This document shows positions 1-56,415 of a stretch of 56,415 nucleotides of DNA, one piece after another (position 1 is the first letter of the stretch; each line of letters opens with the position of its first letter). This DNA comes from a virus. Lineage: Duplodnaviria; Caudoviricetes. The notes beneath the pieces are model-generated. The model worked only from the letters and a program-made list of their open reading frames with translations, was not told the DNA's origin and ran no database searches. Position numbers and translations under genes: made by a program. The stretch covers positions 1-56,415 of IMG/VR virus record IMGVR_UViG_3300048572_000044. One strand, given 5' to 3'.

Positions 1-13
1 GGATTACACCTCA
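1..13 (-). tRNA. 5' fragment of a tRNA cut by the window edge
   Basis: Minus strand reads TGAGGTG-TA-ATCC, the same acceptor 5' strand plus U8A9 as tRNA-Asn at 43868; the rest lies outside the window. Confidence 0.4.
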
Positions 14-45
14 GAACGCTTTGCTACTTGCATACGAACTCCAAA

Positions 46-131
46 AAGCGCAAGATGGCTGGAATCGAACCAGCGACCCGGCAGATTAACTTAATAATCT
101 TATGGCTCTTACCAACTGAGCTACATCTTGC
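46..131 (-). ncRNA. tRNA-like RNA A' (8/5 fold, aberrant anticodon arm)
   Basis: GCAAGATG/CATCTTGC 8-bp acceptor; UA; D arm GCTC-AGTTGGTAA-GAGC; hairpin AGATTA-TTAAGT-TAATCT; T arm GCTGG-TTCGATT-CCAGC; no encoded CCA. Confidence 0.8.
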
Positions 132-228
132 ATAAATGACGCATTCCTAGTGAAACCTGCGTCTAGTCACCCTTATTTAGCAATGCACTGCGGAAGGCAA
201 AGGGCTTAACTGCCATAAAGACTACCTA

Positions 229-390
229 TAAAAAAACCCCATAGACGGTAAAGTTTCTGGGGTTCTCAGGTGGATAATTTCTTAACCACCGATTAAACTT
301 ACCGTCATGTTTAATCCGTGGTACGTGTATTAAATACATAGGGGTTAGCGGGATATGAATTGTCGCAGTCCTGATTTATTACACGTGCGC
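229..390 (-). promoter_or_regulatory. Structured leader/attenuator of the tRNA operon (allele 1)
   Basis: Hairpins ACGTGTA/TACACGT, GATTAAAC-(ATGACGGTAA)-GTTTAATC and GGTGG/CCACC, then terminator AACCCCA-(..TTACCGTC..)-TGGGGTT plus T-tract; the two loops are complementary. Confidence 0.7.
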
Positions 391-396
391 TATTAT
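270..396. repeat. 127-bp exact repeat, copy 1 (copy 2 at 56289-56415)
   Basis: Base-by-base identity with the last 127 nt of the window. Confidence 0.97.
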
Positions 397-421
397 TGCA
401 CATCTGAACACAATTTGTCAA
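392..421 (-). promoter_or_regulatory. sigma70-type promoter for the tRNA operon
   Basis: TTGACA (421-416), 18-nt spacer, extended -10 TGcAATAAT (400-392). Confidence 0.7.
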
Positions 422-572
422 ATTAAATCTAGTAAATATCTTAAAATTTTGCTACCAATTACTATAGAATATCCCATTAACAATACAATTATTGTTAGCT
501 TTATTCCCATTTTCTCTTTAATACCAAAATAAATTGCTATAAATGTAACGGCAGCGAATAAAATCCAATCCA

Positions 573-770
573 TCACAGTACCCCTCTATCTTGGAGAATC
601 AACAGTATGCATTTTTGCTTTAATTGCAACCTACGCCAAAAGAACCATAAATCAAGAGTTGTTAATATTGTATTAACAGACGCAATTTTTAAGATATGAT
701 CTTTTACGTATTTTATATGTTCATCCAGACGCAGATCAATCCACATTAATTCCTCATTAGTTGCCATCAA
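573..770 (-). CDS. hypothetical protein
   Basis: ORF in a tightly coupled leftward operon; GGAGG RBS. Confidence 0.55.
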   Translation of the reverse strand: MMATNEELMWIDLRLDEHIKYVKDHILKIASVNTILTTLDLWFFWRRLQLKQKCILLILQDRGVL

Positions 771-1036
771 TTACCTCCAGTTCCTAAAAATGTTGCTAAA
801 TTAGTGGGGAGATTCTGCATAAACATCATATCAGGATGAGCTAAGTCAGCACCATCCGGCAATCTATAATTGTCTAGTTTTTTATCTATTATTTGAATGA
901 TTTTAAGTTTTGGGAATGAATGACCCCTCATTTTAAGTAATCCATATTGCTCCTCAGTCAACACAATATCCCATTGCTTGGTTTCGTGGTTATATCTACG
1001 CTTCATGGTATAATCTCTTCCTAAGAATTTCATCAA
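767..1036 (-). CDS. hypothetical protein (start may be ~1006)
   Basis: Overlaps its neighbours in the operon. Confidence 0.55.
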   Translation of the reverse strand: MMKFLGRDYTMKRRYNHETKQWDIVLTEEQYGLLKMRGHSFPKLKIIQIIDKKLDNYRLPDGADLAHPDMMFMQNLPTNLATFLGTGGN

Positions 1037-1202
1037 TCCTTTTCTTATATTCTATAAACGCCTGTTCCTTATATGGGTGTGACTTACTATAAACAATAGC
1101 ATTAATGGTTTTATTATCAGCATGTTTGCAATATAAATAAGATTCCCACCATTCTTTTCCCCGTAGATTAGGCTTCTTATTCACATCAGGTAAAAACCAC
1201 AT
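996..1202 (-). CDS. hypothetical protein
   Basis: AAAGGA RBS; operon context. Confidence 0.55.
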   Translation of the reverse strand: MWFLPDVNKKPNLRGKEWWESYLYCKHADNKTINAIVYSKSHPYKEQAFIEYKKRIDEILRKRLYHEA

Positions 1203-1550
1203 GATTCAATCCTTTCTAAATACCATTTTCGCCGCATGGGAAATATGGTTCATTTATCCACCATCTTAACCTTAGCCACCTTCACCCACATGTGCTTATA
1301 TAGCAATTGCTTAAGCTCGCACCATCGTGCAATAAACAATGCTTCAATCTCAAAATCAGACCCCACATTAAATGTTTCCCACTTATTTTTTTTACCGCTC
1401 ATTTTTTATTCATCCTTCCACAATTATGGATACTACCATAAAACGCATCTTTTTTAGCCCTCTTACGAGCTAAATATTTACCAATATACCAACCGCCTAT
1501 CCACCCAAGAATACCTAAAATAATGTAATTAGCGATTATGAATTTTTCAA

Positions 1551-1868
1551 TCATAATAAACCCTCCGTTTTTGCTTGTTCCATTCTATGCGATGCCAGAG
1601 ATAACATTTCATTTCTGAATGATGGAGTATCAGGAAATCGTCTATATGGAACAAATTGTATTTGCTGTCCATTTACGAATAATTCGGCATCTTCATCAGA
1701 CATCATCATGCCCATGACAAGCTTCAATTCTTGATTTTCTTTCTTAAACATCTCAATCGTACGTTCTAAATCATACATTTGATCTTTCAATCCAGATATT
1801 TCTTTTTCCATATCTATCCGCTGTCTACGTAATATATAGCGCCATCTACGTTTAAATATTTCAATCAT
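1551..1868 (-). CDS. hypothetical coiled-coil protein
   Basis: ATGA overlap with the upstream gene; heptad pattern. Confidence 0.6.
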   Translation of the reverse strand: MIEIFKRRWRYILRRQRIDMEKEISGLKDQMYDLERTIEMFKKENQELKLVMGMMMSDEDAELFVNGQQIQFVPYRRFPDTPSFRNEMLSLASHRMEQAKTEGLL

Positions 1869-2119
1869 TCAATCACCTCAATCATTCCATTAATAAACTC
1901 TCGCATTCTATTTTCTACCATGAGTTTAGCGCCCTTAACTGTATCATGTTTATGCCAATGCTTGCCGTTTAGAAGAATCTCTGCAGTATATAGATTAATT
2001 TCCCAGACCGTACACCCCAAATCACAAATAATTAATTCGTCATTTAATGGAACCCACTCAAATTTTTTCATTTTAATCATTTTCCTTGTCCTCCAATTCA
2101 GTCCTAAACCCATTCTCAC
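1865..2119 (-). CDS. small protein of the 'LxW...TxxxAK' paralog family (true start probably ~2080)
   Basis: ILLNGKHW..DTVKGAKLMV closely matches 55402-55650. Confidence 0.65.
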   Translation of the reverse strand: MRMGLGLNWRTRKMIKMKKFEWVPLNDELIICDLGCTVWEINLYTAEILLNGKHWHKHDTVKGAKLMVENRMREFINGMIEVIE

Positions 2120-2585
2120 GCAGCCATTTATCCGGGTCTTTGATGTCTATCCAACGATTTGGCAGCGATTCCGGTTCAACCTCCAATAAACTCAGCACAT
2201 GTTCACTCCAGTGCTTCTGAGCAAATTCTTTGCATTTTTCTAAATCGTCACTACTATTTATAAATCGATGTTCACAACTAAATGTTTCATAACAGGGAGA
2301 ATCATCATAATAAGGATAATCCTTGTAAATATCGTAACCCTCTGGCTCCGTTTTCAAGAATGCATACTTTGCACAATTATCATTGTCTGGAATCCACACA
2401 AGTTTCTTAACCTTAATTTCCGGCTTAAGGTCTTTGATCATCTTAATAAGCCGTGCGCATTCATCAAGATTGTTAAAATTATCTCTTGAATCATAATCGC
2501 AGCTATCAAGCGTAACCGAATCTTGGATATAATCAATAATTTCTTGTTTAGTTGTCATCATACACCCCTTCATTAATTTCATCAA
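2073..2585 (-). CDS. hypothetical protein containing an 'LxW...LxxAK' domain
   Basis: KKLVW...DDLEKCKEFAQKHW; operon context. Confidence 0.65.
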   Translation of the reverse strand: MMKLMKGCMMTTKQEIIDYIQDSVTLDSCDYDSRDNFNNLDECARLIKMIKDLKPEIKVKKLVWIPDNDNCAKYAFLKTEPEGYDIYKDYPYYDDSPCYETFSCEHRFINSSDDLEKCKEFAQKHWSEHVLSLLEVEPESLPNRWIDIKDPDKWLRENGFRTELEDKEND

Positions 2586-2701
2586 TAATACTCTTTATTC
2601 TACAGGCTAATATATCATACACTAAAGCCTCAACGCCATCTTTAGCGACTGCATGAAATTGGCTATACTTTTTGTGTAAATCATAAAGCCTATCTAATAA
2701 C

Positions 2702-3025
2702 TTATATTTGTCCAACACTTTTCATCCTCCCATCATCTTGTTTTGTTGCGATTTTTTCTGACAGAGGGGCATCAGTGTCCTTCTGTGAAATAATTATTTT
2801 CTCATCAAATAAAATGTTCCTCAATTCTTGTCCGATTATCTTATAAAAGGACCGTAATTTAGAATGTGTTGAACTCCAATCTACATAGAATTCTTCTGCC
2901 GATATCTCTGTTATTGGCAATCTAACAAGATGAGTATCAGCTTCCCTTTGAGTAATAACATGTTTGAAAATTTCTTCTAACATATCTTTCCCAATATGTA
3001 ATTTTAAATCGGACGCATTAAACAT
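2702..3025 (-). CDS. hypothetical protein
   Basis: Coupled ORF in the leftward operon. Confidence 0.6.
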   Translation of the reverse strand: MFNASDLKLHIGKDMLEEIFKHVITQREADTHLVRLPITEISAEEFYVDWSSTHSKLRSFYKIIGQELRNILFDEKIIISQKDTDAPLSEKIATKQDDGRMKSVGQI

Positions 3026-3251
3026 TATTTTTCACCCTCCACTCAATCCCCATTTTCGTTAAATAATTCTCCATGTCAATAGCTTTTGACTTGCTATAAA
3101 TATTCTTACCAAATTTGTCAGATACTCCTAGAAGCACTCTAGTTGTGGGGCTAAGTACATTAAACAAGAACATATCAATTTTTTCCTCTGCCCAACCACG
3201 TTTAATCAGTTCGCTTTTAGTTATGCAATCATTTGTTTTGACTGTTTTCAT
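3018..3251 (-). CDS. hypothetical protein
   Basis: Coupled ORF. Confidence 0.6.
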   Translation of the reverse strand: MKTVKTNDCITKSELIKRGWAEEKIDMFLFNVLSPTTRVLLGVSDKFGKNIYSKSKAIDMENYLTKMGIEWRVKNNV

Positions 3252-3464
3252 TCAACAACTTTCTAAAAATTGATTATAAAATTTCTGAGCTTTATTTTGA
3301 GCCGTTGCCAATCTTCTAGGGGCAGAATGGAAGCTATTTGCAATGAAAAGCCCAAACGTACCGTCGGTATAAGGTATGATCTCAAATTGAATTGTTTCAT
3401 CACCAATTGTACAAATATCAGCAAAATAACTACCGTTTTGTATTTCCCATTTTAATAATTTCAT
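3252..3464 (-). CDS. small 'LxW...LxxAQ' family protein
   Basis: KLLKWE...RLATAQNKAQ; AAGGAG RBS. Confidence 0.65.
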   Translation of the reverse strand: MKLLKWEIQNGSYFADICTIGDETIQFEIIPYTDGTFGLFIANSFHSAPRRLATAQNKAQKFYNQFLESC

Positions 3465-3694
3465 AATTTCTCCTTTAATCGCTCTATATCGCTTTCACTT
3501 TCCCCGGTTGGTACTTTGGTACCACCGTCACCCTCAAAATCAATCCTGGTGGCATCTGGGTGGCTTCCTGACGGTTTTGATTCTAAAGATGCAATCCGTT
3601 TTTCTAATCCATCAATTAATTTGAGTAATTCATGATAAACCACTTCTGGAACATACCTGCGAGTTTCCCATAAGTCTCCAAGTCTTATTTTCAT
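3461..3694 (-). CDS. hypothetical protein
   Basis: GAGG RBS; ATGA overlap. Confidence 0.55.
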   Translation of the reverse strand: MKIRLGDLWETRRYVPEVVYHELLKLIDGLEKRIASLESKPSGSHPDATRIDFEGDGGTKVPTGESESDIERLKEKL

Positions 3695-4109
3695 CTCAAC
3701 ACCTCACAAGTTTTAATTTTCCTAGCCGTATCATAATATTTTCTTTTTAAAAGACTGAGATACTGTTTTATTTTATTAATTTTTGGTGGTCGAAAATCAC
3801 AAAAGTTATCTTCTCCAGTCCAGTATATGCCTTTTGTACCCGGTAAACCTATCACTTCAACACCTCACAAATCAACAAAGTCAATCCAAGATTAACCACC
3901 AGTATTCCCACGCATATTGCTCCAATTGTTACAAACTCTTTAATTGTCATACTTTTGCCTCTCTTTCATCATACAGGCAGCAATATCATATGCAATACTG
4001 GATATATCAGTGAAATTAATGGCTTCTCCGTATATTAGTTCTGAAGTTAATCCCGTCAAAACAGCCATTGCAAACTCATCTAATAACGTTTTCTCTTGTT
4101 TAACCGTTG

Positions 4110-4370
4110 TCATTTCTCACCTCCTGTTGTTGTAATGTGTTGTAAATTTATTTTAACAAATAGCTCAACTTCTTTATTTGCCAATGCTTTAGCCTCTTTT
4201 AATGTGTTGGAATTCCCCAAATTATACATAATTGATTGGTCATAATCTACACAAATTCGATAGTAATCATCCTCTTTACCAATTATGATGTCAACCATTA
4301 AATCACACCATGTAAATAAATTTGCTGACCAGACGTAAGCACTTTCTTTACGCCATTTTAGTTTTTTCAT
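4110..4370 (-). CDS. small 'LxW...TLxxAK' family protein
   Basis: KKLKWRK...NTLKEAKALA; ATGA overlap with the initiator. Confidence 0.65.
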   Translation of the reverse strand: MKKLKWRKESAYVWSANLFTWCDLMVDIIIGKEDDYYRICVDYDQSIMYNLGNSNTLKEAKALANKEVELFVKINLQHITTTGGEK

Positions 4371-5119
4371 TCCTTAGTCCTCATTTCTTCTTGTTCAATT
4401 ATTCGATTCCTACGTTCTGCAACCGCTTGACCATAAATTGGATTTCCTTTGGCGTCTGTAACTTTAGCTGCAAATGGTTGTTTAATAAACGTACCGTTTG
4501 TTACTGCAAGTAAAAATGCATTTTCAATATCTAAACCTTCTTGTGCCCATTTATGTGTTTGCATAATAGTTGCCCTTATTTGATGAGGTTGTAAACTTGG
4601 TTTTGCCATTGCATAACCTTTAATAGCCATCCATTCATCCTGTTTATATTTTACTCCCTGTTCTTTTGCTAACATTTGCCAGTTTTGAAAAGCTCCTTCT
4701 GCAATTTTTCCCAATTGGCGATTTTCCGGTAAAGGGGTAAGGGGATATATAGTATCAGGAACAGTTACAGGAACAGTTACAGGAACAGTTACAGTTGACA
4801 CTTGTTGACATGTGTTATCATGTGTTGGATTTTGTTCAACACTTTCAACATGTGTTGACACTTGTTGACGTTTGTTAGCACTTGCTTTACCCGCCTGGCT
4901 TCTCTTCTGGCGCATATCTTCCCACTTTTCATTCTCTCGATTTAACTGTGATTTAATAGGTTCAAAAACAACTGATAAGAGTAAATCGTCAATTGTATTT
5001 TCTATCCCGTTAGCATAATCTAAAATTAATTGGAATAATTTACCCTTTGTTTCGTCCGGTAATTGATCAACTACATTTTTTAAATCTGAATATAATAAAA
5101 AAGATTTTTTATTTTGCAT
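4367..5119 (-). CDS. phage replication initiator (DUF6291-like N-terminus)
   Basis: N-terminal KKSFLLY..QLPDETKGKLFQLILDY..RSQAGKASANKR is typical of phage replisome organisers; internal iteron repeats. Confidence 0.8.
   Translation of the reverse strand: MQNKKSFLLYSDLKNVVDQLPDETKGKLFQLILDYANGIENTIDDLLLSVVFEPIKSQLNRENEKWEDMRQKRSQAGKASANKRQQVSTHVESVEQNPTHDNTCQQVSTVTVPVTVPVTVPDTIYPLTPLPENRQLGKIAEGAFQNWQMLAKEQGVKYKQDEWMAIKGYAMAKPSLQPHQIRATIMQTHKWAQEGLDIENAFLLAVTNGTFIKQPFAAKVTDAKGNPIYGQAVAERRNRIIEQEEMRTKE
4756..4880. repeat. iteron cluster, putative origin inside the initiator gene
   Basis: CAGGAACAGTTA x3 (4756-4791); GTTGACACTTGTTGAC x2 (4794, 4854); ~10-bp phased TGTT motifs; lambda-O-like arrangement. 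Confidence 0.75.
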
Positions 5120-5443
5120 CTAAAATCCTTTTGCTCTTTTAATTGGGTCTGATTTAATTGGATCCGATTGATTTAATTTTGCCATTCTTTCTTGATGAGC
5201 TTCTTTGGCTTTTTGCATAAGAGTAAATTCTTCTTGCTCACTCTGACATTGAGGACAACCTTTCCAAATAATGTTGCCTGATATAGATTTATGGCACTCA
5301 TTAACATAATCCATTTTATGTGTATGGCAATAAGCATCTTTTTCTTCAATTAAACCAAATTCAACATTTCCAACACGAGTTAATTTACCGATTGATTCTT
5401 TAGTTTCAAAGGGTTTAACCCATCCATCTTTTAATTCTTTCAT
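5120..5443 (-). CDS. Zn-binding protein resembling the N-terminus of phage DnaC-type loaders, no ATPase domain
   Basis: C-x2-H...CPQC followed by a charged helix; adjacent to the initiator. Confidence 0.55.
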   Translation of the reverse strand: MKELKDGWVKPFETKESIGKLTRVGNVEFGLIEEKDAYCHTHKMDYVNECHKSISGNIIWKGCPQCQSEQEEFTLMQKAKEAHQERMAKLNQSDPIKSDPIKRAKGF

Positions 5444-5460
5444 ATTTTATACTCCATAAA

Positions 5461-5573
5461 ATAAAAAACCCCCATAGGTTGAAGGAAGTAAGCAATCAAC
5501 GAACAGGGGCTAAGAAATGTGCACAGTTTTAATATCTTACTTATACAATAACTGTGCACATGCCGATATTATA
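5461..5573 (-). promoter_or_regulatory. promoter plus structured leader/attenuator of the replication operon
   Basis: -10 TATAAT (5573-5568); 12-bp stem ATGTGCACAGTT/AACTGTGCACAT with loop AAGTAAG; terminator GCCCCTG..TGGGGGT plus T-tract with loop CTTACTT. Confidence 0.7.
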
Positions 5574-5649
5574 ACTTATAGGGAAAAGTCCTGTAGGATA
5601 TTTTCCTCTATCTTATTGTGCATTGCACAACATAAACATTAGAATAAAT

Positions 5650-5678
5650 TTGCACAGTAGGTACACTTATGGTATAGT
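5650..5678 (+). promoter_or_regulatory. rightward sigma70-type promoter
   Basis: TTGCAC-17-TATAGT with TG extension. Confidence 0.55.
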
Positions 5679-5830
5679 ACGGCATTGAATAGGATAATAA
5701 ATAGCGACCTTGCATATGTCGGAAATGATGAAAAGATAAAAAATCAATCCTTTTTTCATTAAGGACTCCATTTTTATAGATAATCATTTTGGGTAAAATA
5801 TGCAGTTTTTGAAAATTATTTTAGGAAAAT

Positions 5831-6352
5831 TTGAAAATGAAATCAGTTGAACAATGTATAAAAGAGAATGATGTTAAATCATTAAAAAAAATCTATGATG
5901 AAAATTACATTAATCAATTTCATTATCCTTTTGCTGAATTTATTTTAACCGCAGGGTTTCAAACATATTTAAAAGAAAACCCTAGTATGACTTTATTAGA
6001 AATAAGCAAACTTATTGATTTTAGTATTAAGAATGCAACCAAAAAAGAATCCAGAGAATATTATAAAAAAAGATATTGTCGTTATTCAAATTTTGATATT
6101 GACAAAAATGAACATGGATGTAGTCCCTTAATATTATGCGTAAATGATTTAACAGCCACTCTGCCAAATAATCCTATCATAGGCGCATTTTATAGCATCC
6201 GATTAGGTGAAAATGTAGCCACTGGTGCATTGGTAGCCCCTGATAATTATCCATTTTATGGTGAAGGGATATTTGATGGAAAAACTATTTTAAAAGGTCA
6301 ATATAATACTCTAACCGCAATATTTAGCGGGAAAGAATGGCTTTTACGTTAA
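5831..6352 (+). CDS. hypothetical protein with a fibre-like C-terminal beta domain (start probably 5837)
   Basis: C-terminal TATLP..GAFYSIRLG..ATGALVAP..W resembles the C-termini of the 12393-16843 fibre proteins. Confidence 0.6.
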   Translation: MKMKSVEQCIKENDVKSLKKIYDENYINQFHYPFAEFILTAGFQTYLKENPSMTLLEISKLIDFSIKNATKKESREYYKKRYCRYSNFDIDKNEHGCSPLILCVNDLTATLPNNPIIGAFYSIRLGENVATGALVAPDNYPFYGEGIFDGKTILKGQYNTLTAIFSGKEWLLR

Positions 6353-6381
6353 CAATTAAGTAATATCAAAGGAGATATGAA

Positions 6382-6531
6382 ATGAGTAAATATGAAGATA
6401 TGAGACATGCAACAAACTGGCAGAATGCAATACCAATGGCCAAAAGGCGCGAGTATTGCGATTTTTGGCATAAACAATTAGAACTTGGTTTTTGGGCTAA
6501 ATTAAGCTTATGGTTGAAAGGAAAATTATAG
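6382..6531 (+). CDS. small hypothetical protein (49 aa, not in the ORF track)
   Basis: AAGGAG RBS, ATG 6382, TAG 6529-6531; fills the gap. Confidence 0.55.
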   Translation: MSKYEDMRHATNWQNAIPMAKRREYCDFWHKQLELGFWAKLSLWLKGKL

Positions 6532-6532
6532 A

Positions 6533-6727
6533 ATGAGTTTTAACATGGAAACTTATTATGAAAAAATAATTGAATATCTTAAAAAATATCCACGAATAAA
6601 GCGTTCAGATTTAGAAGCTTTTATTGTTAAGACTTTAAAAGTTAAAGATCCGTACAAAATCATAGTAAAACTAAAAAAGCGTGGATTAATAGTTGAAGAT
6701 AAGATTATATCACTAAAAAGTGAGTAA
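6533..6727 (+). CDS. small winged-helix-like DNA-binding protein
   Basis: EKIIEYLKK..SDL..IVKLKKRGLI pattern; similar to 54854-55078. Confidence 0.55.
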   Translation: MSFNMETYYEKIIEYLKKYPRIKRSDLEAFIVKTLKVKDPYKIIVKLKKRGLIVEDKIISLKSE

Positions 6728-6832
6728 AGAATTGCGCTGTCTAGTAGCTTATGGTCATGAGAAGTTAGACGATTTGATGACTATAACTGATATGCAGCGC
6801 ATCCGTTTTAATAAATAGAGGAGATAAATAAC

Positions 6833-7813
6833 ATGGCAATTAAGATAATTAAACCAACACAACCAATATTAACTGAGAACCTGATCATTGTACTTTACGG
6901 TTCTCCAGGAGTTGGAAAGACTACGTTAGGGTTTTCTACGAATAAACCATTACTGCTTGATTTCGATTTGGGATGCCAGCGTGCATTGCAGAACATTAAA
7001 AAGCATTCTGTGCAAATCAAACAATGGTCTGATATTTCTGACTTATCTAAGGATGATTTAAAGGATCAGGATACCGGAGAAGAATTTAATACAATTGTTA
7101 TTGATACTGCTGGTAGGTTATTAGAAATAATGGAAACTCAGATTAAAAATGATAATCCTAGATTAATTAATAAAATGAATGGCGGTTTATCATTACCGGG
7201 ATATGGTCAATTAAATACAATGTTTAAAAGCTTTATGATGAAGCTAAAATCATATGGTAAAGATATAATCTTAATAATGCATGACAAAGAAGATAAAAGC
7301 GGTGATACCGTATTTGTCAGACCTGATGCTATAGGTAGTAGTAAGACTGAGATAACAAAAATTGCTGATCTTATGGGGTATGTATCAATGAGCGGTAAAG
7401 AACGCCATATTGACTTTAACCCAACCGAGAATCATTTAGGTAAGAACTGCGCTGAAATAGCTGAACAAAAAATACCTAATCTTGTTGAGCATAAAGAATT
7501 TTTAGCAGATTTAATTGCATTTACTAAAGATAAGATGAATGCTAAAAGTGAAGAAATGATACAGGCAGAAATTGAATTTGATGAGGCATTGAATCTTATT
7601 TGTTTAGCTGAAACTGTCGAAGATTTTAATAAACTTACTGCGCATAAAATGATTGCTGGTAAAACAGGGAATAAGATATTAAGAGTTAAATTAATGGATG
7701 AAGCTAAAGCAAATGGCTTTGCTTATCATGTTGAATCAAAGTGTTTTAGTCCTATAGTTCCAACTCCAGAAACCGTAGCACCTCCTGCTGAAACACCAGA
7801 GGTTGCGGTATAA
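6833..7813 (+). CDS. AAA_24 / Sak4-like recombination ATPase
   Basis: Walker A YGSPGVGKTT, LLLDFD, Walker B IVIDT; next to an exonuclease and ssb. Confidence 0.85.
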   Translation: MAIKIIKPTQPILTENLIIVLYGSPGVGKTTLGFSTNKPLLLDFDLGCQRALQNIKKHSVQIKQWSDISDLSKDDLKDQDTGEEFNTIVIDTAGRLLEIMETQIKNDNPRLINKMNGGLSLPGYGQLNTMFKSFMMKLKSYGKDIILIMHDKEDKSGDTVFVRPDAIGSSKTEITKIADLMGYVSMSGKERHIDFNPTENHLGKNCAEIAEQKIPNLVEHKEFLADLIAFTKDKMNAKSEEMIQAEIEFDEALNLICLAETVEDFNKLTAHKMIAGKTGNKILRVKLMDEAKANGFAYHVESKCFSPIVPTPETVAPPAETPEVAV

Positions 7814-8400
7814 TGTCTGATTGGCGGAATAATGAATTACCTGAATTACCATTTAATGAAATAATAAAAGATATACCTGAGTATGAAGCAAAATATGCAA
7901 TTACGAATCATGGTAGAATTTGGAGTTATCCATTAAAAAATACTATAGGTGTCAATCATAACGGTAAATGGTTAAAACCAGCTCTTTCACATCATAAATA
8001 TTATAGAGTGCATTTATGTATAAATGGAAAATATAAAAGTTATTTTGTTCATAGATTAGTTGCTTATACATATATGAAAAAACCTGTAGATAAAACAGAA
8101 ATCAATCATATCAATGGAAATAAATTAGATAATAGATTAGAAAATTTAGAATGGTGCACATCTTCCGAGAATCAACAGCATGCTTTTAGGCTTGGATTAC
8201 AAAAGGGTAGAATAGGCAAAAATAATCCCATAGCAAAAGCAGTCAAATGTATAGAAACTGGTGTGATATATGATACTTTAACGATTGCCGCTCAAAATGT
8301 AGGGGGATCAGTATCTCTTCTTTCAAAATGTTGCAGTAAAAAATTTGTTAATAAGACGGCATATGGTTATACTTGGGAGCTAATAAATGTGGAGAAATAG
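7813..8400 (+). CDS. NUMOD4-HNH homing endonuclease
   Basis: IPEYEAKYAITNHGRIWS (NUMOD4); VHRLVA..INHINGNKLDNRLENLEW (HNH); C-terminal NUMOD1-like helix. Confidence 0.9.
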   Translation: MSDWRNNELPELPFNEIIKDIPEYEAKYAITNHGRIWSYPLKNTIGVNHNGKWLKPALSHHKYYRVHLCINGKYKSYFVHRLVAYTYMKKPVDKTEINHINGNKLDNRLENLEWCTSSENQQHAFRLGLQKGRIGKNNPIAKAVKCIETGVIYDTLTIAAQNVGGSVSLLSKCCSKKFVNKTAYGYTWELINVEK

Positions 8401-9094
8401 ATTTATGCAACCATCAAGAATGGATACGTTTGCTATGTATCTAACCAATGAATACTGGGGTCGTAAAGATGAAGATGGAGAGCTTATTGAATTTACTGAT
8501 CAACTATTTGTGGATGAATTACTTAAAAAATTTGAGAAAACTCCAGAAATGAAAGCTGGTACGGCATTGCATAAGATTCTTGAGTTAAGTCAATATCAGG
8601 AAGAGCTTCACTCCATTATTGGCATAGATGGAGAAATGTATCAGTTTGAATATTGCATAGATGAATCAATTAATATAGTTTTACCTATATTAAGAGAAAA
8701 AAAAATCAATAAACAATTCAATGACATAATTGTAAATGGGGTTGTTGATGCTATTAATGCAACAACTATTTGGGATCATAAATTTACCAAGCAAATTAGA
8801 TATGAAAAATATGCAAATTCATATCAATGGCGTATATATTTATGGATGGAAGGATTAAATACTTTTAAATATAACATCTTTCAAGGTAAAGTATTGCCTT
8901 CTACTATCGAGCCAGTAATGAATAACATTAGAATTGATAAATTTGAAGCATTTGACTTTGAGCGATATGCGGGAATGGATAGAGAAATTGAGGATCTCTA
9001 TACTTATTATTGGGAAATATTAAATAAACTGAAACCATTAATTATTGAAACAGCACATATAAACAATATTATTCTTAAAGGAGAACTATCATAA
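8387..9094 (+). CDS. PD-(D/E)XK exonuclease (RecB/Cas4-like)
   Basis: GTALHKILE, GVVD..IWDHK, QWRIYL motifs. Confidence 0.8.
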   Translation: MWRNRFMQPSRMDTFAMYLTNEYWGRKDEDGELIEFTDQLFVDELLKKFEKTPEMKAGTALHKILELSQYQEELHSIIGIDGEMYQFEYCIDESINIVLPILREKKINKQFNDIIVNGVVDAINATTIWDHKFTKQIRYEKYANSYQWRIYLWMEGLNTFKYNIFQGKVLPSTIEPVMNNIRIDKFEAFDFERYAGMDREIEDLYTYYWEILNKLKPLIIETAHINNIILKGELS

Positions 9095-9480
9095 AAGAGA
9101 TTATAATAACAGGTCATGCGGGTCGTAATCCAGAAGTTAGGGTTAGCCAAGAGGGTAAAGAATACGCAACATTTTCAGTTGGTGTAAATGTAGGTAAAGA
9201 TAAAACTGATTGGTGTGACATATCGGTTAGCGGTAAACAAATTGATATGGTGCGTAATTACATTAAGAAAGGCACTAAAGTTTTAATTAGTGGATTTCCT
9301 AATACTAAAGCATATTTAAATAAAAACAATCAACCTATGTCTACATTACAAATTTATGCTAGAAACATTGAATTACTTGGCAAAAAAGAAGATCACGAAG
9401 ATCCTACATATCATCTACCACCAATTGATGAATCTCTGATGGATAATGGATCTTTAGCTTCTGATGATATACCATTTTAA
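9091..9480 (+). CDS. ssb: single-stranded DNA-binding protein, ATA start
   Basis: Frame is open upstream of the listed ATG 9247 back to ATA 9091 and reads IKEIIITGHAGRNPEVR (SSB N-terminus); AAGGAG RBS; C-terminal DDIPF. Confidence 0.88.
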   Translation: MKEIIITGHAGRNPEVRVSQEGKEYATFSVGVNVGKDKTDWCDISVSGKQIDMVRNYIKKGTKVLISGFPNTKAYLNKNNQPMSTLQIYARNIELLGKKEDHEDPTYHLPPIDESLMDNGSLASDDIPF

Positions 9481-9482
9481 TT

Positions 9483-9740
9483 ATGATTAAATATAGAGAA
9501 CATAGAGGCAGTTTACAAGAAAGTCTTGATACTGCTAGAGAATTTAGTACTTTAAAAGATTGTTTACAGTATATAAAAGGCGCTTATAATGATTTTCCAG
9601 GACATAACATAAAAAATATAAAAGACTTTTCAATTGCATATTATGGTTATGATGAGAGGGTTCATCAGGAACTATATAGGGTATATTGCCATTCAGAACT
9701 TCCATTTATTCTTGGGTTTATTTATGAGGAAACAGAATGA
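9483..9740 (+). CDS. hypothetical phage protein
   Basis: YREHRGSLQESL..YGYDER; coupled ORF. Confidence 0.65.
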   Translation: MIKYREHRGSLQESLDTAREFSTLKDCLQYIKGAYNDFPGHNIKNIKDFSIAYYGYDERVHQELYRVYCHSELPFILGFIYEETE

Positions 9741-10147
9741 TTTATGCAGAGTATGAAGAACAGAAACAGCTAATCAAATGGTGGCGTGATTTAAAAACTA
9801 TCAAAAAAATACCATCACACTATCATCTGATTTGTACTGATACAGCAGCAAAGCGCACTATTGGACAGCAAATTAGATATAAAGCCATAGGTGGTGAATC
9901 CGGTACACCTGATTTGTTTTTAGCATTACCGGGAGTAATTTATGATAAAAACTGCTATGGCTTATGGATCGAGATGAAAAAGCCAGATGTCAAATCTAAA
10001 ACTGGAAAAGGAAAAGGTGGTGTAAGCGCCGCGCAAAAGAAAATATTATGTGATTTGAGAGATATTGGTTATGGAATTGTAGTCTGTTATTCTGCAATTG
10101 AAGCACAAAAAATAATTAATGACTATTTGGGAATGAAATTAATATGA
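9737..10147 (+). CDS. VRR-NUC domain nuclease
   Basis: EYEEQ..GTPDLFL..LWIEMK..SAAQK motifs. Confidence 0.85.
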   Translation: MIYAEYEEQKQLIKWWRDLKTIKKIPSHYHLICTDTAAKRTIGQQIRYKAIGGESGTPDLFLALPGVIYDKNCYGLWIEMKKPDVKSKTGKGKGGVSAAQKKILCDLRDIGYGIVVCYSAIEAQKIINDYLGMKLI

Positions 10148-10410
10148 TGAACAAACAATGTCCAAAATGTAATCAATGGGTAGCTACCTATAATAATAAC
10201 TATATTTTAAAGCATTCTGGATGCAATTATGGACAAAATGAAGATGATATAGCTTCAACTATTACTCAAATAGCTATAGCAGAAGAAGTAATGTCGCTTT
10301 TTGATGATTCTTCATCTTCTGTAGATTCAAGCTGTAGCTCAGACACTTCTTCCTCTGATATTGGTGGTGGTGGTGATTTTGGTGGCGGAGGAACTTCAAG
10401 TGATTGGTAA
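10144..10410 (+). CDS. small protein with Ser/Gly-rich tail ending GGGGDFGGGGTSSDW
   Basis: CPKC near the N-terminus; tail resembles the C-terminus of TPM/YgcG-family proteins. Confidence 0.65.
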   Translation: MMNKQCPKCNQWVATYNNNYILKHSGCNYGQNEDDIASTITQIAIAEEVMSLFDDSSSSVDSSCSSDTSSSDIGGGGDFGGGGTSSDW

Positions 10411-10810
10411 TAGAGAATATAAAGAGTTAATCGAAAAATTAAATAAATTACCAAAAGGTTTTCATGTAATTAACAATATTGAATTCATAAAAATATCCCT
10501 CAGTGGTACTTCTATCGGACATGGCTATCATGAAAATTATACGAATTTTAATATAGTGTTAAAAGATGGAAGCATTCATTATATACCAGATGAAATTAAT
10601 GATCATTGTTATAGTTTAGAAACATTATTCCCATTAGCAAAAATATTTAACATAAAAGTATATGGTTGGAAATGGGCTTGGGAAAGATATTCACCTATGG
10701 ATGAAGATTATGCTCATGGGGAATATTTTACTGTAAATGAAGAATTTAACCAAAATCATTTAGGTCATATCACGAATAAATTAATAAGTAAAGAATTTGT
10801 TGAATACTAA
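10361..10810 (+). CDS. hypothetical protein (start probably GTG ~10400)
   Basis: Last ORF of the rightward block; converges on the endolysin. Confidence 0.6.
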   Translation: MVVVVILVAEELQVIGNREYKELIEKLNKLPKGFHVINNIEFIKISLSGTSIGHGYHENYTNFNIVLKDGSIHYIPDEINDHCYSLETLFPLAKIFNIKVYGWKWAWERYSPMDEDYAHGEYFTVNEEFNQNHLGHITNKLISKEFVEY

Positions 10811-11217
10811 ATAGTTTTACCGGCTTGTAAATCTTGCCAAGTTAAGCCATTAGTGTATTGTAAGTGTGGACGATCTTTGAATGATTTCCAGTCGCCGCCC
10901 CATTCCAAGCCGCAACTAACCCCAAGTTTTCCACAAAGCAAAAATAGTAAATCATCATTATACTGCGCTTTATTATCATATATGGGAGCAAAATCAAAGG
11001 CTAATCTATAGTTATGAATAGACTGTCCGGGTTTTGCATCAGTAACTTTTTTACCCAAAGGGCGTCCTTGACTATATAATTTTGCTTGCGCTTCATTATC
11101 TCTGTATGTACTAGTAATTGTGATAGTAATCCCAGAATCCTTACATTTTGCAATAAAGGCATTGCACATTTTCTGTACTACAGGATTAAGTTGATCTATT
11201 GCACGAGAATCTACCAT
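10807..11217 (-). CDS. endolysin, M15 family (L-Ala-D-Glu-type) peptidase
   Basis: TYR..Q..LY.QGR, SIHNYRLAFD, WGGDW..DRPHLQ. Confidence 0.9.
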   Translation of the reverse strand: MVDSRAIDQLNPVVQKMCNAFIAKCKDSGITITITSTYRDNEAQAKLYSQGRPLGKKVTDAKPGQSIHNYRLAFDFAPIYDNKAQYNDDLLFLLCGKLGVSCGLEWGGDWKSFKDRPHLQYTNGLTWQDLQAGKTI

Positions 11218-11393
11218 TGATATGACCCATTAATTAAGTTTATATATGAGACTGCCGCTGGGTAATATTTCATAAATTGTAATAATCCATTAGAAATTAA
11301 CGGTGCAATTGAATCACTGGATTGGTATTGTTCCGAAAAATCCAATGTTCCGCAGGAGGTCAAACATAATAACAATATTATGGATATTTTCAT
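11211..11393 (-). CDS. small lipoprotein (spanin-like)
   Basis: Signal peptide with lipobox LTSC; lies in the lysis cassette. Confidence 0.55.
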   Translation of the reverse strand: MKISIILLLCLTSCGTLDFSEQYQSSDSIAPLISNGLLQFMKYYPAAVSYINLINGSYQW

Positions 11394-11399
11394 AGATAA

Positions 11400-11648
11400 C
11401 TATTTTTTAAATAAAGCAGCAATAATACCAACAATCGCTACTCCTAATGCACTTACTACAGCATCATTGTGCACCAAATTAGTTATTAAATCCTTAGCTG
11501 CACCCAATAAGATAAATTGAATAAATTCCACAAATTCTTTATTATGAAATAAGTCCAAATATACTACAGTTAATCCAAATACTAAAAAAATCCTAAATGA
11601 AGACTTTGGCCAATGATCTTTAAACCATGCTAATATTTTACTCATCAA
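11400..11648 (-). CDS. putative holin
   Basis: 2-3 hydrophobic segments, basic C-terminus, Met-Met start, upstream of the endolysin. Confidence 0.6.
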   Translation of the reverse strand: MMSKILAWFKDHWPKSSFRIFLVFGLTVVYLDLFHNKEFVEFIQFILLGAAKDLITNLVHNDAVVSALGVAIVGIIAALFKK

Positions 11649-11962
11649 CTAGCTTTCAATTGACTTTTAACGCCAGCTAATTCAGCCTTTAAGGCACTAA
11701 TTTCTTTATCATGAGATCGCGTATCATGTTTGATTTCGCCTATATCTTTTGCAACGGAGGACATTTGCATACCATATTTACTTAATTCTACCTGCATATT
11801 ATGTTGAGAATTAGATACATTTTTAGTTTCAGTAATCACGGTATCCAATTTTTGTTCATTATTTTTACTGGCTTGTTGTAATCTAATATATCCTACGATT
11901 ATTGCAACTAGAGAAGCTACGATACTAAAATGATTTATAAAAAACTGTTCTACCTCTTGCAT
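11645..11962 (-). CDS. membrane-anchored coiled-coil lysis protein (holin- or inner-spanin-like)
   Basis: One N-terminal TM segment followed by a coiled coil. Confidence 0.55.
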   Translation of the reverse strand: MQEVEQFFINHFSIVASLVAIIVGYIRLQQASKNNEQKLDTVITETKNVSNSQHNMQVELSKYGMQMSSVAKDIGEIKHDTRSHDKEISALKAELAGVKSQLKAS

Positions 11963-12378
11963 TTATTCATGCTCCAATAAATTATCGCCCATATCAAAAC
12001 GTATGCTATCATTGCAATATCAATCCCGATAAAAAGCAATTGTAGCGCCGTAGGTTCGATAATATAATCTCTATAATCTTCTAACGTATAATAGCCATTT
12101 CGCCAAGTAAGGAAAAAAGCTATTAGCGCCATCTTAGGATTAAAGGACTTATCAAATTCAACTAGAATTTTACTAATAAAATAAATCGACAAAAAAGCAG
12201 TTGCCATATTTATAGGGGTAAATATCCAAGCTAGTATAAAACTTGTCACACCTTCTTTAGTCACAAATGTACCAAGCGCATTAGTTTGAATTGTCCACCT
12301 AAGACAGGCGTACCAAAAAAATAGACTCCATCCAAGAAGTGCATACAATTCTTTTTTAGTATATTTAAATTTTAACAA
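11950..12378 (-). CDS. multi-pass membrane protein
   Basis: About four hydrophobic segments. Confidence 0.6.
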   Translation of the reverse strand: MLKFKYTKKELYALLGWSLFFWYACLRWTIQTNALGTFVTKEGVTSFILAWIFTPINMATAFLSIYFISKILVEFDKSFNPKMALIAFFLTWRNGYYTLEDYRDYIIEPTALQLLFIGIDIAMIAYVLIWAIIYWSMNKCKR

Positions 12379-12392
12379 TTAACTATTCCTAA

Positions 12393-13094
12393 TTAAACGG
12401 GATCTGGATATAAACTACTCTCACTAACCACTCGCCATCCAGTCATACCATCACTCACAACGCCAACAACGGTTGTATTAGTTACTGAGCCAGCCGGAGT
12501 ATAGGGAGTTGCCGTTAGATAGTTTAGTTTATAACCGGTAAGAACCTCTATTGAACCGGGTGTAAGTCCAGCAGGGAATTCAATATAAACAGGCAATCCC
12601 ATTCGTACGCCCGGTCCATCAGCTTCAGGTAGTATGATAGTTTGACCAAGTGCAGTTACACGAATAAATCCATGAAAAGGCAACGCATAGGAACTCTCAG
12701 CGGTAGTCAATGTGCTATACGAAGTTATCGCACCAGCAGCAAGCTTTTGAAGCGCCTCAAAAATTGTATCTGTCTCAAGAATTGGCACTGCATTTGCGTA
12801 GAATATATAAAATCCGGGAAGTAATTTATTTAAAATAGCAGCAGTAGTTGCTAGAGTTGTAGAGCTATCAGAACCAAGAGGTGTGGGTGCTGTTGGTGTA
12901 CCTGTAAAAGCTGGGCTATCTACAGTAGCTCGATCGTTAATCTGAGTTTGAATATCAGAGGTTACATTAGCTAAATAGCCAAGTGTTGTAGACGTATTAG
13001 TGCCAGGACTTAAATGTGCCGGGTCTGCAAACCCATCAGATTCAATTCCATACACCCCATCCGCTATATTTTTTCCGCCATTAAATGACATCAT
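12393..13094 (-). CDS. tail fibre / virion appendage protein
   Basis: GYLANVTSDIQTQIN motif; SPAFTGTPTAPT fibre repeat; TDTIFEALQKL motif. Confidence 0.7.
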   Translation of the reverse strand: MMSFNGGKNIADGVYGIESDGFADPAHLSPGTNTSTTLGYLANVTSDIQTQINDRATVDSPAFTGTPTAPTPLGSDSSTTLATTAAILNKLLPGFYIFYANAVPILETDTIFEALQKLAAGAITSYSTLTTAESSYALPFHGFIRVTALGQTIILPEADGPGVRMGLPVYIEFPAGLTPGSIEVLTGYKLNYLTATPYTPAGSVTNTTVVGVVSDGMTGWRVVSESSLYPDPV

Positions 13095-13111
13095 TTATCA
13101 CCTTTTTAATA

Positions 13112-13609
13112 TTATACAAGATACCATGTAATCCCATTACTTTGAGCACTTTGCGAATTATGAGCACCATGAATTGCAAAAGTACCATTTAATGTACCAT
13201 CTAATGATTCCCCAACAGGAACCGCTAATGTACCTAGAATTGCTCCAGTCCCCATTTTAAGAGTATATGTTGTCACGCCCGGGATTACGCCCGTAGCATT
13301 TGCCGCAGGCAATGTACCGATTTTATTATTAGAATCCATAATCACTAATGTTTCAGAAGCTAAAAATTGATGATTTGCAGAAACATTAATAGAACCATAT
13401 GCCGTAGGGGCTGTACCAGCCAATTTTTGAATTGCTTGTAATATAGTATCCGCAGCAGTTACAGTGCCTGAAACAGCAATAAGTCCAGTTAATATTTGAT
13501 TAATAATTGATATTGTCTTTGCTGCACCTTTTGAGTCAATAGACTGTATAGCTGTTCCTTCTATTCCTATAGAAGGTTGCGCCGAAGTATAATCAGCCAA
13601 AATACTCAT
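13112..13609 (-). CDS. tail fibre / appendage protein
   Basis: ADTILQAIQKLAG motif and C-terminal beta domain shared with neighbours. Confidence 0.65.
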   Translation of the reverse strand: MSILADYTSAQPSIGIEGTAIQSIDSKGAAKTISIINQILTGLIAVSGTVTAADTILQAIQKLAGTAPTAYGSINVSANHQFLASETLVIMDSNNKIGTLPAANATGVIPGVTTYTLKMGTGAILGTLAVPVGESLDGTLNGTFAIHGAHNSQSAQSNGITWYLV

Positions 13610-13618
13610 ATTAATTCC

Positions 13619-15301
13619 TTAAATAATTATGATCTGTTTAACTACCGCACCTGCTGGAATTGTAGGAGCTGGTAAAGGGGTTAATTGTCCAGTGCTATTG
13701 TCTATACTATATTGACCAATCAATGCGTCTGCGGTAATTGACACATATAAGAATTTATTATTTGGTGAAATTCTTAAATTTCCCGGATTAGTCCCTGATA
13801 TAGAAGCTGGAGTTTGTAGAATTAATTGTCCAGTAGTAGTATTGATAATATAGCATCCTATAGTTGCATCATTGACATTTATTACATAACCAAATAATCC
13901 ATTAGGTGTTATTGTAAAATTAAGAGGACCGGAGCCAGTTCCGATTATTAGAGGTGTTAAAAGAGTTAATTGTCCCGTAACGCTATCTATGCTATATGGA
14001 CTAATCGTATTATCATTATGATTTGTTACATAAGCAAATTCACCAGAAGGGTGTACGGTTATACTAATTGGTTCATTCCCAGCCCCAATTGTTGGCGTAC
14101 CTAAAGGTGTCAATAATCCAGTAATGACGTCTATGCTAAATTGTCGCACTTCATTAAGAGTAATATCAGTAACATATAAAAACTTGCCATTAGGTGTTAT
14201 TGCCATTTGCCACGGGAATGTACCAGCGGGTATACTTGCTGGAGTCAATGGTGATAATATTCCAGTAGCACTATTTACACTAAACATATGCAAATCTGAA
14301 CCAACTGTTACTACATATACAAATTTCCCACTTGGGTGCATGGCAATATAGAACGGGACTGGCACTGATATTGTTGGCGTGGTTAAGGGAACCAATTGCC
14401 CTGTAATTATATTCGTACCATACATTTGAATTATATTAGAGCCGCCACTCGGAATATAAACAAATTCTCCATTAGGGGTAGATATCATGTCTTCGGCAGA
14501 TGCGTCAGCAGCTATGGGTATTGTTGCCGGAGATAGATTAGCTAATTGTCCCGTAATACTATTTATCCGATATTGATTAACTGTATTATCATCCCTATTA
14601 ACACAATACGCATATACTGATGATGCAGGATACGTGCCTATGGCATTAGTAATACCATCCAATGTTAATGAAATATCAGGTGCAGGTAATGCGGTTAAAT
14701 CATAGCAAATATATCCTGTAATTACTGGATTATCGCTATTAAATGATCGGCTATTGCGCGTGCAAACAAATGTGAAATCAGTCGAACCATACAACAATCC
14801 ACCGGTCAATCTAAAAGTAACTGCAATATATGGGTTTGGAGTAGTTGATCTATAATGTGCAAAAAATGTAAGGTATTGGCTTAGATTAGATTCCGTGATA
14901 ATTCCAGCGGAATCATTTACTGTACTAATTTTAACAGCCGGCCGCGATAAGAAATTATAGTTATTCACGCAAAGTTGGAATAATATAGTCAATTGATTGC
15001 CAGTTACATCATCAATAATATCTAACGTATAGGACCCGCTAGTATCTAAAATTGGAGCTGCCGCGATTATTATATCTGTAGTTGTGTTAATTCCTGTGGT
15101 AAAAGTACCGTTTTGAGTTTCTGCCGCAACACCACCACTGATAAGAGCATTAATTTGCGCTTGAATGTCAGAGGTTACATTCGCCAGATAACCTAATTTT
15201 GTTGATGTAATAGTACCTGGCGCTAAAATTGACGGATCAGCAAATCCATCAGCCTCTAATCCATATACCCCACCTGGCTCATTTTTTGGATCCCATGACA
15301 T
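13619..15301 (-). CDS. appendage protein with C-terminal beta-propeller (lactonase/YVTN-like), candidate receptor-binding protein
   Basis: N-terminal GYLANVTSDIQAQIN motif; ~7 repeats of ITPNGKFLYV..YSIDSVTGQLTPL. Confidence 0.75.
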   Translation of the reverse strand: MSWDPKNEPGGVYGLEADGFADPSILAPGTITSTKLGYLANVTSDIQAQINALISGGVAAETQNGTFTTGINTTTDIIIAAAPILDTSGSYTLDIIDDVTGNQLTILFQLCVNNYNFLSRPAVKISTVNDSAGIITESNLSQYLTFFAHYRSTTPNPYIAVTFRLTGGLLYGSTDFTFVCTRNSRSFNSDNPVITGYICYDLTALPAPDISLTLDGITNAIGTYPASSVYAYCVNRDDNTVNQYRINSITGQLANLSPATIPIAADASAEDMISTPNGEFVYIPSGGSNIIQMYGTNIITGQLVPLTTPTISVPVPFYIAMHPSGKFVYVVTVGSDLHMFSVNSATGILSPLTPASIPAGTFPWQMAITPNGKFLYVTDITLNEVRQFSIDVITGLLTPLGTPTIGAGNEPISITVHPSGEFAYVTNHNDNTISPYSIDSVTGQLTLLTPLIIGTGSGPLNFTITPNGLFGYVINVNDATIGCYIINTTTGQLILQTPASISGTNPGNLRISPNNKFLYVSITADALIGQYSIDNSTGQLTPLPAPTIPAGAVVKQIIII

Positions 15302-15328
15302 GATTTATTTCCTTAAATTGTTAAATTG

Positions 15329-16843
15329 TTATTTAATTAACCAACCATGAACTGGATCGATGTAGAATACTTTGGTAGCGTATGCGCCCGTAATACTTAT
15401 AGCACTAGCACTTTCATTAATAGTATCGCCGGTATCTGGAACAATTGAAGAAATCGCTATATTTAAATTGGTGATAGTGATTTCCGCAAAAGCTCCCCAT
15501 GCCGCCAATACAGCACTACTTGATGGCAATGTTATAGTCAAAACAGTCGTACCGACCGCTACATAATTTGTATCAACGGCTATTTGACCAGATGAATTAA
15601 TTGTAGCGCCTTGTTTGTGGATTAAGACTATTGGGGCAGTCGGTGTGGTATTATCTATCGCTATACCTTGGAGTCCGGTAATTGAAGTAATAGCGCTTGC
15701 GGCATTACCGGCTATTTTTCCAATAGCCTGTACTACTGTATCCGTATTACTTACTGTTCCAGGAGTGGCCGTAAAGCTAGTTAATACCTGATCTATAACT
15801 ACCATTAAATTTTGAAGTCCATTGCTATCAATAAACTGTACTGCACTTCCGGCAGTTAGAGTTCTAGGCTGAACAGGATTACTGTTAGCATTCGGTAAAG
15901 TAAATATATGAGAACCCGTCAATGTTGCCATTGTCCAAGTCATTGTATTTGTTGTACCGGTTACTAAAAAATTCGTATTAGCAGAAAGAGTTTCGCTAGT
16001 GAATCCCGGAGTCAATGAAGTGGAAAATATATTACCAATTAATACCATATTAGTACCAGCAGCATATGAATTTTGTTGTTGTTGATATGTGATAGCAGTA
16101 ACATCAATTGTACCGGTAGGATTATTGGTATTAATCCAGGCAGTATTGCCAAACGTTGAACCGCCAGCATTGACATAAATCCTGCTACCCACAACCTCAG
16201 CCCATGTACTCATGGTTGAAAGGCGAGTTAATGGTGTTGCTGCGCCGTTATAAGTATACAATCCACCTTCTGAGGCGGTCGTTTGACTACCACCGGAAGC
16301 GGCTGGTAGTAAAAACACTATATCGCCATTACTAGGAGTTATACCATCCCAGTTTGTTGCTCCAGGAGTTGCAATAGTTTTATTGGCAGTTGCGATGGCC
16401 AAGCATTCAAAATTAACGTAACCGCTAATAATGTTATTAATCTGAGTTTGAATGTCGCTAGTAACGTTAGTTAAATAGCCGAATTTTGTAGACGTTACAG
16501 TATTTGGTAAAATATTAAGAGGATCTAATCCGATAATTTTTAAATCTGAAGTTGGACCACTTGGATTGGTTATATCTATTGAACTGTCAGAACTTGTAAG
16601 ACCAGTAATTCCACCTCCGCTACCGCCAGCATCTGCAAATAATGTCCATAACGAACTTACACCAGGTACTGCACCAATTGGAGGATTTAAACCACCATTA
16701 TAATTAGCAATATATACGTCTCCGCTATATACCACGGTTGGAGATAAATAAGATAATGGACTTATACCAGTTAATGGCTTAACTGCATATTGTATAGCAC
16801 CATTCCATGTACCTAAAAAGCTTGGAACTAAAGATAAACTCAT
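15329..16843 (-). CDS. tail fibre protein
   Basis: Thr/Gly-rich; contains both shared motifs plus DGITPSNGDIVFL..Q..SEGGLYTY..LTR fibre segment. Confidence 0.75.
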   Translation of the reverse strand: MSLSLVPSFLGTWNGAIQYAVKPLTGISPLSYLSPTVVYSGDVYIANYNGGLNPPIGAVPGVSSLWTLFADAGGSGGGITGLTSSDSSIDITNPSGPTSDLKIIGLDPLNILPNTVTSTKFGYLTNVTSDIQTQINNIISGYVNFECLAIATANKTIATPGATNWDGITPSNGDIVFLLPAASGGSQTTASEGGLYTYNGAATPLTRLSTMSTWAEVVGSRIYVNAGGSTFGNTAWINTNNPTGTIDVTAITYQQQQNSYAAGTNMVLIGNIFSTSLTPGFTSETLSANTNFLVTGTTNTMTWTMATLTGSHIFTLPNANSNPVQPRTLTAGSAVQFIDSNGLQNLMVVIDQVLTSFTATPGTVSNTDTVVQAIGKIAGNAASAITSITGLQGIAIDNTTPTAPIVLIHKQGATINSSGQIAVDTNYVAVGTTVLTITLPSSSAVLAAWGAFAEITITNLNIAISSIVPDTGDTINESASAISITGAYATKVFYIDPVHGWLIK

Positions 16844-16873
16844 GAATATTCATCCTAAAAGATTATTTATTCA

Positions 16874-16912
16874 TGAATTGTAGCAAAATCACTTAGAAAA
16901 ACACTGGACAAA
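16874..16912 (-). promoter_or_regulatory. 39-bp repeat copy 1, putative late promoter
   Basis: TTTGTCCAGTGTTTTTCTAAGTGATTTTGCTACAATTCA, identical to 35403-35441; contains extended -10 TGcTACAAT. Confidence 0.7.
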
Positions 16913-16922
16913 ATAAATTAAT

Positions 16923-17360
16923 TTATAATAAAAACTCCGGTTTCAATGGAAGAGCAAGCTCATAATCTCGCGATTCTTTAATATTCATTATTTCAAGCAA
17001 TTCATCTAGATATTTACCCAATTCTAGTTGTTGGTCATGTGATAATTTACTAAATTGATGACGGTCAAGATTACCGGCTTGATAAGCTTGTCTTGCTTGT
17101 GCAATTGCAGCGTTATTAACTCTATCAAGAATAGCTTTAACGTCAGGAATCCATGAGTTTGTAGCCTCATCCCAAATTGTATCTTTATCGCGAATCTGAA
17201 GATTGCCATTTGCATCTTTATAGATTATTTGATCTTTGTTATGTCTTGCGTCATGATAAATATTGTAATCTTCTTCAGTGAGTTCTTTCCAAAAAATAAT
17301 ATTTTCTCCTGACGCAAGATAGACTTTATTATCCACTCCTATTTGATAAGCATATTTCAT
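16923..17360 (-). CDS. putative tail fibre assembly chaperone
   Basis: Follows a fibre gene; WDEATNSWI and C-terminal LGKYLDEL..LPLKP pattern. Confidence 0.65.
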   Translation of the reverse strand: MKYAYQIGVDNKVYLASGENIIFWKELTEEDYNIYHDARHNKDQIIYKDANGNLQIRDKDTIWDEATNSWIPDVKAILDRVNNAAIAQARQAYQAGNLDRHQFSKLSHDQQLELGKYLDELLEIMNIKESRDYELALPLKPEFLL

Positions 17361-17372
17361 ATTTTTATTCCT

Positions 17373-18677
17373 TTATTTGTATGTTATAAAAAATTGTATC
17401 GCAGTAACAGATGCGGATCCAATATTTAATTCAAAAATCAAATTAGCTGGAGCAGCACTTCGCACCGCTATAGCTACAATACCAACGTTATCAAAAACCG
17501 TTATTACACCCTTTATGGTCAAACTGGGAGCTGTAGTTATTATTCCCGCTGCAGCTAAATCTATGGTTAAATCATAAGTACCTGGCGGAAGGGTTGTTGT
17601 ATTAGCATACCCCTCTATTAATATTCCATTAATTCCCGGGAAAGTTCCACTATAGCTAGTACAAAGTAAAACCCAAGCATTTCCGCCACTATCGGTTACA
17701 GAAAATGCCAATGTTCCCGATAAATCACCTAACATAGCTAACGCATTGGTGTCTGTAAAGGATGTATCTCCTGGCGCACAATTCAACATATGCCACCGTT
17801 TGGTGCTATATCCAGCCGCCAAAACAGGATTTTGACTTCCCCCATTTGCCTGTAAAATGGCAATATGAGTTTCACCTGGTATGCTACTGTCTGCAACTTC
17901 TGAATATAATCCTAAATTATAAGTATTAGGTAAAGTACTTGTTTGTCGACTAAGAAAAACAAAAGGACCCAATCCATTTCTAACAAAGGAACCATTTTGA
18001 GCGCAACCAAATAATCCAGTAACATCTAAATTTCCACCAACTACCACATTATTAGTAACAGATAATCCACCAGCGCCAATAATTGAAACTAATCCAGCAA
18101 TATCGGTAATATCAGGAAATGGATTACCTATTATATATCCATAATTAAATGCACAATATCCATCAACATGAATTGTATAATTTGTTCCATCTGTTGTTGT
18201 AATTGCAAATAATGGATTATATAATAAAGGGTTAGACTGTGCTGCTATTTGAGCTAATGTCATTGCAGTTGGCGAAATAATTACATTAGTTGAAGTTGTA
18301 AATGGGTCAGTAGGTGTATTGAAACTTAATACTGCAACCACATAATATTGTGTAGCTGATATTGGACATGTAATTGTTGCAAATCCTACATTTGTAAAAT
18401 ATGCATAACATGGTTTAATAGAAGTATCCGTGGTTAAATTAGTTGCTTGATCTAAAAATCTAATTACACCACCAGCAAAAGAAAAAATATTGCTAGTGCC
18501 TACTTGATCAAATTTATTAACAATGTTACCAATTCCACTACAAATCGAACCTTGTGTAGCGGTTAAGTTTGGAAAAAATGCACTTAATTGTGCAGACATT
18601 GTTGCATAAAATAAGTCCATATTATTTGCATTGACATTTTCAAGATTAGCATAACCTTGAATCGTAAAATTACTCAT
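17373..18677 (-). CDS. baseplate-attached tail fibre protein
   Basis: Position after the baseplate genes; GLSVTNNVVVGGNLDVTG beta repeats. Confidence 0.65.
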   Translation of the reverse strand: MSNFTIQGYANLENVNANNMDLFYATMSAQLSAFFPNLTATQGSICSGIGNIVNKFDQVGTSNIFSFAGGVIRFLDQATNLTTDTSIKPCYAYFTNVGFATITCPISATQYYVVAVLSFNTPTDPFTTSTNVIISPTAMTLAQIAAQSNPLLYNPLFAITTTDGTNYTIHVDGYCAFNYGYIIGNPFPDITDIAGLVSIIGAGGLSVTNNVVVGGNLDVTGLFGCAQNGSFVRNGLGPFVFLSRQTSTLPNTYNLGLYSEVADSSIPGETHIAILQANGGSQNPVLAAGYSTKRWHMLNCAPGDTSFTDTNALAMLGDLSGTLAFSVTDSGGNAWVLLCTSYSGTFPGINGILIEGYANTTTLPPGTYDLTIDLAAAGIITTAPSLTIKGVITVFDNVGIVAIAVRSAAPANLIFELNIGSASVTAIQFFITYK

Positions 18678-18715
18678 TATATCCTTTCTAATACTAAAAA
18701 GTATTATATCATAAG

Positions 18716-20185
18716 TTATGAAATATTTATAAGATAACTATTTTGAACATTTCCTAAATAAGTATTTAAAATTAAATTACCCGTATTATTTAAAATTAAT
18801 ATTTCATTTGTACCATTATATGTAGGGCTTAATAATGTAGAAAATGGATAATATTCATTCCATAATAATGTTACATTATTTGCATAATATTGCATTAATG
18901 ATGCTAGATTAATTATTGGAACAGACGGTGTTGTTGTAATAGTTATTACGGTGTAAGGACTATTAGCTAATAAAAGATTATTTGGAACGGGCAATCCAGG
19001 AGTTGAGGGTATCAAATCCATTTGATTTCCAATATTATCTTCTACTCTAAGTGTATAATCTGTAATATCAATATCAGTTAATGGCCCAGAATATCCCAAT
19101 GCTTGTGCTAATATATTCGGATTATAAGCTATACAAGCGACATTATTTTGTCTTGGATCTTTCCAATAAGTATCATTTATATTAGTAAGGCCTAAATCAG
19201 TAAATGTATAATTATAATATACATTTATTAACATGCTTGCTCTAGTGATTCTTCTAATAAATTTATTTAATTCTAATTGAAATTCATCAGATAATGTATT
19301 TCCATCTATGATAAATACTGATATTGTAAAACTATTTACTCCTGGAAAGTCACTTCCATTATTAAAAATGGAATGACCTAATGAATTTATATTTAATATA
19401 AAAGCCCCTGGCACATTTACATTATCTTCACCAATTAAAACATATTTTTGTATACCTAATCTAAAATAAATATATTTAGAAATATTTAATGCTTCAAAAT
19501 ATGCATTTGTATTATTATTAATTGTAGTTTGATAAAATAAAGTTAATAAGCTATTATAATCAGTAATAAAGCCAGCTGTTTTTTGTAAATAAAGTTGATT
19601 AGTTCCAGTTAAAAACTGTTCCCACGCTGGATTTCCACTTGATGGATAAATAGAACCTACAGCCGTATTTATATCTATAAAAGCCGGGGTCTCTGAATTT
19701 TGAAAAAGAGTTTTTAATATTGAATTATCATATAATTGTAATAATGTGGTTACAATAGCGTTTGTTTTAAGATAAACATTAACATCATAAATTTTAGTTC
19801 CATCAGCTAACAAAGTATATTGTTTTTCAGTATATACATTTTTAGGTAAATAACTTCTATAATTTCTATATAATATTGTTTTATCAATTATTGGCAATGG
19901 CTGTACAAAACAAAAAGAAAAATATTGAGGCGGATTACTAGCATACGTAACCTTTAAATATAAAGTTATATTTTGATTTGTTCCTGTAACGGTTACAGCT
20001 CCAGTTGCAGTAGGAATATAATTAGTAAAAAGCGTAGCACCTGAAGTTGGTGATATTATTTCAATAGTACAACTTAAGGTCACATTTGTTAAAACACCTA
20101 CATTATCAATCCATCCGATTTGAAATGGAGAATATTGTCCTATATAGGCAGGATTAGGAAATAAGTAAAAAACTAATGTATTCAT
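18716..20185 (-). CDS. baseplate wedge protein
   Basis: Directly downstream of baseplate J; YLPKNVY and FILN.NSLG motifs. Confidence 0.55.
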   Translation of the reverse strand: MNTLVFYLFPNPAYIGQYSPFQIGWIDNVGVLTNVTLSCTIEIISPTSGATLFTNYIPTATGAVTVTGTNQNITLYLKVTYASNPPQYFSFCFVQPLPIIDKTILYRNYRSYLPKNVYTEKQYTLLADGTKIYDVNVYLKTNAIVTTLLQLYDNSILKTLFQNSETPAFIDINTAVGSIYPSSGNPAWEQFLTGTNQLYLQKTAGFITDYNSLLTLFYQTTINNNTNAYFEALNISKYIYFRLGIQKYVLIGEDNVNVPGAFILNINSLGHSIFNNGSDFPGVNSFTISVFIIDGNTLSDEFQLELNKFIRRITRASMLINVYYNYTFTDLGLTNINDTYWKDPRQNNVACIAYNPNILAQALGYSGPLTDIDITDYTLRVEDNIGNQMDLIPSTPGLPVPNNLLLANSPYTVITITTTPSVPIINLASLMQYYANNVTLLWNEYYPFSTLLSPTYNGTNEILILNNTGNLILNTYLGNVQNSYLINIS

Positions 20186-21616
20186 TTATGGCTGACTATT
20201 ATCTTTAACATTTAAAATTGTATAATCTACATCATATACTAAATAAGCTTCCCAAGAAGAACCAACTACTTTAAAAATAGTTGAAGATTCAAGACTTGGA
20301 ACGGCTATATAATCTGGTGTGGGATTTGATGAACCACCTGGAAAATATTCTATTTGTAATGCAATTAATATTGAAGCAAAATTTCCTTGAAAATTTCCAT
20401 TATTAGCTAATCCCTGTTGCATTATATTTTCAATATCACTAATTATTAAAAATTGATTAGCCGGATTGGGATTTAATACAACAGAAGTTCCCCCTAAAGG
20501 TGCTCTTAAAATTCCACGTCTAAATTCTCTTTTAATTAAATTCTCTACCGTAATATAACCCGGAGAAGGTAAATCTGGTAAAGTTAATTGAGTAGCTAAG
20601 GTTAATCCTGGACTTAAAGATACTTTAATATCGAAATATGTACCCACCACTGTAGTATCAACAACTCTTGCAGATGGCATACTATTACTAAATTCATAAG
20701 TTATTACAGTAAGTACAAATGGATTATCATTTTCAGGTTTAACACCATCTATATAAGTTTGAACATTTTCCACATCTAGATCAGGGGTAGTTCTATTTAC
20801 GGGTGCTGGAGTTTGATTAAATCCATTACTAATATTACCATCAACATAATAATCAGTATTTGAGTTTCCAGATAATACTATCGGAAATAAAATATTATTA
20901 TTACCAATACTATTTGTTTGAATAATAGTAGCTTGTGTTACATTGGATGAACCCAAAAAACACCATCCAATGTAATCTCCATCACTACCACCACCTCTAG
21001 GGTTTTGAGCAAAATCAAATATTCTTAATGCAAATTGTTGATCATTTTCTATGTCAGAACCTGCAATCATATTCCCAGTTACTGTTGCTGTACTAACTAA
21101 AATACTTGTAGGTACTGTAAATGGTGTGGCAAAAGTTAAAATATCTCCCGCTGGACTTTCTGTACCCGTTCCTAATAAAACGGACATAATTGGTAGCGTT
21201 ATAGTATTAACAATTGTCAATGTAGGAATAATTACATCTCGTGTAGTTTTATATTGATTATTAGTTACACTACTTTGTAATAATGTTCCTTCTAAAATAG
21301 TATAGCTCGCTGATGATGTTCCAACAGCAATTAATGTAACAGTTCCCAATGATGGCAAAGCCCCCATTCTTGGGGTCATCCCTAAATCTGCCGCATGTTT
21401 ATCTAAATAAGTACTATTAGAACTAGCTGGAAATATATTATTATAAAATAATTGAATGTCTTGGACTATATTTGCAGCTATTTGTGAAGCGCCATTTCCA
21501 ACAAAATAAAAATCTCCTCCAGGTATAGAGGGAACTAAATTAGGATTCAATGATGTTATTGAATTAAAAAATACCTGCAAAAATTGCACTTGACTTTGTG
21601 GTAAAATATTACCCAT
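20186..21616 (-). CDS. baseplate J-like protein (Mu gp47-like)
   Basis: YLDKHAADLGM, GSDIEND..RI..PRGGGS..DY..W. Confidence 0.85.
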   Translation of the reverse strand: MGNILPQSQVQFLQVFFNSITSLNPNLVPSIPGGDFYFVGNGASQIAANIVQDIQLFYNNIFPASSNSTYLDKHAADLGMTPRMGALPSLGTVTLIAVGTSSASYTILEGTLLQSSVTNNQYKTTRDVIIPTLTIVNTITLPIMSVLLGTGTESPAGDILTFATPFTVPTSILVSTATVTGNMIAGSDIENDQQFALRIFDFAQNPRGGGSDGDYIGWCFLGSSNVTQATIIQTNSIGNNNILFPIVLSGNSNTDYYVDGNISNGFNQTPAPVNRTTPDLDVENVQTYIDGVKPENDNPFVLTVITYEFSNSMPSARVVDTTVVGTYFDIKVSLSPGLTLATQLTLPDLPSPGYITVENLIKREFRRGILRAPLGGTSVVLNPNPANQFLIISDIENIMQQGLANNGNFQGNFASILIALQIEYFPGGSSNPTPDYIAVPSLESSTIFKVVGSSWEAYLVYDVDYTILNVKDNSQP

Positions 21617-21992
21617 TTAAAGCCCCTTTTATAAAATCTATTGGCAATTCATATGTAATTTTATTAGTATCAGTAATAAAACAAATAAGTTCAATTAAAT
21701 TACCCGTAATTAATGGAACCTTTATAGAAATAGCTAATGCTCTTCCTTGATCTATCATTGGTTGTAATGCATTGCTTTGCATTGTAGTAATAGCGGATTC
21801 AGTTAAAATCCCCCGTGTATTTATTTTTAAAATCAATTCATTACCAAATAATGGATTAAAAGCATAAGTACCTAATGGTGTATTTGATCTAGTATATGCC
21901 TCAGTAAGTAATGCATTTTTTTGTATTAACAATCCATTTTGTGCAATATAATCTTGTGTTTCTGCTTTAATAAAGGTAGCTAATAATGTCAT
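21609..21992 (-). CDS. baseplate protein (Mu gp46/gp25-like)
   Basis: TPLGTYAFNPLFGNEL..ALQPMIDQGRA; synteny. Confidence 0.75.
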   Translation of the reverse strand: MTLLATFIKAETQDYIAQNGLLIQKNALLTEAYTRSNTPLGTYAFNPLFGNELILKINTRGILTESAITTMQSNALQPMIDQGRALAISIKVPLITGNLIELICFITDTNKITYELPIDFIKGALNG

Positions 21993-22627
21993 GTTAATAC
22001 CTCACCATTAATATTGATATACATTTTTGATGGTGTTGTATTAATAAAAGTATAATCATTAGTAAATCTACTAGTCTCCGTATATGAATTTTGAGGTTGA
22101 TTCGGAGGTGTAGTTGTACTTCCAGTAACAGGATGAGTATGTAAATTATATGTACTTACCATAGTATTCACTGCCGCCTCTAAAGCCCTAATTTCTTTCA
22201 TAATATCTATTAAAATTAATACAATATTTTCACTAATTGGTAATATGGTTGTTATAACTGCATCAGCATTATTGGTAAATGTACTAATAAGAGCATCTAA
22301 TTTTGCTTTAAGAGTAAAATTACCAGCACTGAATATACCAGATTCACCTTTAACCATTTCTGACATATTGCTGTCTTTAGGTAAAGAGTTAGTATATCCC
22401 GCTATACCAATAGCATTATAAGCGCTTGTGCCAAGATATATGCCATTAGCATTATCATCTGGCATGCTTATAAATCCATATGGAGATAATATCGGCACAT
22501 CGGATTTAACATATCCATCAATAGTGTTATAATTAACAGATACCGTTACAGCCGCAGAAGTACTATTCTCACTCGGAGTAAAATTTAATTTAGGACTAAA
22601 AGTATAACAGTTATAAAAGCCACTCAT
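21989..22627 (-). CDS. baseplate spike (Mu gp45-like)
   Basis: PYGFISMP, GESGIF, C-terminal HTH metal-binding motif (NLHTHP). Confidence 0.8.
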   Translation of the reverse strand: MSGFYNCYTFSPKLNFTPSENSTSAAVTVSVNYNTIDGYVKSDVPILSPYGFISMPDDNANGIYLGTSAYNAIGIAGYTNSLPKDSNMSEMVKGESGIFSAGNFTLKAKLDALISTFTNNADAVITTILPISENIVLILIDIMKEIRALEAAVNTMVSTYNLHTHPVTGSTTTPPNQPQNSYTETSRFTNDYTFINTTPSKMYININGEVLT

Positions 22628-24252
22628 ATCTGCTCCACACTATCGCACCATAATGCTGTAAATACATAAGGCTTACATAAATTAAGTGTCGTCACCGATC
22701 CATTAGCTCCCCAATGAAGATTAAATCCATAACAAAATAATTCTACTTGACCATCAAAATTATTATTATTGACAACTGGCATTTTTACCATTTGATTTAA
22801 TGGTAATTGTCTAAATCTACCTAATTCTGTACTGTAAGTAGAAACTGTAGCCATATTTATATCTACTAATAAATCCTCAAATAAACTTTCTGCTAATTTC
22901 CTACTCGCATATAATGACATTAAATATTTGACAAAATCAAGTTTAGCATTTATATTAGTAATATGTGAATTTTTATTATCTATATTTAATACTGATATCA
23001 TTCCAGTAACGCCATTTACCATATTAATTGCAGTATTAAGTATACCACTATTTTGCAGTATTGCATTACCATCAAATGCCTCAATATCAAAAATAGTTTG
23101 TAATCCTAATGTACTTTGAACCATATCATAAGCACGTGGAAATAAATTTTGTGGAGGAGTAGCTATACTAAATGCTGAATTAGATTGAGTAGAATTTGGA
23201 TTGGATTGATTAAATTCAGTAAATAATTGATTAAATGTGCAATATGCTCTATTTTGTATTAATGCAGTATTTTTAATATTTTTAATACCCAACAATGGAA
23301 TTGAATTAGGATCACCAAATAAATCAACTTTCCAATTTTCTGTTTCATCAAAAAATGTACTAAGTGGAGTAATAATAAAATCACCCTTAGGATCAACATA
23401 AAATACACGCTGATAAGGGTATAAAATTTGTAATATACAATCTAATTTAGTTCCCGTAGGAACTGTTATAGCAAATACCCAAGAATCAGCATTAATTGCA
23501 CTTCCTTTAGTGAGACTTGGATTATTTGGATCAGGTTTACCTATTGCAATTTGTTCTGAAATTCCATCTGTTACGCCGCCAAAATATTGAGTTTCTGAAA
23601 TTGTTTGATTAATATAAGTTTCATTTAATAATTTACTTAATAAATCATCAAATTGAATATTTGTAGGCGCTATACTTGTAAGAGTTAATCCATTAATTAT
23701 TTGATCTGATTGAGTTTGTACCATTTGACTACGTTGTAATATATTTGGTAAATATCCAGCGGTAAAGGTTATTTTTGTTCCAGATAAATCAGAATCTATT
23801 TCAGGAGTTTCTATAGAACCCACAAATAACGGTTGAAGTCCCGCTGATTCTGGTGTAAAATAATAAACTCTAATTATATCATTAGCTCTAAATAAATCAC
23901 AAAATGGACTAGCAAATAAATTTTTACCATTTCCAGAATTTATAACAAGAGAAAATCCAACTCTACCGACTGGATTAAAAATATTACCTGATACAAAAAA
24001 TTCTGTAAATATAATTGGATTATAATTATCTAATGAATTAATGCTACTATCAGAATTTGTTCCATTTGGATAATAATAAACTGGATTTCCATTATCATAT
24101 AAAAATGTTCTTTGTTGTGTTCCTGATATTTCAAAATCTATTGAATCCACACGCTGAATGCCACCTAATGTTAAAAACTTTCCATTAATTGGATCACCAT
24201 TTGTTATAATGGGTTCTATAGTTATATGATATATAATTTGCGTTGGGTTCAT
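22624..24252 (-). CDS. baseplate hub (Mu gp44-like)
   Basis: Synteny; FYVDPKGDFII and terminal GSVTTLNL. Confidence 0.7.
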   Translation of the reverse strand: MNPTQIIYHITIEPIITNGDPINGKFLTLGGIQRVDSIDFEISGTQQRTFLYDNGNPVYYYPNGTNSDSSINSLDNYNPIIFTEFFVSGNIFNPVGRVGFSLVINSGNGKNLFASPFCDLFRANDIIRVYYFTPESAGLQPLFVGSIETPEIDSDLSGTKITFTAGYLPNILQRSQMVQTQSDQIINGLTLTSIAPTNIQFDDLLSKLLNETYINQTISETQYFGGVTDGISEQIAIGKPDPNNPSLTKGSAINADSWVFAITVPTGTKLDCILQILYPYQRVFYVDPKGDFIITPLSTFFDETENWKVDLFGDPNSIPLLGIKNIKNTALIQNRAYCTFNQLFTEFNQSNPNSTQSNSAFSIATPPQNLFPRAYDMVQSTLGLQTIFDIEAFDGNAILQNSGILNTAINMVNGVTGMISVLNIDNKNSHITNINAKLDFVKYLMSLYASRKLAESLFEDLLVDINMATVSTYSTELGRFRQLPLNQMVKMPVVNNNNFDGQVELFCYGFNLHWGANGSVTTLNLCKPYVFTALWCDSVEQI

Positions 24253-25532
24253 AATGCCCCAGCAGTATTAGGATTGGTAGATAATGGTAATCTTAATGAT
24301 GTATGTTTAGCTATAAAATTGGTACTAAAAATTACTGATTGATTTAATTTAAGAATCGTACTACTTTGAGTATTATAATTAAGATTATTTAAAAAACATA
24401 TATCAAATAAATTTGTATCATATGGCGTGGTATATAATTTAGTAGAACCATAAAAACTATTTAATAATGCCAATGCTAATCCATTAATTTGTGATTGTAA
24501 ATTAATTAAAGCAGTAATGCTATCATAAATTGGATTATCATTAACTGTTTGTAAAACAGCAATACAGTCATCAATAGAATTATCACTATATGTCAATAAT
24601 GTATTAACATCAGTAGGTGTCATATTACTACTAAAATAATATAATTGTGATAATGCAACTATTGGTGTGGTTTTTGTTTTAGATAATTGAACATTATTGT
24701 AACCTGGAGGTTGTAGATTATTTACCAAAAATTGAGTAATACTAACACTTATGTTGCATGTACTAATTACAGCAGCTTGGCTATTTTTCAATGCATTTTG
24801 TACAGAACTTGTATTGCCAGAAGAACCAAAAGTATTTTGAATAGCCTTAATTTCACCCCATGTATTTAATAAACCAGTAATGATACTTAATATAGAAGTT
24901 ATTCCAGAGGTTATACTATTTAATGTACTTGAAATATTTTTCGCAAGTGTTGCTACAGGCTTGGTGCAAACAAAAGTAAATTGATATAAACAACATCTCC
25001 ACATTTTAGGATCATGAATTTGGCGTTTACTTATCATCATTACATTTTCAATTCTTCCTAAAATTGGATGAACCAAAACATTTCTATCTGAATTAGATAT
25101 ATTTGAATCATTTAAAAATGCATTTAAAATATTATTTAATGCTTGAGAATAGGCCGCTCCATATAAAATACCTTGAATAGAAAAAGTATCACCAAACCAT
25201 CCTTGATCTTCAAATATATCAGCATTATTTGGTGGTCTATGAATTACTAATTTACGATGAGTTTCATCTGCAATGGCTGTACCTGTAGCATGTGTTCCAT
25301 ATGGAAGACTTGTATTATCTTGTGAATTTGAAGTAATTCCAAGTAAATTTTCCGTTGCATCAATAATCCCAGCAGCAGGGTTTAAATCTTGATTTAATCT
25401 ATCTAATACAGAAGGCACTACATGAAAAGCAACGCCATTATATGTGCCAGTTTGTATTTGCCACCCATCTAATCCTAATTCATGGGCAATCGCTTGAGCT
25501 TGTGCTACAGCACCTAATACTGATATTGCCAT
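24249..25532 (-). CDS. Mu gp43-like 'DNA circularisation' tail protein
   Basis: GTYNGVAFHV, RKLVIHR, EDQG, LVHPILG motifs. Confidence 0.8.
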   Translation of the reverse strand: MAISVLGAVAQAQAIAHELGLDGWQIQTGTYNGVAFHVVPSVLDRLNQDLNPAAGIIDATENLLGITSNSQDNTSLPYGTHATGTAIADETHRKLVIHRPPNNADIFEDQGWFGDTFSIQGILYGAAYSQALNNILNAFLNDSNISNSDRNVLVHPILGRIENVMMISKRQIHDPKMWRCCLYQFTFVCTKPVATLAKNISSTLNSITSGITSILSIITGLLNTWGEIKAIQNTFGSSGNTSSVQNALKNSQAAVISTCNISVSITQFLVNNLQPPGYNNVQLSKTKTTPIVALSQLYYFSSNMTPTDVNTLLTYSDNSIDDCIAVLQTVNDNPIYDSITALINLQSQINGLALALLNSFYGSTKLYTTPYDTNLFDICFLNNLNYNTQSSTILKLNQSVIFSTNFIAKHTSLRLPLSTNPNTAGAL

Positions 25533-27433
25533 TATTTATTTAATCCAAAATAAGATTTATTGTACGCAGTCATTGCCGCGGCTTCTCTTTGCTGATTTGG
25601 CGATATTGCATGACCTGATGTGGCATTATATCCAGTTCCAGTGCTACCACTCATTGGTTTAGCCGCCGGAACTTTAGCTGGCGCTAATCTATGTTCACCA
25701 CCAATAGCTCCGCCTAATTTTGACATTAATCCATTAAATGCATTAGTTAATTGATTTGTTGTATCTTTTAATTGTGAAAGAGTTCCAGATGTGGCTTCTA
25801 TTTCTCCATTTAATGTACCAATAGCTTTTTCTAAAGTAACGCCTTCTGCATTTTTAGCAATAGTTTGATTTGTTAAATCTTGAATTTTTTTTTGTGAAGA
25901 TGTTGAAGTAATATCTCTTAAATCACTTTGTTTATTAACAGTTTGCTCATTGGTAAGATTATAAAGTTGTTCAAAGCCCATAGCTCTAGGATCTAAAGCT
26001 CCTAAATTGCCAGTTTTCTCAAAATTCAATGCATTTTTTCTATATGCTTGTGCTCTGGCATCGCCTTTACCTGTTACTAAATTGGGAAGATTTACACCAT
26101 AAATACTTTTAGATATAAAATTTTGCATTCCTCTGCTGGTAATTGGCTGGCTATAATAACTAGATAATGCCCCCTGTGCGCCAGAATTAAGACCTGTAGC
26201 ACGAGCTGCCAATTCAGCAGCATCTGATGCGCCCATACCAGCCTGTTTAAACATCATTGCACTAGCAGCTGTACTTGCAGGATCAACAACCCCATAAGCG
26301 CTAAAACTTTGTTTCATTTTGTCAATAAAACCACTTTGTTGTTTTTGATTCATTCCTTGTGTTAAAAATGATACCGCTCCAGTTAATCCGGCCCCTTGTT
26401 GAATAGACATATTGCCAGCGCGTACATAATCAGTTAATTTATCTATTTCTTTAAAATTACGATTATATACACCAGCAGCTTTAGACATGGCTAAAACCAA
26501 AGGCTGTTCAACATCAGTAATCCGTCTGTTATACATACCTTGTGTATATATACCCTGTGCCGCTTGATTAGTTGCTGATAAAGCTTGAGCATTCATTGTA
26601 TTATTAACTAATGAACTAGCTGCCATAGATTTTAAGTTAGTTTGGGAAGATGCGTAGGATCCATATAAACCACCCACAAGACTGCCTGCAACTGCACCAA
26701 TAGCTGTTCCAATTACGGGTACTACAGAACCGATTATAGCACCTATACCAGCAGCACCCAATCCTACATAAGCATTTTCTTTTTGAGTATTAGCTTGCAT
26801 TACACCAGCTACTTGACCTCCATAATCATATCCATTGGTATATGGATTTTGCATCATAGCTAATCCAGCGGTTGATTGTGAGCTAAATAATTTACTAGCG
26901 GTGCTTAAAACTAAACCAGCGCCTCCAATAGCGGTAAATACTTGAGATAATTTACTTTGATTAACACCTTTATTAATTCCGCCACTTAAACTTTCAGATA
27001 CATCACTTTCTAATTTCTTAGCAAATTTTGTATCACCACTAAGTTTATATTCAGAAGCACGTTTAAGAATATCATTTTTTAAATCTTGACGCTGTTTTTC
27101 TGTTTCAATTCTCAATAAATTAGCTTCCGCTCTTTGTTGTGATATTTGTTTACCTTGTGGATCATTGAGAAAATCTGATCGGGTCTTATATGCCTCAGCC
27201 CGCATACGTGATGTGGTTTGAGCATATGAAGGCTCTCCACCTTTAGATAAATTTTCTTTAATTGAATTGAATTTAAGGGTGAATGATTTTAAATTACTAG
27301 ATAGGGATTTAATACTTTCATTAAGTGTGGACATAGATGAACCTAGTCCACCGCCAGTATCAGCCCCTCCGTGTGCTCCAGAAGTTGTATCACTAGATTC
27401 GGTTTTTAAACGAAATACAATTTCATCTTGCAT
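25532..27433 (-). CDS. tape measure protein
   Basis: Ala/Gly/Ser-rich, helical; GAIIGSVVPVIGTAIGAVAG; follows the chaperone. Confidence 0.8.
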   Translation of the reverse strand: MQDEIVFRLKTESSDTTSGAHGGADTGGGLGSSMSTLNESIKSLSSNLKSFTLKFNSIKENLSKGGEPSYAQTTSRMRAEAYKTRSDFLNDPQGKQISQQRAEANLLRIETEKQRQDLKNDILKRASEYKLSGDTKFAKKLESDVSESLSGGINKGVNQSKLSQVFTAIGGAGLVLSTASKLFSSQSTAGLAMMQNPYTNGYDYGGQVAGVMQANTQKENAYVGLGAAGIGAIIGSVVPVIGTAIGAVAGSLVGGLYGSYASSQTNLKSMAASSLVNNTMNAQALSATNQAAQGIYTQGMYNRRITDVEQPLVLAMSKAAGVYNRNFKEIDKLTDYVRAGNMSIQQGAGLTGAVSFLTQGMNQKQQSGFIDKMKQSFSAYGVVDPASTAASAMMFKQAGMGASDAAELAARATGLNSGAQGALSSYYSQPITSRGMQNFISKSIYGVNLPNLVTGKGDARAQAYRKNALNFEKTGNLGALDPRAMGFEQLYNLTNEQTVNKQSDLRDITSTSSQKKIQDLTNQTIAKNAEGVTLEKAIGTLNGEIEATSGTLSQLKDTTNQLTNAFNGLMSKLGGAIGGEHRLAPAKVPAAKPMSGSTGTGYNATSGHAISPNQQREAAAMTAYNKSYFGLNK

Positions 27434-27435
27434 TA

Positions 27436-27642
27436 TTAACCCTTACCTAATGTACCATATGATTGATTTAAATTACCTAAAATTTGATTTCTTTGTGCTA
27501 ATTCTGATTGACGGATGAGGTATCTATTAATGAATCTATAATAGAAGTATTGCCCTCTAGTTCGATCACTACATCTAATAATTTGTTCAACGCATTTGAC
27601 GTCTGATTGGAAGTCAATCCAGTCATAATAATTGACTTTTTT
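27436..27642 (-). CDS. -1 frameshift extension of the tail chaperone (GT form, ~239 aa in total)
   Basis: A AAA AAG at 27642-27636; the -1 frame is open for 67 codons (KVNYYDWIDF...LGKG) to TAA 27438-27436, just before the tape measure ATG. Confidence 0.8.
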   Translation of the reverse strand, partial: KKVNYYDWIDFQSDVKCVEQIIRCSDRTRGQYFYYRFINRYLIRQSELAQRNQILGNLNQSYGTLGKG

Positions 27643-28154
27643 TCTGGGTCTAGTAACCTCACAAGTAACCGATTAACTTCCTCTTCATCAATTTGATTAA
27701 TTGTTGGATTATATTCTTTTTCGAGACGCTCATATTCCGTAACAAGTGCTGCAAGCGTGTAAGAGGTTAAAGATCCAACTTCATCTTCAGATAAATATCG
27801 TTTACTTGTGGCTTCGATACAAACGCTTGTAGCTAAACTTATTAATTTTTTTTGAAACATTTTTTCAAAATTAATATTAAATAAAAGACCCTTAAAATGA
27901 GGAAATTTTTCAGCCATTTCAACAACACAACTATGTTGAAGATGCGTTTCTTCGTCCCGAGATATTACTCTCAGAGGAATTTCTTCACCATATATTTTTG
28001 TATAATGAATTTCTCGAGTACCTTTGCCAATTTTTATCAGTCTCTCAAAATTCAAACCTAAATTATTGGCAACAATCTCTCTTTTTACTTCTGGATCTTG
28101 TAATCGTTTATCTTGTTCTACATATTCATCAATGATGCTCATTGTTGCAGACAT
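27498..28154 (-). CDS. tail assembly chaperone (G form)
   Basis: Between tube and tape measure genes; contains slippery site A AAA AAG. Confidence 0.75.
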   Translation of the reverse strand: MSATMSIIDEYVEQDKRLQDPEVKREIVANNLGLNFERLIKIGKGTREIHYTKIYGEEIPLRVISRDEETHLQHSCVVEMAEKFPHFKGLLFNINFEKMFQKKLISLATSVCIEATSKRYLSEDEVGSLTSYTLAALVTEYERLEKEYNPTINQIDEEEVNRLLVRLLDPEKKSIIMTGLTSNQTSNALNKLLDVVIELEGNTSIIDSLIDTSSVNQN

Positions 28155-28155
28155 A

Positions 28156-28599
28156 TTATACGGCTCCTAACCAGAAATCAGGACTACGCACATAGAACAC
28201 TAAATCATTTTTAACATTTATACCCAATGAAGCCGGCATATCATCATTAGCCCATGCTACATTAGGAAGAACATATACATTGCCACCCTTATAAACATCA
28301 GTACCGTAATTACCCGCAGCAGCAATCAATAATAAATTGACTTCATTAGCATCATAATCAAAACTACTAAAATCTATTGGTAATGTATTAGATTGTAAAT
28401 TAATAGTAATTCTAAAAATTACTTTTTTATTACCTAAAACTGTACCTGATATTTGATGATTTTCACTAAATCCTTCAACCCAAGAAATTCCACCATCTCT
28501 ACTTACAGATAAAGATACTACATTACCAGGTTTACCGCCAATATCTTGACCATTAATTTCAACACGAAATCGGTCAAAATAAATTCCTACTCCAGCCAT
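28156..28599 (-). CDS. tail tube protein
   Basis: 147 aa, beta-rich, immediately after the sheath. Confidence 0.7.
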   Translation of the reverse strand: MAGVGIYFDRFRVEINGQDIGGKPGNVVSLSVSRDGGISWVEGFSENHQISGTVLGNKKVIFRITINLQSNTLPIDFSSFDYDANEVNLLLIAAAGNYGTDVYKGGNVYVLPNVAWANDDMPASLGINVKNDLVFYVRSPDFWLGAV

Positions 28600-28610
28600 A
28601 TCTATACTCC

Positions 28611-30506
28611 TTACGTATTAGTTATTAAATTAACTGTACTGCTAAATACATTAATTGTGTAGAAAATATCCTCTAATCCAGGTACTATTTGTGTTGGTAT
28701 TGTAATATCAATACCTAATGGATTATTTGGATCTTGAATTATTGTTATTAATGATTCATTTTGTAATACATTTAATAACATTCCACTTGTTTGCATACCT
28801 TGCATAAATATTACAATATTACCCTTTAATATTGATAATATTCTAGGTGTTTGACGAATTTGACCTAATCCCATTTGTTGACAAATTAATGTTACGCCTT
28901 TTCTTAAATAATCTAAGGTTTGCCAAACATAAATTGGGAAAAATTCATTATCAGGTGTTGTTAAATTAGGTAATGTAGTCATGCCGGTAATTGGATTAAC
29001 TATATATGCCTGTTGATTATTATTAACAGCAATCGTATTCCAACCTAATTTCATTACTTGATCCGCAATACCATTAATTGTTACATCAATATATTTATTT
29101 GGATTTGTTGGAGTCGGTAAACCATTAATAATTACACCGCCTTGTGGATTTAATGGATTTACATTACTACCTACAACCATAGCAAAAGCAGCGGCCATTT
29201 GACCAGCACTTAAAGGTAATTCACCAATTATTGGTTGATATGGATAATATATTGGTTCAAATTGATAATTATTTACATTTGTAGGTAAACTTAAAGCCGC
29301 TGAATTTTGAGCAATAGTTAAATTAGCGAATGGAATTAAACAAATAGCTTGCCCCGATTGTGAGGTAGCTGGTTGATTCAATTCGGCAACATAATCAAAT
29401 GCAGCCTTATACGTAGTTGTAATATCTGTACTTGAATTTATTGCATAAGGTAATGCCAATTGTTGTAATGAAATAACTTTTGTAGCAAATAATTTCTTCT
29501 GAAAAGAGAAAACTGTTTGAGTAGCATCTAAATGTAAAGTACAAACATTTGTTGTATTAAAAGTTCCAGTTACATTAGATAACGTAACTATTAATTGACC
29601 ACCATTAACAACGGAACTTACTACTGTTCCAACAGCAAGAGTTACTGCTTGGGTTATTGTAGTTGCCCCTAACGCTGACATTGGAATATAAGCTACATTT
29701 AATGAAGGAATTGCAAAACTTACAGTAGTTGCAGTTTGTGCGGTAGGAGCCGTTAATGTTAACGGAGTGGCCGTAGGACCAAAAAGTCCACTGCGAGCCG
29801 CATCCGGTAAAAATGAAAAATATACTTGTGGAGTTGCAATGGTAGAATTTACATTCTCTGGTATTAAACTTGCATCTATAGCAGAAAATAAATTCATAAT
29901 AAAAGGTTCAGTTCCTGTTGGGTCTGGAACCAATACAGTAGAATTAGTAAATGAAATAGATATATTATCAGCCGCTGCTACAGAAGCAAAACCAGCAGCT
30001 TCTAAAATAATTTTACTATCATATAAACCTAAAAATGAACCTATTTCTGCACTTATAAATGTTCCTGTAACAACGGCCGTTGTATCATTAAATGTGCCGG
30101 TTATACCAGTTCCGACGAGTGGTTCCACTAACGTAGAAGCATTGGTGTAATAAACAATAACCTGATTATCGGCAGCTAAAGTAAGTATATCTACCGCTGT
30201 AGCATTATTTAATTGTACAGTTGCACTATATCCGGTTGTAACAGTAAACCCCGCATCTTTAAAATAAGATAACATACCCAATGGATCATTTAATAATTGT
30301 GAAGGTAATGGATATGTATTATAATATTCATACAATGGAAATCCACTATCTGGATCTAAAATAGGCAATCCACTGGTTTCACTTGTTGTTGCATTCCTTC
30401 TATTACCAAAAATAAAAATATTATTTTGTGGTGCTGGTAATGGTGGCGTACCAATTAAATTCTGAGTGCCTTGAACACTTGGAATACGAGTATTTTTGAT
30501 AAACAT
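28611..30506 (-). CDS. tail sheath protein
   Basis: N-terminal TRIPSV; C-terminal QTLDYLR..QDPNNPLGIDITIPTQIVPGL (Mu gpL-like). Confidence 0.85.
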   Translation of the reverse strand: MFIKNTRIPSVQGTQNLIGTPPLPAPQNNIFIFGNRRNATTSETSGLPILDPDSGFPLYEYYNTYPLPSQLLNDPLGMLSYFKDAGFTVTTGYSATVQLNNATAVDILTLAADNQVIVYYTNASTLVEPLVGTGITGTFNDTTAVVTGTFISAEIGSFLGLYDSKIILEAAGFASVAAADNISISFTNSTVLVPDPTGTEPFIMNLFSAIDASLIPENVNSTIATPQVYFSFLPDAARSGLFGPTATPLTLTAPTAQTATTVSFAIPSLNVAYIPMSALGATTITQAVTLAVGTVVSSVVNGGQLIVTLSNVTGTFNTTNVCTLHLDATQTVFSFQKKLFATKVISLQQLALPYAINSSTDITTTYKAAFDYVAELNQPATSQSGQAICLIPFANLTIAQNSAALSLPTNVNNYQFEPIYYPYQPIIGELPLSAGQMAAAFAMVVGSNVNPLNPQGGVIINGLPTPTNPNKYIDVTINGIADQVMKLGWNTIAVNNNQQAYIVNPITGMTTLPNLTTPDNEFFPIYVWQTLDYLRKGVTLICQQMGLGQIRQTPRILSILKGNIVIFMQGMQTSGMLLNVLQNESLITIIQDPNNPLGIDITIPTQIVPGLEDIFYTINVFSSTVNLITNT

Positions 30507-30517
30507 ATTATTTCCTT

Positions 30518-31237
30518 CTATAAACTTGAAATAGGCTGAACATCAACACTAAAATCTTTAAGTATTTGATAAATAATTTTATTGGGATCTACTTTACCTT
30601 CAATTCCAAAATCTTCTAACATAGCATAATGATTTGACATATCATAATAATAATCAGTAACTAAATCTAATCTCCACGCATCCCCAATGTCCGTCAAACT
30701 AGGTTTTAATGGAGATGTAATTTTACAATTTTTAGCAAATTCCACCAATGGGCTACCATATAATTCTTTATACCTCACTACATCATTATATATAGAGGAA
30801 ATAGGCTCAGGTAACGGTACTAATTTATCATTTAAATTTCCCCAAAAATGTGGAGATTGTAAAATATTCTTAAATGCTTGCCCTATGGTTTTAATTACAA
30901 CGGCATTATCTTCTCGTGCTAATCTAATTGGAAGAAATATATCAAAACGTATTTGTCCCTTATCTGAATAAAATCTACTTTGTGTATCTTGCACATCTTC
31001 ATAAATACTTATTGCGGGCAATGATTGTATTGTAGAATCATCTCGTCTATAGATGGCAATTGATTCTTCATTACCAAATATTTGTAAAATATAAGGATTA
31101 GCTAATAAGGCATATTTAATTGCTAATGGCATTCTATTGGAACCTAAATAAGTAATCCAATCATATTCCGCCATTGCTAATAATGCTTGACCACCATCAT
31201 TATTATTGTTATCAGAACCTACTTGCAAGTAATTCAC
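30518..31237 (-). CDS. tail completion/terminator protein
   Basis: LPAISIY motif; position before the sheath. Confidence 0.55.
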   Translation of the reverse strand: MNYLQVGSDNNNNDGGQALLAMAEYDWITYLGSNRMPLAIKYALLANPYILQIFGNEESIAIYRRDDSTIQSLPAISIYEDVQDTQSRFYSDKGQIRFDIFLPIRLAREDNAVVIKTIGQAFKNILQSPHFWGNLNDKLVPLPEPISSIYNDVVRYKELYGSPLVEFAKNCKITSPLKPSLTDIGDAWRLDLVTDYYYDMSNHYAMLEDFGIEGKVDPNKIIYQILKDFSVDVQPISSL

Positions 31238-31652
31238 CTAATCTTTTTTTTATAAATTCAATTTCATTTTGATCAAATCTTAAAAAATCACGTCCATAAC
31301 CATCAATTAATTGTTCTATAGCTTGATCACCTTCTCGATGTTGAGCCTCCACAATCAGAGTTAATTCATCACCATGCAATTGATAATATACTTTTATACT
31401 ATTTCGTAAAAAACCAAATTCAACATTAAACTTTTTAGCATTATCCTGTGGTACAATCCATCCTAATTTATTTTTAGGTCTATTGCTAGATTTTTTAGCA
31501 ATAGTACTTTCAGCCAAAGGCTTCCATTCAGGTTTGCCTTTTTCGGTAAAATATGATCGTTTTAGTTCTATTAATTCAGCTACTATTATTGGCATAATTG
31601 CATTAATGGAACTATCTAATCTATTTTTAAATTCCTCAGCAATTCCCACCAT
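31212..31652 (-). CDS. virion morphogenesis (neck) protein
   Basis: WKPLAESTIAKK, GFLRNSI, RDFL motifs (Mu gpG / P2 S-like). Confidence 0.75.
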   Translation of the reverse strand: MVGIAEEFKNRLDSSINAIMPIIVAELIELKRSYFTEKGKPEWKPLAESTIAKKSSNRPKNKLGWIVPQDNAKKFNVEFGFLRNSIKVYYQLHGDELTLIVEAQHREGDQAIEQLIDGYGRDFLRFDQNEIEFIKKRLGELLASRF

Positions 31653-32259
31653 GTTTACCCATATTATTAAAAAACCAATTTCTAAATGGATTAACTTGAC
31701 CTCTAATTGCTTTTTGATTTAATCTGCCTAATTGTGATACTGGATGTGAACCCACCACTGAAGCTAATGGAAATGGAATGCCTTTTTTATAAAATGAAGC
31801 CTGAGGATCTGGTTTAAGTCCAGGAAATGGAGGAAATAAATATTGACCGCTTATTTGATCTATTCCTACTATATCATGCTTCATTTTTTCAAAACGCACC
31901 ATATAGTTATCAATGTAAGATTGCCCTCTTACTCCTTCACTTTGTCCAAATCCTGTTTCCATAATATAAATACAGGTTTCAACTAAACAAAGCTTTTGTA
32001 TCGCTTTTATAGTAGATCTTGGAATGATTTCTTTAAATGGTATATCATTACCATCTACATCTATCCCTATAAGACCGTCAGGACTTATTATATATTGACG
32101 ACTTAACTCTCTCTCTATCCAAGCTTCTGCATCTTCTATATTATCTAATACATCATTATCAGACATATATTTTGGATTACTATTACTAAACTGCACCTTA
32201 CCACTTAAAGCGCGTTTAACCGCCTCTAATGTGGTATATTTAGGCACATAAAATGACAT
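31636..32259 (-). CDS. head-tail adaptor (Mu gp36-like)
   Basis: YTTLEAV..IEDAEAWIEREL..Y; synteny. Confidence 0.65.
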   Translation of the reverse strand: MSFYVPKYTTLEAVKRALSGKVQFSNSNPKYMSDNDVLDNIEDAEAWIERELSRQYIISPDGLIGIDVDGNDIPFKEIIPRSTIKAIQKLCLVETCIYIMETGFGQSEGVRGQSYIDNYMVRFEKMKHDIVGIDQISGQYLFPPFPGLKPDPQASFYKKGIPFPLASVVGSHPVSQLGRLNQKAIRGQVNPFRNWFFNNMGKHGGNC

Positions 32260-32260
32260 A

Positions 32261-32740
32261 TTATCCTACAATTTCTGCCAAAGGCACTTTAATCATATCA
32301 CGATCAAAATCTTTTTTATCTTTGTATGCACGAGTTCTGTCATCTCTTGGTAATATTTTTGTTTGAGAATCAGAAAGATAAAATGCAGCATCTTCCTCAT
32401 CCATTTTATACAAAAAAAGTCCAGCTCTTTCTTTTTCAGACATTGCATTAATTTCATCTAAAGAATATGTAGTTCTATCATTTTTAAGAGAACTTTGAAA
32501 CATATACGGTTGTTTATATTCATTAACTAATGCATTCTGAATTATATGATCTTCATTTGGTAACGCTTTATAGCTTCTACCAAAGTCAGGTCTATTTTCA
32601 AAACTAGCGATATGTTTCTCTTTAGCTTTATCCCACAGAGATTTTCCGTCAGCACCTTTTCTCAAATATTTCTGATTAACAGCAATTTGATTAAATTTTA
32701 AAACAACTTCTTTACTTTTAGATTGAGACTTTTCTTGCAT
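32261..32740 (-). CDS. hypothetical protein downstream of the capsid gene
   Basis: Strong AGGAG RBS; late operon. Confidence 0.65.
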   Translation of the reverse strand: MQEKSQSKSKEVVLKFNQIAVNQKYLRKGADGKSLWDKAKEKHIASFENRPDFGRSYKALPNEDHIIQNALVNEYKQPYMFQSSLKNDRTTYSLDEINAMSEKERAGLFLYKMDEEDAAFYLSDSQTKILPRDDRTRAYKDKKDFDRDMIKVPLAEIVG

Positions 32741-32749
32741 AATTTCTCC

Positions 32750-34138
32750 TTATATGCCCACGTTAAATGTATATACATCAAAATATCTAGGAATACGAAC
32801 TCCACCACGCCAGCCATTCATTAAAGCTATTGTAGGTTGTGTAATCCCTTGAATTGTATTTGATGCCATACTATCAATAATTTGGAAAAATTTACCAGGT
32901 CTAGCATTTTGTAAACCACCATTTTGAGCAGCTAAACAATATGCGTATTCACCATAAGGTCCACCAAATTTATCAGTCTCAATTTTGATCCAGATTTGAT
33001 AATCAGGTAGAATGTAGTTAGTTGTGCCAGCAGTATACCCATTTGGATCATTTTCATCTGCAATATATGCGCTACCATCAACTAAGAAATCAACATCAAT
33101 ATCAGCTCCCAAGTAATAACTAGCAACGCTTTTCATACTATTTGGATTTGTACCAGCTTTTTGCATAATGGCATCTGAGTATTGTGTATTAACACGATTA
33201 ATTACAGTATCATTTTGTGAGAATAATGCAGACGTACTTGGGTTCATAATCCAAGTTTGCTTTAATCCACGATATTTTTTCAATAAATTATTAACAATTA
33301 CTGTCATATCAAGAATTGGATTTGATGCTGGATTAGGAACATAATTGGTTCCTGAAATTACTCCCCATACACCATTCAAAGCACCGGCGGTAAATCTATT
33401 ACCACTTGGAATACCATAACTTAATGATTCACCTTGCCAAATATAACTACCAGTAAATATAGCATTGTAAATATCATTTAAACGTCTAGTGCCACCACGA
33501 TGAGTTAATTGATCTGATATTTTGGCTATTACAGCAGCAATTCCACGAATAGCAAGATTTTGATTACCGGGATCACGTAAATTTAAAATTTCGTTTTGGT
33601 TAAATTGAGCCATTTCAATATAGAAAGGCGGCAACCATTCTTCAGTTTGAAATCCTCTTTTTTTAACCACTTGTACTGGAGCATCCATAGCATTAGCATG
33701 AGTCATACCAGTAATTGGTTGCCAAACATCCATAAATAATTTACTAGCAGAATATTCACCCTCTGGGAACATTTTTGCAATAACTTCATTTTCTACTACC
33801 GGAGTTACTTGTTCAATTACGCCTGTAATTAAACTCGTACCATCAAGATAATCGCTACCAGTAACGCCTAATTTAACATTTTGTGATTCAGATTTTAATC
33901 TAATATGTTCAGCAGCTAAAGTTCCAGATTTAGCAGAAAATTTCAAATTTACTCTACCTTCATTTTTTTCCTGTTCAGTATAAGGAACCATAATATCTCC
34001 GAGAGTTTTAAGTCCCATAGATTTTAAAACCTCTTCAACAGCAGCTTCTTTTTCTGAGGTTGATTTGAATTTAACAGCTTCTAGCAAAGGATTAACTTTT
34101 TTATGAACCTTTAAATGTTGCATTGAATTTTCTAACAT
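32750..34138 (-). CDS. major capsid protein with N-terminal extension
   Basis: Size; synteny after protease and decoration genes; capsid-E-like SNPILDM..WIMNP segment. Confidence 0.8.
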   Translation of the reverse strand: MLENSMQHLKVHKKVNPLLEAVKFKSTSEKEAAVEEVLKSMGLKTLGDIMVPYTEQEKNEGRVNLKFSAKSGTLAAEHIRLKSESQNVKLGVTGSDYLDGTSLITGVIEQVTPVVENEVIAKMFPEGEYSASKLFMDVWQPITGMTHANAMDAPVQVVKKRGFQTEEWLPPFYIEMAQFNQNEILNLRDPGNQNLAIRGIAAVIAKISDQLTHRGGTRRLNDIYNAIFTGSYIWQGESLSYGIPSGNRFTAGALNGVWGVISGTNYVPNPASNPILDMTVIVNNLLKKYRGLKQTWIMNPSTSALFSQNDTVINRVNTQYSDAIMQKAGTNPNSMKSVASYYLGADIDVDFLVDGSAYIADENDPNGYTAGTTNYILPDYQIWIKIETDKFGGPYGEYAYCLAAQNGGLQNARPGKFFQIIDSMASNTIQGITQPTIALMNGWRGGVRIPRYFDVYTFNVGI

Positions 34139-34139
34139 A

Positions 34140-34634
34140 TTATACTCCTACGATCATTTGATTAAATTTAACCCATGCCACCGCCACATTGCCCTCTACT
34201 ATAATGACCTTAGATGCAATACCTGCGGTAATTAAAGCATCAATATCAGCAGTTCCAGCATTAAAACCCACTAATGAAGTATAATGAAATAATGTATCTG
34301 GAGCTGAACCCTGAGCTATTTGAAAGAAACCATCAGTAACGTTGGCTGTAATAGTAGAAATAAAACCAGACGCACTAAATGCTTCATCAAAAAACACTCC
34401 TGCAAATGGACGAGTTGCAGCTATTGCATTATCAAAAATTTGTACATTACCTGTTGTGGCATAATCTACAGCTTTAGCCATCAAGGTTAAAACATTATAT
34501 TTGGTAGTATCTGGCTGTTTAAGCAAATTGATTCGACAAGAATTAACAACAGATGGAGGACTACCTTTGATTGAATTAACAATACCAAAATCTACATTAG
34601 CGTAATTATTATCTATAACTGGATATAGCTTCAT
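34140..34634 (-). CDS. head decoration protein (putative)
   Basis: Between the protease and capsid genes; FAGVF motif. Confidence 0.55.
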   Translation of the reverse strand: MKLYPVIDNNYANVDFGIVNSIKGSPPSVVNSCRINLLKQPDTTKYNVLTLMAKAVDYATTGNVQIFDNAIAATRPFAGVFFDEAFSASGFISTITANVTDGFFQIAQGSAPDTLFHYTSLVGFNAGTADIDALITAGIASKVIIVEGNVAVAWVKFNQMIVGV

Positions 34635-36001
34635 TATTTCACCTCTTCTTTTGTTGCAATTTTAGCAAGTAATTGTTTAAGATCAGAACTATTGAAATTC
34701 TCACTCAATTTATCCGTGAACTGACCCAACACCAGCATTTGTTCATCTTTAAATTTATTCAAAGCAGTTGTTTGCTCATCTTTCAATGCGGCCAATTTAA
34801 TTTTAGTTTCATCAAGCTCTTGAGAAAGTTTTTTAACTTCCTCGGAATCTTCACTTTTTTTATCAATATCATATTCAGCAAGATTCATAGTGCCGTCTAC
34901 AGCATCATCGGCTAATTTATGAGCTTTCTCAAGATATTTTTTACCCATTTCAACATCACCCTTTTCATAGGATTCTGCCATTTTGGACATAAGCTCTTTA
35001 TGCTTCATTGCATGAGATTTACCATATTTTTCATTTTTTTCTTCTTTGGATTCTTCCTTGGTTTCTTCACTAAACTTTTTGCCTGATTCTTTTTTCAAGG
35101 CAACACATTCAGCAATAAAATCATGGGTTCCTAAAGCGATATTTTCTTTACTCATCTTTATCATTTCCTCTTCATTTAACAAATTGAGATATTTTGGTCT
35201 AAATTTATTATCAGGTAAAACGGCTTCCATTAATTTGATTACTTCAGGATTAGCAATTTTTTTACTTTTGATTTCATGTTCAATGTAATCAGCAGTTGCC
35301 CGATTAATTTTTCCATCTATGCATAATGCAATTAAATGTTTTTTTATAACCAATTCATTTTCTAATGCTCGTTGTTTAGCAAGCAAAATTTGTTCAGTTT
35401 GTTGAATTGTAGCAAAATCACTTAGAAAAACACTGGACAAATGATTGTTTATCGCCTGTTTATTTGTTTGTGGCTTACTTAATGCTCGTGCCTCGACCGC
35501 TGCACCTTTGACAACCCAAGATATTTCAGCGAACTCAAATGTCTTGGGATGGTATTGAATGGACACATTACGCCAACGTTGATCTTTTACTGGTTCAACA
35601 TTTTTTTTACCTTTAACTCGAACTGTTAAAAATAGATATGGTATATCATCAACTTCATTAACTTGCATAAACCCAATTACATGTCCTACAGTTTTTAAAA
35701 CTGTACTATCATCATGATCTAATTGGTTTGGAGCAAGACGATTATCAAAGGCTTCAATTCCCAATTTAACAATATCTGGAGTTAATTTTTGATCTTCTTC
35801 AAAACGTACCTGAAGACTTTCATTATAGGTTCTACATATATCATGAATTGTGCCAGGAGTAACCTCAACTTCTGTACCATTCATATCTTGATATTTACCA
35901 GGACATAATGCCATGATCTTTACATCTAATTGAGAATCATCATCTTTGCTTTTACCTAAGGCTATAGAATAGCCACTATTCATTAATTTAACATTAGACA
36001 T
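34634..36001 (-). CDS. prohead protease/scaffold (Mu gpI-like)
   Basis: PGKY, QLDH..VGHV, WRNVSI, EISWVVKGA; charged coiled-coil C-terminus with a possible internal start (GAGGA RBS, ATG ~35164). Confidence 0.8.
   Translation of the reverse strand: MSNVKLMNSGYSIALGKSKDDDSQLDVKIMALCPGKYQDMNGTEVEVTPGTIHDICRTYNESLQVRFEEDQKLTPDIVKLGIEAFDNRLAPNQLDHDDSTVLKTVGHVIGFMQVNEVDDIPYLFLTVRVKGKKNVEPVKDQRWRNVSIQYHPKTFEFAEISWVVKGAAVEARALSKPQTNKQAINNHLSSVFLSDFATIQQTEQILLAKQRALENELVIKKHLIALCIDGKINRATADYIEHEIKSKKIANPEVIKLMEAVLPDNKFRPKYLNLLNEEEMIKMSKENIALGTHDFIAECVALKKESGKKFSEETKEESKEEKNEKYGKSHAMKHKELMSKMAESYEKGDVEMGKKYLEKAHKLADDAVDGTMNLAEYDIDKKSEDSEEVKKLSQELDETKIKLAALKDEQTTALNKFKDEQMLVLGQFTDKLSENFNSSDLKQLLAKIATKEEVK
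35403..35441 (-). promoter_or_regulatory. 39-bp repeat copy 2, internal promoter candidate
   Basis: Identical to 16874-16912; upstream of the scaffold, decoration and capsid coding regions. Confidence 0.7.
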
Positions 36002-37682
36002 CAGTCACACTCCTTTTAGTATAATGGTCGCCAACTTCTTTACTATTTACTTTTTTATTATTATCCATTTTATCTTTTTTATCTTTTTCCAAATTACGTT
36101 TAATTAATGCGTTTAAACCTTCCTCATCTAATGTAGGTTCACCAAGTGTTTTGCGTACATGTTGAATATCTTTTTTATTAGTATTATCTAAATATCCATC
36201 ATTGGTCATACCCTCATATAATTTTTGATATTTTAATTTATCATCAATATTTTGTAATTCGGATTCAAAATATCCTAAATCTGTTGCATATGATTCACCA
36301 AAATTTTCTATAATTAAATATTTAACAACTTGATCTAATAGCACGTGCTGTACCATTTCCTCAGCAATACCGCCCATTAATTTAGTAAAAATACTATTTT
36401 GTGCTGTTGCTCCAGCAAATGTTGTTGCGGTACTAAAAATACCCTCTGGAACTAAATGTAATTTTTCTAAATCTGCATCATATTTAGTCAGTGCTTTTTC
36501 ATATACATCAAAATTACCGCTATTAGCCACTACTTCAATATCAAATAATTCACCTTTTCTGCCCGGCAATATCACAGCAGTATCTTCACTATATGTTTGC
36601 ATAACAGTATAAGCAGCTTCTACGGCATTAATATCTCCAGCACCTATGTTATATACGGCCTTATTAGCATCTGCATATACTACCACCATTGGATTAGCGC
36701 ATCTCCCCATAGCTGATTGGTAAAGCGCCCTTGCCACTTGTTTATTAATCCATATTGGATAACCTGCTTGTAAAATTGGATCACCGTATGGATTAATTTT
36801 TCCATTAGTTACTCCATACGCAAAATGCAATGTTTTTTTCTTTTCTAATTGAACCAAACCAAAAGTATTAATGAAATTAGTTCTGAATGGATAGTCCATG
36901 CTGCCCAATGAAGCTGCATTATCTAATCCAAATCCTATTCCACCATTCCAACTATTTACACCGCCAGAAAGACCACCAAATCCCCACCCGGTGCTTAATG
37001 CATTTTGAGTTCCCGTATATGGATAATTGTAAATATATTGCCAAATATTATCTATATCACCCTGCAAAGTTACAGTATATTGAATAGATACTTGGGGTAA
37101 ATGTCGAATATTTTCTATTATGGTGTATCCATTTTTATCTCGTATATCTTCCATAACCGCAACCCAATGTCCAAAATGAATTGCTGTGCATATTTTTCGC
37201 ACTAATCCATCTCTGCCCCCTTTTAAGCATTTAAAAGCATAACGTATGAATTTTTGTATTTTTGCTGTTTCATTGTAATATTCACCAATTCTATTAACAA
37301 TATCTGAAATCATTAATGTTTGACATCTGGCAATAATATCGTCTGTATCAACCATTTTTTTAAATGTAGATGGATTAATTGGACATGGATTAACAAGAAA
37401 ATTGCCAGTAATTGTTGATATAAAAGGTATTGAAGTTCCTTTTTTAGCTTTAGTTAAATCTCCAATTCCTAAAAAATTCTTAAATACATCCCTATTACTT
37501 TCATCTAATAAATGCTCCCCACTAGTAATTAAATTCTTTATTTGTTCTTTAAAAGATACTGTTTTATTAACTGGTATTATTATTTTCCCTAAATCTACTC
37601 TAGGGATTTTATTGTCTTTTTGCTGAACCAAAGAATCTTTGGGCGTAGCTGTTTTTGCTTGATAACGCTTGTTTTTTTTCAT
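35994..37682 (-). CDS. portal protein (Mu gp29/DUF935-like)
   Basis: AIHFGHWV, NPYGDPILQAGYPIW..K, LIIENFG; follows the terminase. Confidence 0.85.
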   Translation of the reverse strand: MKKNKRYQAKTATPKDSLVQQKDNKIPRVDLGKIIIPVNKTVSFKEQIKNLITSGEHLLDESNRDVFKNFLGIGDLTKAKKGTSIPFISTITGNFLVNPCPINPSTFKKMVDTDDIIARCQTLMISDIVNRIGEYYNETAKIQKFIRYAFKCLKGGRDGLVRKICTAIHFGHWVAVMEDIRDKNGYTIIENIRHLPQVSIQYTVTLQGDIDNIWQYIYNYPYTGTQNALSTGWGFGGLSGGVNSWNGGIGFGLDNAASLGSMDYPFRTNFINTFGLVQLEKKKTLHFAYGVTNGKINPYGDPILQAGYPIWINKQVARALYQSAMGRCANPMVVVYADANKAVYNIGAGDINAVEAAYTVMQTYSEDTAVILPGRKGELFDIEVVANSGNFDVYEKALTKYDADLEKLHLVPEGIFSTATTFAGATAQNSIFTKLMGGIAEEMVQHVLLDQVVKYLIIENFGESYATDLGYFESELQNIDDKLKYQKLYEGMTNDGYLDNTNKKDIQHVRKTLGEPTLDEEGLNALIKRNLEKDKKDKMDNNKKVNSKEVGDHYTKRSVTDV

Positions 37683-39309
37683 AACTATTTCCCATAAATG
37701 GAGTACTAATTTTTGTTAATCCATTACCTAAATTAAATTCATTTTTGATTGAATAATCAAATCTTGATAATTGTATTGGTTCTAATAAAGCTTTATATTC
37801 GATAAAGGCTTGTGACGTAGCATCAACACAATCATCTTTTCCACCATCAAAACCATCAAATGATAAAAATTGATTAATATATAATTGAATTGACGGATAA
37901 ATCCGAGGGGATGGTAAATAAAATTGTCCAGCTCTGCAATATGGAATCATATTTTGTGCGCGGAATAATTTACCATTATCGCCTTTGTTATATCCTTGAG
38001 GTACAAATTTATTAAGTTTACTTACGCCCTCAAATTGCATTAATGTTACAATGTCTTCACCTTGTGCTGCATCTTCAATCAATATTGCATAATAATTAGG
38101 ATATTTTTGTCTAAAGATATTAATTCTATTAATATTATCTATAATATCTACTTTATTAATAGCCGAATAATCTAATAAATAAACTTTGTCTCTATCAAAT
38201 CCTAATACTACAATTGCACAATCATCACCTTTTTTGGCGGCTTTTTTATAATTTGGGTCAACACTAATAATTATTCTCATATTATCAATATTTGGCATTA
38301 CGTCATAATATCTAAAACATGTAACATCAAATATTTGTCCAGTAGTTAGCATTGGCAAATTCTGATGTTTAACTGCCCATAATTGTGGACTTAATGCTTG
38401 TTGCTCTAAATACGTATCCATTTTTTGTTCTGGCCATAGATATTCACCAACTTTTCGTGGGTCATATGGATAATCCCGATCATCTTTTAGGCTATTAAAT
38501 TCTATTAATTTCCATTCAGGCGCATTAGGTGCAATTTTGGGTTTATCTTTGATATATTGTCTTAATTTACCATTTATATCTTCTGGATGCCACCATGTAC
38601 AAAATACGATAATAATTACATTTTTTTGCTGACGAGATAAAATATTACCAACAAATATATTCCATCGTTTTTCTCTAGTTATTTCACTAGAAGCTTCTTC
38701 CCATCCATTAAAAGGATCATCCACAATAATTACATCTGCATCAAAACCAGTAATAGAACCGGTTATACCAACGGCTTTAAATTCGCCTGTTTTACCGGGT
38801 TTAGGACTATTAGCATTAGTAAAATTATTTACAGAAAGCTTATTGGTTCTTTTTTCAGCTAATCTAGTATCATGAACATCATCAGGTAATTTAAAATTAG
38901 GAAATAATTGTGCATATTCTTTACTTGCCATAATATCTAATATTTCAGCAGATGGTTCTTTAGCGCGAGTATCAGAATAGGTAATATAAAGAAATTTCCA
39001 ATTTGGATTTTTACCCATTAAATAAGGTACATATAATCTTGCTGCACACTCCGTTTTGCCGTGCTGGTCGCCAATTGCCAGAAGCAATCTACCACTTTTT
39101 TTATTAGCAATATCATTCAATTCATTTATAGTATATTGATGAAACCAGGCCCATTTATAAGTTGGTCGTATTGCTTTACAAAAAGAATAATAATCTTTTG
39201 TTTTAATTTCACGAGTTAATTTAGCAAATTCTTGTAATTCAAAATGAGTAAGAGAGATTCCACTTTCTTTTTTCTTAAGTAATTCTGCTAATTTACCGTA
39301 GTCAATCAT
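37609..39309 (-). CDS. terL: terminase large subunit
   Basis: QHGKT Walker A, GSITGFDADVIIVDDP Walker B, TWWHPED, SVDP and DDCVDATSQ nuclease motifs; start placed at the TAATG overlap at 39309. Confidence 0.92.
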   Translation of the reverse strand: MIDYGKLAELLKKKESGISLTHFELQEFAKLTREIKTKDYYSFCKAIRPTYKWAWFHQYTINELNDIANKKSGRLLLAIGDQHGKTECAARLYVPYLMGKNPNWKFLYITYSDTRAKEPSAEILDIMASKEYAQLFPNFKLPDDVHDTRLAEKRTNKLSVNNFTNANSPKPGKTGEFKAVGITGSITGFDADVIIVDDPFNGWEEASSEITREKRWNIFVGNILSRQQKNVIIIVFCTWWHPEDINGKLRQYIKDKPKIAPNAPEWKLIEFNSLKDDRDYPYDPRKVGEYLWPEQKMDTYLEQQALSPQLWAVKHQNLPMLTTGQIFDVTCFRYYDVMPNIDNMRIIISVDPNYKKAAKKGDDCAIVVLGFDRDKVYLLDYSAINKVDIIDNINRINIFRQKYPNYYAILIEDAAQGEDIVTLMQFEGVSKLNKFVPQGYNKGDNGKLFRAQNMIPYCRAGQFYLPSPRIYPSIQLYINQFLSFDGFDGGKDDCVDATSQAFIEYKALLEPIQLSRFDYSIKNEFNLGNGLTKISTPFMGNSYEKKQALSSKNSYAQRFFGSAKRQ

Positions 39310-39581
39310 TATGGAATCGCATTTAGAACTATCCAATCATCTGCAATAAATAAATCAGTATTATTTATACCAATATCTGATGTGTCTCCTATTGTTATTG
39401 TTCCAGTTACAATATTAAAATATAAGATTGGAACATTTAATTGTGGGTTAACATCAGTTATATATGGCAAATAATATTCATATCTAGTTAATTGCGCTAT
39501 AACACCATTAGATAAATCTATAGTCGGAGTTGGCAACAATAGATCAGCAAGAGCGGTTTGTAGAGTATATGTTGGTGGCAT
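39309..39581 (-). CDS. hypothetical (possibly virion) protein
   Basis: Coupled to terL; C-terminal DLFIADDWIV. Confidence 0.6.
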   Translation of the reverse strand: MPPTYTLQTALADLLLPTPTIDLSNGVIAQLTRYEYYLPYITDVNPQLNVPILYFNIVTGTITIGDTSDIGINNTDLFIADDWIVLNAIP

Positions 39582-39781
39582 TATAATTTTCCTGTAAATA
39601 AAAATTTAATTCTTTGTAATAATGAAAAGGATTTTTGTTTTATTTTCATTAGTGCAATATCTTCCAATTCATCTATAAGTTCTGTAGTATCAATCTCATA
39701 ATACATATAATCTGGATTAGTTAATGTGATTTCATCTGCCAATTTAATAAATTGATTATTTTTAAAAACAGCATATTTCAT
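39581..39781 (-). CDS. hypothetical protein
   Basis: Coupled ORF ending LLQRIKFLFTGKL. Confidence 0.6.
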   Translation of the reverse strand: MKYAVFKNNQFIKLADEITLTNPDYMYYEIDTTELIDELEDIALMKIKQKSFSLLQRIKFLFTGKL

Positions 39782-39945
39782 TTTTTATCTTTCATCATAT
39801 TTTTAAATATAGTCATAATATATGCCCAATCTTCTTTAAAGCCCTCTTTTGCCGCCTGGGCTTTAGCTTCTTCCCATTTAGCCTCAGCATGCTCTTTTGA
39901 TACACCATGTTTTTCTGCTTCTTTTTTAATTACTGGTACTGGCAT
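39778..39945 (-). CDS. small helical protein (55 aa, not in the ORF track)
   Basis: MPVPVIKKEAEKHGVSKEHAEAKWEEAK...; AAGGAG RBS; ATGA overlap with the next gene. Confidence 0.75.
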   Translation of the reverse strand: MPVPVIKKEAEKHGVSKEHAEAKWEEAKAQAAKEGFKEDWAYIMTIFKNMMKDKK

Positions 39946-40267
39946 TATCTTCTCCTTTAGTTAAAAACTCCACTCTAATCCTTGTTTTTCCATAAATTTC
40001 TTTTTCTCTATAGAATAATTCGCAAATATTAAATTTAATATTTGAACGAGTCAATATAATATTTACAAGTATCTCTAATTGCGATAAACTAAAATACTTT
40101 TGTTTTGGAAAGGTTACTTTTTTTCCCTTAAAAATAGTAACTATAACAACCGTATCCATTAAATCATATTTTTTTTCTTCAAAAGCAAGGCTTGAGTTAA
40201 TATCACTCCATAATCTTCTATCATAAATATCTTTTCTATGCCACGGATAATCAAATGTCAATATCAT
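39926..40267 (-). CDS. hypothetical protein, possibly a degenerate RusA-like fold
   Basis: MILTFDYP start and YGKTRIRVEF end recall RusA, but the catalytic Asp motif is not evident. Confidence 0.45.
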   Translation of the reverse strand: MILTFDYPWHRKDIYDRRLWSDINSSLAFEEKKYDLMDTVVIVTIFKGKKVTFPKQKYFSLSQLEILVNIILTRSNIKFNICELFYREKEIYGKTRIRVEFLTKGEDNASTSN

Positions 40268-40735
40268 TTATTTTCCCAATAAATCTTTTCGCGCTAATGC
40301 TTCTTTTGCTATTTCCTCATCCAAATCACTTATAGATAAATCACCTTTATCTCTAGCAGATTTATTAGTTCTTGCCCGATCTTTTATTTCTCCGGTTTCT
40401 TTATCATTTCTAAATTGCATATCTACAGCTTTAAGCAAAATTTGGGCAATTAATTTAGCATCGCGCATATCAGTAGCTACATCTATTAATTTTTTTAATG
40501 ATTGATTTATTCCGTGTGTTGTGATATTAGGTATGAGATTTACTACTTGGCCAAACTCTGGATAAGTCTTAATCCAAGTTTCTTTTACCGATTCATCAAT
40601 ATTATATTGACCCCAAAAACCATTAGGATTAAGATATTTAGTAGCGTATTCGATATAGAGATCGCAATATTCTGGCTTATATTCCGTAATAATTTTTGTT
40701 TTTGGTTTGTTTTGTGTAGTTAAATTAGTTTGCAT
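40268..40735 (-). CDS. putative terminase small subunit
   Basis: TEYKPEYCD..WIKTYPEF helix-turn-helix pattern; first gene of the late block. Confidence 0.65.
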   Translation of the reverse strand: MQTNLTTQNKPKTKIITEYKPEYCDLYIEYATKYLNPNGFWGQYNIDESVKETWIKTYPEFGQVVNLIPNITTHGINQSLKKLIDVATDMRDAKLIAQILLKAVDMQFRNDKETGEIKDRARTNKSARDKGDLSISDLDEEIAKEALARKDLLGK

Positions 40736-40801
40736 TAATACCCTTCATGTTATATAATCATGGTATCAATGCTTGTTTGCGCAGGTATTTGATATTGTAA
40801 G

Positions 40802-40842
40802 CCCTATGCTATGTATATTTAAATACATTCTCCTGCATAGGG
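40802..40842. terminator. hairpin between the helicase gene and the late block
   Basis: CCCTATGC/GCATAGGG outer stem with inner ATGTAT/ATACAT. Confidence 0.5.
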
Positions 40843-40843
40843 T

Positions 40844-42139
40844 TTATATTTTTAGTAATCCATTGTGTTGCATTAATTCTTTGTAATCAATGCGTGCCTT
40901 TCTCATAAAATCTTCAAATTCTTTTTTTAATCGCTCATTAAATGATAATTTATGCTCTCCCCATTGGGTTTTAGCCTTTTTGACATTGGCTGAATTCATT
41001 TTTAAATGTATCATTCGAGTAGATTCATGTACTATTTTATCATTATATATAGGAGAAAAGTTACTATTTATCATAATTTTAGAAAAAAGCTTTTTATTTT
41101 CAGGATCATGGTAAAGTTTTTTAACAGTCGTATAATCATTTCCAGTAAGTAATAAGATTTCTTCACGATGTAATAAATTAGAATTTATAGCTAAATTAGA
41201 AAATACCGCAAAACGACATTTATCAAAATTTACTAGATTTATTTTATTATTATCTGTATCAATTCTAATACTATTAAATAGATGTGGATTATAACTAGAT
41301 AGAATCTCACCAATAGCACTGGCTACAGTTGATTTTCCCGTATACCCTTCTCCCTCTATCCATAATATTTGCCGGTTAAAATCATTATCAACAAATATCC
41401 CGAATATCCAAGCTCTAAATAATTTACGGTCATGGTCTGTATCAAATTGAGATAAAAATAGATCCCATGCTGGAGTTTGTTTATTATTTTTGGTTAAGTG
41501 ATCTATTGGAAAATAGGCTAGGCAATAATCATCAAAATAGTTAGAGATTTGTTTAATTTTTCCATTATATATCAATAAACCTTTATTTAATTCAGCATCG
41601 AGTAATTTCAATACATATGAATTTGATACGCCCACGATACTTTTAAGGTGAGTAAAATATCTTAAATAAGATAATATTCCATCTTGGAAATTTCTTTTAT
41701 TACTAGAGCTACAAATATATTTAATTTGTCTGGATTCATTTTTATCATCATAACCATAACAGTCTATATGTATTCCATTACGAATAAAGACAAGATTAAA
41801 TTCATCATCATCAGAAAATGATAAACTTTTTGATTGACCCTGATAAAGCTGCACCGCTGTCCTAGTTTGACAAAAATCATTAAACGTTTCTGGATCATTG
41901 AACCTCATTTTAATATATTTTTCATATTTAACTTTGGTTTTTTTATTCCAAGTTTGTTCATTTAAAATAGTGTAATATGGATTATTGTTGTTTAATCGTT
42001 TGCAGCCTCCCTTATATTGAATATATTTGTCACTAACTACAATTGAATTAATAAGTTTATCAAAGTTCTTAATATCAGATTCAGTAAGTTCTTCTTCAAT
42101 ATCTTCGGTCGGTTTGGGTAGGAATTTTATGTCGAACAT
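40844..42139 (-). CDS. SF3/D5-like helicase-domain protein
   Basis: ILWIEGEGYTGKST Walker A; LTGND..VKKLY; KIMINSN (motif C). Confidence 0.8.
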   Translation of the reverse strand: MFDIKFLPKPTEDIEEELTESDIKNFDKLINSIVVSDKYIQYKGGCKRLNNNNPYYTILNEQTWNKKTKVKYEKYIKMRFNDPETFNDFCQTRTAVQLYQGQSKSLSFSDDDEFNLVFIRNGIHIDCYGYDDKNESRQIKYICSSSNKRNFQDGILSYLRYFTHLKSIVGVSNSYVLKLLDAELNKGLLIYNGKIKQISNYFDDYCLAYFPIDHLTKNNKQTPAWDLFLSQFDTDHDRKLFRAWIFGIFVDNDFNRQILWIEGEGYTGKSTVASAIGEILSSYNPHLFNSIRIDTDNNKINLVNFDKCRFAVFSNLAINSNLLHREEILLLTGNDYTTVKKLYHDPENKKLFSKIMINSNFSPIYNDKIVHESTRMIHLKMNSANVKKAKTQWGEHKLSFNERLKKEFEDFMRKARIDYKELMQHNGLLKI

Positions 42140-42495
42140 GGACGGATTTTTGCCAATAATATTTTGCGTTGATATTTTTGTACATACTTATACATATATT
42201 TGGATGGTATTGATTCAAATGTTTCATAAGTTGTACCCGTATTAATGTTAGTTAATGCATCATATAGATCATATTTACCATTTTTATTCTTCATAACATA
42301 ATAGCCATATGGGTCCCAGAATACGGACAATTTATACCAAGAATTAATTTCTTTTTGCATAAGTCTAATTAAATCCATAAGGGGCATATCAATCACTGTG
42401 ATTTCATGAGGCATGAAGATAATATTTTGTTTATTAACTGCAAATATAAAATTATTATTAATATGCCCTTTATATTGCGCTAAGACTATTCGCAT
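42127..42495 (-). CDS. hypothetical protein
   Basis: Coupled ORF. Confidence 0.6.
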   Translation of the reverse strand: MRIVLAQYKGHINNNFIFAVNKQNIIFMPHEITVIDMPLMDLIRLMQKEINSWYKLSVFWDPYGYYVMKNKNGKYDLYDALTNINTGTTYETFESIPSKYMYKYVQKYQRKILLAKIRPCST

Positions 42496-42497
42496 TA

Positions 42498-42791
42498 TTA
42501 TCTCGCAGACATTTTAATTAAATTAACAATTGTATCTAATTTATTTATTTTTTCTAAATCACATAACATTTCAAAAGCAGTACTAGTCATTAATTCTAAT
42601 GCGGGCACAATTGATTTATATTCTTTATATAATGGCTCATTAGGAATAACAGCATACAAATAATCAATAAGATTTTTATATGCTGGCGAAGTATGATATA
42701 ACTTTCTAAACTTATGAGTTCTAAGAGGATAATTAGTATAAAGCACCTTCATCTTACCATATAGTTTATTAGCATTAACTGGATCGGTCAT
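42498..42791 (-). CDS. hypothetical protein
   Basis: Coupled ORF. Confidence 0.6.
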   Translation of the reverse strand: MTDPVNANKLYGKMKVLYTNYPLRTHKFRKLYHTSPAYKNLIDYLYAVIPNEPLYKEYKSIVPALELMTSTAFEMLCDLEKINKLDTIVNLIKMSAR

Positions 42792-42923
42792 TTATAATTT
42801 AACCCACGTATTATCTTTCTCAAATAAATATCCTTTTCCAAGACATTTGGGACAATCCTTCTTTTTAAGATGCCCCAATCCTTTACACGCAGAGCAAACT
42901 ATTTTAATAAATTTAGCTTTCAT
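42792..42923 (-). CDS. small DnaJ-type zinc-finger protein (43 aa)
   Basis: CSACKGLG..CPKCLGKG; likely start ATG 42923, since the longer listed ORF overlaps the next gene. Confidence 0.6.
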   Translation of the reverse strand: MKAKFIKIVCSACKGLGHLKKKDCPKCLGKGYLFEKDNTWVKL

Positions 42924-43332
42924 TATTAACTTTATGCACAATAGTTGCCTTGCGTAAATTAACTTCTTTGAATGTTCTAACAACTGGCCCATCATGACCA
43001 ATAGCTTTCTTATTAAGAAGATAAGAATGTCCATGTACTGCATATGTATAATTATCAAGTTGTTTCGCAATCTTGCCAATTATAAGATATTCTTTACATT
43101 CGGGCAATCCATGAACTTCGATTTCATCATCTACATTAAATTTATAATCAGTTGGAAATACTTTCTTTCCAGATACCATAACTGTAGGCATAACTTTTTC
43201 AACTTCCGCCTTTGGTGTAGATACTATATGGCTATTCACTTGTATGGAGTGAGGCTCTTCCTGTTTAGCTTCTTCAATTATGATATTTTGTTGTTCTTGT
43301 GTAATTTCTTGATCTTTTTTAGGTCTGGCCAT
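42913..43332 (-). CDS. hypothetical protein with an SH3/KOW-like C-terminus
   Basis: MARPKK start; YKFNVDDEIEV. Confidence 0.65.
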   Translation of the reverse strand: MARPKKDQEITQEQQNIIIEEAKQEEPHSIQVNSHIVSTPKAEVEKVMPTVMVSGKKVFPTDYKFNVDDEIEVHGLPECKEYLIIGKIAKQLDNYTYAVHGHSYLLNKKAIGHDGPVVRTFKEVNLRKATIVHKVNNES

Positions 43333-43344
43333 TTTTTAATTCCT

Positions 43345-43536
43345 TTAAATTATAGTTACGTTTATTTTAGTATTTTCCACATTTGGAAATAATTGTATAC
43401 TTAATGTATTTGATATTCTATCATATTTATAATTAGCAATTCGTTTATTTTGAAATTCTTCTTCTGCATATTTAATTGCCTCTAAAGTTTCAAGAGACAT
43501 TTTATCTATAATTTCATCCATATTAATAAGTCTCAA
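43345..43536 (-). CDS. hypothetical protein
   Basis: Operon context. Confidence 0.5.
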   Translation of the reverse strand: MRLINMDEIIDKMSLETLEAIKYAEEEFQNKRIANYKYDRISNTLSIQLFPNVENTKINVTII

Positions 43537-43774
43537 TATATAATGGTAATTTATAACCTTTAATAGCCATGTAGATCTCCTGATTAAGTTCCTGCTCCCA
43601 TCGCCTGAACTTTAACCCCTGTATGTCAATTGCAGACTTAGCTAAAAGTATTTTAGAAGTTTGTGCATAAATATTTCTAAGATACATTCTACGAAATAAA
43701 TCACATTCCATATTATCTAAAATCTCTTTATGTTTTTTAAATACTTTGTAAGGTTCTACAATATGGTTACTCAT
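43523..43774 (-). CDS. hypothetical protein
   Basis: AAGGAAG RBS. Confidence 0.55.
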   Translation of the reverse strand: MSNHIVEPYKVFKKHKEILDNMECDLFRRMYLRNIYAQTSKILLAKSAIDIQGLKFRRWEQELNQEIYMAIKGYKLPLYIETY

Positions 43775-43791
43775 TATCTTCCTTTCTTTAA

Positions 43792-43868
43792 TGGCTGAGG
43801 AGACTGGAATCGAACCAGTGACCTGCGGATTAACAGTCCGTTGCTCTAACCTGCTGAGCTACACCTCA
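43792..43868 (-). tRNA. tRNA-Asn(GTT)
   Basis: TGAGGTG/CTCCTCA; GCTC-AGCAGGTTA-GAGC; anticodon loop CT-GTT-AA; ACTGG-TTCGATT-CCAGT; GCCA end. Confidence 0.92.
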
Positions 43869-44101
43869 ATATTGTTTTCTTTTTTCCAACCTAACTTACT
43901 AATCGCATGAAATGAGATAAATCCACAACTATTACAAATAAGAGGTAAACATGGAATACACTTATCTATTGATATTTGAATTTCAGCAATTATGTCACAA
44001 TCCCAGTGCTTATTATCAGGACAATTTGGACAAGTAATTTTTTTGAGTTTATCTATATATAACTTTAATTCTTCTTTTACACCATGATATATCATAGGCA
44101 T
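43859..44101 (-). CDS. zinc-ribbon protein
   Basis: CPNC...CNSCG; stop overlaps the tRNA 5' end. Confidence 0.6.
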   Translation of the reverse strand: MPMIYHGVKEELKLYIDKLKKITCPNCPDNKHWDCDIIAEIQISIDKCIPCLPLICNSCGFISFHAISKLGWKKENNIEV

Positions 44102-44117
44102 TTATTTCTCCAATCTC

Positions 44118-44441
44118 TTATTTTTTATGCATTATAAATGGACTATGTTGCGCATATACGTGCGCCAGGGAGTTTATATATGGAATCTTATAACACAGTA
44201 GCCCATTCATCATTAACTCGCTTAGAATGTCACCAAAGCGACCGTGTGGCGTTAAAAATAGAATCTTCAAAAGTTCTGTTAAATATTTCTGTCCCTCATA
44301 TCCTATCCCGTGCCAATCATTAAGTGCGATCTCCCGGGTGAGCCATGTAAAATGATTGCCATCATGCAAACCACACCGTTTATACATACGATGTGGTGGA
44401 ATGTCAATTAAATCACATAGCTCATCAGTTGTTAGTTTCAT
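44118..44441 (-). CDS. hypothetical protein
   Basis: ATGA-coupled ORF. Confidence 0.55.
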   Translation of the reverse strand: MKLTTDELCDLIDIPPHRMYKRCGLHDGNHFTWLTREIALNDWHGIGYEGQKYLTELLKILFLTPHGRFGDILSELMMNGLLCYKIPYINSLAHVYAQHSPFIMHKK

Positions 44442-45586
44442 TTTTTTATCTGGGATGCCAACTCGTCAGTTACTATTTTCATTAACTTAACATACGCAAG
44501 ATGTGACTTTTGAAGAGATTCAGTTTCTTCTTTATTGGTAAGATTTTCCAAAGTAAGATCATGCACTCTTTTTTCTAACCTAGCAATGTAAGGAGATAAT
44601 GCACTTTCCTCAACTTCTTTAATTTCTCTTTTCAGGGCTTCATTTGCTGCACGTTCTTTATAAAGCATCTCATTCTTGGCATCAATAATAGTTCGTAATC
44701 TTATTGCATTTGATTCTAAACCTTGGACTGTTGCTAAATGAATTCTAATGTTTTTAGCTTGACTTTCATTTTGATCTTTCAGCTCTTGCATTGGTTGCCA
44801 ATATGTTAAAGTATGTTCGGCCATTCTATCTATGGTATGAATCGAATAGGTAGATTTTAAAACATATTGATCAGATTTGATTTCTGTAATTAGAGCCAAT
44901 TGATTAGCTCTTGGATAACATGAACATATTGTAACCCAGTCACCAACTTTAAACTTAGGTTGCCATTCTTCTTTGGGCTTATCTACTTTTTTGAGTTGGT
45001 CCGAAGTATAAGCCCATGTCTCCTGACCAAGATATGCATAACATTCTTTAGGTAATTTAGAAATTTTAAAATAACCGTTACAAATTTCTGCTATTTTACC
45101 TATTTTTCCAATTGCACTTTTAATACCTCCCGCAACTATGCTTTTACTACGATCCATAGCATCGCTTAAGATTTCAACATAGTCACCAGGTTTTAGTTCT
45201 GGTTCTTCTAGTTTTTCAATATCTTCTTCACAAAACCAAAGTTGAGCATTATCTAATTTAATTAAATATGGTGTGGCTAAAATAGATACACTAACATCAA
45301 CTATTGTACCAAGTTGTCCAATTCTTTCATGAAAGCAATGGGTCGCTTTTACAACTTTGATTTTATCGCCAATCTTGAATTTAGGGGATGATTCTTCTTT
45401 TACTAATTCAAGTTGATAAGCATAAACAAAATGTTTCCGATCAAGCTTCCCAAGTGTAATATGGTAAGCCGTAGTGCCATTCCAATCAAATGCTGCAACT
45501 ATTTTGCCAGATAAAGGATATACAGGACAAAATACAGACACAAGGTCTTTTGTTACTAAAATATTATCACCTACTTTAAATTCCAT
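44438..45586 (-). CDS. protein with four SH3/KOW-like repeats and a C-terminal coiled coil
   Basis: FKVGDNI, FKIGDKI, LKPGDYV, FKVGDWV; start moved to ATG 45586 (AAGGAG RBS). Confidence 0.7.
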   Translation of the reverse strand: MEFKVGDNILVTKDLVSVFCPVYPLSGKIVAAFDWNGTTAYHITLGKLDRKHFVYAYQLELVKEESSPKFKIGDKIKVVKATHCFHERIGQLGTIVDVSVSILATPYLIKLDNAQLWFCEEDIEKLEEPELKPGDYVEILSDAMDRSKSIVAGGIKSAIGKIGKIAEICNGYFKISKLPKECYAYLGQETWAYTSDQLKKVDKPKEEWQPKFKVGDWVTICSCYPRANQLALITEIKSDQYVLKSTYSIHTIDRMAEHTLTYWQPMQELKDQNESQAKNIRIHLATVQGLESNAIRLRTIIDAKNEMLYKERAANEALKREIKEVEESALSPYIARLEKRVHDLTLENLTNKEETESLQKSHLAYVKLMKIVTDELASQIKK

Positions 45587-45704
45587 TGTTTTCTCCTTTA
45601 ATTGTTTAATTTTGTCTATTGGATCCCACGAAGTCCAAACTATTATAAAATCAGATGGTTTAGTTTTTGCTAATATAATCATCAATAATGGTAATCATTC
45701 CAAT

Positions 45705-45986
45705 TCACTCCTTAGTAAAATAATATATTATAGCACTTGGCACACCAATAACCAATATAAATGCCATAGGAACCATTATAGGATGTTGTTGCCAATCAGA
45801 GGGTCCAGCAAAGTTAGTACCTTCCATAAAAGATGCTATTCCCATAACTATAGGCCCCAGAGCCTGTCTAATACGAGCTTTGTTACATACTAACACAACA
45901 GCCATTATAAGTCCTGTGATACCCATTATAGGAGCTGCTATGATAGCAATATAACCAATAAGTGCAATAGCATTATTCTTTTTCAT
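45705..45986 (-). CDS. membrane protein
   Basis: 2-3 hydrophobic segments. Confidence 0.6.
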   Translation of the reverse strand: MKKNNAIALIGYIAIIAAPIMGITGLIMAVVLVCNKARIRQALGPIVMGIASFMEGTNFAGPSDWQQHPIMVPMAFILVIGVPSAIIYYFTKE

Positions 45987-46203
45987 TTCTTTTTCCTTTA
46001 GTAATATTTGGATACTCCAATTCTTCTACCTTCATTCTTAACCAGGCTACATTATCCTCAAGACAAGCTACCTTTGTTCTTAATTTATCGTAGGCTTCGG
46101 GAGACGGTAGTACGCACGTTAATTTTTCACCAACTAGTATAGTATATGCAACCCTATCTTCTTCCGGAACCCCTTTACAGGTTATAGTTGTTTCTTTAGT
46201 CAT
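45973..46203 (-). CDS. hypothetical protein
   Basis: Coupled ORF. Confidence 0.55.
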   Translation of the reverse strand: MTKETTITCKGVPEEDRVAYTILVGEKLTCVLPSPEAYDKLRTKVACLEDNVAWLRMKVEELEYPNITKGKRNEKE

Positions 46204-46541
46204 TGCTGATCCTTTCTAACAAACACAATATTCATACATAAATAAAGAACACCCTCAAGAATAAGAATAGTTTCATCGGTAATACAATCAAGGGATAGGT
46301 TATCTCTGTAACAACTGTAACTACCCTGAAAGCCTGAATTAAAGCCAATCTCAGTAACTAGATTTAATTTATCCTTAAGAGTCTGTATATCTTTATCAAA
46401 ACCAACATCAGGAGGAATTAGATTATTATAGAACCTTGCATCTACATATAAGAACTCTTGAATATCAAATTCATTCTTAACTTTAATCTCACAGTTATGA
46501 GACGTTAATTCTACATCTTTACCTTTTAGTATTAGGTTCAT
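46200..46541 (-). CDS. hypothetical protein
   Basis: Coupled ORF; GGAGG RBS. Confidence 0.6.
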   Translation of the reverse strand: MNLILKGKDVELTSHNCEIKVKNEFDIQEFLYVDARFYNNLIPPDVGFDKDIQTLKDKLNLVTEIGFNSGFQGSYSCYRDNLSLDCITDETILILEGVLYLCMNIVFVRKDQQ

Positions 46542-46816
46542 AATTTATCTTCCTCCACATAAAGTTTTAAGGTATTTTCCGGACCGGCACAGATATAAGC
46601 ATTACCTGAATCAGGAAAATGTATAAGAACATGATAAGTATGTTTAAACTTAGTTTCTCTTGTTAAACAATCGCTATCAAAATCAATAACAATACTTATA
46701 ACATATCCAATTAGAGGATCTTCATTAAGACTACTTACCTTATCCCCTATCTTAAACTTAAAAGGTGTTTCCCTCATGTACTTTTGTAATATTAAATATT
46801 TATCCTCTAGATTCAC
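46538..46816 (-). CDS. SH3/KOW-like small protein
   Basis: FKFKIGDKV motif. Confidence 0.6.
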   Translation of the reverse strand: MNLEDKYLILQKYMRETPFKFKIGDKVSSLNEDPLIGYVISIVIDFDSDCLTRETKFKHTYHVLIHFPDSGNAYICAGPENTLKLYVEEDKL

Positions 46817-46932
46817 TTAGCTCACTCTCCTCTACATAAAACTTATCATGTAACATACACTTGGAATTAAACCCCTGAAACTCTCTTAACTCAACAATCT
46901 CACCATCAACTATCTTAAACCTTCTGCGATCA

Positions 46933-47313
46933 TTACTCATACACCTTAACTTTATAATCACAATGTGAAACACATATGTCTCTTCCAGCAGGATTAGTAA
47001 ATAAACCCATGAAAGGTTCATATAATCTATATTCAGTTGACCCATCATACTCATGTGTTATTAAGTATTTATTAGAACTTAATATAATATAGGCATATAA
47101 CGGTTCTCCACCAATATCATACCTATAGTTAAAATCCAATCCATTCATAAATTCATCATATTGAATCTGAGTATACCATCTAGGCAAGAATAAACGAATG
47201 TCTTTACCTTCTCCACAATCATAGAAATCTACCCGAGCTTGATCAATCTTAGTATCAAGAGTTTTTAGAATAGCCTCTAATTGTAATCTAGCATTAATAA
47301 CATAATCCATCAT
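46933..47313 (-). CDS. hypothetical phage protein
   Basis: LDFNY..GGEPLYAYI..HEYDGSTEY pattern. Confidence 0.65.
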   Translation of the reverse strand: MMDYVINARLQLEAILKTLDTKIDQARVDFYDCGEGKDIRLFLPRWYTQIQYDEFMNGLDFNYRYDIGGEPLYAYIILSSNKYLITHEYDGSTEYRLYEPFMGLFTNPAGRDICVSHCDYKVKVYE

Positions 47314-47331
47314 TATCCCCTAAAAACACTA

Positions 47332-47586
47332 TCACCAACTAAGTTTATTATTTTCTTTGAGTCTAGCTTCTTTTATCTTTTTTGTAAGTTCATTTTGCTT
47401 GATAGTATTCCAATGTAACTCTTCAGCTAAGTATAATGGACAATCCCTCTTGTGATCAAGCATACGCATTACTAACGCATCTATGTATTGAGTCAACTCC
47501 TGAATCCGCGTCTTGCACTCCTCAACCGTATCAAGCTTTACCACCTTATGTCTTATACCTAAATCATTAATGTTAAAAGCTTCCAT
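47332..47586 (-). CDS. hypothetical protein
   Basis: GAGG RBS; first gene after the leftward promoter. Confidence 0.6.
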   Translation of the reverse strand: MEAFNINDLGIRHKVVKLDTVEECKTRIQELTQYIDALVMRMLDHKRDCPLYLAEELHWNTIKQNELTKKIKEARLKENNKLSW

Positions 47587-47661
47587 TACTTACCTCTTTC
47601 AACTAAAAACACTATTTCCCCTAGTACTGTACACGAGGCTAAGTACTCCTGATAGGACAAC

Positions 47662-47691
47662 ATTATCTCATGGTCCTACTCCCGCTGTCAA
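47662..47691 (-). promoter_or_regulatory. leftward sigma70-type promoter
   Basis: TTGACA (47691-47686), 18 nt, TGaGATAAT; overlapped by a TAGGAC/GTCCTA inverted repeat. Confidence 0.65.
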
Positions 47692-47819
47692 GTCTTTTTA
47701 TTCTCTGTACGGTTTCTGGTATACATTGCTGAAAAATTAGTTGGTGGTGGGAGGGGACTGAGGATGCTGCGACACAAGGCTTTCGAGAAATAGGTCGCTT
47801 AAGCTTTCACAGCATTTGT

Positions 47820-47879
47820 TGTGAAAAATATTATAAACAGATTACAACAGTTATCCACAGATTTATTGAGTTATACACA
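47820..47879. promoter_or_regulatory. DnaA-box cluster
   Basis: TTATCCACA 47851, TTATACACA 47871, TTATAAACA 47831 (20-bp spacing), inverted TGTGAAAAA 47820; another TGTGGATAA at 48354. Confidence 0.7.
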
Positions 47880-48047
47880 GGTTAATGCAATAATAGCACA
47901 CTTGAACAATTCACTATTATACACGTAATAGTGAACTAGAAAAATCTTGAGAGATTGACGCGATTCACTCGCGGCAATAATGGAACTATGAATGGTGCAT
48001 TGCACAAGACTGTTAGTAACTAGAAAATCCTCAAGCGGATCAGCCCC

Positions 48048-48347
48048 TTATCTCACGCGCGTGTTTCTCTCTCTAATACACTGTATTATAATACAACCAC
48101 TGTAACCCATTGGTATATCTTCAGAACACATGCAGCATCTTCTAAATAAATGCCCTTCAATGTCTTCGCCCATGTCTTCCTTTATTGTCAATCCTATTGC
48201 TTCATATTCTACTACTGTTATTAAATCAGATGCATCCTTTTCGGCTCTCCAGGCTGCTTCATGGTCATATTTTTCATTAGGATCTGCAAGTTTTGCTATT
48301 ACGGTTGTTGTTCTATCAATATTACTCATTATAATCACATCAATCAT
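48048..48347 (-). CDS. hypothetical protein
   Basis: 99-aa ORF. Confidence 0.5.
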   Translation of the reverse strand: MIDVIIMSNIDRTTTVIAKLADPNEKYDHEAAWRAEKDASDLITVVEYEAIGLTIKEDMGEDIEGHLFRRCCMCSEDIPMGYSGCIIIQCIRERNTRVR

Positions 48348-48539
48348 TTAGCTTGTGGATAACTGTTTCTGATAATGCCATCGGGTATAAACAAATTATA
48401 TCTATCACGCTTCTTGTCACGTTTGAGTGTAATAGATGAAATTAACTCATAGGCAAATGGATTATGACTCATAAATACATTACGTGCACCAATTAATAAC
48501 ATATTAAACATTAATAGCTTAAGTTGTTTACTCTTAATC

Positions 48540-48710
48540 CTACAATTCAATTTCATTAACTGTATGCTCCACACTAACAATTATTATCTTACGACCCATT
48601 CGTTTATACTTCATTGTGCATATATGTGTCTTGGTTTTATCTATTGATATTTGTATTGGGGCATCGTATTGAGTATGATCTACAACGTGTATATCATCTT
48701 TAGTTATCAT
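48540..48710 (-). CDS. small hypothetical protein (56 aa, not in the ORF track)
   Basis: MITKDDIHVVDH...NEIEL*. Confidence 0.4.
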   Translation of the reverse strand: MITKDDIHVVDHTQYDAPIQISIDKTKTHICTMKYKRMGRKIIIVSVEHTVNEIEL

Positions 48711-48836
48711 ATATTATAACTACTTTATTAAATAATGCACGGTCTTTGATTGATTCTACACGCAGCATGCTAATTGGTAACATGCTGCACATAGAATAAG
48801 GATTTAAAGTATCAGAACTATTCCAATACCCGTGTA

Positions 48837-49187
48837 TTATACAGCAGTATCTACAGCGCTGTCAACGGGTGTTTCACATGAAACCTTTTGTGTAACATAA
48901 ATACCAATAGCATCCTCAAACTTCGTGCGCAATGCTAAACATAATGTAGCCATCTCATTACTTTCTGTTTCTTTTGATACATTATGCAATGCCTCCAGCC
49001 CTTGTGCCACAATGGTTAAGCGTTGCACATCTAAATTATAAAGTTGTACACCCTTTTGTATCTCTGCATTAATATGCATTTGTAATTGCTCTTGTTGTTG
49101 CCTCATAGCTGCATTTATTTGTTTTTGCTGTTCTTGCTGCTCAGCTGTTTGTGGTTTAGCTGCTGCTTGTTGTACTTGATCTGTCAT
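48837..49187 (-). CDS. Gln/Ala-rich helical protein
   Basis: AGGA RBS; flanked by hairpins at 49220-49256 and 48762-48788. Confidence 0.7.
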   Translation of the reverse strand: MTDQVQQAAAKPQTAEQQEQQKQINAAMRQQQEQLQMHINAEIQKGVQLYNLDVQRLTIVAQGLEALHNVSKETESNEMATLCLALRTKFEDAIGIYVTQKVSCETPVDSAVDTAV

Positions 49188-49474
49188 TTATTAATCCTAT
49201 AAATTCTTTAATTATTGAAATACATGCAATAAAGACTTAGCTTATATTGCATGTATAATACACAAAACATAAAGTTAATTATGCCATATATAAATCTGAA
49301 CCATTTATATATAGAACATTAATGTACCATAAATAGTATCTATTGTTCAACTATATTAATTCTATATTCTATTATTTATTGCTATTTTATAACAAATACA
49401 AATTATTTACATCATTTAGTTACTTAGTGCCACAACGATATAGCTATTTTATGTAAAATAACTTACCATATTAC

Positions 49475-49503
49475 TTGACACCTTACATGCCATGTGTTAG
49501 AAT
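49475..49503 (+). promoter_or_regulatory. strong early promoter
   Basis: TTGACA-17-TAGAAT with an AT-rich upstream tract; heads the rightward small-ORF block. Confidence 0.8.
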
Positions 49504-49566
49504 ATCGGTATGAGGTTGAGAAATGGTCTTAACCCAGAAAACAAAACTTTAACTGGAGATAACAAA

Positions 49567-49908
49567 ATGAAACAAATTAAATTAACAGTAAATGAATGCT
49601 ATAACACTGAGTTCTATATCGAAATATGTTATGCTAAAAATGTATATGGAAGATTAACGGCATATTGTGGTGGCAAAAAAATAGAAGGCTGCAAAGTTGT
49701 TGGCGGATGTGGTTACGATAAATTCGGGGTAATGTTATCTCATGTGCTTAACTGCTTAGTAGGCGAACGATTAGTGTGTAATGCTGGCGAAGGTGAAGCT
49801 TATACAATAGACGAAGCAGCTAAACATGGCATTAAAATAGAGAAAATTACTCTTACCAAAAATGGCGCATTATACAAATTCACAAATCTTAATGCGAAAG
49901 GTGTATAA
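49567..49908 (+). CDS. early hypothetical protein
   Basis: GGAG RBS before MKQIK; GGCGYDK motif. Confidence 0.65.
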   Translation: MKQIKLTVNECYNTEFYIEICYAKNVYGRLTAYCGGKKIEGCKVVGGCGYDKFGVMLSHVLNCLVGERLVCNAGEGEAYTIDEAAKHGIKIEKITLTKNGALYKFTNLNAKGV

Positions 49909-49909
49909 C

Positions 49910-50350
49910 ATGAAAAGAATTAAACAAATACAAGACGCTTATATTGCAACTAGAAGAGGTAAAGTGGTTTTTGTTGCAGTAGGATGTGATAGCAAAGCAG
50001 AATCCGAATTATATAGTATACAATGGCCATTACCAAACCCAAATGCCACTAATATCATGGACATGGTAGATTGGAATATATACGAAATTTATAAACGTTG
50101 TGAAATATATGGCCACCTGTCTTATGAGCTACACCCTAAATATGAGGTTATCAATTTAAGAGGCGCTGTTAGGCATAAAGATGATATAGATTATCTTAAA
50201 TTTGCCCAAGGATTAATAAAAAGCCATATGGGTTACTTGGAAAAATTGCTATTACATGGAGCAGCAATTAAACAAAAGCAACAGCATGTGGTAGCAAACT
50301 CTTCGCAAAATGACATACAACCAATGACTTTAAAAGGTAATATACAATGA
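49910..50350 (+). CDS. early hypothetical protein
   Basis: AAGGTG RBS before MKRIK. Confidence 0.6.
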   Translation: MKRIKQIQDAYIATRRGKVVFVAVGCDSKAESELYSIQWPLPNPNATNIMDMVDWNIYEIYKRCEIYGHLSYELHPKYEVINLRGAVRHKDDIDYLKFAQGLIKSHMGYLEKLLLHGAAIKQKQQHVVANSSQNDIQPMTLKGNIQ

Positions 50351-50519
50351 AACAACAAAACAAATTCCAATTAAACTTAACAGATAATTATAGAGTCGTG
50401 CCAGATGATGAAATTGAGTATTGCGGCATCCAGGAGGGTTTTGAGTTAATTGAAGACGCAAATAAAAGAACTCAAGATGCATTAAATGAATGTTTAAACT
50501 TTGGTAAGGGAGCGCTATA

Positions 50520-50834
50520 ATGAATACAGTAAACTTTTTAGAAGTATCTAATGATTTAGATAATTTATTGATTGACTACAAACATAGATTTGATAGAAAA
50601 CTATTAAAAGCTCAAATACAAACGTTAATTACATCATGTAGGCTTGAATATCCTGATTTACATACCCGAAATGATACAAAATCTCAAGCTATTACAAGAT
50701 TGATTATTAGTCTATATAGTATAAATCACTTATTAGACGCACGTAAATCCCAAGAGATCTATCAAAAATGCAAATATGAATGGCACTATATCCAGGGATT
50801 AATTTCTGGAGCAAATTTAGGAGAAACAAAATGA
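50520..50834 (+). CDS. early hypothetical protein
   Basis: GGGAG RBS. Confidence 0.6.
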   Translation: MNTVNFLEVSNDLDNLLIDYKHRFDRKLLKAQIQTLITSCRLEYPDLHTRNDTKSQAITRLIISLYSINHLLDARKSQEIYQKCKYEWHYIQGLISGANLGETK

Positions 50835-51199
50835 CTAAATTAAAAAACACATTAGCTATTTTAAATGCAAATAGCAAATTATTTGTTGCAAATAGCAAAT
50901 TATTTCATGAATGGCATTATGACTGGAGTACTGAATTTACTGAAGATGGTGAAGACCATTTATTGATAAAAGCTAAATTCTTTTTTGATGGTGCAGAGAT
51001 TCATATTTGTGAATGGTTATGGAGGTTAGCCCCTAATGAACCTAATGCTACCAGAGCACACGAAGATACGTACTATGAAACTAAAGGATTTCAGAATCTA
51101 ATTACAGAGATGGACGCACATCCGCACGCTGCTAGATTGGCTTATTATGCATTCATATCAGAATTTAACATAGCTTATAACTTAGCAGAAGGGAAATAA
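50831..51199 (+). CDS. early hypothetical protein
   Basis: AGGAG RBS; ATGA overlap; C-terminal SEFNIAYNL resembles SEFRIAYNI of 52652-53041. Confidence 0.6.
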   Translation: MTKLKNTLAILNANSKLFVANSKLFHEWHYDWSTEFTEDGEDHLLIKAKFFFDGAEIHICEWLWRLAPNEPNATRAHEDTYYETKGFQNLITEMDAHPHAARLAYYAFISEFNIAYNLAEGK

Positions 51200-51201
51200 T
51201 C

Positions 51202-51468
51202 ATGCAAAGCTTTTATGATCGTTTAAGTGATCCTCAAGAATCAACAAGTCATCAAACTTATTTGATTGAACAAATGAAACTTTATATTGATAGTGCAAAA
51301 CCATTTAATATTGCCAATGTACAGATTAAATTTGGTCTAGGATACAATAGAGCCATTAGTTTAATTAACTATTTTGTGAGAGAAGGGTCAATAATCAAAA
51401 ATATTGCTGGTCAATACGTAAAAATACAACAAGGATTAACTTTTAATAATTTAAAAGGAATTAATTAA
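51202..51468 (+). CDS. stand-alone FtsK gamma-domain-like winged-helix protein
   Basis: IANVQIKFGLGYNRAISLINYFVREGSI matches the FtsK-gamma signature (QR.lrIGYNRAarl). Confidence 0.7.
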   Translation: MQSFYDRLSDPQESTSHQTYLIEQMKLYIDSAKPFNIANVQIKFGLGYNRAISLINYFVREGSIIKNIAGQYVKIQQGLTFNNLKGIN

Positions 51469-51469
51469 A

Positions 51470-52111
51470 ATGATAAGCATTATTGACCCAGGAACAATAA
51501 GAGATATTTCTAATGATTTATTAATGCCAAATGGTAAACTTAAATTATTATCTTCTCTTGATTATGCTAAATATACAACCCAAGAACTACAATTATTTGG
51601 ATATAAACATGCAAGATATGGTATTCCAACGATTGAACTCGTGGAATATATAAAAACTATTATTGGTGATAGATCAGCTATTGAAATAGGTTCCGGGCAT
51701 GGTGATTTAGGTTATCATTTAGGTATACCAATGACTGATTCTAAAATACAAACCACTCTAGAAATTAAGGCTTATTATGAAGCTTTACGCCAACCACTTA
51801 TTGATTATCCTGAAGATGTGGAAAAAATAGAGGCTTTAGACGCTGTTAAGAAATATAAACCTCAAGTTGTGGTAGGGAGCTGGCTAACAACATATTCAGC
51901 AGGCCCAGCAGAGTATGGTAGTTCTCCCGCTGGAATTAAAGAGGATGAAATTCTTAATCTAGTTGAGACATACATATTAGTTGGGAATCTTGATTCTCAT
52001 GCGGATAAACCAATTCTTAAAACACATGGGGGTTATGAAAAAAAAGGTTCTTTTATAATCAGCCGTGCTAAGAATCCACAAAATAATAGAATATTTATAA
52101 TAAAGGGTTAA
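51470..52111 (+). CDS. putative SAM-dependent methyltransferase-fold protein
   Basis: IEIGSGHGDLG glycine motif; ALDAVKKYKPQVVVGSW. Confidence 0.6.
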   Translation: MISIIDPGTIRDISNDLLMPNGKLKLLSSLDYAKYTTQELQLFGYKHARYGIPTIELVEYIKTIIGDRSAIEIGSGHGDLGYHLGIPMTDSKIQTTLEIKAYYEALRQPLIDYPEDVEKIEALDAVKKYKPQVVVGSWLTTYSAGPAEYGSSPAGIKEDEILNLVETYILVGNLDSHADKPILKTHGGYEKKGSFIISRAKNPQNNRIFIIKG

Positions 52112-52113
52112 AA

Positions 52114-52356
52114 ATGAAAAATGAAGAAAAACGCATTATTAAAGAAATAGAAGGCGCATTCCTTACATTGAAATGCAGAATTGAAGAAATAACAGAAAAA
52201 TGCTGTGATCTAAATAGGGATACTTTAGATTTTAAGATTAATAAATTAATGGAATTAGCTAAGCCCTTCAAAAATACAAATCCTTTACTATATCTTTGTG
52301 TAAATGGAATCGTATTAGAATGTAAATTGAAACAAGAAGAAGAGGAGAGTTATTAA
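52114..52356 (+). CDS. hypothetical protein
   Basis: Coupled ORF. Confidence 0.55.
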   Translation: MKNEEKRIIKEIEGAFLTLKCRIEEITEKCCDLNRDTLDFKINKLMELAKPFKNTNPLLYLCVNGIVLECKLKQEEEESY

Positions 52357-52556
52357 TGAATAAAACTAGAGAAACAAGACTAAACCAATATATATGTGAA
52401 TGGTGTGAGGAAAATTCAGAAGAATCAAATATAAGTGAGCAAGAAATTCAAGATTTTGCTTATGAAAAAGGTGGAGATATTAAAGTTAAATCAATGCTAT
52501 GCCAAGATTGTCACTATATGTATGATCAACAAATGGCATATGCAGCAGCTTGTTAA
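52356..52556 (+). CDS. small Cys-containing protein
   Basis: CEWC..CQDC; GGAG RBS. Confidence 0.55.
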   Translation: MNKTRETRLNQYICEWCEENSEESNISEQEIQDFAYEKGGDIKVKSMLCQDCHYMYDQQMAYAAAC

Positions 52557-52651
52557 GGAGATAATAATGGAAATAATATGTTGTATTGTATCTACATTAA
52601 CATATATAGCAATACTTTTAATAATAGCACTCATTAAGACGGGAGACCAAC

Positions 52652-53041
52652 ATGACTGAATATAAAGCCGGGACTGCAATTGAGCTTAAAGGTGATCATA
52701 ATATTGAATGGGTGGAATTAACTGAACAACAAATACTAGACAAAACTATAGAATACTTGAATAAGTATAGTAATTGTTTTAAGAATTGGAGATCGCTAAT
52801 AGAAGATCATCCATTGTATGGACCTCAAACATATATTGATTGTGAAATACATACTGAAACAAATGAAATTACAAAAATGGACTGTAACTTTAAATATTTA
52901 TTAAAAGAAGAGGTTGTTTTAGAGTATTCAACTTACAATGGAAGAAAACTTGATGATTATTTTGTTATGAACTCAGAATTCCGCATAGCCTACAACATAA
53001 TTAAAGATTTAGCACAGCACGGCACAAACGCACTTAGATAA
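52652..53041 (+). CDS. hypothetical protein
   Basis: GGAG RBS. Confidence 0.6.
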   Translation: MTEYKAGTAIELKGDHNIEWVELTEQQILDKTIEYLNKYSNCFKNWRSLIEDHPLYGPQTYIDCEIHTETNEITKMDCNFKYLLKEEVVLEYSTYNGRKLDDYFVMNSEFRIAYNIIKDLAQHGTNALR

Positions 53042-53068
53042 TTAACTTAATTTTTTGGAGATAAAATT

Positions 53069-53254
53069 ATGGATACAGCAGTATTTTACAATAAAGAACA
53101 TAACAAAATTGAAGAGCATAGTCTTAAAAATTTTGAACTCACACAGAAAGGTATCTTATTTATGAAATATTGGGGTTTTGAATTAACCTCAATTGATGGG
53201 CTTTGTGCCGAACAATGGCTTAAACAATTTGGACCACTTAAAAAAGCAGCTTAA
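53069..53254 (+). CDS. hypothetical protein
   Basis: GGAG RBS. Confidence 0.55.
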   Translation: MDTAVFYNKEHNKIEEHSLKNFELTQKGILFMKYWGFELTSIDGLCAEQWLKQFGPLKKAA

Positions 53255-53279
53255 TTAACTATTCTTTGGAGAGAGAAAA

Positions 53280-53471
53280 ATGTCACAATTAACAAATTTA
53301 AAATCAACTTTAATTCAATTTTATTTAGCGTGCGTAAAATGTAAATATTCGAGAATGAAAGATTTGGCAGCAGACTTTGAGATCGAGAATAAGCAATCAC
53401 AACGAGCTTATGACTTGGGATTTAAATTAGCACATCAACGCTTGTTAAGAGAAGGGAAAAGTGTAGTATGA
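53280..53471 (+). CDS. hypothetical protein
   Basis: GGAG RBS. Confidence 0.55.
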   Translation: MSQLTNLKSTLIQFYLACVKCKYSRMKDLAADFEIENKQSQRAYDLGFKLAHQRLLREGKSVV

Positions 53472-53731
53472 GTTGGAGTAAGACAGAGAAAGGTGATCAT
53501 ATTTTAATTTTATTAGAAGAAGATATTTATTTATATAAGGCCTGCATAAAAAATGTAAAACCATTGGGTTATGAACTAGATATATCATTAAAGATATTAA
53601 AAGGTAGGTATTCAAAGTATTCAGAAAATTATCGTCATGATTTTACGTCAAACGCTCATTGCAAAACCCTCAAACAAGCCATGCAATTAGAAGCCAAAAT
53701 TAGATTAATTTTAATGGAGACGTATTTATGA
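53468..53731 (+). CDS. small 'W...TLxxA' family protein
   Basis: CKTLKQAMQLEAKIR; tandem paralog of the next gene. Confidence 0.6.
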   Translation: MSWSKTEKGDHILILLEEDIYLYKACIKNVKPLGYELDISLKILKGRYSKYSENYRHDFTSNAHCKTLKQAMQLEAKIRLILMETYL

Positions 53732-53982
53732 GTGATAATTGGTTTAAAACTGATAAATGGCTAAAGAGGGGTAAGGATCGACAATTAGTAAAAAAACTAA
53801 AAGATTATTCTTACCATGCTGCTATATGCCTGGCTAGGAACTATTATAATGTTTACTGCGATCTATATGAAAATGGAAGGATAATATTTACTAATCGCTT
53901 TGCTTGTAATAAATTATCACATGCTAAAGAGATGGAACATTCAATTAGAATATCATTACTTAAAATTTTTAAAAGGAAATAA
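53728..53982 (+). CDS. small 'W...LxxAK' family protein
   Basis: CNKLSHAKEMEHSIR. Confidence 0.6.
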   Translation: MSDNWFKTDKWLKRGKDRQLVKKLKDYSYHAAICLARNYYNVYCDLYENGRIIFTNRFACNKLSHAKEMEHSIRISLLKIFKRK

Positions 53983-53985
53983 AAA

Positions 53986-54240
53986 ATGAAAAAAAGTACA
54001 CTAATCTTATCGGCAATTGCTATTATGGCAGTAAGCCTTAATGTAGGCTTGCTATTAACTCTCAATCAGCGAGAAATTGTTAGGAATGAGTTTAAAATGT
54101 TGCAATATAAAGTAGAGCCAGCATGTATTAATGGGGTTCAGTATTATGCGGTTGGCGATGGCAATGGGCTACATGCGGTAACTCCGGTATTCACTAAAGA
54201 GGGTAAACCAATTGAATGTAATTTTGAGGAGGGAAAATAA
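53986..54240 (+). CDS. membrane-anchored/exported small protein
   Basis: N-terminal hydrophobic helix; CINGVQY..TPVF..GKPIEC. Confidence 0.65.
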   Translation: MKKSTLILSAIAIMAVSLNVGLLLTLNQREIVRNEFKMLQYKVEPACINGVQYYAVGDGNGLHAVTPVFTKEGKPIECNFEEGK

Positions 54241-54402
54241 TTATGTTAGTCGATGAAAAATCTTTTATTGCGGAAGCGGTTATTAATGGGAACAAGCAAT
54301 ACAGTGTTTTCTTAGCAAATGGAATTCGAGTTGCTACTTTCTATGTGTTGCAAGATGCTGAATTCTATATTAAAAATCAATTAACTGTGCAAGGTAAATA
54401 AT

Positions 54403-54624
54403 ATGAAAATGGAATATACAAACTCTAGTTTAGATGGAATCATCAGGATGCTTCAAACTATAAGAAAGGATAGAGGTGATTTGCCGGTTTTAGTCAAATT
54501 CAAGGAAGAGCTTTTGTTTTTAACACATTGCATGGTTATGGGAGAAGAAAATAATCTAGGGGTTGTTATCCAAGTAGATAATAAACCATTTAAATTAGAA
54601 ATGGCCTCACATGAAACTCATTGA
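54403..54624 (+). CDS. hypothetical protein
   Basis: IRMLQTIRKDRGDLPV. Confidence 0.55.
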   Translation: MKMEYTNSSLDGIIRMLQTIRKDRGDLPVLVKFKEELLFLTHCMVMGEENNLGVVIQVDNKPFKLEMASHETH

Positions 54625-54850
54625 TAGGTGCATAAGTTGTAACTATTTGGAGACGCAAATAAAGTATCTAGACTCACCCGTAAATTTATCAGAATATGGA
54701 AATAAATTTGCGGTACAATTTAAATATTACGAATATGAGTATCATCAATGTAATAAATTTGAAGTATTGGCAAATCTTAATGTTATTGATACAGTGGAAA
54801 TTCGTAAACCTGAAGAGTTCGGATGTATTTTTTATGAAAGGAAACAATAA
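54611..54850 (+). CDS. Cys-rich hypothetical protein
   Basis: CISC..C..FGCIFYE. Confidence 0.6.
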   Translation: MKLIDRCISCNYLETQIKYLDSPVNLSEYGNKFAVQFKYYEYEYHQCNKFEVLANLNVIDTVEIRKPEEFGCIFYERKQ

Positions 54851-54853
54851 TCA

Positions 54854-55078
54854 ATGCAAGGCAAAAGAACCGATTTAGAATATGATAAAATAATAAAATA
54901 TGTTATTAAAAAACAACCCATTTCAATAACTGATTTACATATTCATTTATGTGTAAAGTATGGATTGAAATTAACGAATAGTAGGAGCCATTTAATTAAA
55001 AGATTAGAAGATAAAAATTTAATTAAACGTATTGGTAAAAGATATGGCAATACTAGTGTATTTATTGGTATTACATAA
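54854..55078 (+). CDS. small winged-helix-like DNA-binding protein
   Basis: QGKRTDL; DKIIKYV..ISITDL..IKRLEDKNLI. Confidence 0.6.
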   Translation: MQGKRTDLEYDKIIKYVIKKQPISITDLHIHLCVKYGLKLTNSRSHLIKRLEDKNLIKRIGKRYGNTSVFIGIT

Positions 55079-55080
55079 AA

Positions 55081-55272
55081 AGGTGAAAGAGCCAAGGATT
55101 TGCACCTTGGACGATAACTATAGGCGTGTACCGACGCCTTGTTTTACTTTCTACTCCTGTGTTCTCACGACCTTGGCTATAGTCAGTTACTTACTTAAAA
55201 GTAGGTTTTCCCCAGCGGCAACCTGTAGAAACTAGTTTATCTGATTAACATTCCCTTCTCTGTCACTCTTTC
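55081..55272 (-). ncRNA. 192-nt tRNA-like RNA D with a large multibranched insert
   Basis: GAAAGAG(T)/(G)CTCTTTC acceptor; GACA/TGTT D-like arm; CAAGG-TGCAAAT-CCTTG T arm; ACCT end; internal stems GATAA-CTA/TAG-TTATC, TTTCTAC/GTAGAAA, AGGTT/AACCT, AGGCGT/ACGCCT. Confidence 0.75.
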
Positions 55273-55401
55273 ATATTCAGTTATTTCCTTTTTGGAAAAT
55301 ACTCATCATTTTACACACAACTCATAACGGATTGAGATAAGGAAACACTTAACAAATTTTAGATTTATTTAATGTGTTATAAGCTGTGTACAAAATAATC
55401 A

Positions 55402-55650
55402 TTAAAATATATTAATTTTGCCGCCGTTGATTTCTATTATATCTTTAAATAATTGTTCTACTATAGTTGTTACCATTAATTTAGCTCCAATTAAAGTATC
55501 ACTAAATCCCCATTTGTTACCGTTTAAAAATATGTCCCATAATTGATCATTATGGGTACTTTTATTTTTGTCTAATTTAATATCCCATCTAAATAAAGAT
55601 AAATCAGTATGATGAACATAGCGTTCTATTTCTATCCATTTTAACATCAT
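55402..55650 (-). CDS. small 'LxW...TLxxAK' family protein embedded in the tRNA cluster
   Basis: GGAG RBS before MMLKW; paralog of 1865-2119. Confidence 0.65.
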   Translation of the reverse strand: MMLKWIEIERYVHHTDLSLFRWDIKLDKNKSTHNDQLWDIFLNGNKWGFSDTLIGAKLMVTTIVEQLFKDIIEINGGKINIF

Positions 55651-55677
55651 GATAACAATCTCCAAAAAGGTGCAAGA

Positions 55678-55791
55678 TGGTGTAGTAGGACAGGAGTCGA
55701 ACCTGCATAGGTCATAGCCTAAAGTCTAGAATTCAGCTTTCACCAACTCGTCTACACCGAGTCCGCTTTCCCAGTATGCTGCATCTACTAC
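55678..55791 (-). ncRNA. 114-nt tRNA-like RNA C (GTA/Tyr-like anticodon, very long extra arm)
   Basis: GTAGTAGA/CCTACTAC; ACTCG-GTGTAGA-CGAGT; ~39-nt extra arm; GCAGG-TTCGACT-CCTGT; ACCA. Confidence 0.8.
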
Positions 55792-55793
55792 AT

Positions 55794-55902
55794 TGGTGCA
55801 AGATGGCTGGACTCGAACCAGCGTATAAATGATTAACTTAATCTGCATTTATAAAAAGAGCAACAACGATCTTTACTCACATTCCAATGAGCTACATCTT
55901 GC
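55794..55902 (-). ncRNA. 109-nt tRNA-like RNA A (8/5 fold)
   Basis: GCAAGATG/CATCTTGC; GCTC/GAGT D arm; AAAGA-(10 nt)-TCTTT; long arm containing GATTAAGTTAATC; GCTGG-TTCGAGT-CCAGC; ACCA. Confidence 0.8.
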
Positions 55903-55904
55903 AT

Positions 55905-55977
55905 AGGTGAGAAGATCCGAGAATTGAACTCGGCAAGCGTATATTTACATATACCATCCCTTAACTCTTTTCTTCCC
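55905..55977 (-). ncRNA. 73-nt tRNA-like RNA B (D stem lost)
   Basis: GGGAAGAA/ATCTTCTC; GTATA-TGTAAA-TATAC; CCGAG-TTCAATT-CTCGG; ACCT. Confidence 0.7.
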
Positions 55978-55983
55978 ATATTG

Positions 55984-56058
55984 TGGTATTTCTGAGCAGA
56001 ATTGAACTGCTATTTTGCGGATGAAAACCGCATGTATTAACCACTATACGACAGAAAT
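55984..56058 (-). tRNA. tRNA-Glu(TTC)
   Basis: ATTTCTG/CAGAAAT; GTAT/ATAC D stem; TGCGG-TTTTCAT-CCGCA; AGCAG-TTCAATT-CTGCT; ACCA. Confidence 0.9.
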
Positions 56059-56231
56059 ACATAAATAAACTCTCAAATATTTGCTTATGCGTTTATATTG
56101 ACCGAATACACGATCCCGCAAAGAGGCTTAGAGAGTTTATATTCTATAAATCCTATTTATATAGATCAGTTTAGCTCTGCTTCTTTATCTGATCACGGTC
56201 GAGTATGAAGTTATCTCTGGAGACACCGTAA

Positions 56232-56415
56232 ATAAAAAAGCCCCATAGAAAGATATACTTGACGGTAAAACTTCTGGAGCTTTTAAAAGTGGATAATTTC
56301 TTAACCACCGATTAAACTTACCGTCATGTTTAATCCGTGGTACGTGTATTAAATACATAGGGGTTAGCGGGATATGAATTGTCGCAGTCCTGATTTATTA
56401 CACGTGCGCTATTAT
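56232..56415 (-). promoter_or_regulatory. structured leader/attenuator of the tRNA operon (allele 2); includes 127-bp repeat copy 2 (56289-56415)
   Basis: Same upstream hairpins as allele 1; terminator AAGCTCCA-(..TTACCGTCA..)-TGGGGCTT plus T-tract. Confidence 0.7.

Follow-up and report, generated by a model that had tools for sequence, protein, structure and literature searches.

What kind of RNA is encoded by a phage gene that begins and ends like a tRNA gene and carries a large folded domain where the anticodon arm belongs? The gene in question is 191 nt long and lies on the minus strand (55272 to 55082) of the window, by which we mean the whole stretch of DNA analysed, a complete IMG/VR virus record of 56,415 bp and ~32% GC. 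Its ends comprise a 7-bp acceptor stem, a D-like hairpin, a T arm with the loop TGCAAAT and a 3' A-C-C, and between these tRNA-like ends a ~121-nt multi-helix domain replaces the anticodon arm. An earlier note on this DNA had described such ends together with a set of helices, each of which could be located on the minus strand where it had been placed, and had proposed a distinct structured non-coding RNA carried on a tRNA scaffold. Comparison with metagenomic and cultured phages bears this proposal out: the insert, hereafter the cargo, belongs to an RNA family backed by covariation, most of whose members lack a tRNA part, and the cap is a separate, recurring scaffold that holds other inserts elsewhere. 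The family membership, the predicted structure and the modularity of the scaffold are demonstrated by these sequence comparisons, and the RNA falls outside the classes of canonical tRNA, intron-bearing tRNA, tmRNA and Y RNA. On balance, we think that it is probably a composite, stable RNA of ~191 nt, matured by tRNA processing, in which a tRNA-Leu-derived scaffold would carry a trans-acting cargo as the working part.

The tRNA-like part is built as follows. The 5' strand of the acceptor stem, GAAAGAG (55266..55272, minus strand, as for all elements below), is preceded by T at position -1, followed by T at position 8 and paired at 7/7 positions with 55085-55091; the 3' strand CTCTTTC, A-C-C and a T run follow the T arm (55082..55091). 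The third acceptor pair is A-T, so that there is no G3-U70 pair. The same acceptor stem is present in the metagenome contig L016, and compensatory versions of it are found in loci L061 and L068 and in nine other scaffold members. The D-like hairpin (55247..55264), with the stem GACA/TGTT and the loop GAGAAGGGAA with GG inside, occupies the position of the class-II tRNA-type D arm of L016 and of Listeria phage B025, and its stem is kept in L061 through two double changes. A conserved linker, AATCAG (55241..55246), leads into the cargo; it is found in the window, L061, L058, L055, L060, L053, Achromobacter phage JWDelta and B025, with TAATCA or GAATCG as the forms in relatives (GAATCG in L064 and L068). 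On the other side of the cargo, two linker bases separate its closing helix from the T arm CCAAGG-TGCAAAT-CCTTGG (55092..55110), which has a stem of 5-6 bp and a loop of 7 nt whose second position is G, the position at which the window's tRNA-Glu has T. Stem-compensated versions of this T arm occur in L061, L068 and phages of Listeria and Enterococcus.

The cargo is closed at the place of the anticodon stem by helix P1, whose 5' strand GATAA(A)CTA (55233..55241) pairs with the 3' strand TAGTTATC (55113..55120). Within it, the P2 strand TTTCTAC (55225..55231) pairs with GTAGAAA (55148-55154) and encloses three hairpins: P3, GGTT-GCCGCTGGGGAA-AACC (55204..55223); the variable P4, TACTT/AAGTA (55188..55203); and P5, GTG/CAC (55159..55168). 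A conserved single-stranded joiner with AGCCAAGG at its end (55171..55187) separates P4 from P5. The segment 55140..55157 holds an invariant GGAG, the 3' strand of P2 and a conserved GTAAAAC joiner (55140-55147), after which the PD hairpin AGGCGT-CGGTAC-ACGCCT (55122..55139) presents a loop complementary to the GCCG of the P3 loop.

The surroundings of the gene agree in part with what had been described before. A converging gene on the plus strand (54854-55078) does stop 3 nt from the A-C-C end of the RNA, as the earlier note had it; its description of the RNA as the last unit of an RNA operon did not hold, since an 87-aa ORF (55665-55402) and a conserved long hairpin (55392-55312) separate the upstream tRNA-like units from it. 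The neighbouring tRNA-like units 2-4 of the window are themselves aberrant. The RNA sits in the tRNA-gene region of the window; tRNAs lie within 300 nt in 3 of the 28 cargo loci. The large terminase gene (TerL, 37609-39336) lies 16 kb from the RNA, and the major head protein is encoded at 32750-34138. We found no promoter-like site directly upstream of the RNA and no terminator-like site at its 3' end; the terminator-like matches correspond to the plus-strand reading of the PD hairpin (55122-55139) and to a hairpin within the upstream ORF (55556-55536). Complementarity between the RNA and the rest of the phage genome does not exceed 12 nt (E 0.5 or worse). None of 24 listed sequencing runs that contain the stretch is an RNA run, and contigs from three of four further runs compared are identical over the RNA, leaving no strain variation to exploit.

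Standard detectors place no known RNA class here. ARAGORN and Rfam identify three tRNAs in the window and none at this RNA, and a search of Rfam (version 15), one of the checks that the earlier note had proposed, gave nothing meaningful overlapping the RNA at gathering score or at E ≤10. A canonical tRNA (RF00005/ARAGORN) is not called, and ~121 nt stand where an anticodon stem and a 7-nt loop belong, although the fully paired 7-bp acceptor stem does adjoin a T arm with a 7-nt loop. The tmRNA class, which the earlier note had likewise set aside, is rejected because the third pair is A-T and because a short frame in the cargo has no counterpart in L016; ARAGORN in tmRNA mode returned only a spurious permuted call elsewhere in the region, and Rfam returned no match. 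The same frame ends in a cluster of stops in all three frames and is not conserved in L016. A Y RNA or YrlA-type RNA is rejected on its opposite topology, on the lack of a TROVE match in the 56-kb genome (a profile search of the window found neither RtcB nor TROVE (Ro)) and on the lack of a match to any Rfam Y RNA. A phi29-type pRNA (RF00044) gives no match at E ≤10, complementary loops notwithstanding. Folding, another of the proposed checks, does not help: the minimum free energy of -49.2 kcal/mol is no better than that of shuffles (z = -1.30; 20 of 200 fold equally well), so the folding energy alone is unremarkable and the case rests on comparison with other sequences.

Among the contigs of the runs compared, one of 151 nt has 30 nt in common with the insert, in flanks that have diverged but can still be aligned. 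As an exact 20-mer, the P3 hairpin is common to 28 IMG/VR contigs (GC 39-69%) and to Arthrobacter phages Kumotta and QuinnAvery, and the P3-containing loci carry a domain of ~125-140 nt with the same order of elements as the window insert: P1, P2, P3 with its 12-nt loop, variable P4, the joiner ending in AGCCAAGG, P5 and invariant GGAG, then the return of P2, TAAGAAC or TAAAAC, the PD hairpin GGCG-N-CGGYAC-N-CGCC and the return of P1. Alignment A1 comprises 26 sequences—the window, 23 IMG/VR loci, Kumotta and QuinnAvery—and omits L063, L065 and L074 (large insertions in P4, whose length varies), L057 (cut off) and L069 (a duplicate of L056). Some 50 nucleotides of the cargo family are invariant, many of them unpaired, and the joiner consists of invariant and near-invariant columns; since the family was gathered by exact words, namely the P3 20-mer, the invariance of P3 and part of the overall invariance follow from the way members were found.

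Pairing and covariation in A1 support the structure. Partners pair in 90.2% of cells, as against 39-46% when they are slid, 26 of 42 pairs show double changes, and not one shuffle in 500 attains the covariation score of the alignment; the homologue search and covariation analysis suggested at the outset thus came out in favour of the structured RNA. All six cargo helices of the window are helices of A1. Double changes are found in 8/8 pairs of P1 (helix 1), 7/8 pairs of P2 (helix 2) and 7/7 pairs of P4 (helix 5), and two pairs covary in each of P5 (helix 6; GC to AU and CG to UA) and PD (helix 7). G-U pairs are frequent, one U-G being invariant in 26/26 rows; read from the opposite strand they would turn into A-C mismatches, which identifies the modelled strand as that of the RNA. 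The pairing of the P3 loop with the PD loop (GCCG with CGGY; helix 4) varies only from GC to GU, in 10 and 1 of the 26 rows; judged from this complementarity, the two loops are probably in contact.

Covariance model R1, built from 24 sequences with the window excluded, recovers the window at 109.9 bits (E 1.5e-28) in a match that spans all 141 model positions and has every helix present, and L061, L074, L065 and L063 at 114.7, 115.2, 111.4 and 103.4 bits, such that members left out of the model score 103-115 bits. Rfam 15 contains nothing for the cargo family in six carrier loci, nor for one member searched at E ≤10. A 14-mer of the joiner has at least 120 matches in IMG/VR; among the 80 loci listed, L051 and L052 were already members and none of the 78 new loci matches R1. 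Most members are free-standing: they have a long outer helix of their own and no tRNA part. The TAAAAC subgroup instead has a cloverleaf frame, in which an outer stem (5-14 bp) encloses a hairpin on the 5' side, with TAATCA or GAATCG after it, and another on the 3' side. This frame takes a tRNA-like form in the window, L061 and L068, with a 7-bp acceptor stem and the 7-nt loop TGCAAAT or TGCAATT. Free-standing cargo also occurs, unannotated, near the genome ends of cultured Arthrobacter phages.

The scaffold recurs independently of this cargo. In the window it consists of the acceptor stem, T at position 8, D arm, cargo and a T arm of the form xxAAGG-TGCAAAT-CCTTxx. The exact T-arm 19-mer is found at 24 IMG/VR loci and on nine genome contigs. 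Six of the 24 loci (five types) have two acceptor strands complementary over 7 bp, then T and a D arm of the GGCGGAATAGGTAGAC type, and their inserts, ~50-170 nt in length, are mutually unrelated; 17 form a GC-rich group in which the T arm follows the stop of a structural gene and no clear 5' acceptor strand is seen. One further locus falls in neither group. The nine genome contigs divide into five scaffold genes and four apparent chance matches in coding sequence. Across 12 scaffold members the acceptor stem is paired at 7/7 positions with 11 distinct stem sequences, and in every member T and a D arm come next; non-partner strands pair at 3.6/7 on average. The D arm is of the GGCGGAATAGGTAGACGC type in 9 of the 12, from which the window's has diverged. 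None of the other scaffold loci matches R1, hence their cargos differ. ARAGORN finds no tRNA in the scaffold members and, with introns allowed, makes one doubtful call in 35 sequences.

Cultured phages carry the scaffold as well. The exact 29-mer of T arm and acceptor has no match in IMG/VR, and a short BLAST search with the same elements retrieved 53 cultured-phage records with individual E-values of 0.3-3 (Listeria 27, Enterococcus 14, Erwinia 4, Brochothrix 4, Halogranum 2, Mycobacterium 1 and Paenibacillus 1). Of seven records inspected, the scaffold, in a version with GCAAGG-TGCAAAT-CCTTGC, is seen in six: three Listeria phages (PSA, LP-114, B025), two Enterococcus phages (EFP01, phiFL2A) and Brochothrix phage ADU4; the seventh is Paenibacillus phage Pd_22F. 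The scaffold of phiFL2A is almost cargo-free, the whole RNA being ~60 nt, and the other cultured carriers hold 37-130 nt of differing cargo. These genes are unannotated or overlapped by small "hypothetical" CDS, and give no ARAGORN call and no Rfam match at E ≤1.

Four relatives illustrate how scaffold and cargo are combined. The IMG/VR genome G001, the closest complete relative (TerL ~70% identical), has the same region with tRNA-Glu and the conserved long hairpin and keeps only the 3' remnant of the RNA, CCTTTC-CTCTTTCACC and a T run, which corresponds to 55082..55091 of the window; its absence there indicates that the RNA is dispensable. At the same locus, L016 encodes an RNA with identical first 9 nt and last 30 nt, an interior of ~110 nt that is a different cargo (without a BLAST match among cultured phages) and a D arm of canonical class-II type, TGGCCGAATAGGTAGACGC; T arm and acceptor are conserved between it and the window while the flanks diverge. 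The comparison of G001 and L016 hence implies that the ends are constant and the interior is exchanged or lost. The L061 phage has no TerL match to the window's, yet the two RNAs share 82% identity, and compensatory changes are seen in acceptor stem, D-like stem, P1, P2 and T stem alike. B025 joins both families, having the scaffold, canonical D arm, TAATCAG, P1, P2, TAAAAC, PD, P1 and T arm in succession, and differs from the cargo family in the interior between P2 and TAAAAC. When used as a handle on related loci, TerL gave one relative and the 87-aa neighbour none.

From these features we suggest how the RNA may work. The scaffold would be a tRNA-Leu-derived cap that replaces the simple outer helix of the free-standing members. 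Such a cap should make the transcript a substrate for host tRNA maturation, with cleavage by RNase P at the 5' end and trimming and CCA completion at the 3' end, and should confer tRNA-like resistance to decay, so that the cargo could accumulate as a discrete, abundant, trans-acting RNA. This processing and stability mechanism is suggested by the likeness of the architecture to that of engineered scaffolds, by T at position -1 in 7 of 11 scaffold genes (read by eye) and by the recurrence of the scaffold with different or almost no cargo. Bacterial RNase P favours U at -1. The G at T-loop position 2 and the variable nucleotide after the acceptor stem mean that recognition by every tRNA enzyme is not assured. 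The many invariant unpaired bases and the presence of the cargo across very different hosts suggest that its partner would be universal, either a conserved host machine or a small molecule, or that the RNA itself acts as a ribozyme.

One alternative reverses these roles. The tRNA-like part would be the business end, an aminoacylatable mimic of tRNA-Leu that is charged like tmRNA and acts on the ribosome or as an amino-acid donor, with the cargo modulating or targeting it. Its topology is that of tmRNA, with acceptor stem and T arm next to each other and a large domain where an anticodon arm would be; the D arm is of class-II type in L016, B025, EFP01 and others; and the anticodon is not among the elements that leucyl-tRNA synthetase reads. 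Directly after the acceptor stem, the window and ten other scaffold members (L016, L017, L024, L028, L046, PSA, LP-114, B025, EFP01 and phiFL2A) have A, but L061 and L041 have C, L068 has G, and L019 and L049 have T. At most part of the 3' CCA is, moreover, encoded, a G3-U70 pair is lacking, the sole call in ARAGORN's tmRNA mode is the spurious one elsewhere, no counterpart of the short cargo frame is seen by eye in L016, and free-standing cargo members have no acceptor end at all. We regard a leucine-accepting mimic as unlikely.

In a second alternative, the cargo is a self-cleaving, catalytic or mobile RNA element inserted in a tRNA-like gene, the tRNA context being incidental. Its core is extremely conserved, down to an exact 20-mer, in phages of 39-69% GC; sister phages carry different cargos at one and the same locus, where the site is "empty" in G001. 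The neighbours are suggestive too, as an RtcB ligase gene lies directly upstream in 2 of the 9 upstream ORFs scanned and HNH endonuclease genes adjoin the motif in Kumotta, JWDelta, L075 and DevitoJr. These neighbours nevertheless occur in a minority of the 28 loci: HNH_3 lies directly downstream in one of 10 small neighbours, 10 downstream ORFs gave one match each to a TerL-like protein (weak), a glycosyltransferase, an RNase H/exonuclease and a DNA ligase and none for the remaining six, and no neighbouring gene is conserved among the 29 scanned. Nor does Rfam return a ribozyme or intron even at E ≤10, the comparison with G001 reveals no flanking target-site duplications, and scaffold and cargo co-vary as a unit when the window is set against L061. 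Such an element is therefore quite unlikely.

A link to packaging, in which the motif would act either as a signal at the DNA level close to the genome end or as an RNA of the pRNA kind whose two complementary loops join copies into multimers, is suggested by its position in cultured phages. Where genome ends are defined, the motif lies 320-800 nt from an end, beside HNH and terminase genes: in Kumotta at 39663-39784 of 40317, 80 nt before an HNH gene, in QuinnAvery at 680-799, before HTH, TerS and TerL, and in DevitoJr at about 320-490. The DevitoJr group (39.7 bits) and JWDelta (18.5 bits) hold weaker, frame-level relatives. The GCCG of the P3 loop is complementary to CGGC or CGGT of the PD loop, and the two ends form a long helix. 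In the window, however, TerL is 16 kb away; the loop-loop pairing is confined to GC and GU without a double change; there is no match to phage pRNA in Rfam; the strand-specific G-U pairs favour an RNA over a DNA site; and packaging cannot depend on the motif, since the close relative G001 does without it. We hold a packaging role to be very unlikely.

An intron-bearing tRNA, from which removal of the insert would yield a working tRNA-Leu, has in its favour a helix-closed insert at the position of the anticodon arm and the presence of RtcB, the ligase of protein-catalysed tRNA splicing, beside two family members. The window itself has no RtcB, and a 7-nt anticodon loop with T in second place cannot be restored there. 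A group I intron in a tRNA gene, for which the earlier note had already judged the insert too short, is rejected on the 121-nt length of the insert, the unrestorable anticodon loop and the lack of any Rfam intron match, group I or II; ARAGORN allowing introns of up to 300 nt finds no tRNA at the locus and makes only the one doubtful call among 35 scaffold loci. An archaeal-type bulge-helix-bulge intron is likewise rejected by eye, the window having a single 1-nt bulge, in P1, and L016 a single 3-nt bulge with no second. As the domain is in addition free-standing in most phages, an intron-bearing tRNA is highly improbable. Equally improbable is a functionless, decaying tRNA pseudogene with inserted junk, for although the RNA is lost in G001, its D arm has diverged from the canonical L016 form and the adjacent tRNA-like units 2-4 are aberrant too, every scaffold and cargo helix shows compensatory changes, the RNA is identical in contigs of three further sequencing runs, and T arm and acceptor are conserved where the flanks have diverged.

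We thus return to the composite RNA of scaffold and cargo. The two RNA families are not in Rfam 15 and were missed by the record annotators, and one is sometimes annotated as a small protein gene. Because they are present in cultured, tractable phages of Arthrobacter, Listeria, Enterococcus and Brochothrix, their function is directly testable. The complexity of the cargo, with its six helices, some 50 nucleotides that do not vary and two loops that are likely in contact, is typical of ribozymes, riboswitch aptamers and RNAs that dock on core machines. More tentatively, and with a good deal less confidence than we place in the composite RNA itself, we propose that phages use a dedicated tRNA-Leu-derived scaffold as an exchangeable cassette for unrelated structured RNAs, and that the cargo of the window represents a new, widespread class of phage ribozyme or aptamer. 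As an abundant RNA, such a cargo might conceivably bind, in the course of infection, either a host factor of universal occurrence or a signalling nucleotide, and its partner, once identified, could reveal a new phage route of host manipulation.

How does this RNA relate to systems already described? Literature searches on anticodon-less tRNA-like phage RNAs, T4 species 1, RtcB-linked RNAs, natural tRNA scaffolds and rli62 turned up no description of it, and a search of the literature for its sequence strings gave one match, to a coincidental terminator. The species 1 and 2 RNAs of phage T4 are small and stable, are co-encoded with tRNAs and are matured by tRNA-processing enzymes. They resemble the present RNA as non-tRNA RNAs of a tRNA cluster, a likeness by description alone, and T4 is absent from the BLAST matches. 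The phi29 pRNA resembles the cargo in its ~120 nt, in the helix formed by its ends, in two loops with 4-nt complementarity and in a gene near the genome end in the cultured carriers; the cargo differs from it in having no Rfam match, in carriers that are not phi29-like, in being dispensable in a close relative and in its tRNA-like scaffold in some phages. With tmRNA (SsrA) it shares the acceptor stem beside a T arm and a large multi-helix domain on a helix that replaces the anticodon stem. Unlike tmRNA, however, it has no G3-U70 pair, no conserved tag frame and no series of pseudoknots, and it measures only ~190 nt; tmRNA is tRNA-Ala-like whereas this RNA is tRNA-Leu-like, and here the cargo also exists without a tRNA part.

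YrlA is a bacterial and phage non-coding RNA with a tRNA-like module, sometimes encoded near rtcB, and some of its representatives are cut by RNase P and given CCA, according to the available part of the report (Chen et al., 2014, PMC4201824). As drawn in the same portion of that report, the ends of YrlA form the Ro-binding stem and its "acceptor" is closed by a loop, so that the topology of the present RNA is the opposite (PMC4201824). A published study, as far as its accessible text goes, lists 10,006 candidate phage RNAs, and the cargo motif may be among them (Fremin et al., 2023, PMC10690425). A further likeness is man-made: in the tRNA scaffold engineered for the expression of recombinant RNA, as presented in the sections available to us, a structured RNA replaces the anticodon arm and the tRNA ends provide processing and stability (Ponchon and co-workers, PMC3753655). 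The RNA described here, compared with that portion of the work, has the same architecture but is natural, recurs in many phages and has the unusual T loop TGCAAAT; if our reading is true, it would be the natural counterpart of the RNA engineers' "tRNA scaffold" trick, in which phages appear to swap the cargos.

Between tRNA-Glu (56058-55987) and an 87-aa ORF (55665-55402), the minus strand of the window carries three further tRNA-like units (55977-55678), termed here units 2 (about 55977-55906), 3 (55902-55794) and 4 (55791-55678), and neither ARAGORN nor Rfam called any of them. The 3' end of both unit 3 and unit 4 is A-CCA, with 8 nt from the T stem to the discriminator. Unit 4 also has a stem-loop that can be read as a GTA anticodon arm, followed by ~39 nt ahead of the T arm.

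By comparing these units with their counterparts in related viruses, we find orthologues of unit 3 in the closest complete IMG/VR relative (G001; locus L003, about 1605-1790) and in a sister metagenome contig (L016, about 3212-3072). All three share an 8-bp acceptor stem, a D arm and a T arm, and a 28-nt 3' part of unit 3 is identical in G001. Their interiors, of about 51 nt in unit 3, 125 nt in G001 and 95 nt in L016, are unrelated. Unit 3 and its orthologues constitute a second scaffold, one whose inserts are exchangeable. Unit 4 is flanked on both sides by the direct repeat CCATCTTGCACC (55805-55794 and 55680-55669); G001 has no unit 4 and carries one copy of the repeat, followed by the same TTTTTGGA. 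From its flanks, unit 4 looks like either an insertion with target duplication or the outcome of recombination at a tRNA 3' end.

A long hairpin with imperfect pairing, TGTACACAGCTTATAAC ... GTTATGAGTTGTGTGTA, lies just upstream of the tRNA-like-capped RNA under study (55392-55312, minus strand). The hairpin and the AAAATGATGA that comes after it are kept in both G001 and L016, and Rfam rli51 matches here weakly (23 bits, below threshold). In L016 an additional stretch of ~270 nt (about 2830-2570, minus strand) separates the hairpin from the scaffold RNA. The motif TTTTGG..TGAGA.ATGATA.TGGTATAT occurs both in this stretch, which may represent another unlisted phage RNA, and ahead of the scaffold gene of a different locus, L049. 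The scaffold in L028, whose cargo is ~170 nt long, has GAGCGTAGGG ... GTTGGTGAG within that cargo, and L041 has it immediately upstream of its scaffold gene. This may be one more RNA module, found within the scaffold as well as next to it. The 87-aa ORF may not be a gene, since it has no relatives in IMG/VR and no Pfam match; within it, at 55556-55536, is a hairpin that resembles a terminator and has a T run on each strand.

At the opposite end of the record is another atypical tRNA gene, an 84-nt "tRNA-Asn (att)" called by ARAGORN (48-131, minus strand) with its anticodon at position 37 and an Rfam score of only 43.5 bits. In G001, the homologue of the window's large terminase (TerL; C1:23875-26649) is one open frame of 928 aa to which the window TerL matches in two pieces ~1 kb apart. 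This pattern points to an insertion in frame, which could be an intein.

The scaffold T-arm 19-mer recurs in 17 GC-rich viral contigs (L018, L021-L023, L025, L027, L029-L036 and L038-L040), ~100 nt past the stop codon of a conserved structural gene. Ahead of the 19-mer these contigs have a D-loop-like GGGGTAGAC, but no 5' acceptor strand is recognisable. In Listeria phage PSA, the scaffold RNA, which neither ARAGORN nor Rfam calls as a tRNA, has a short cargo in which one can draw an anticodon-like arm, with GAG as its reading, and a variable arm. In locus L199 (PSA 36403-36983) this RNA is intergenic, with Rfam rli62 (100 bits) on one side and, on the other, the mcrA RNA motif (73 bits).
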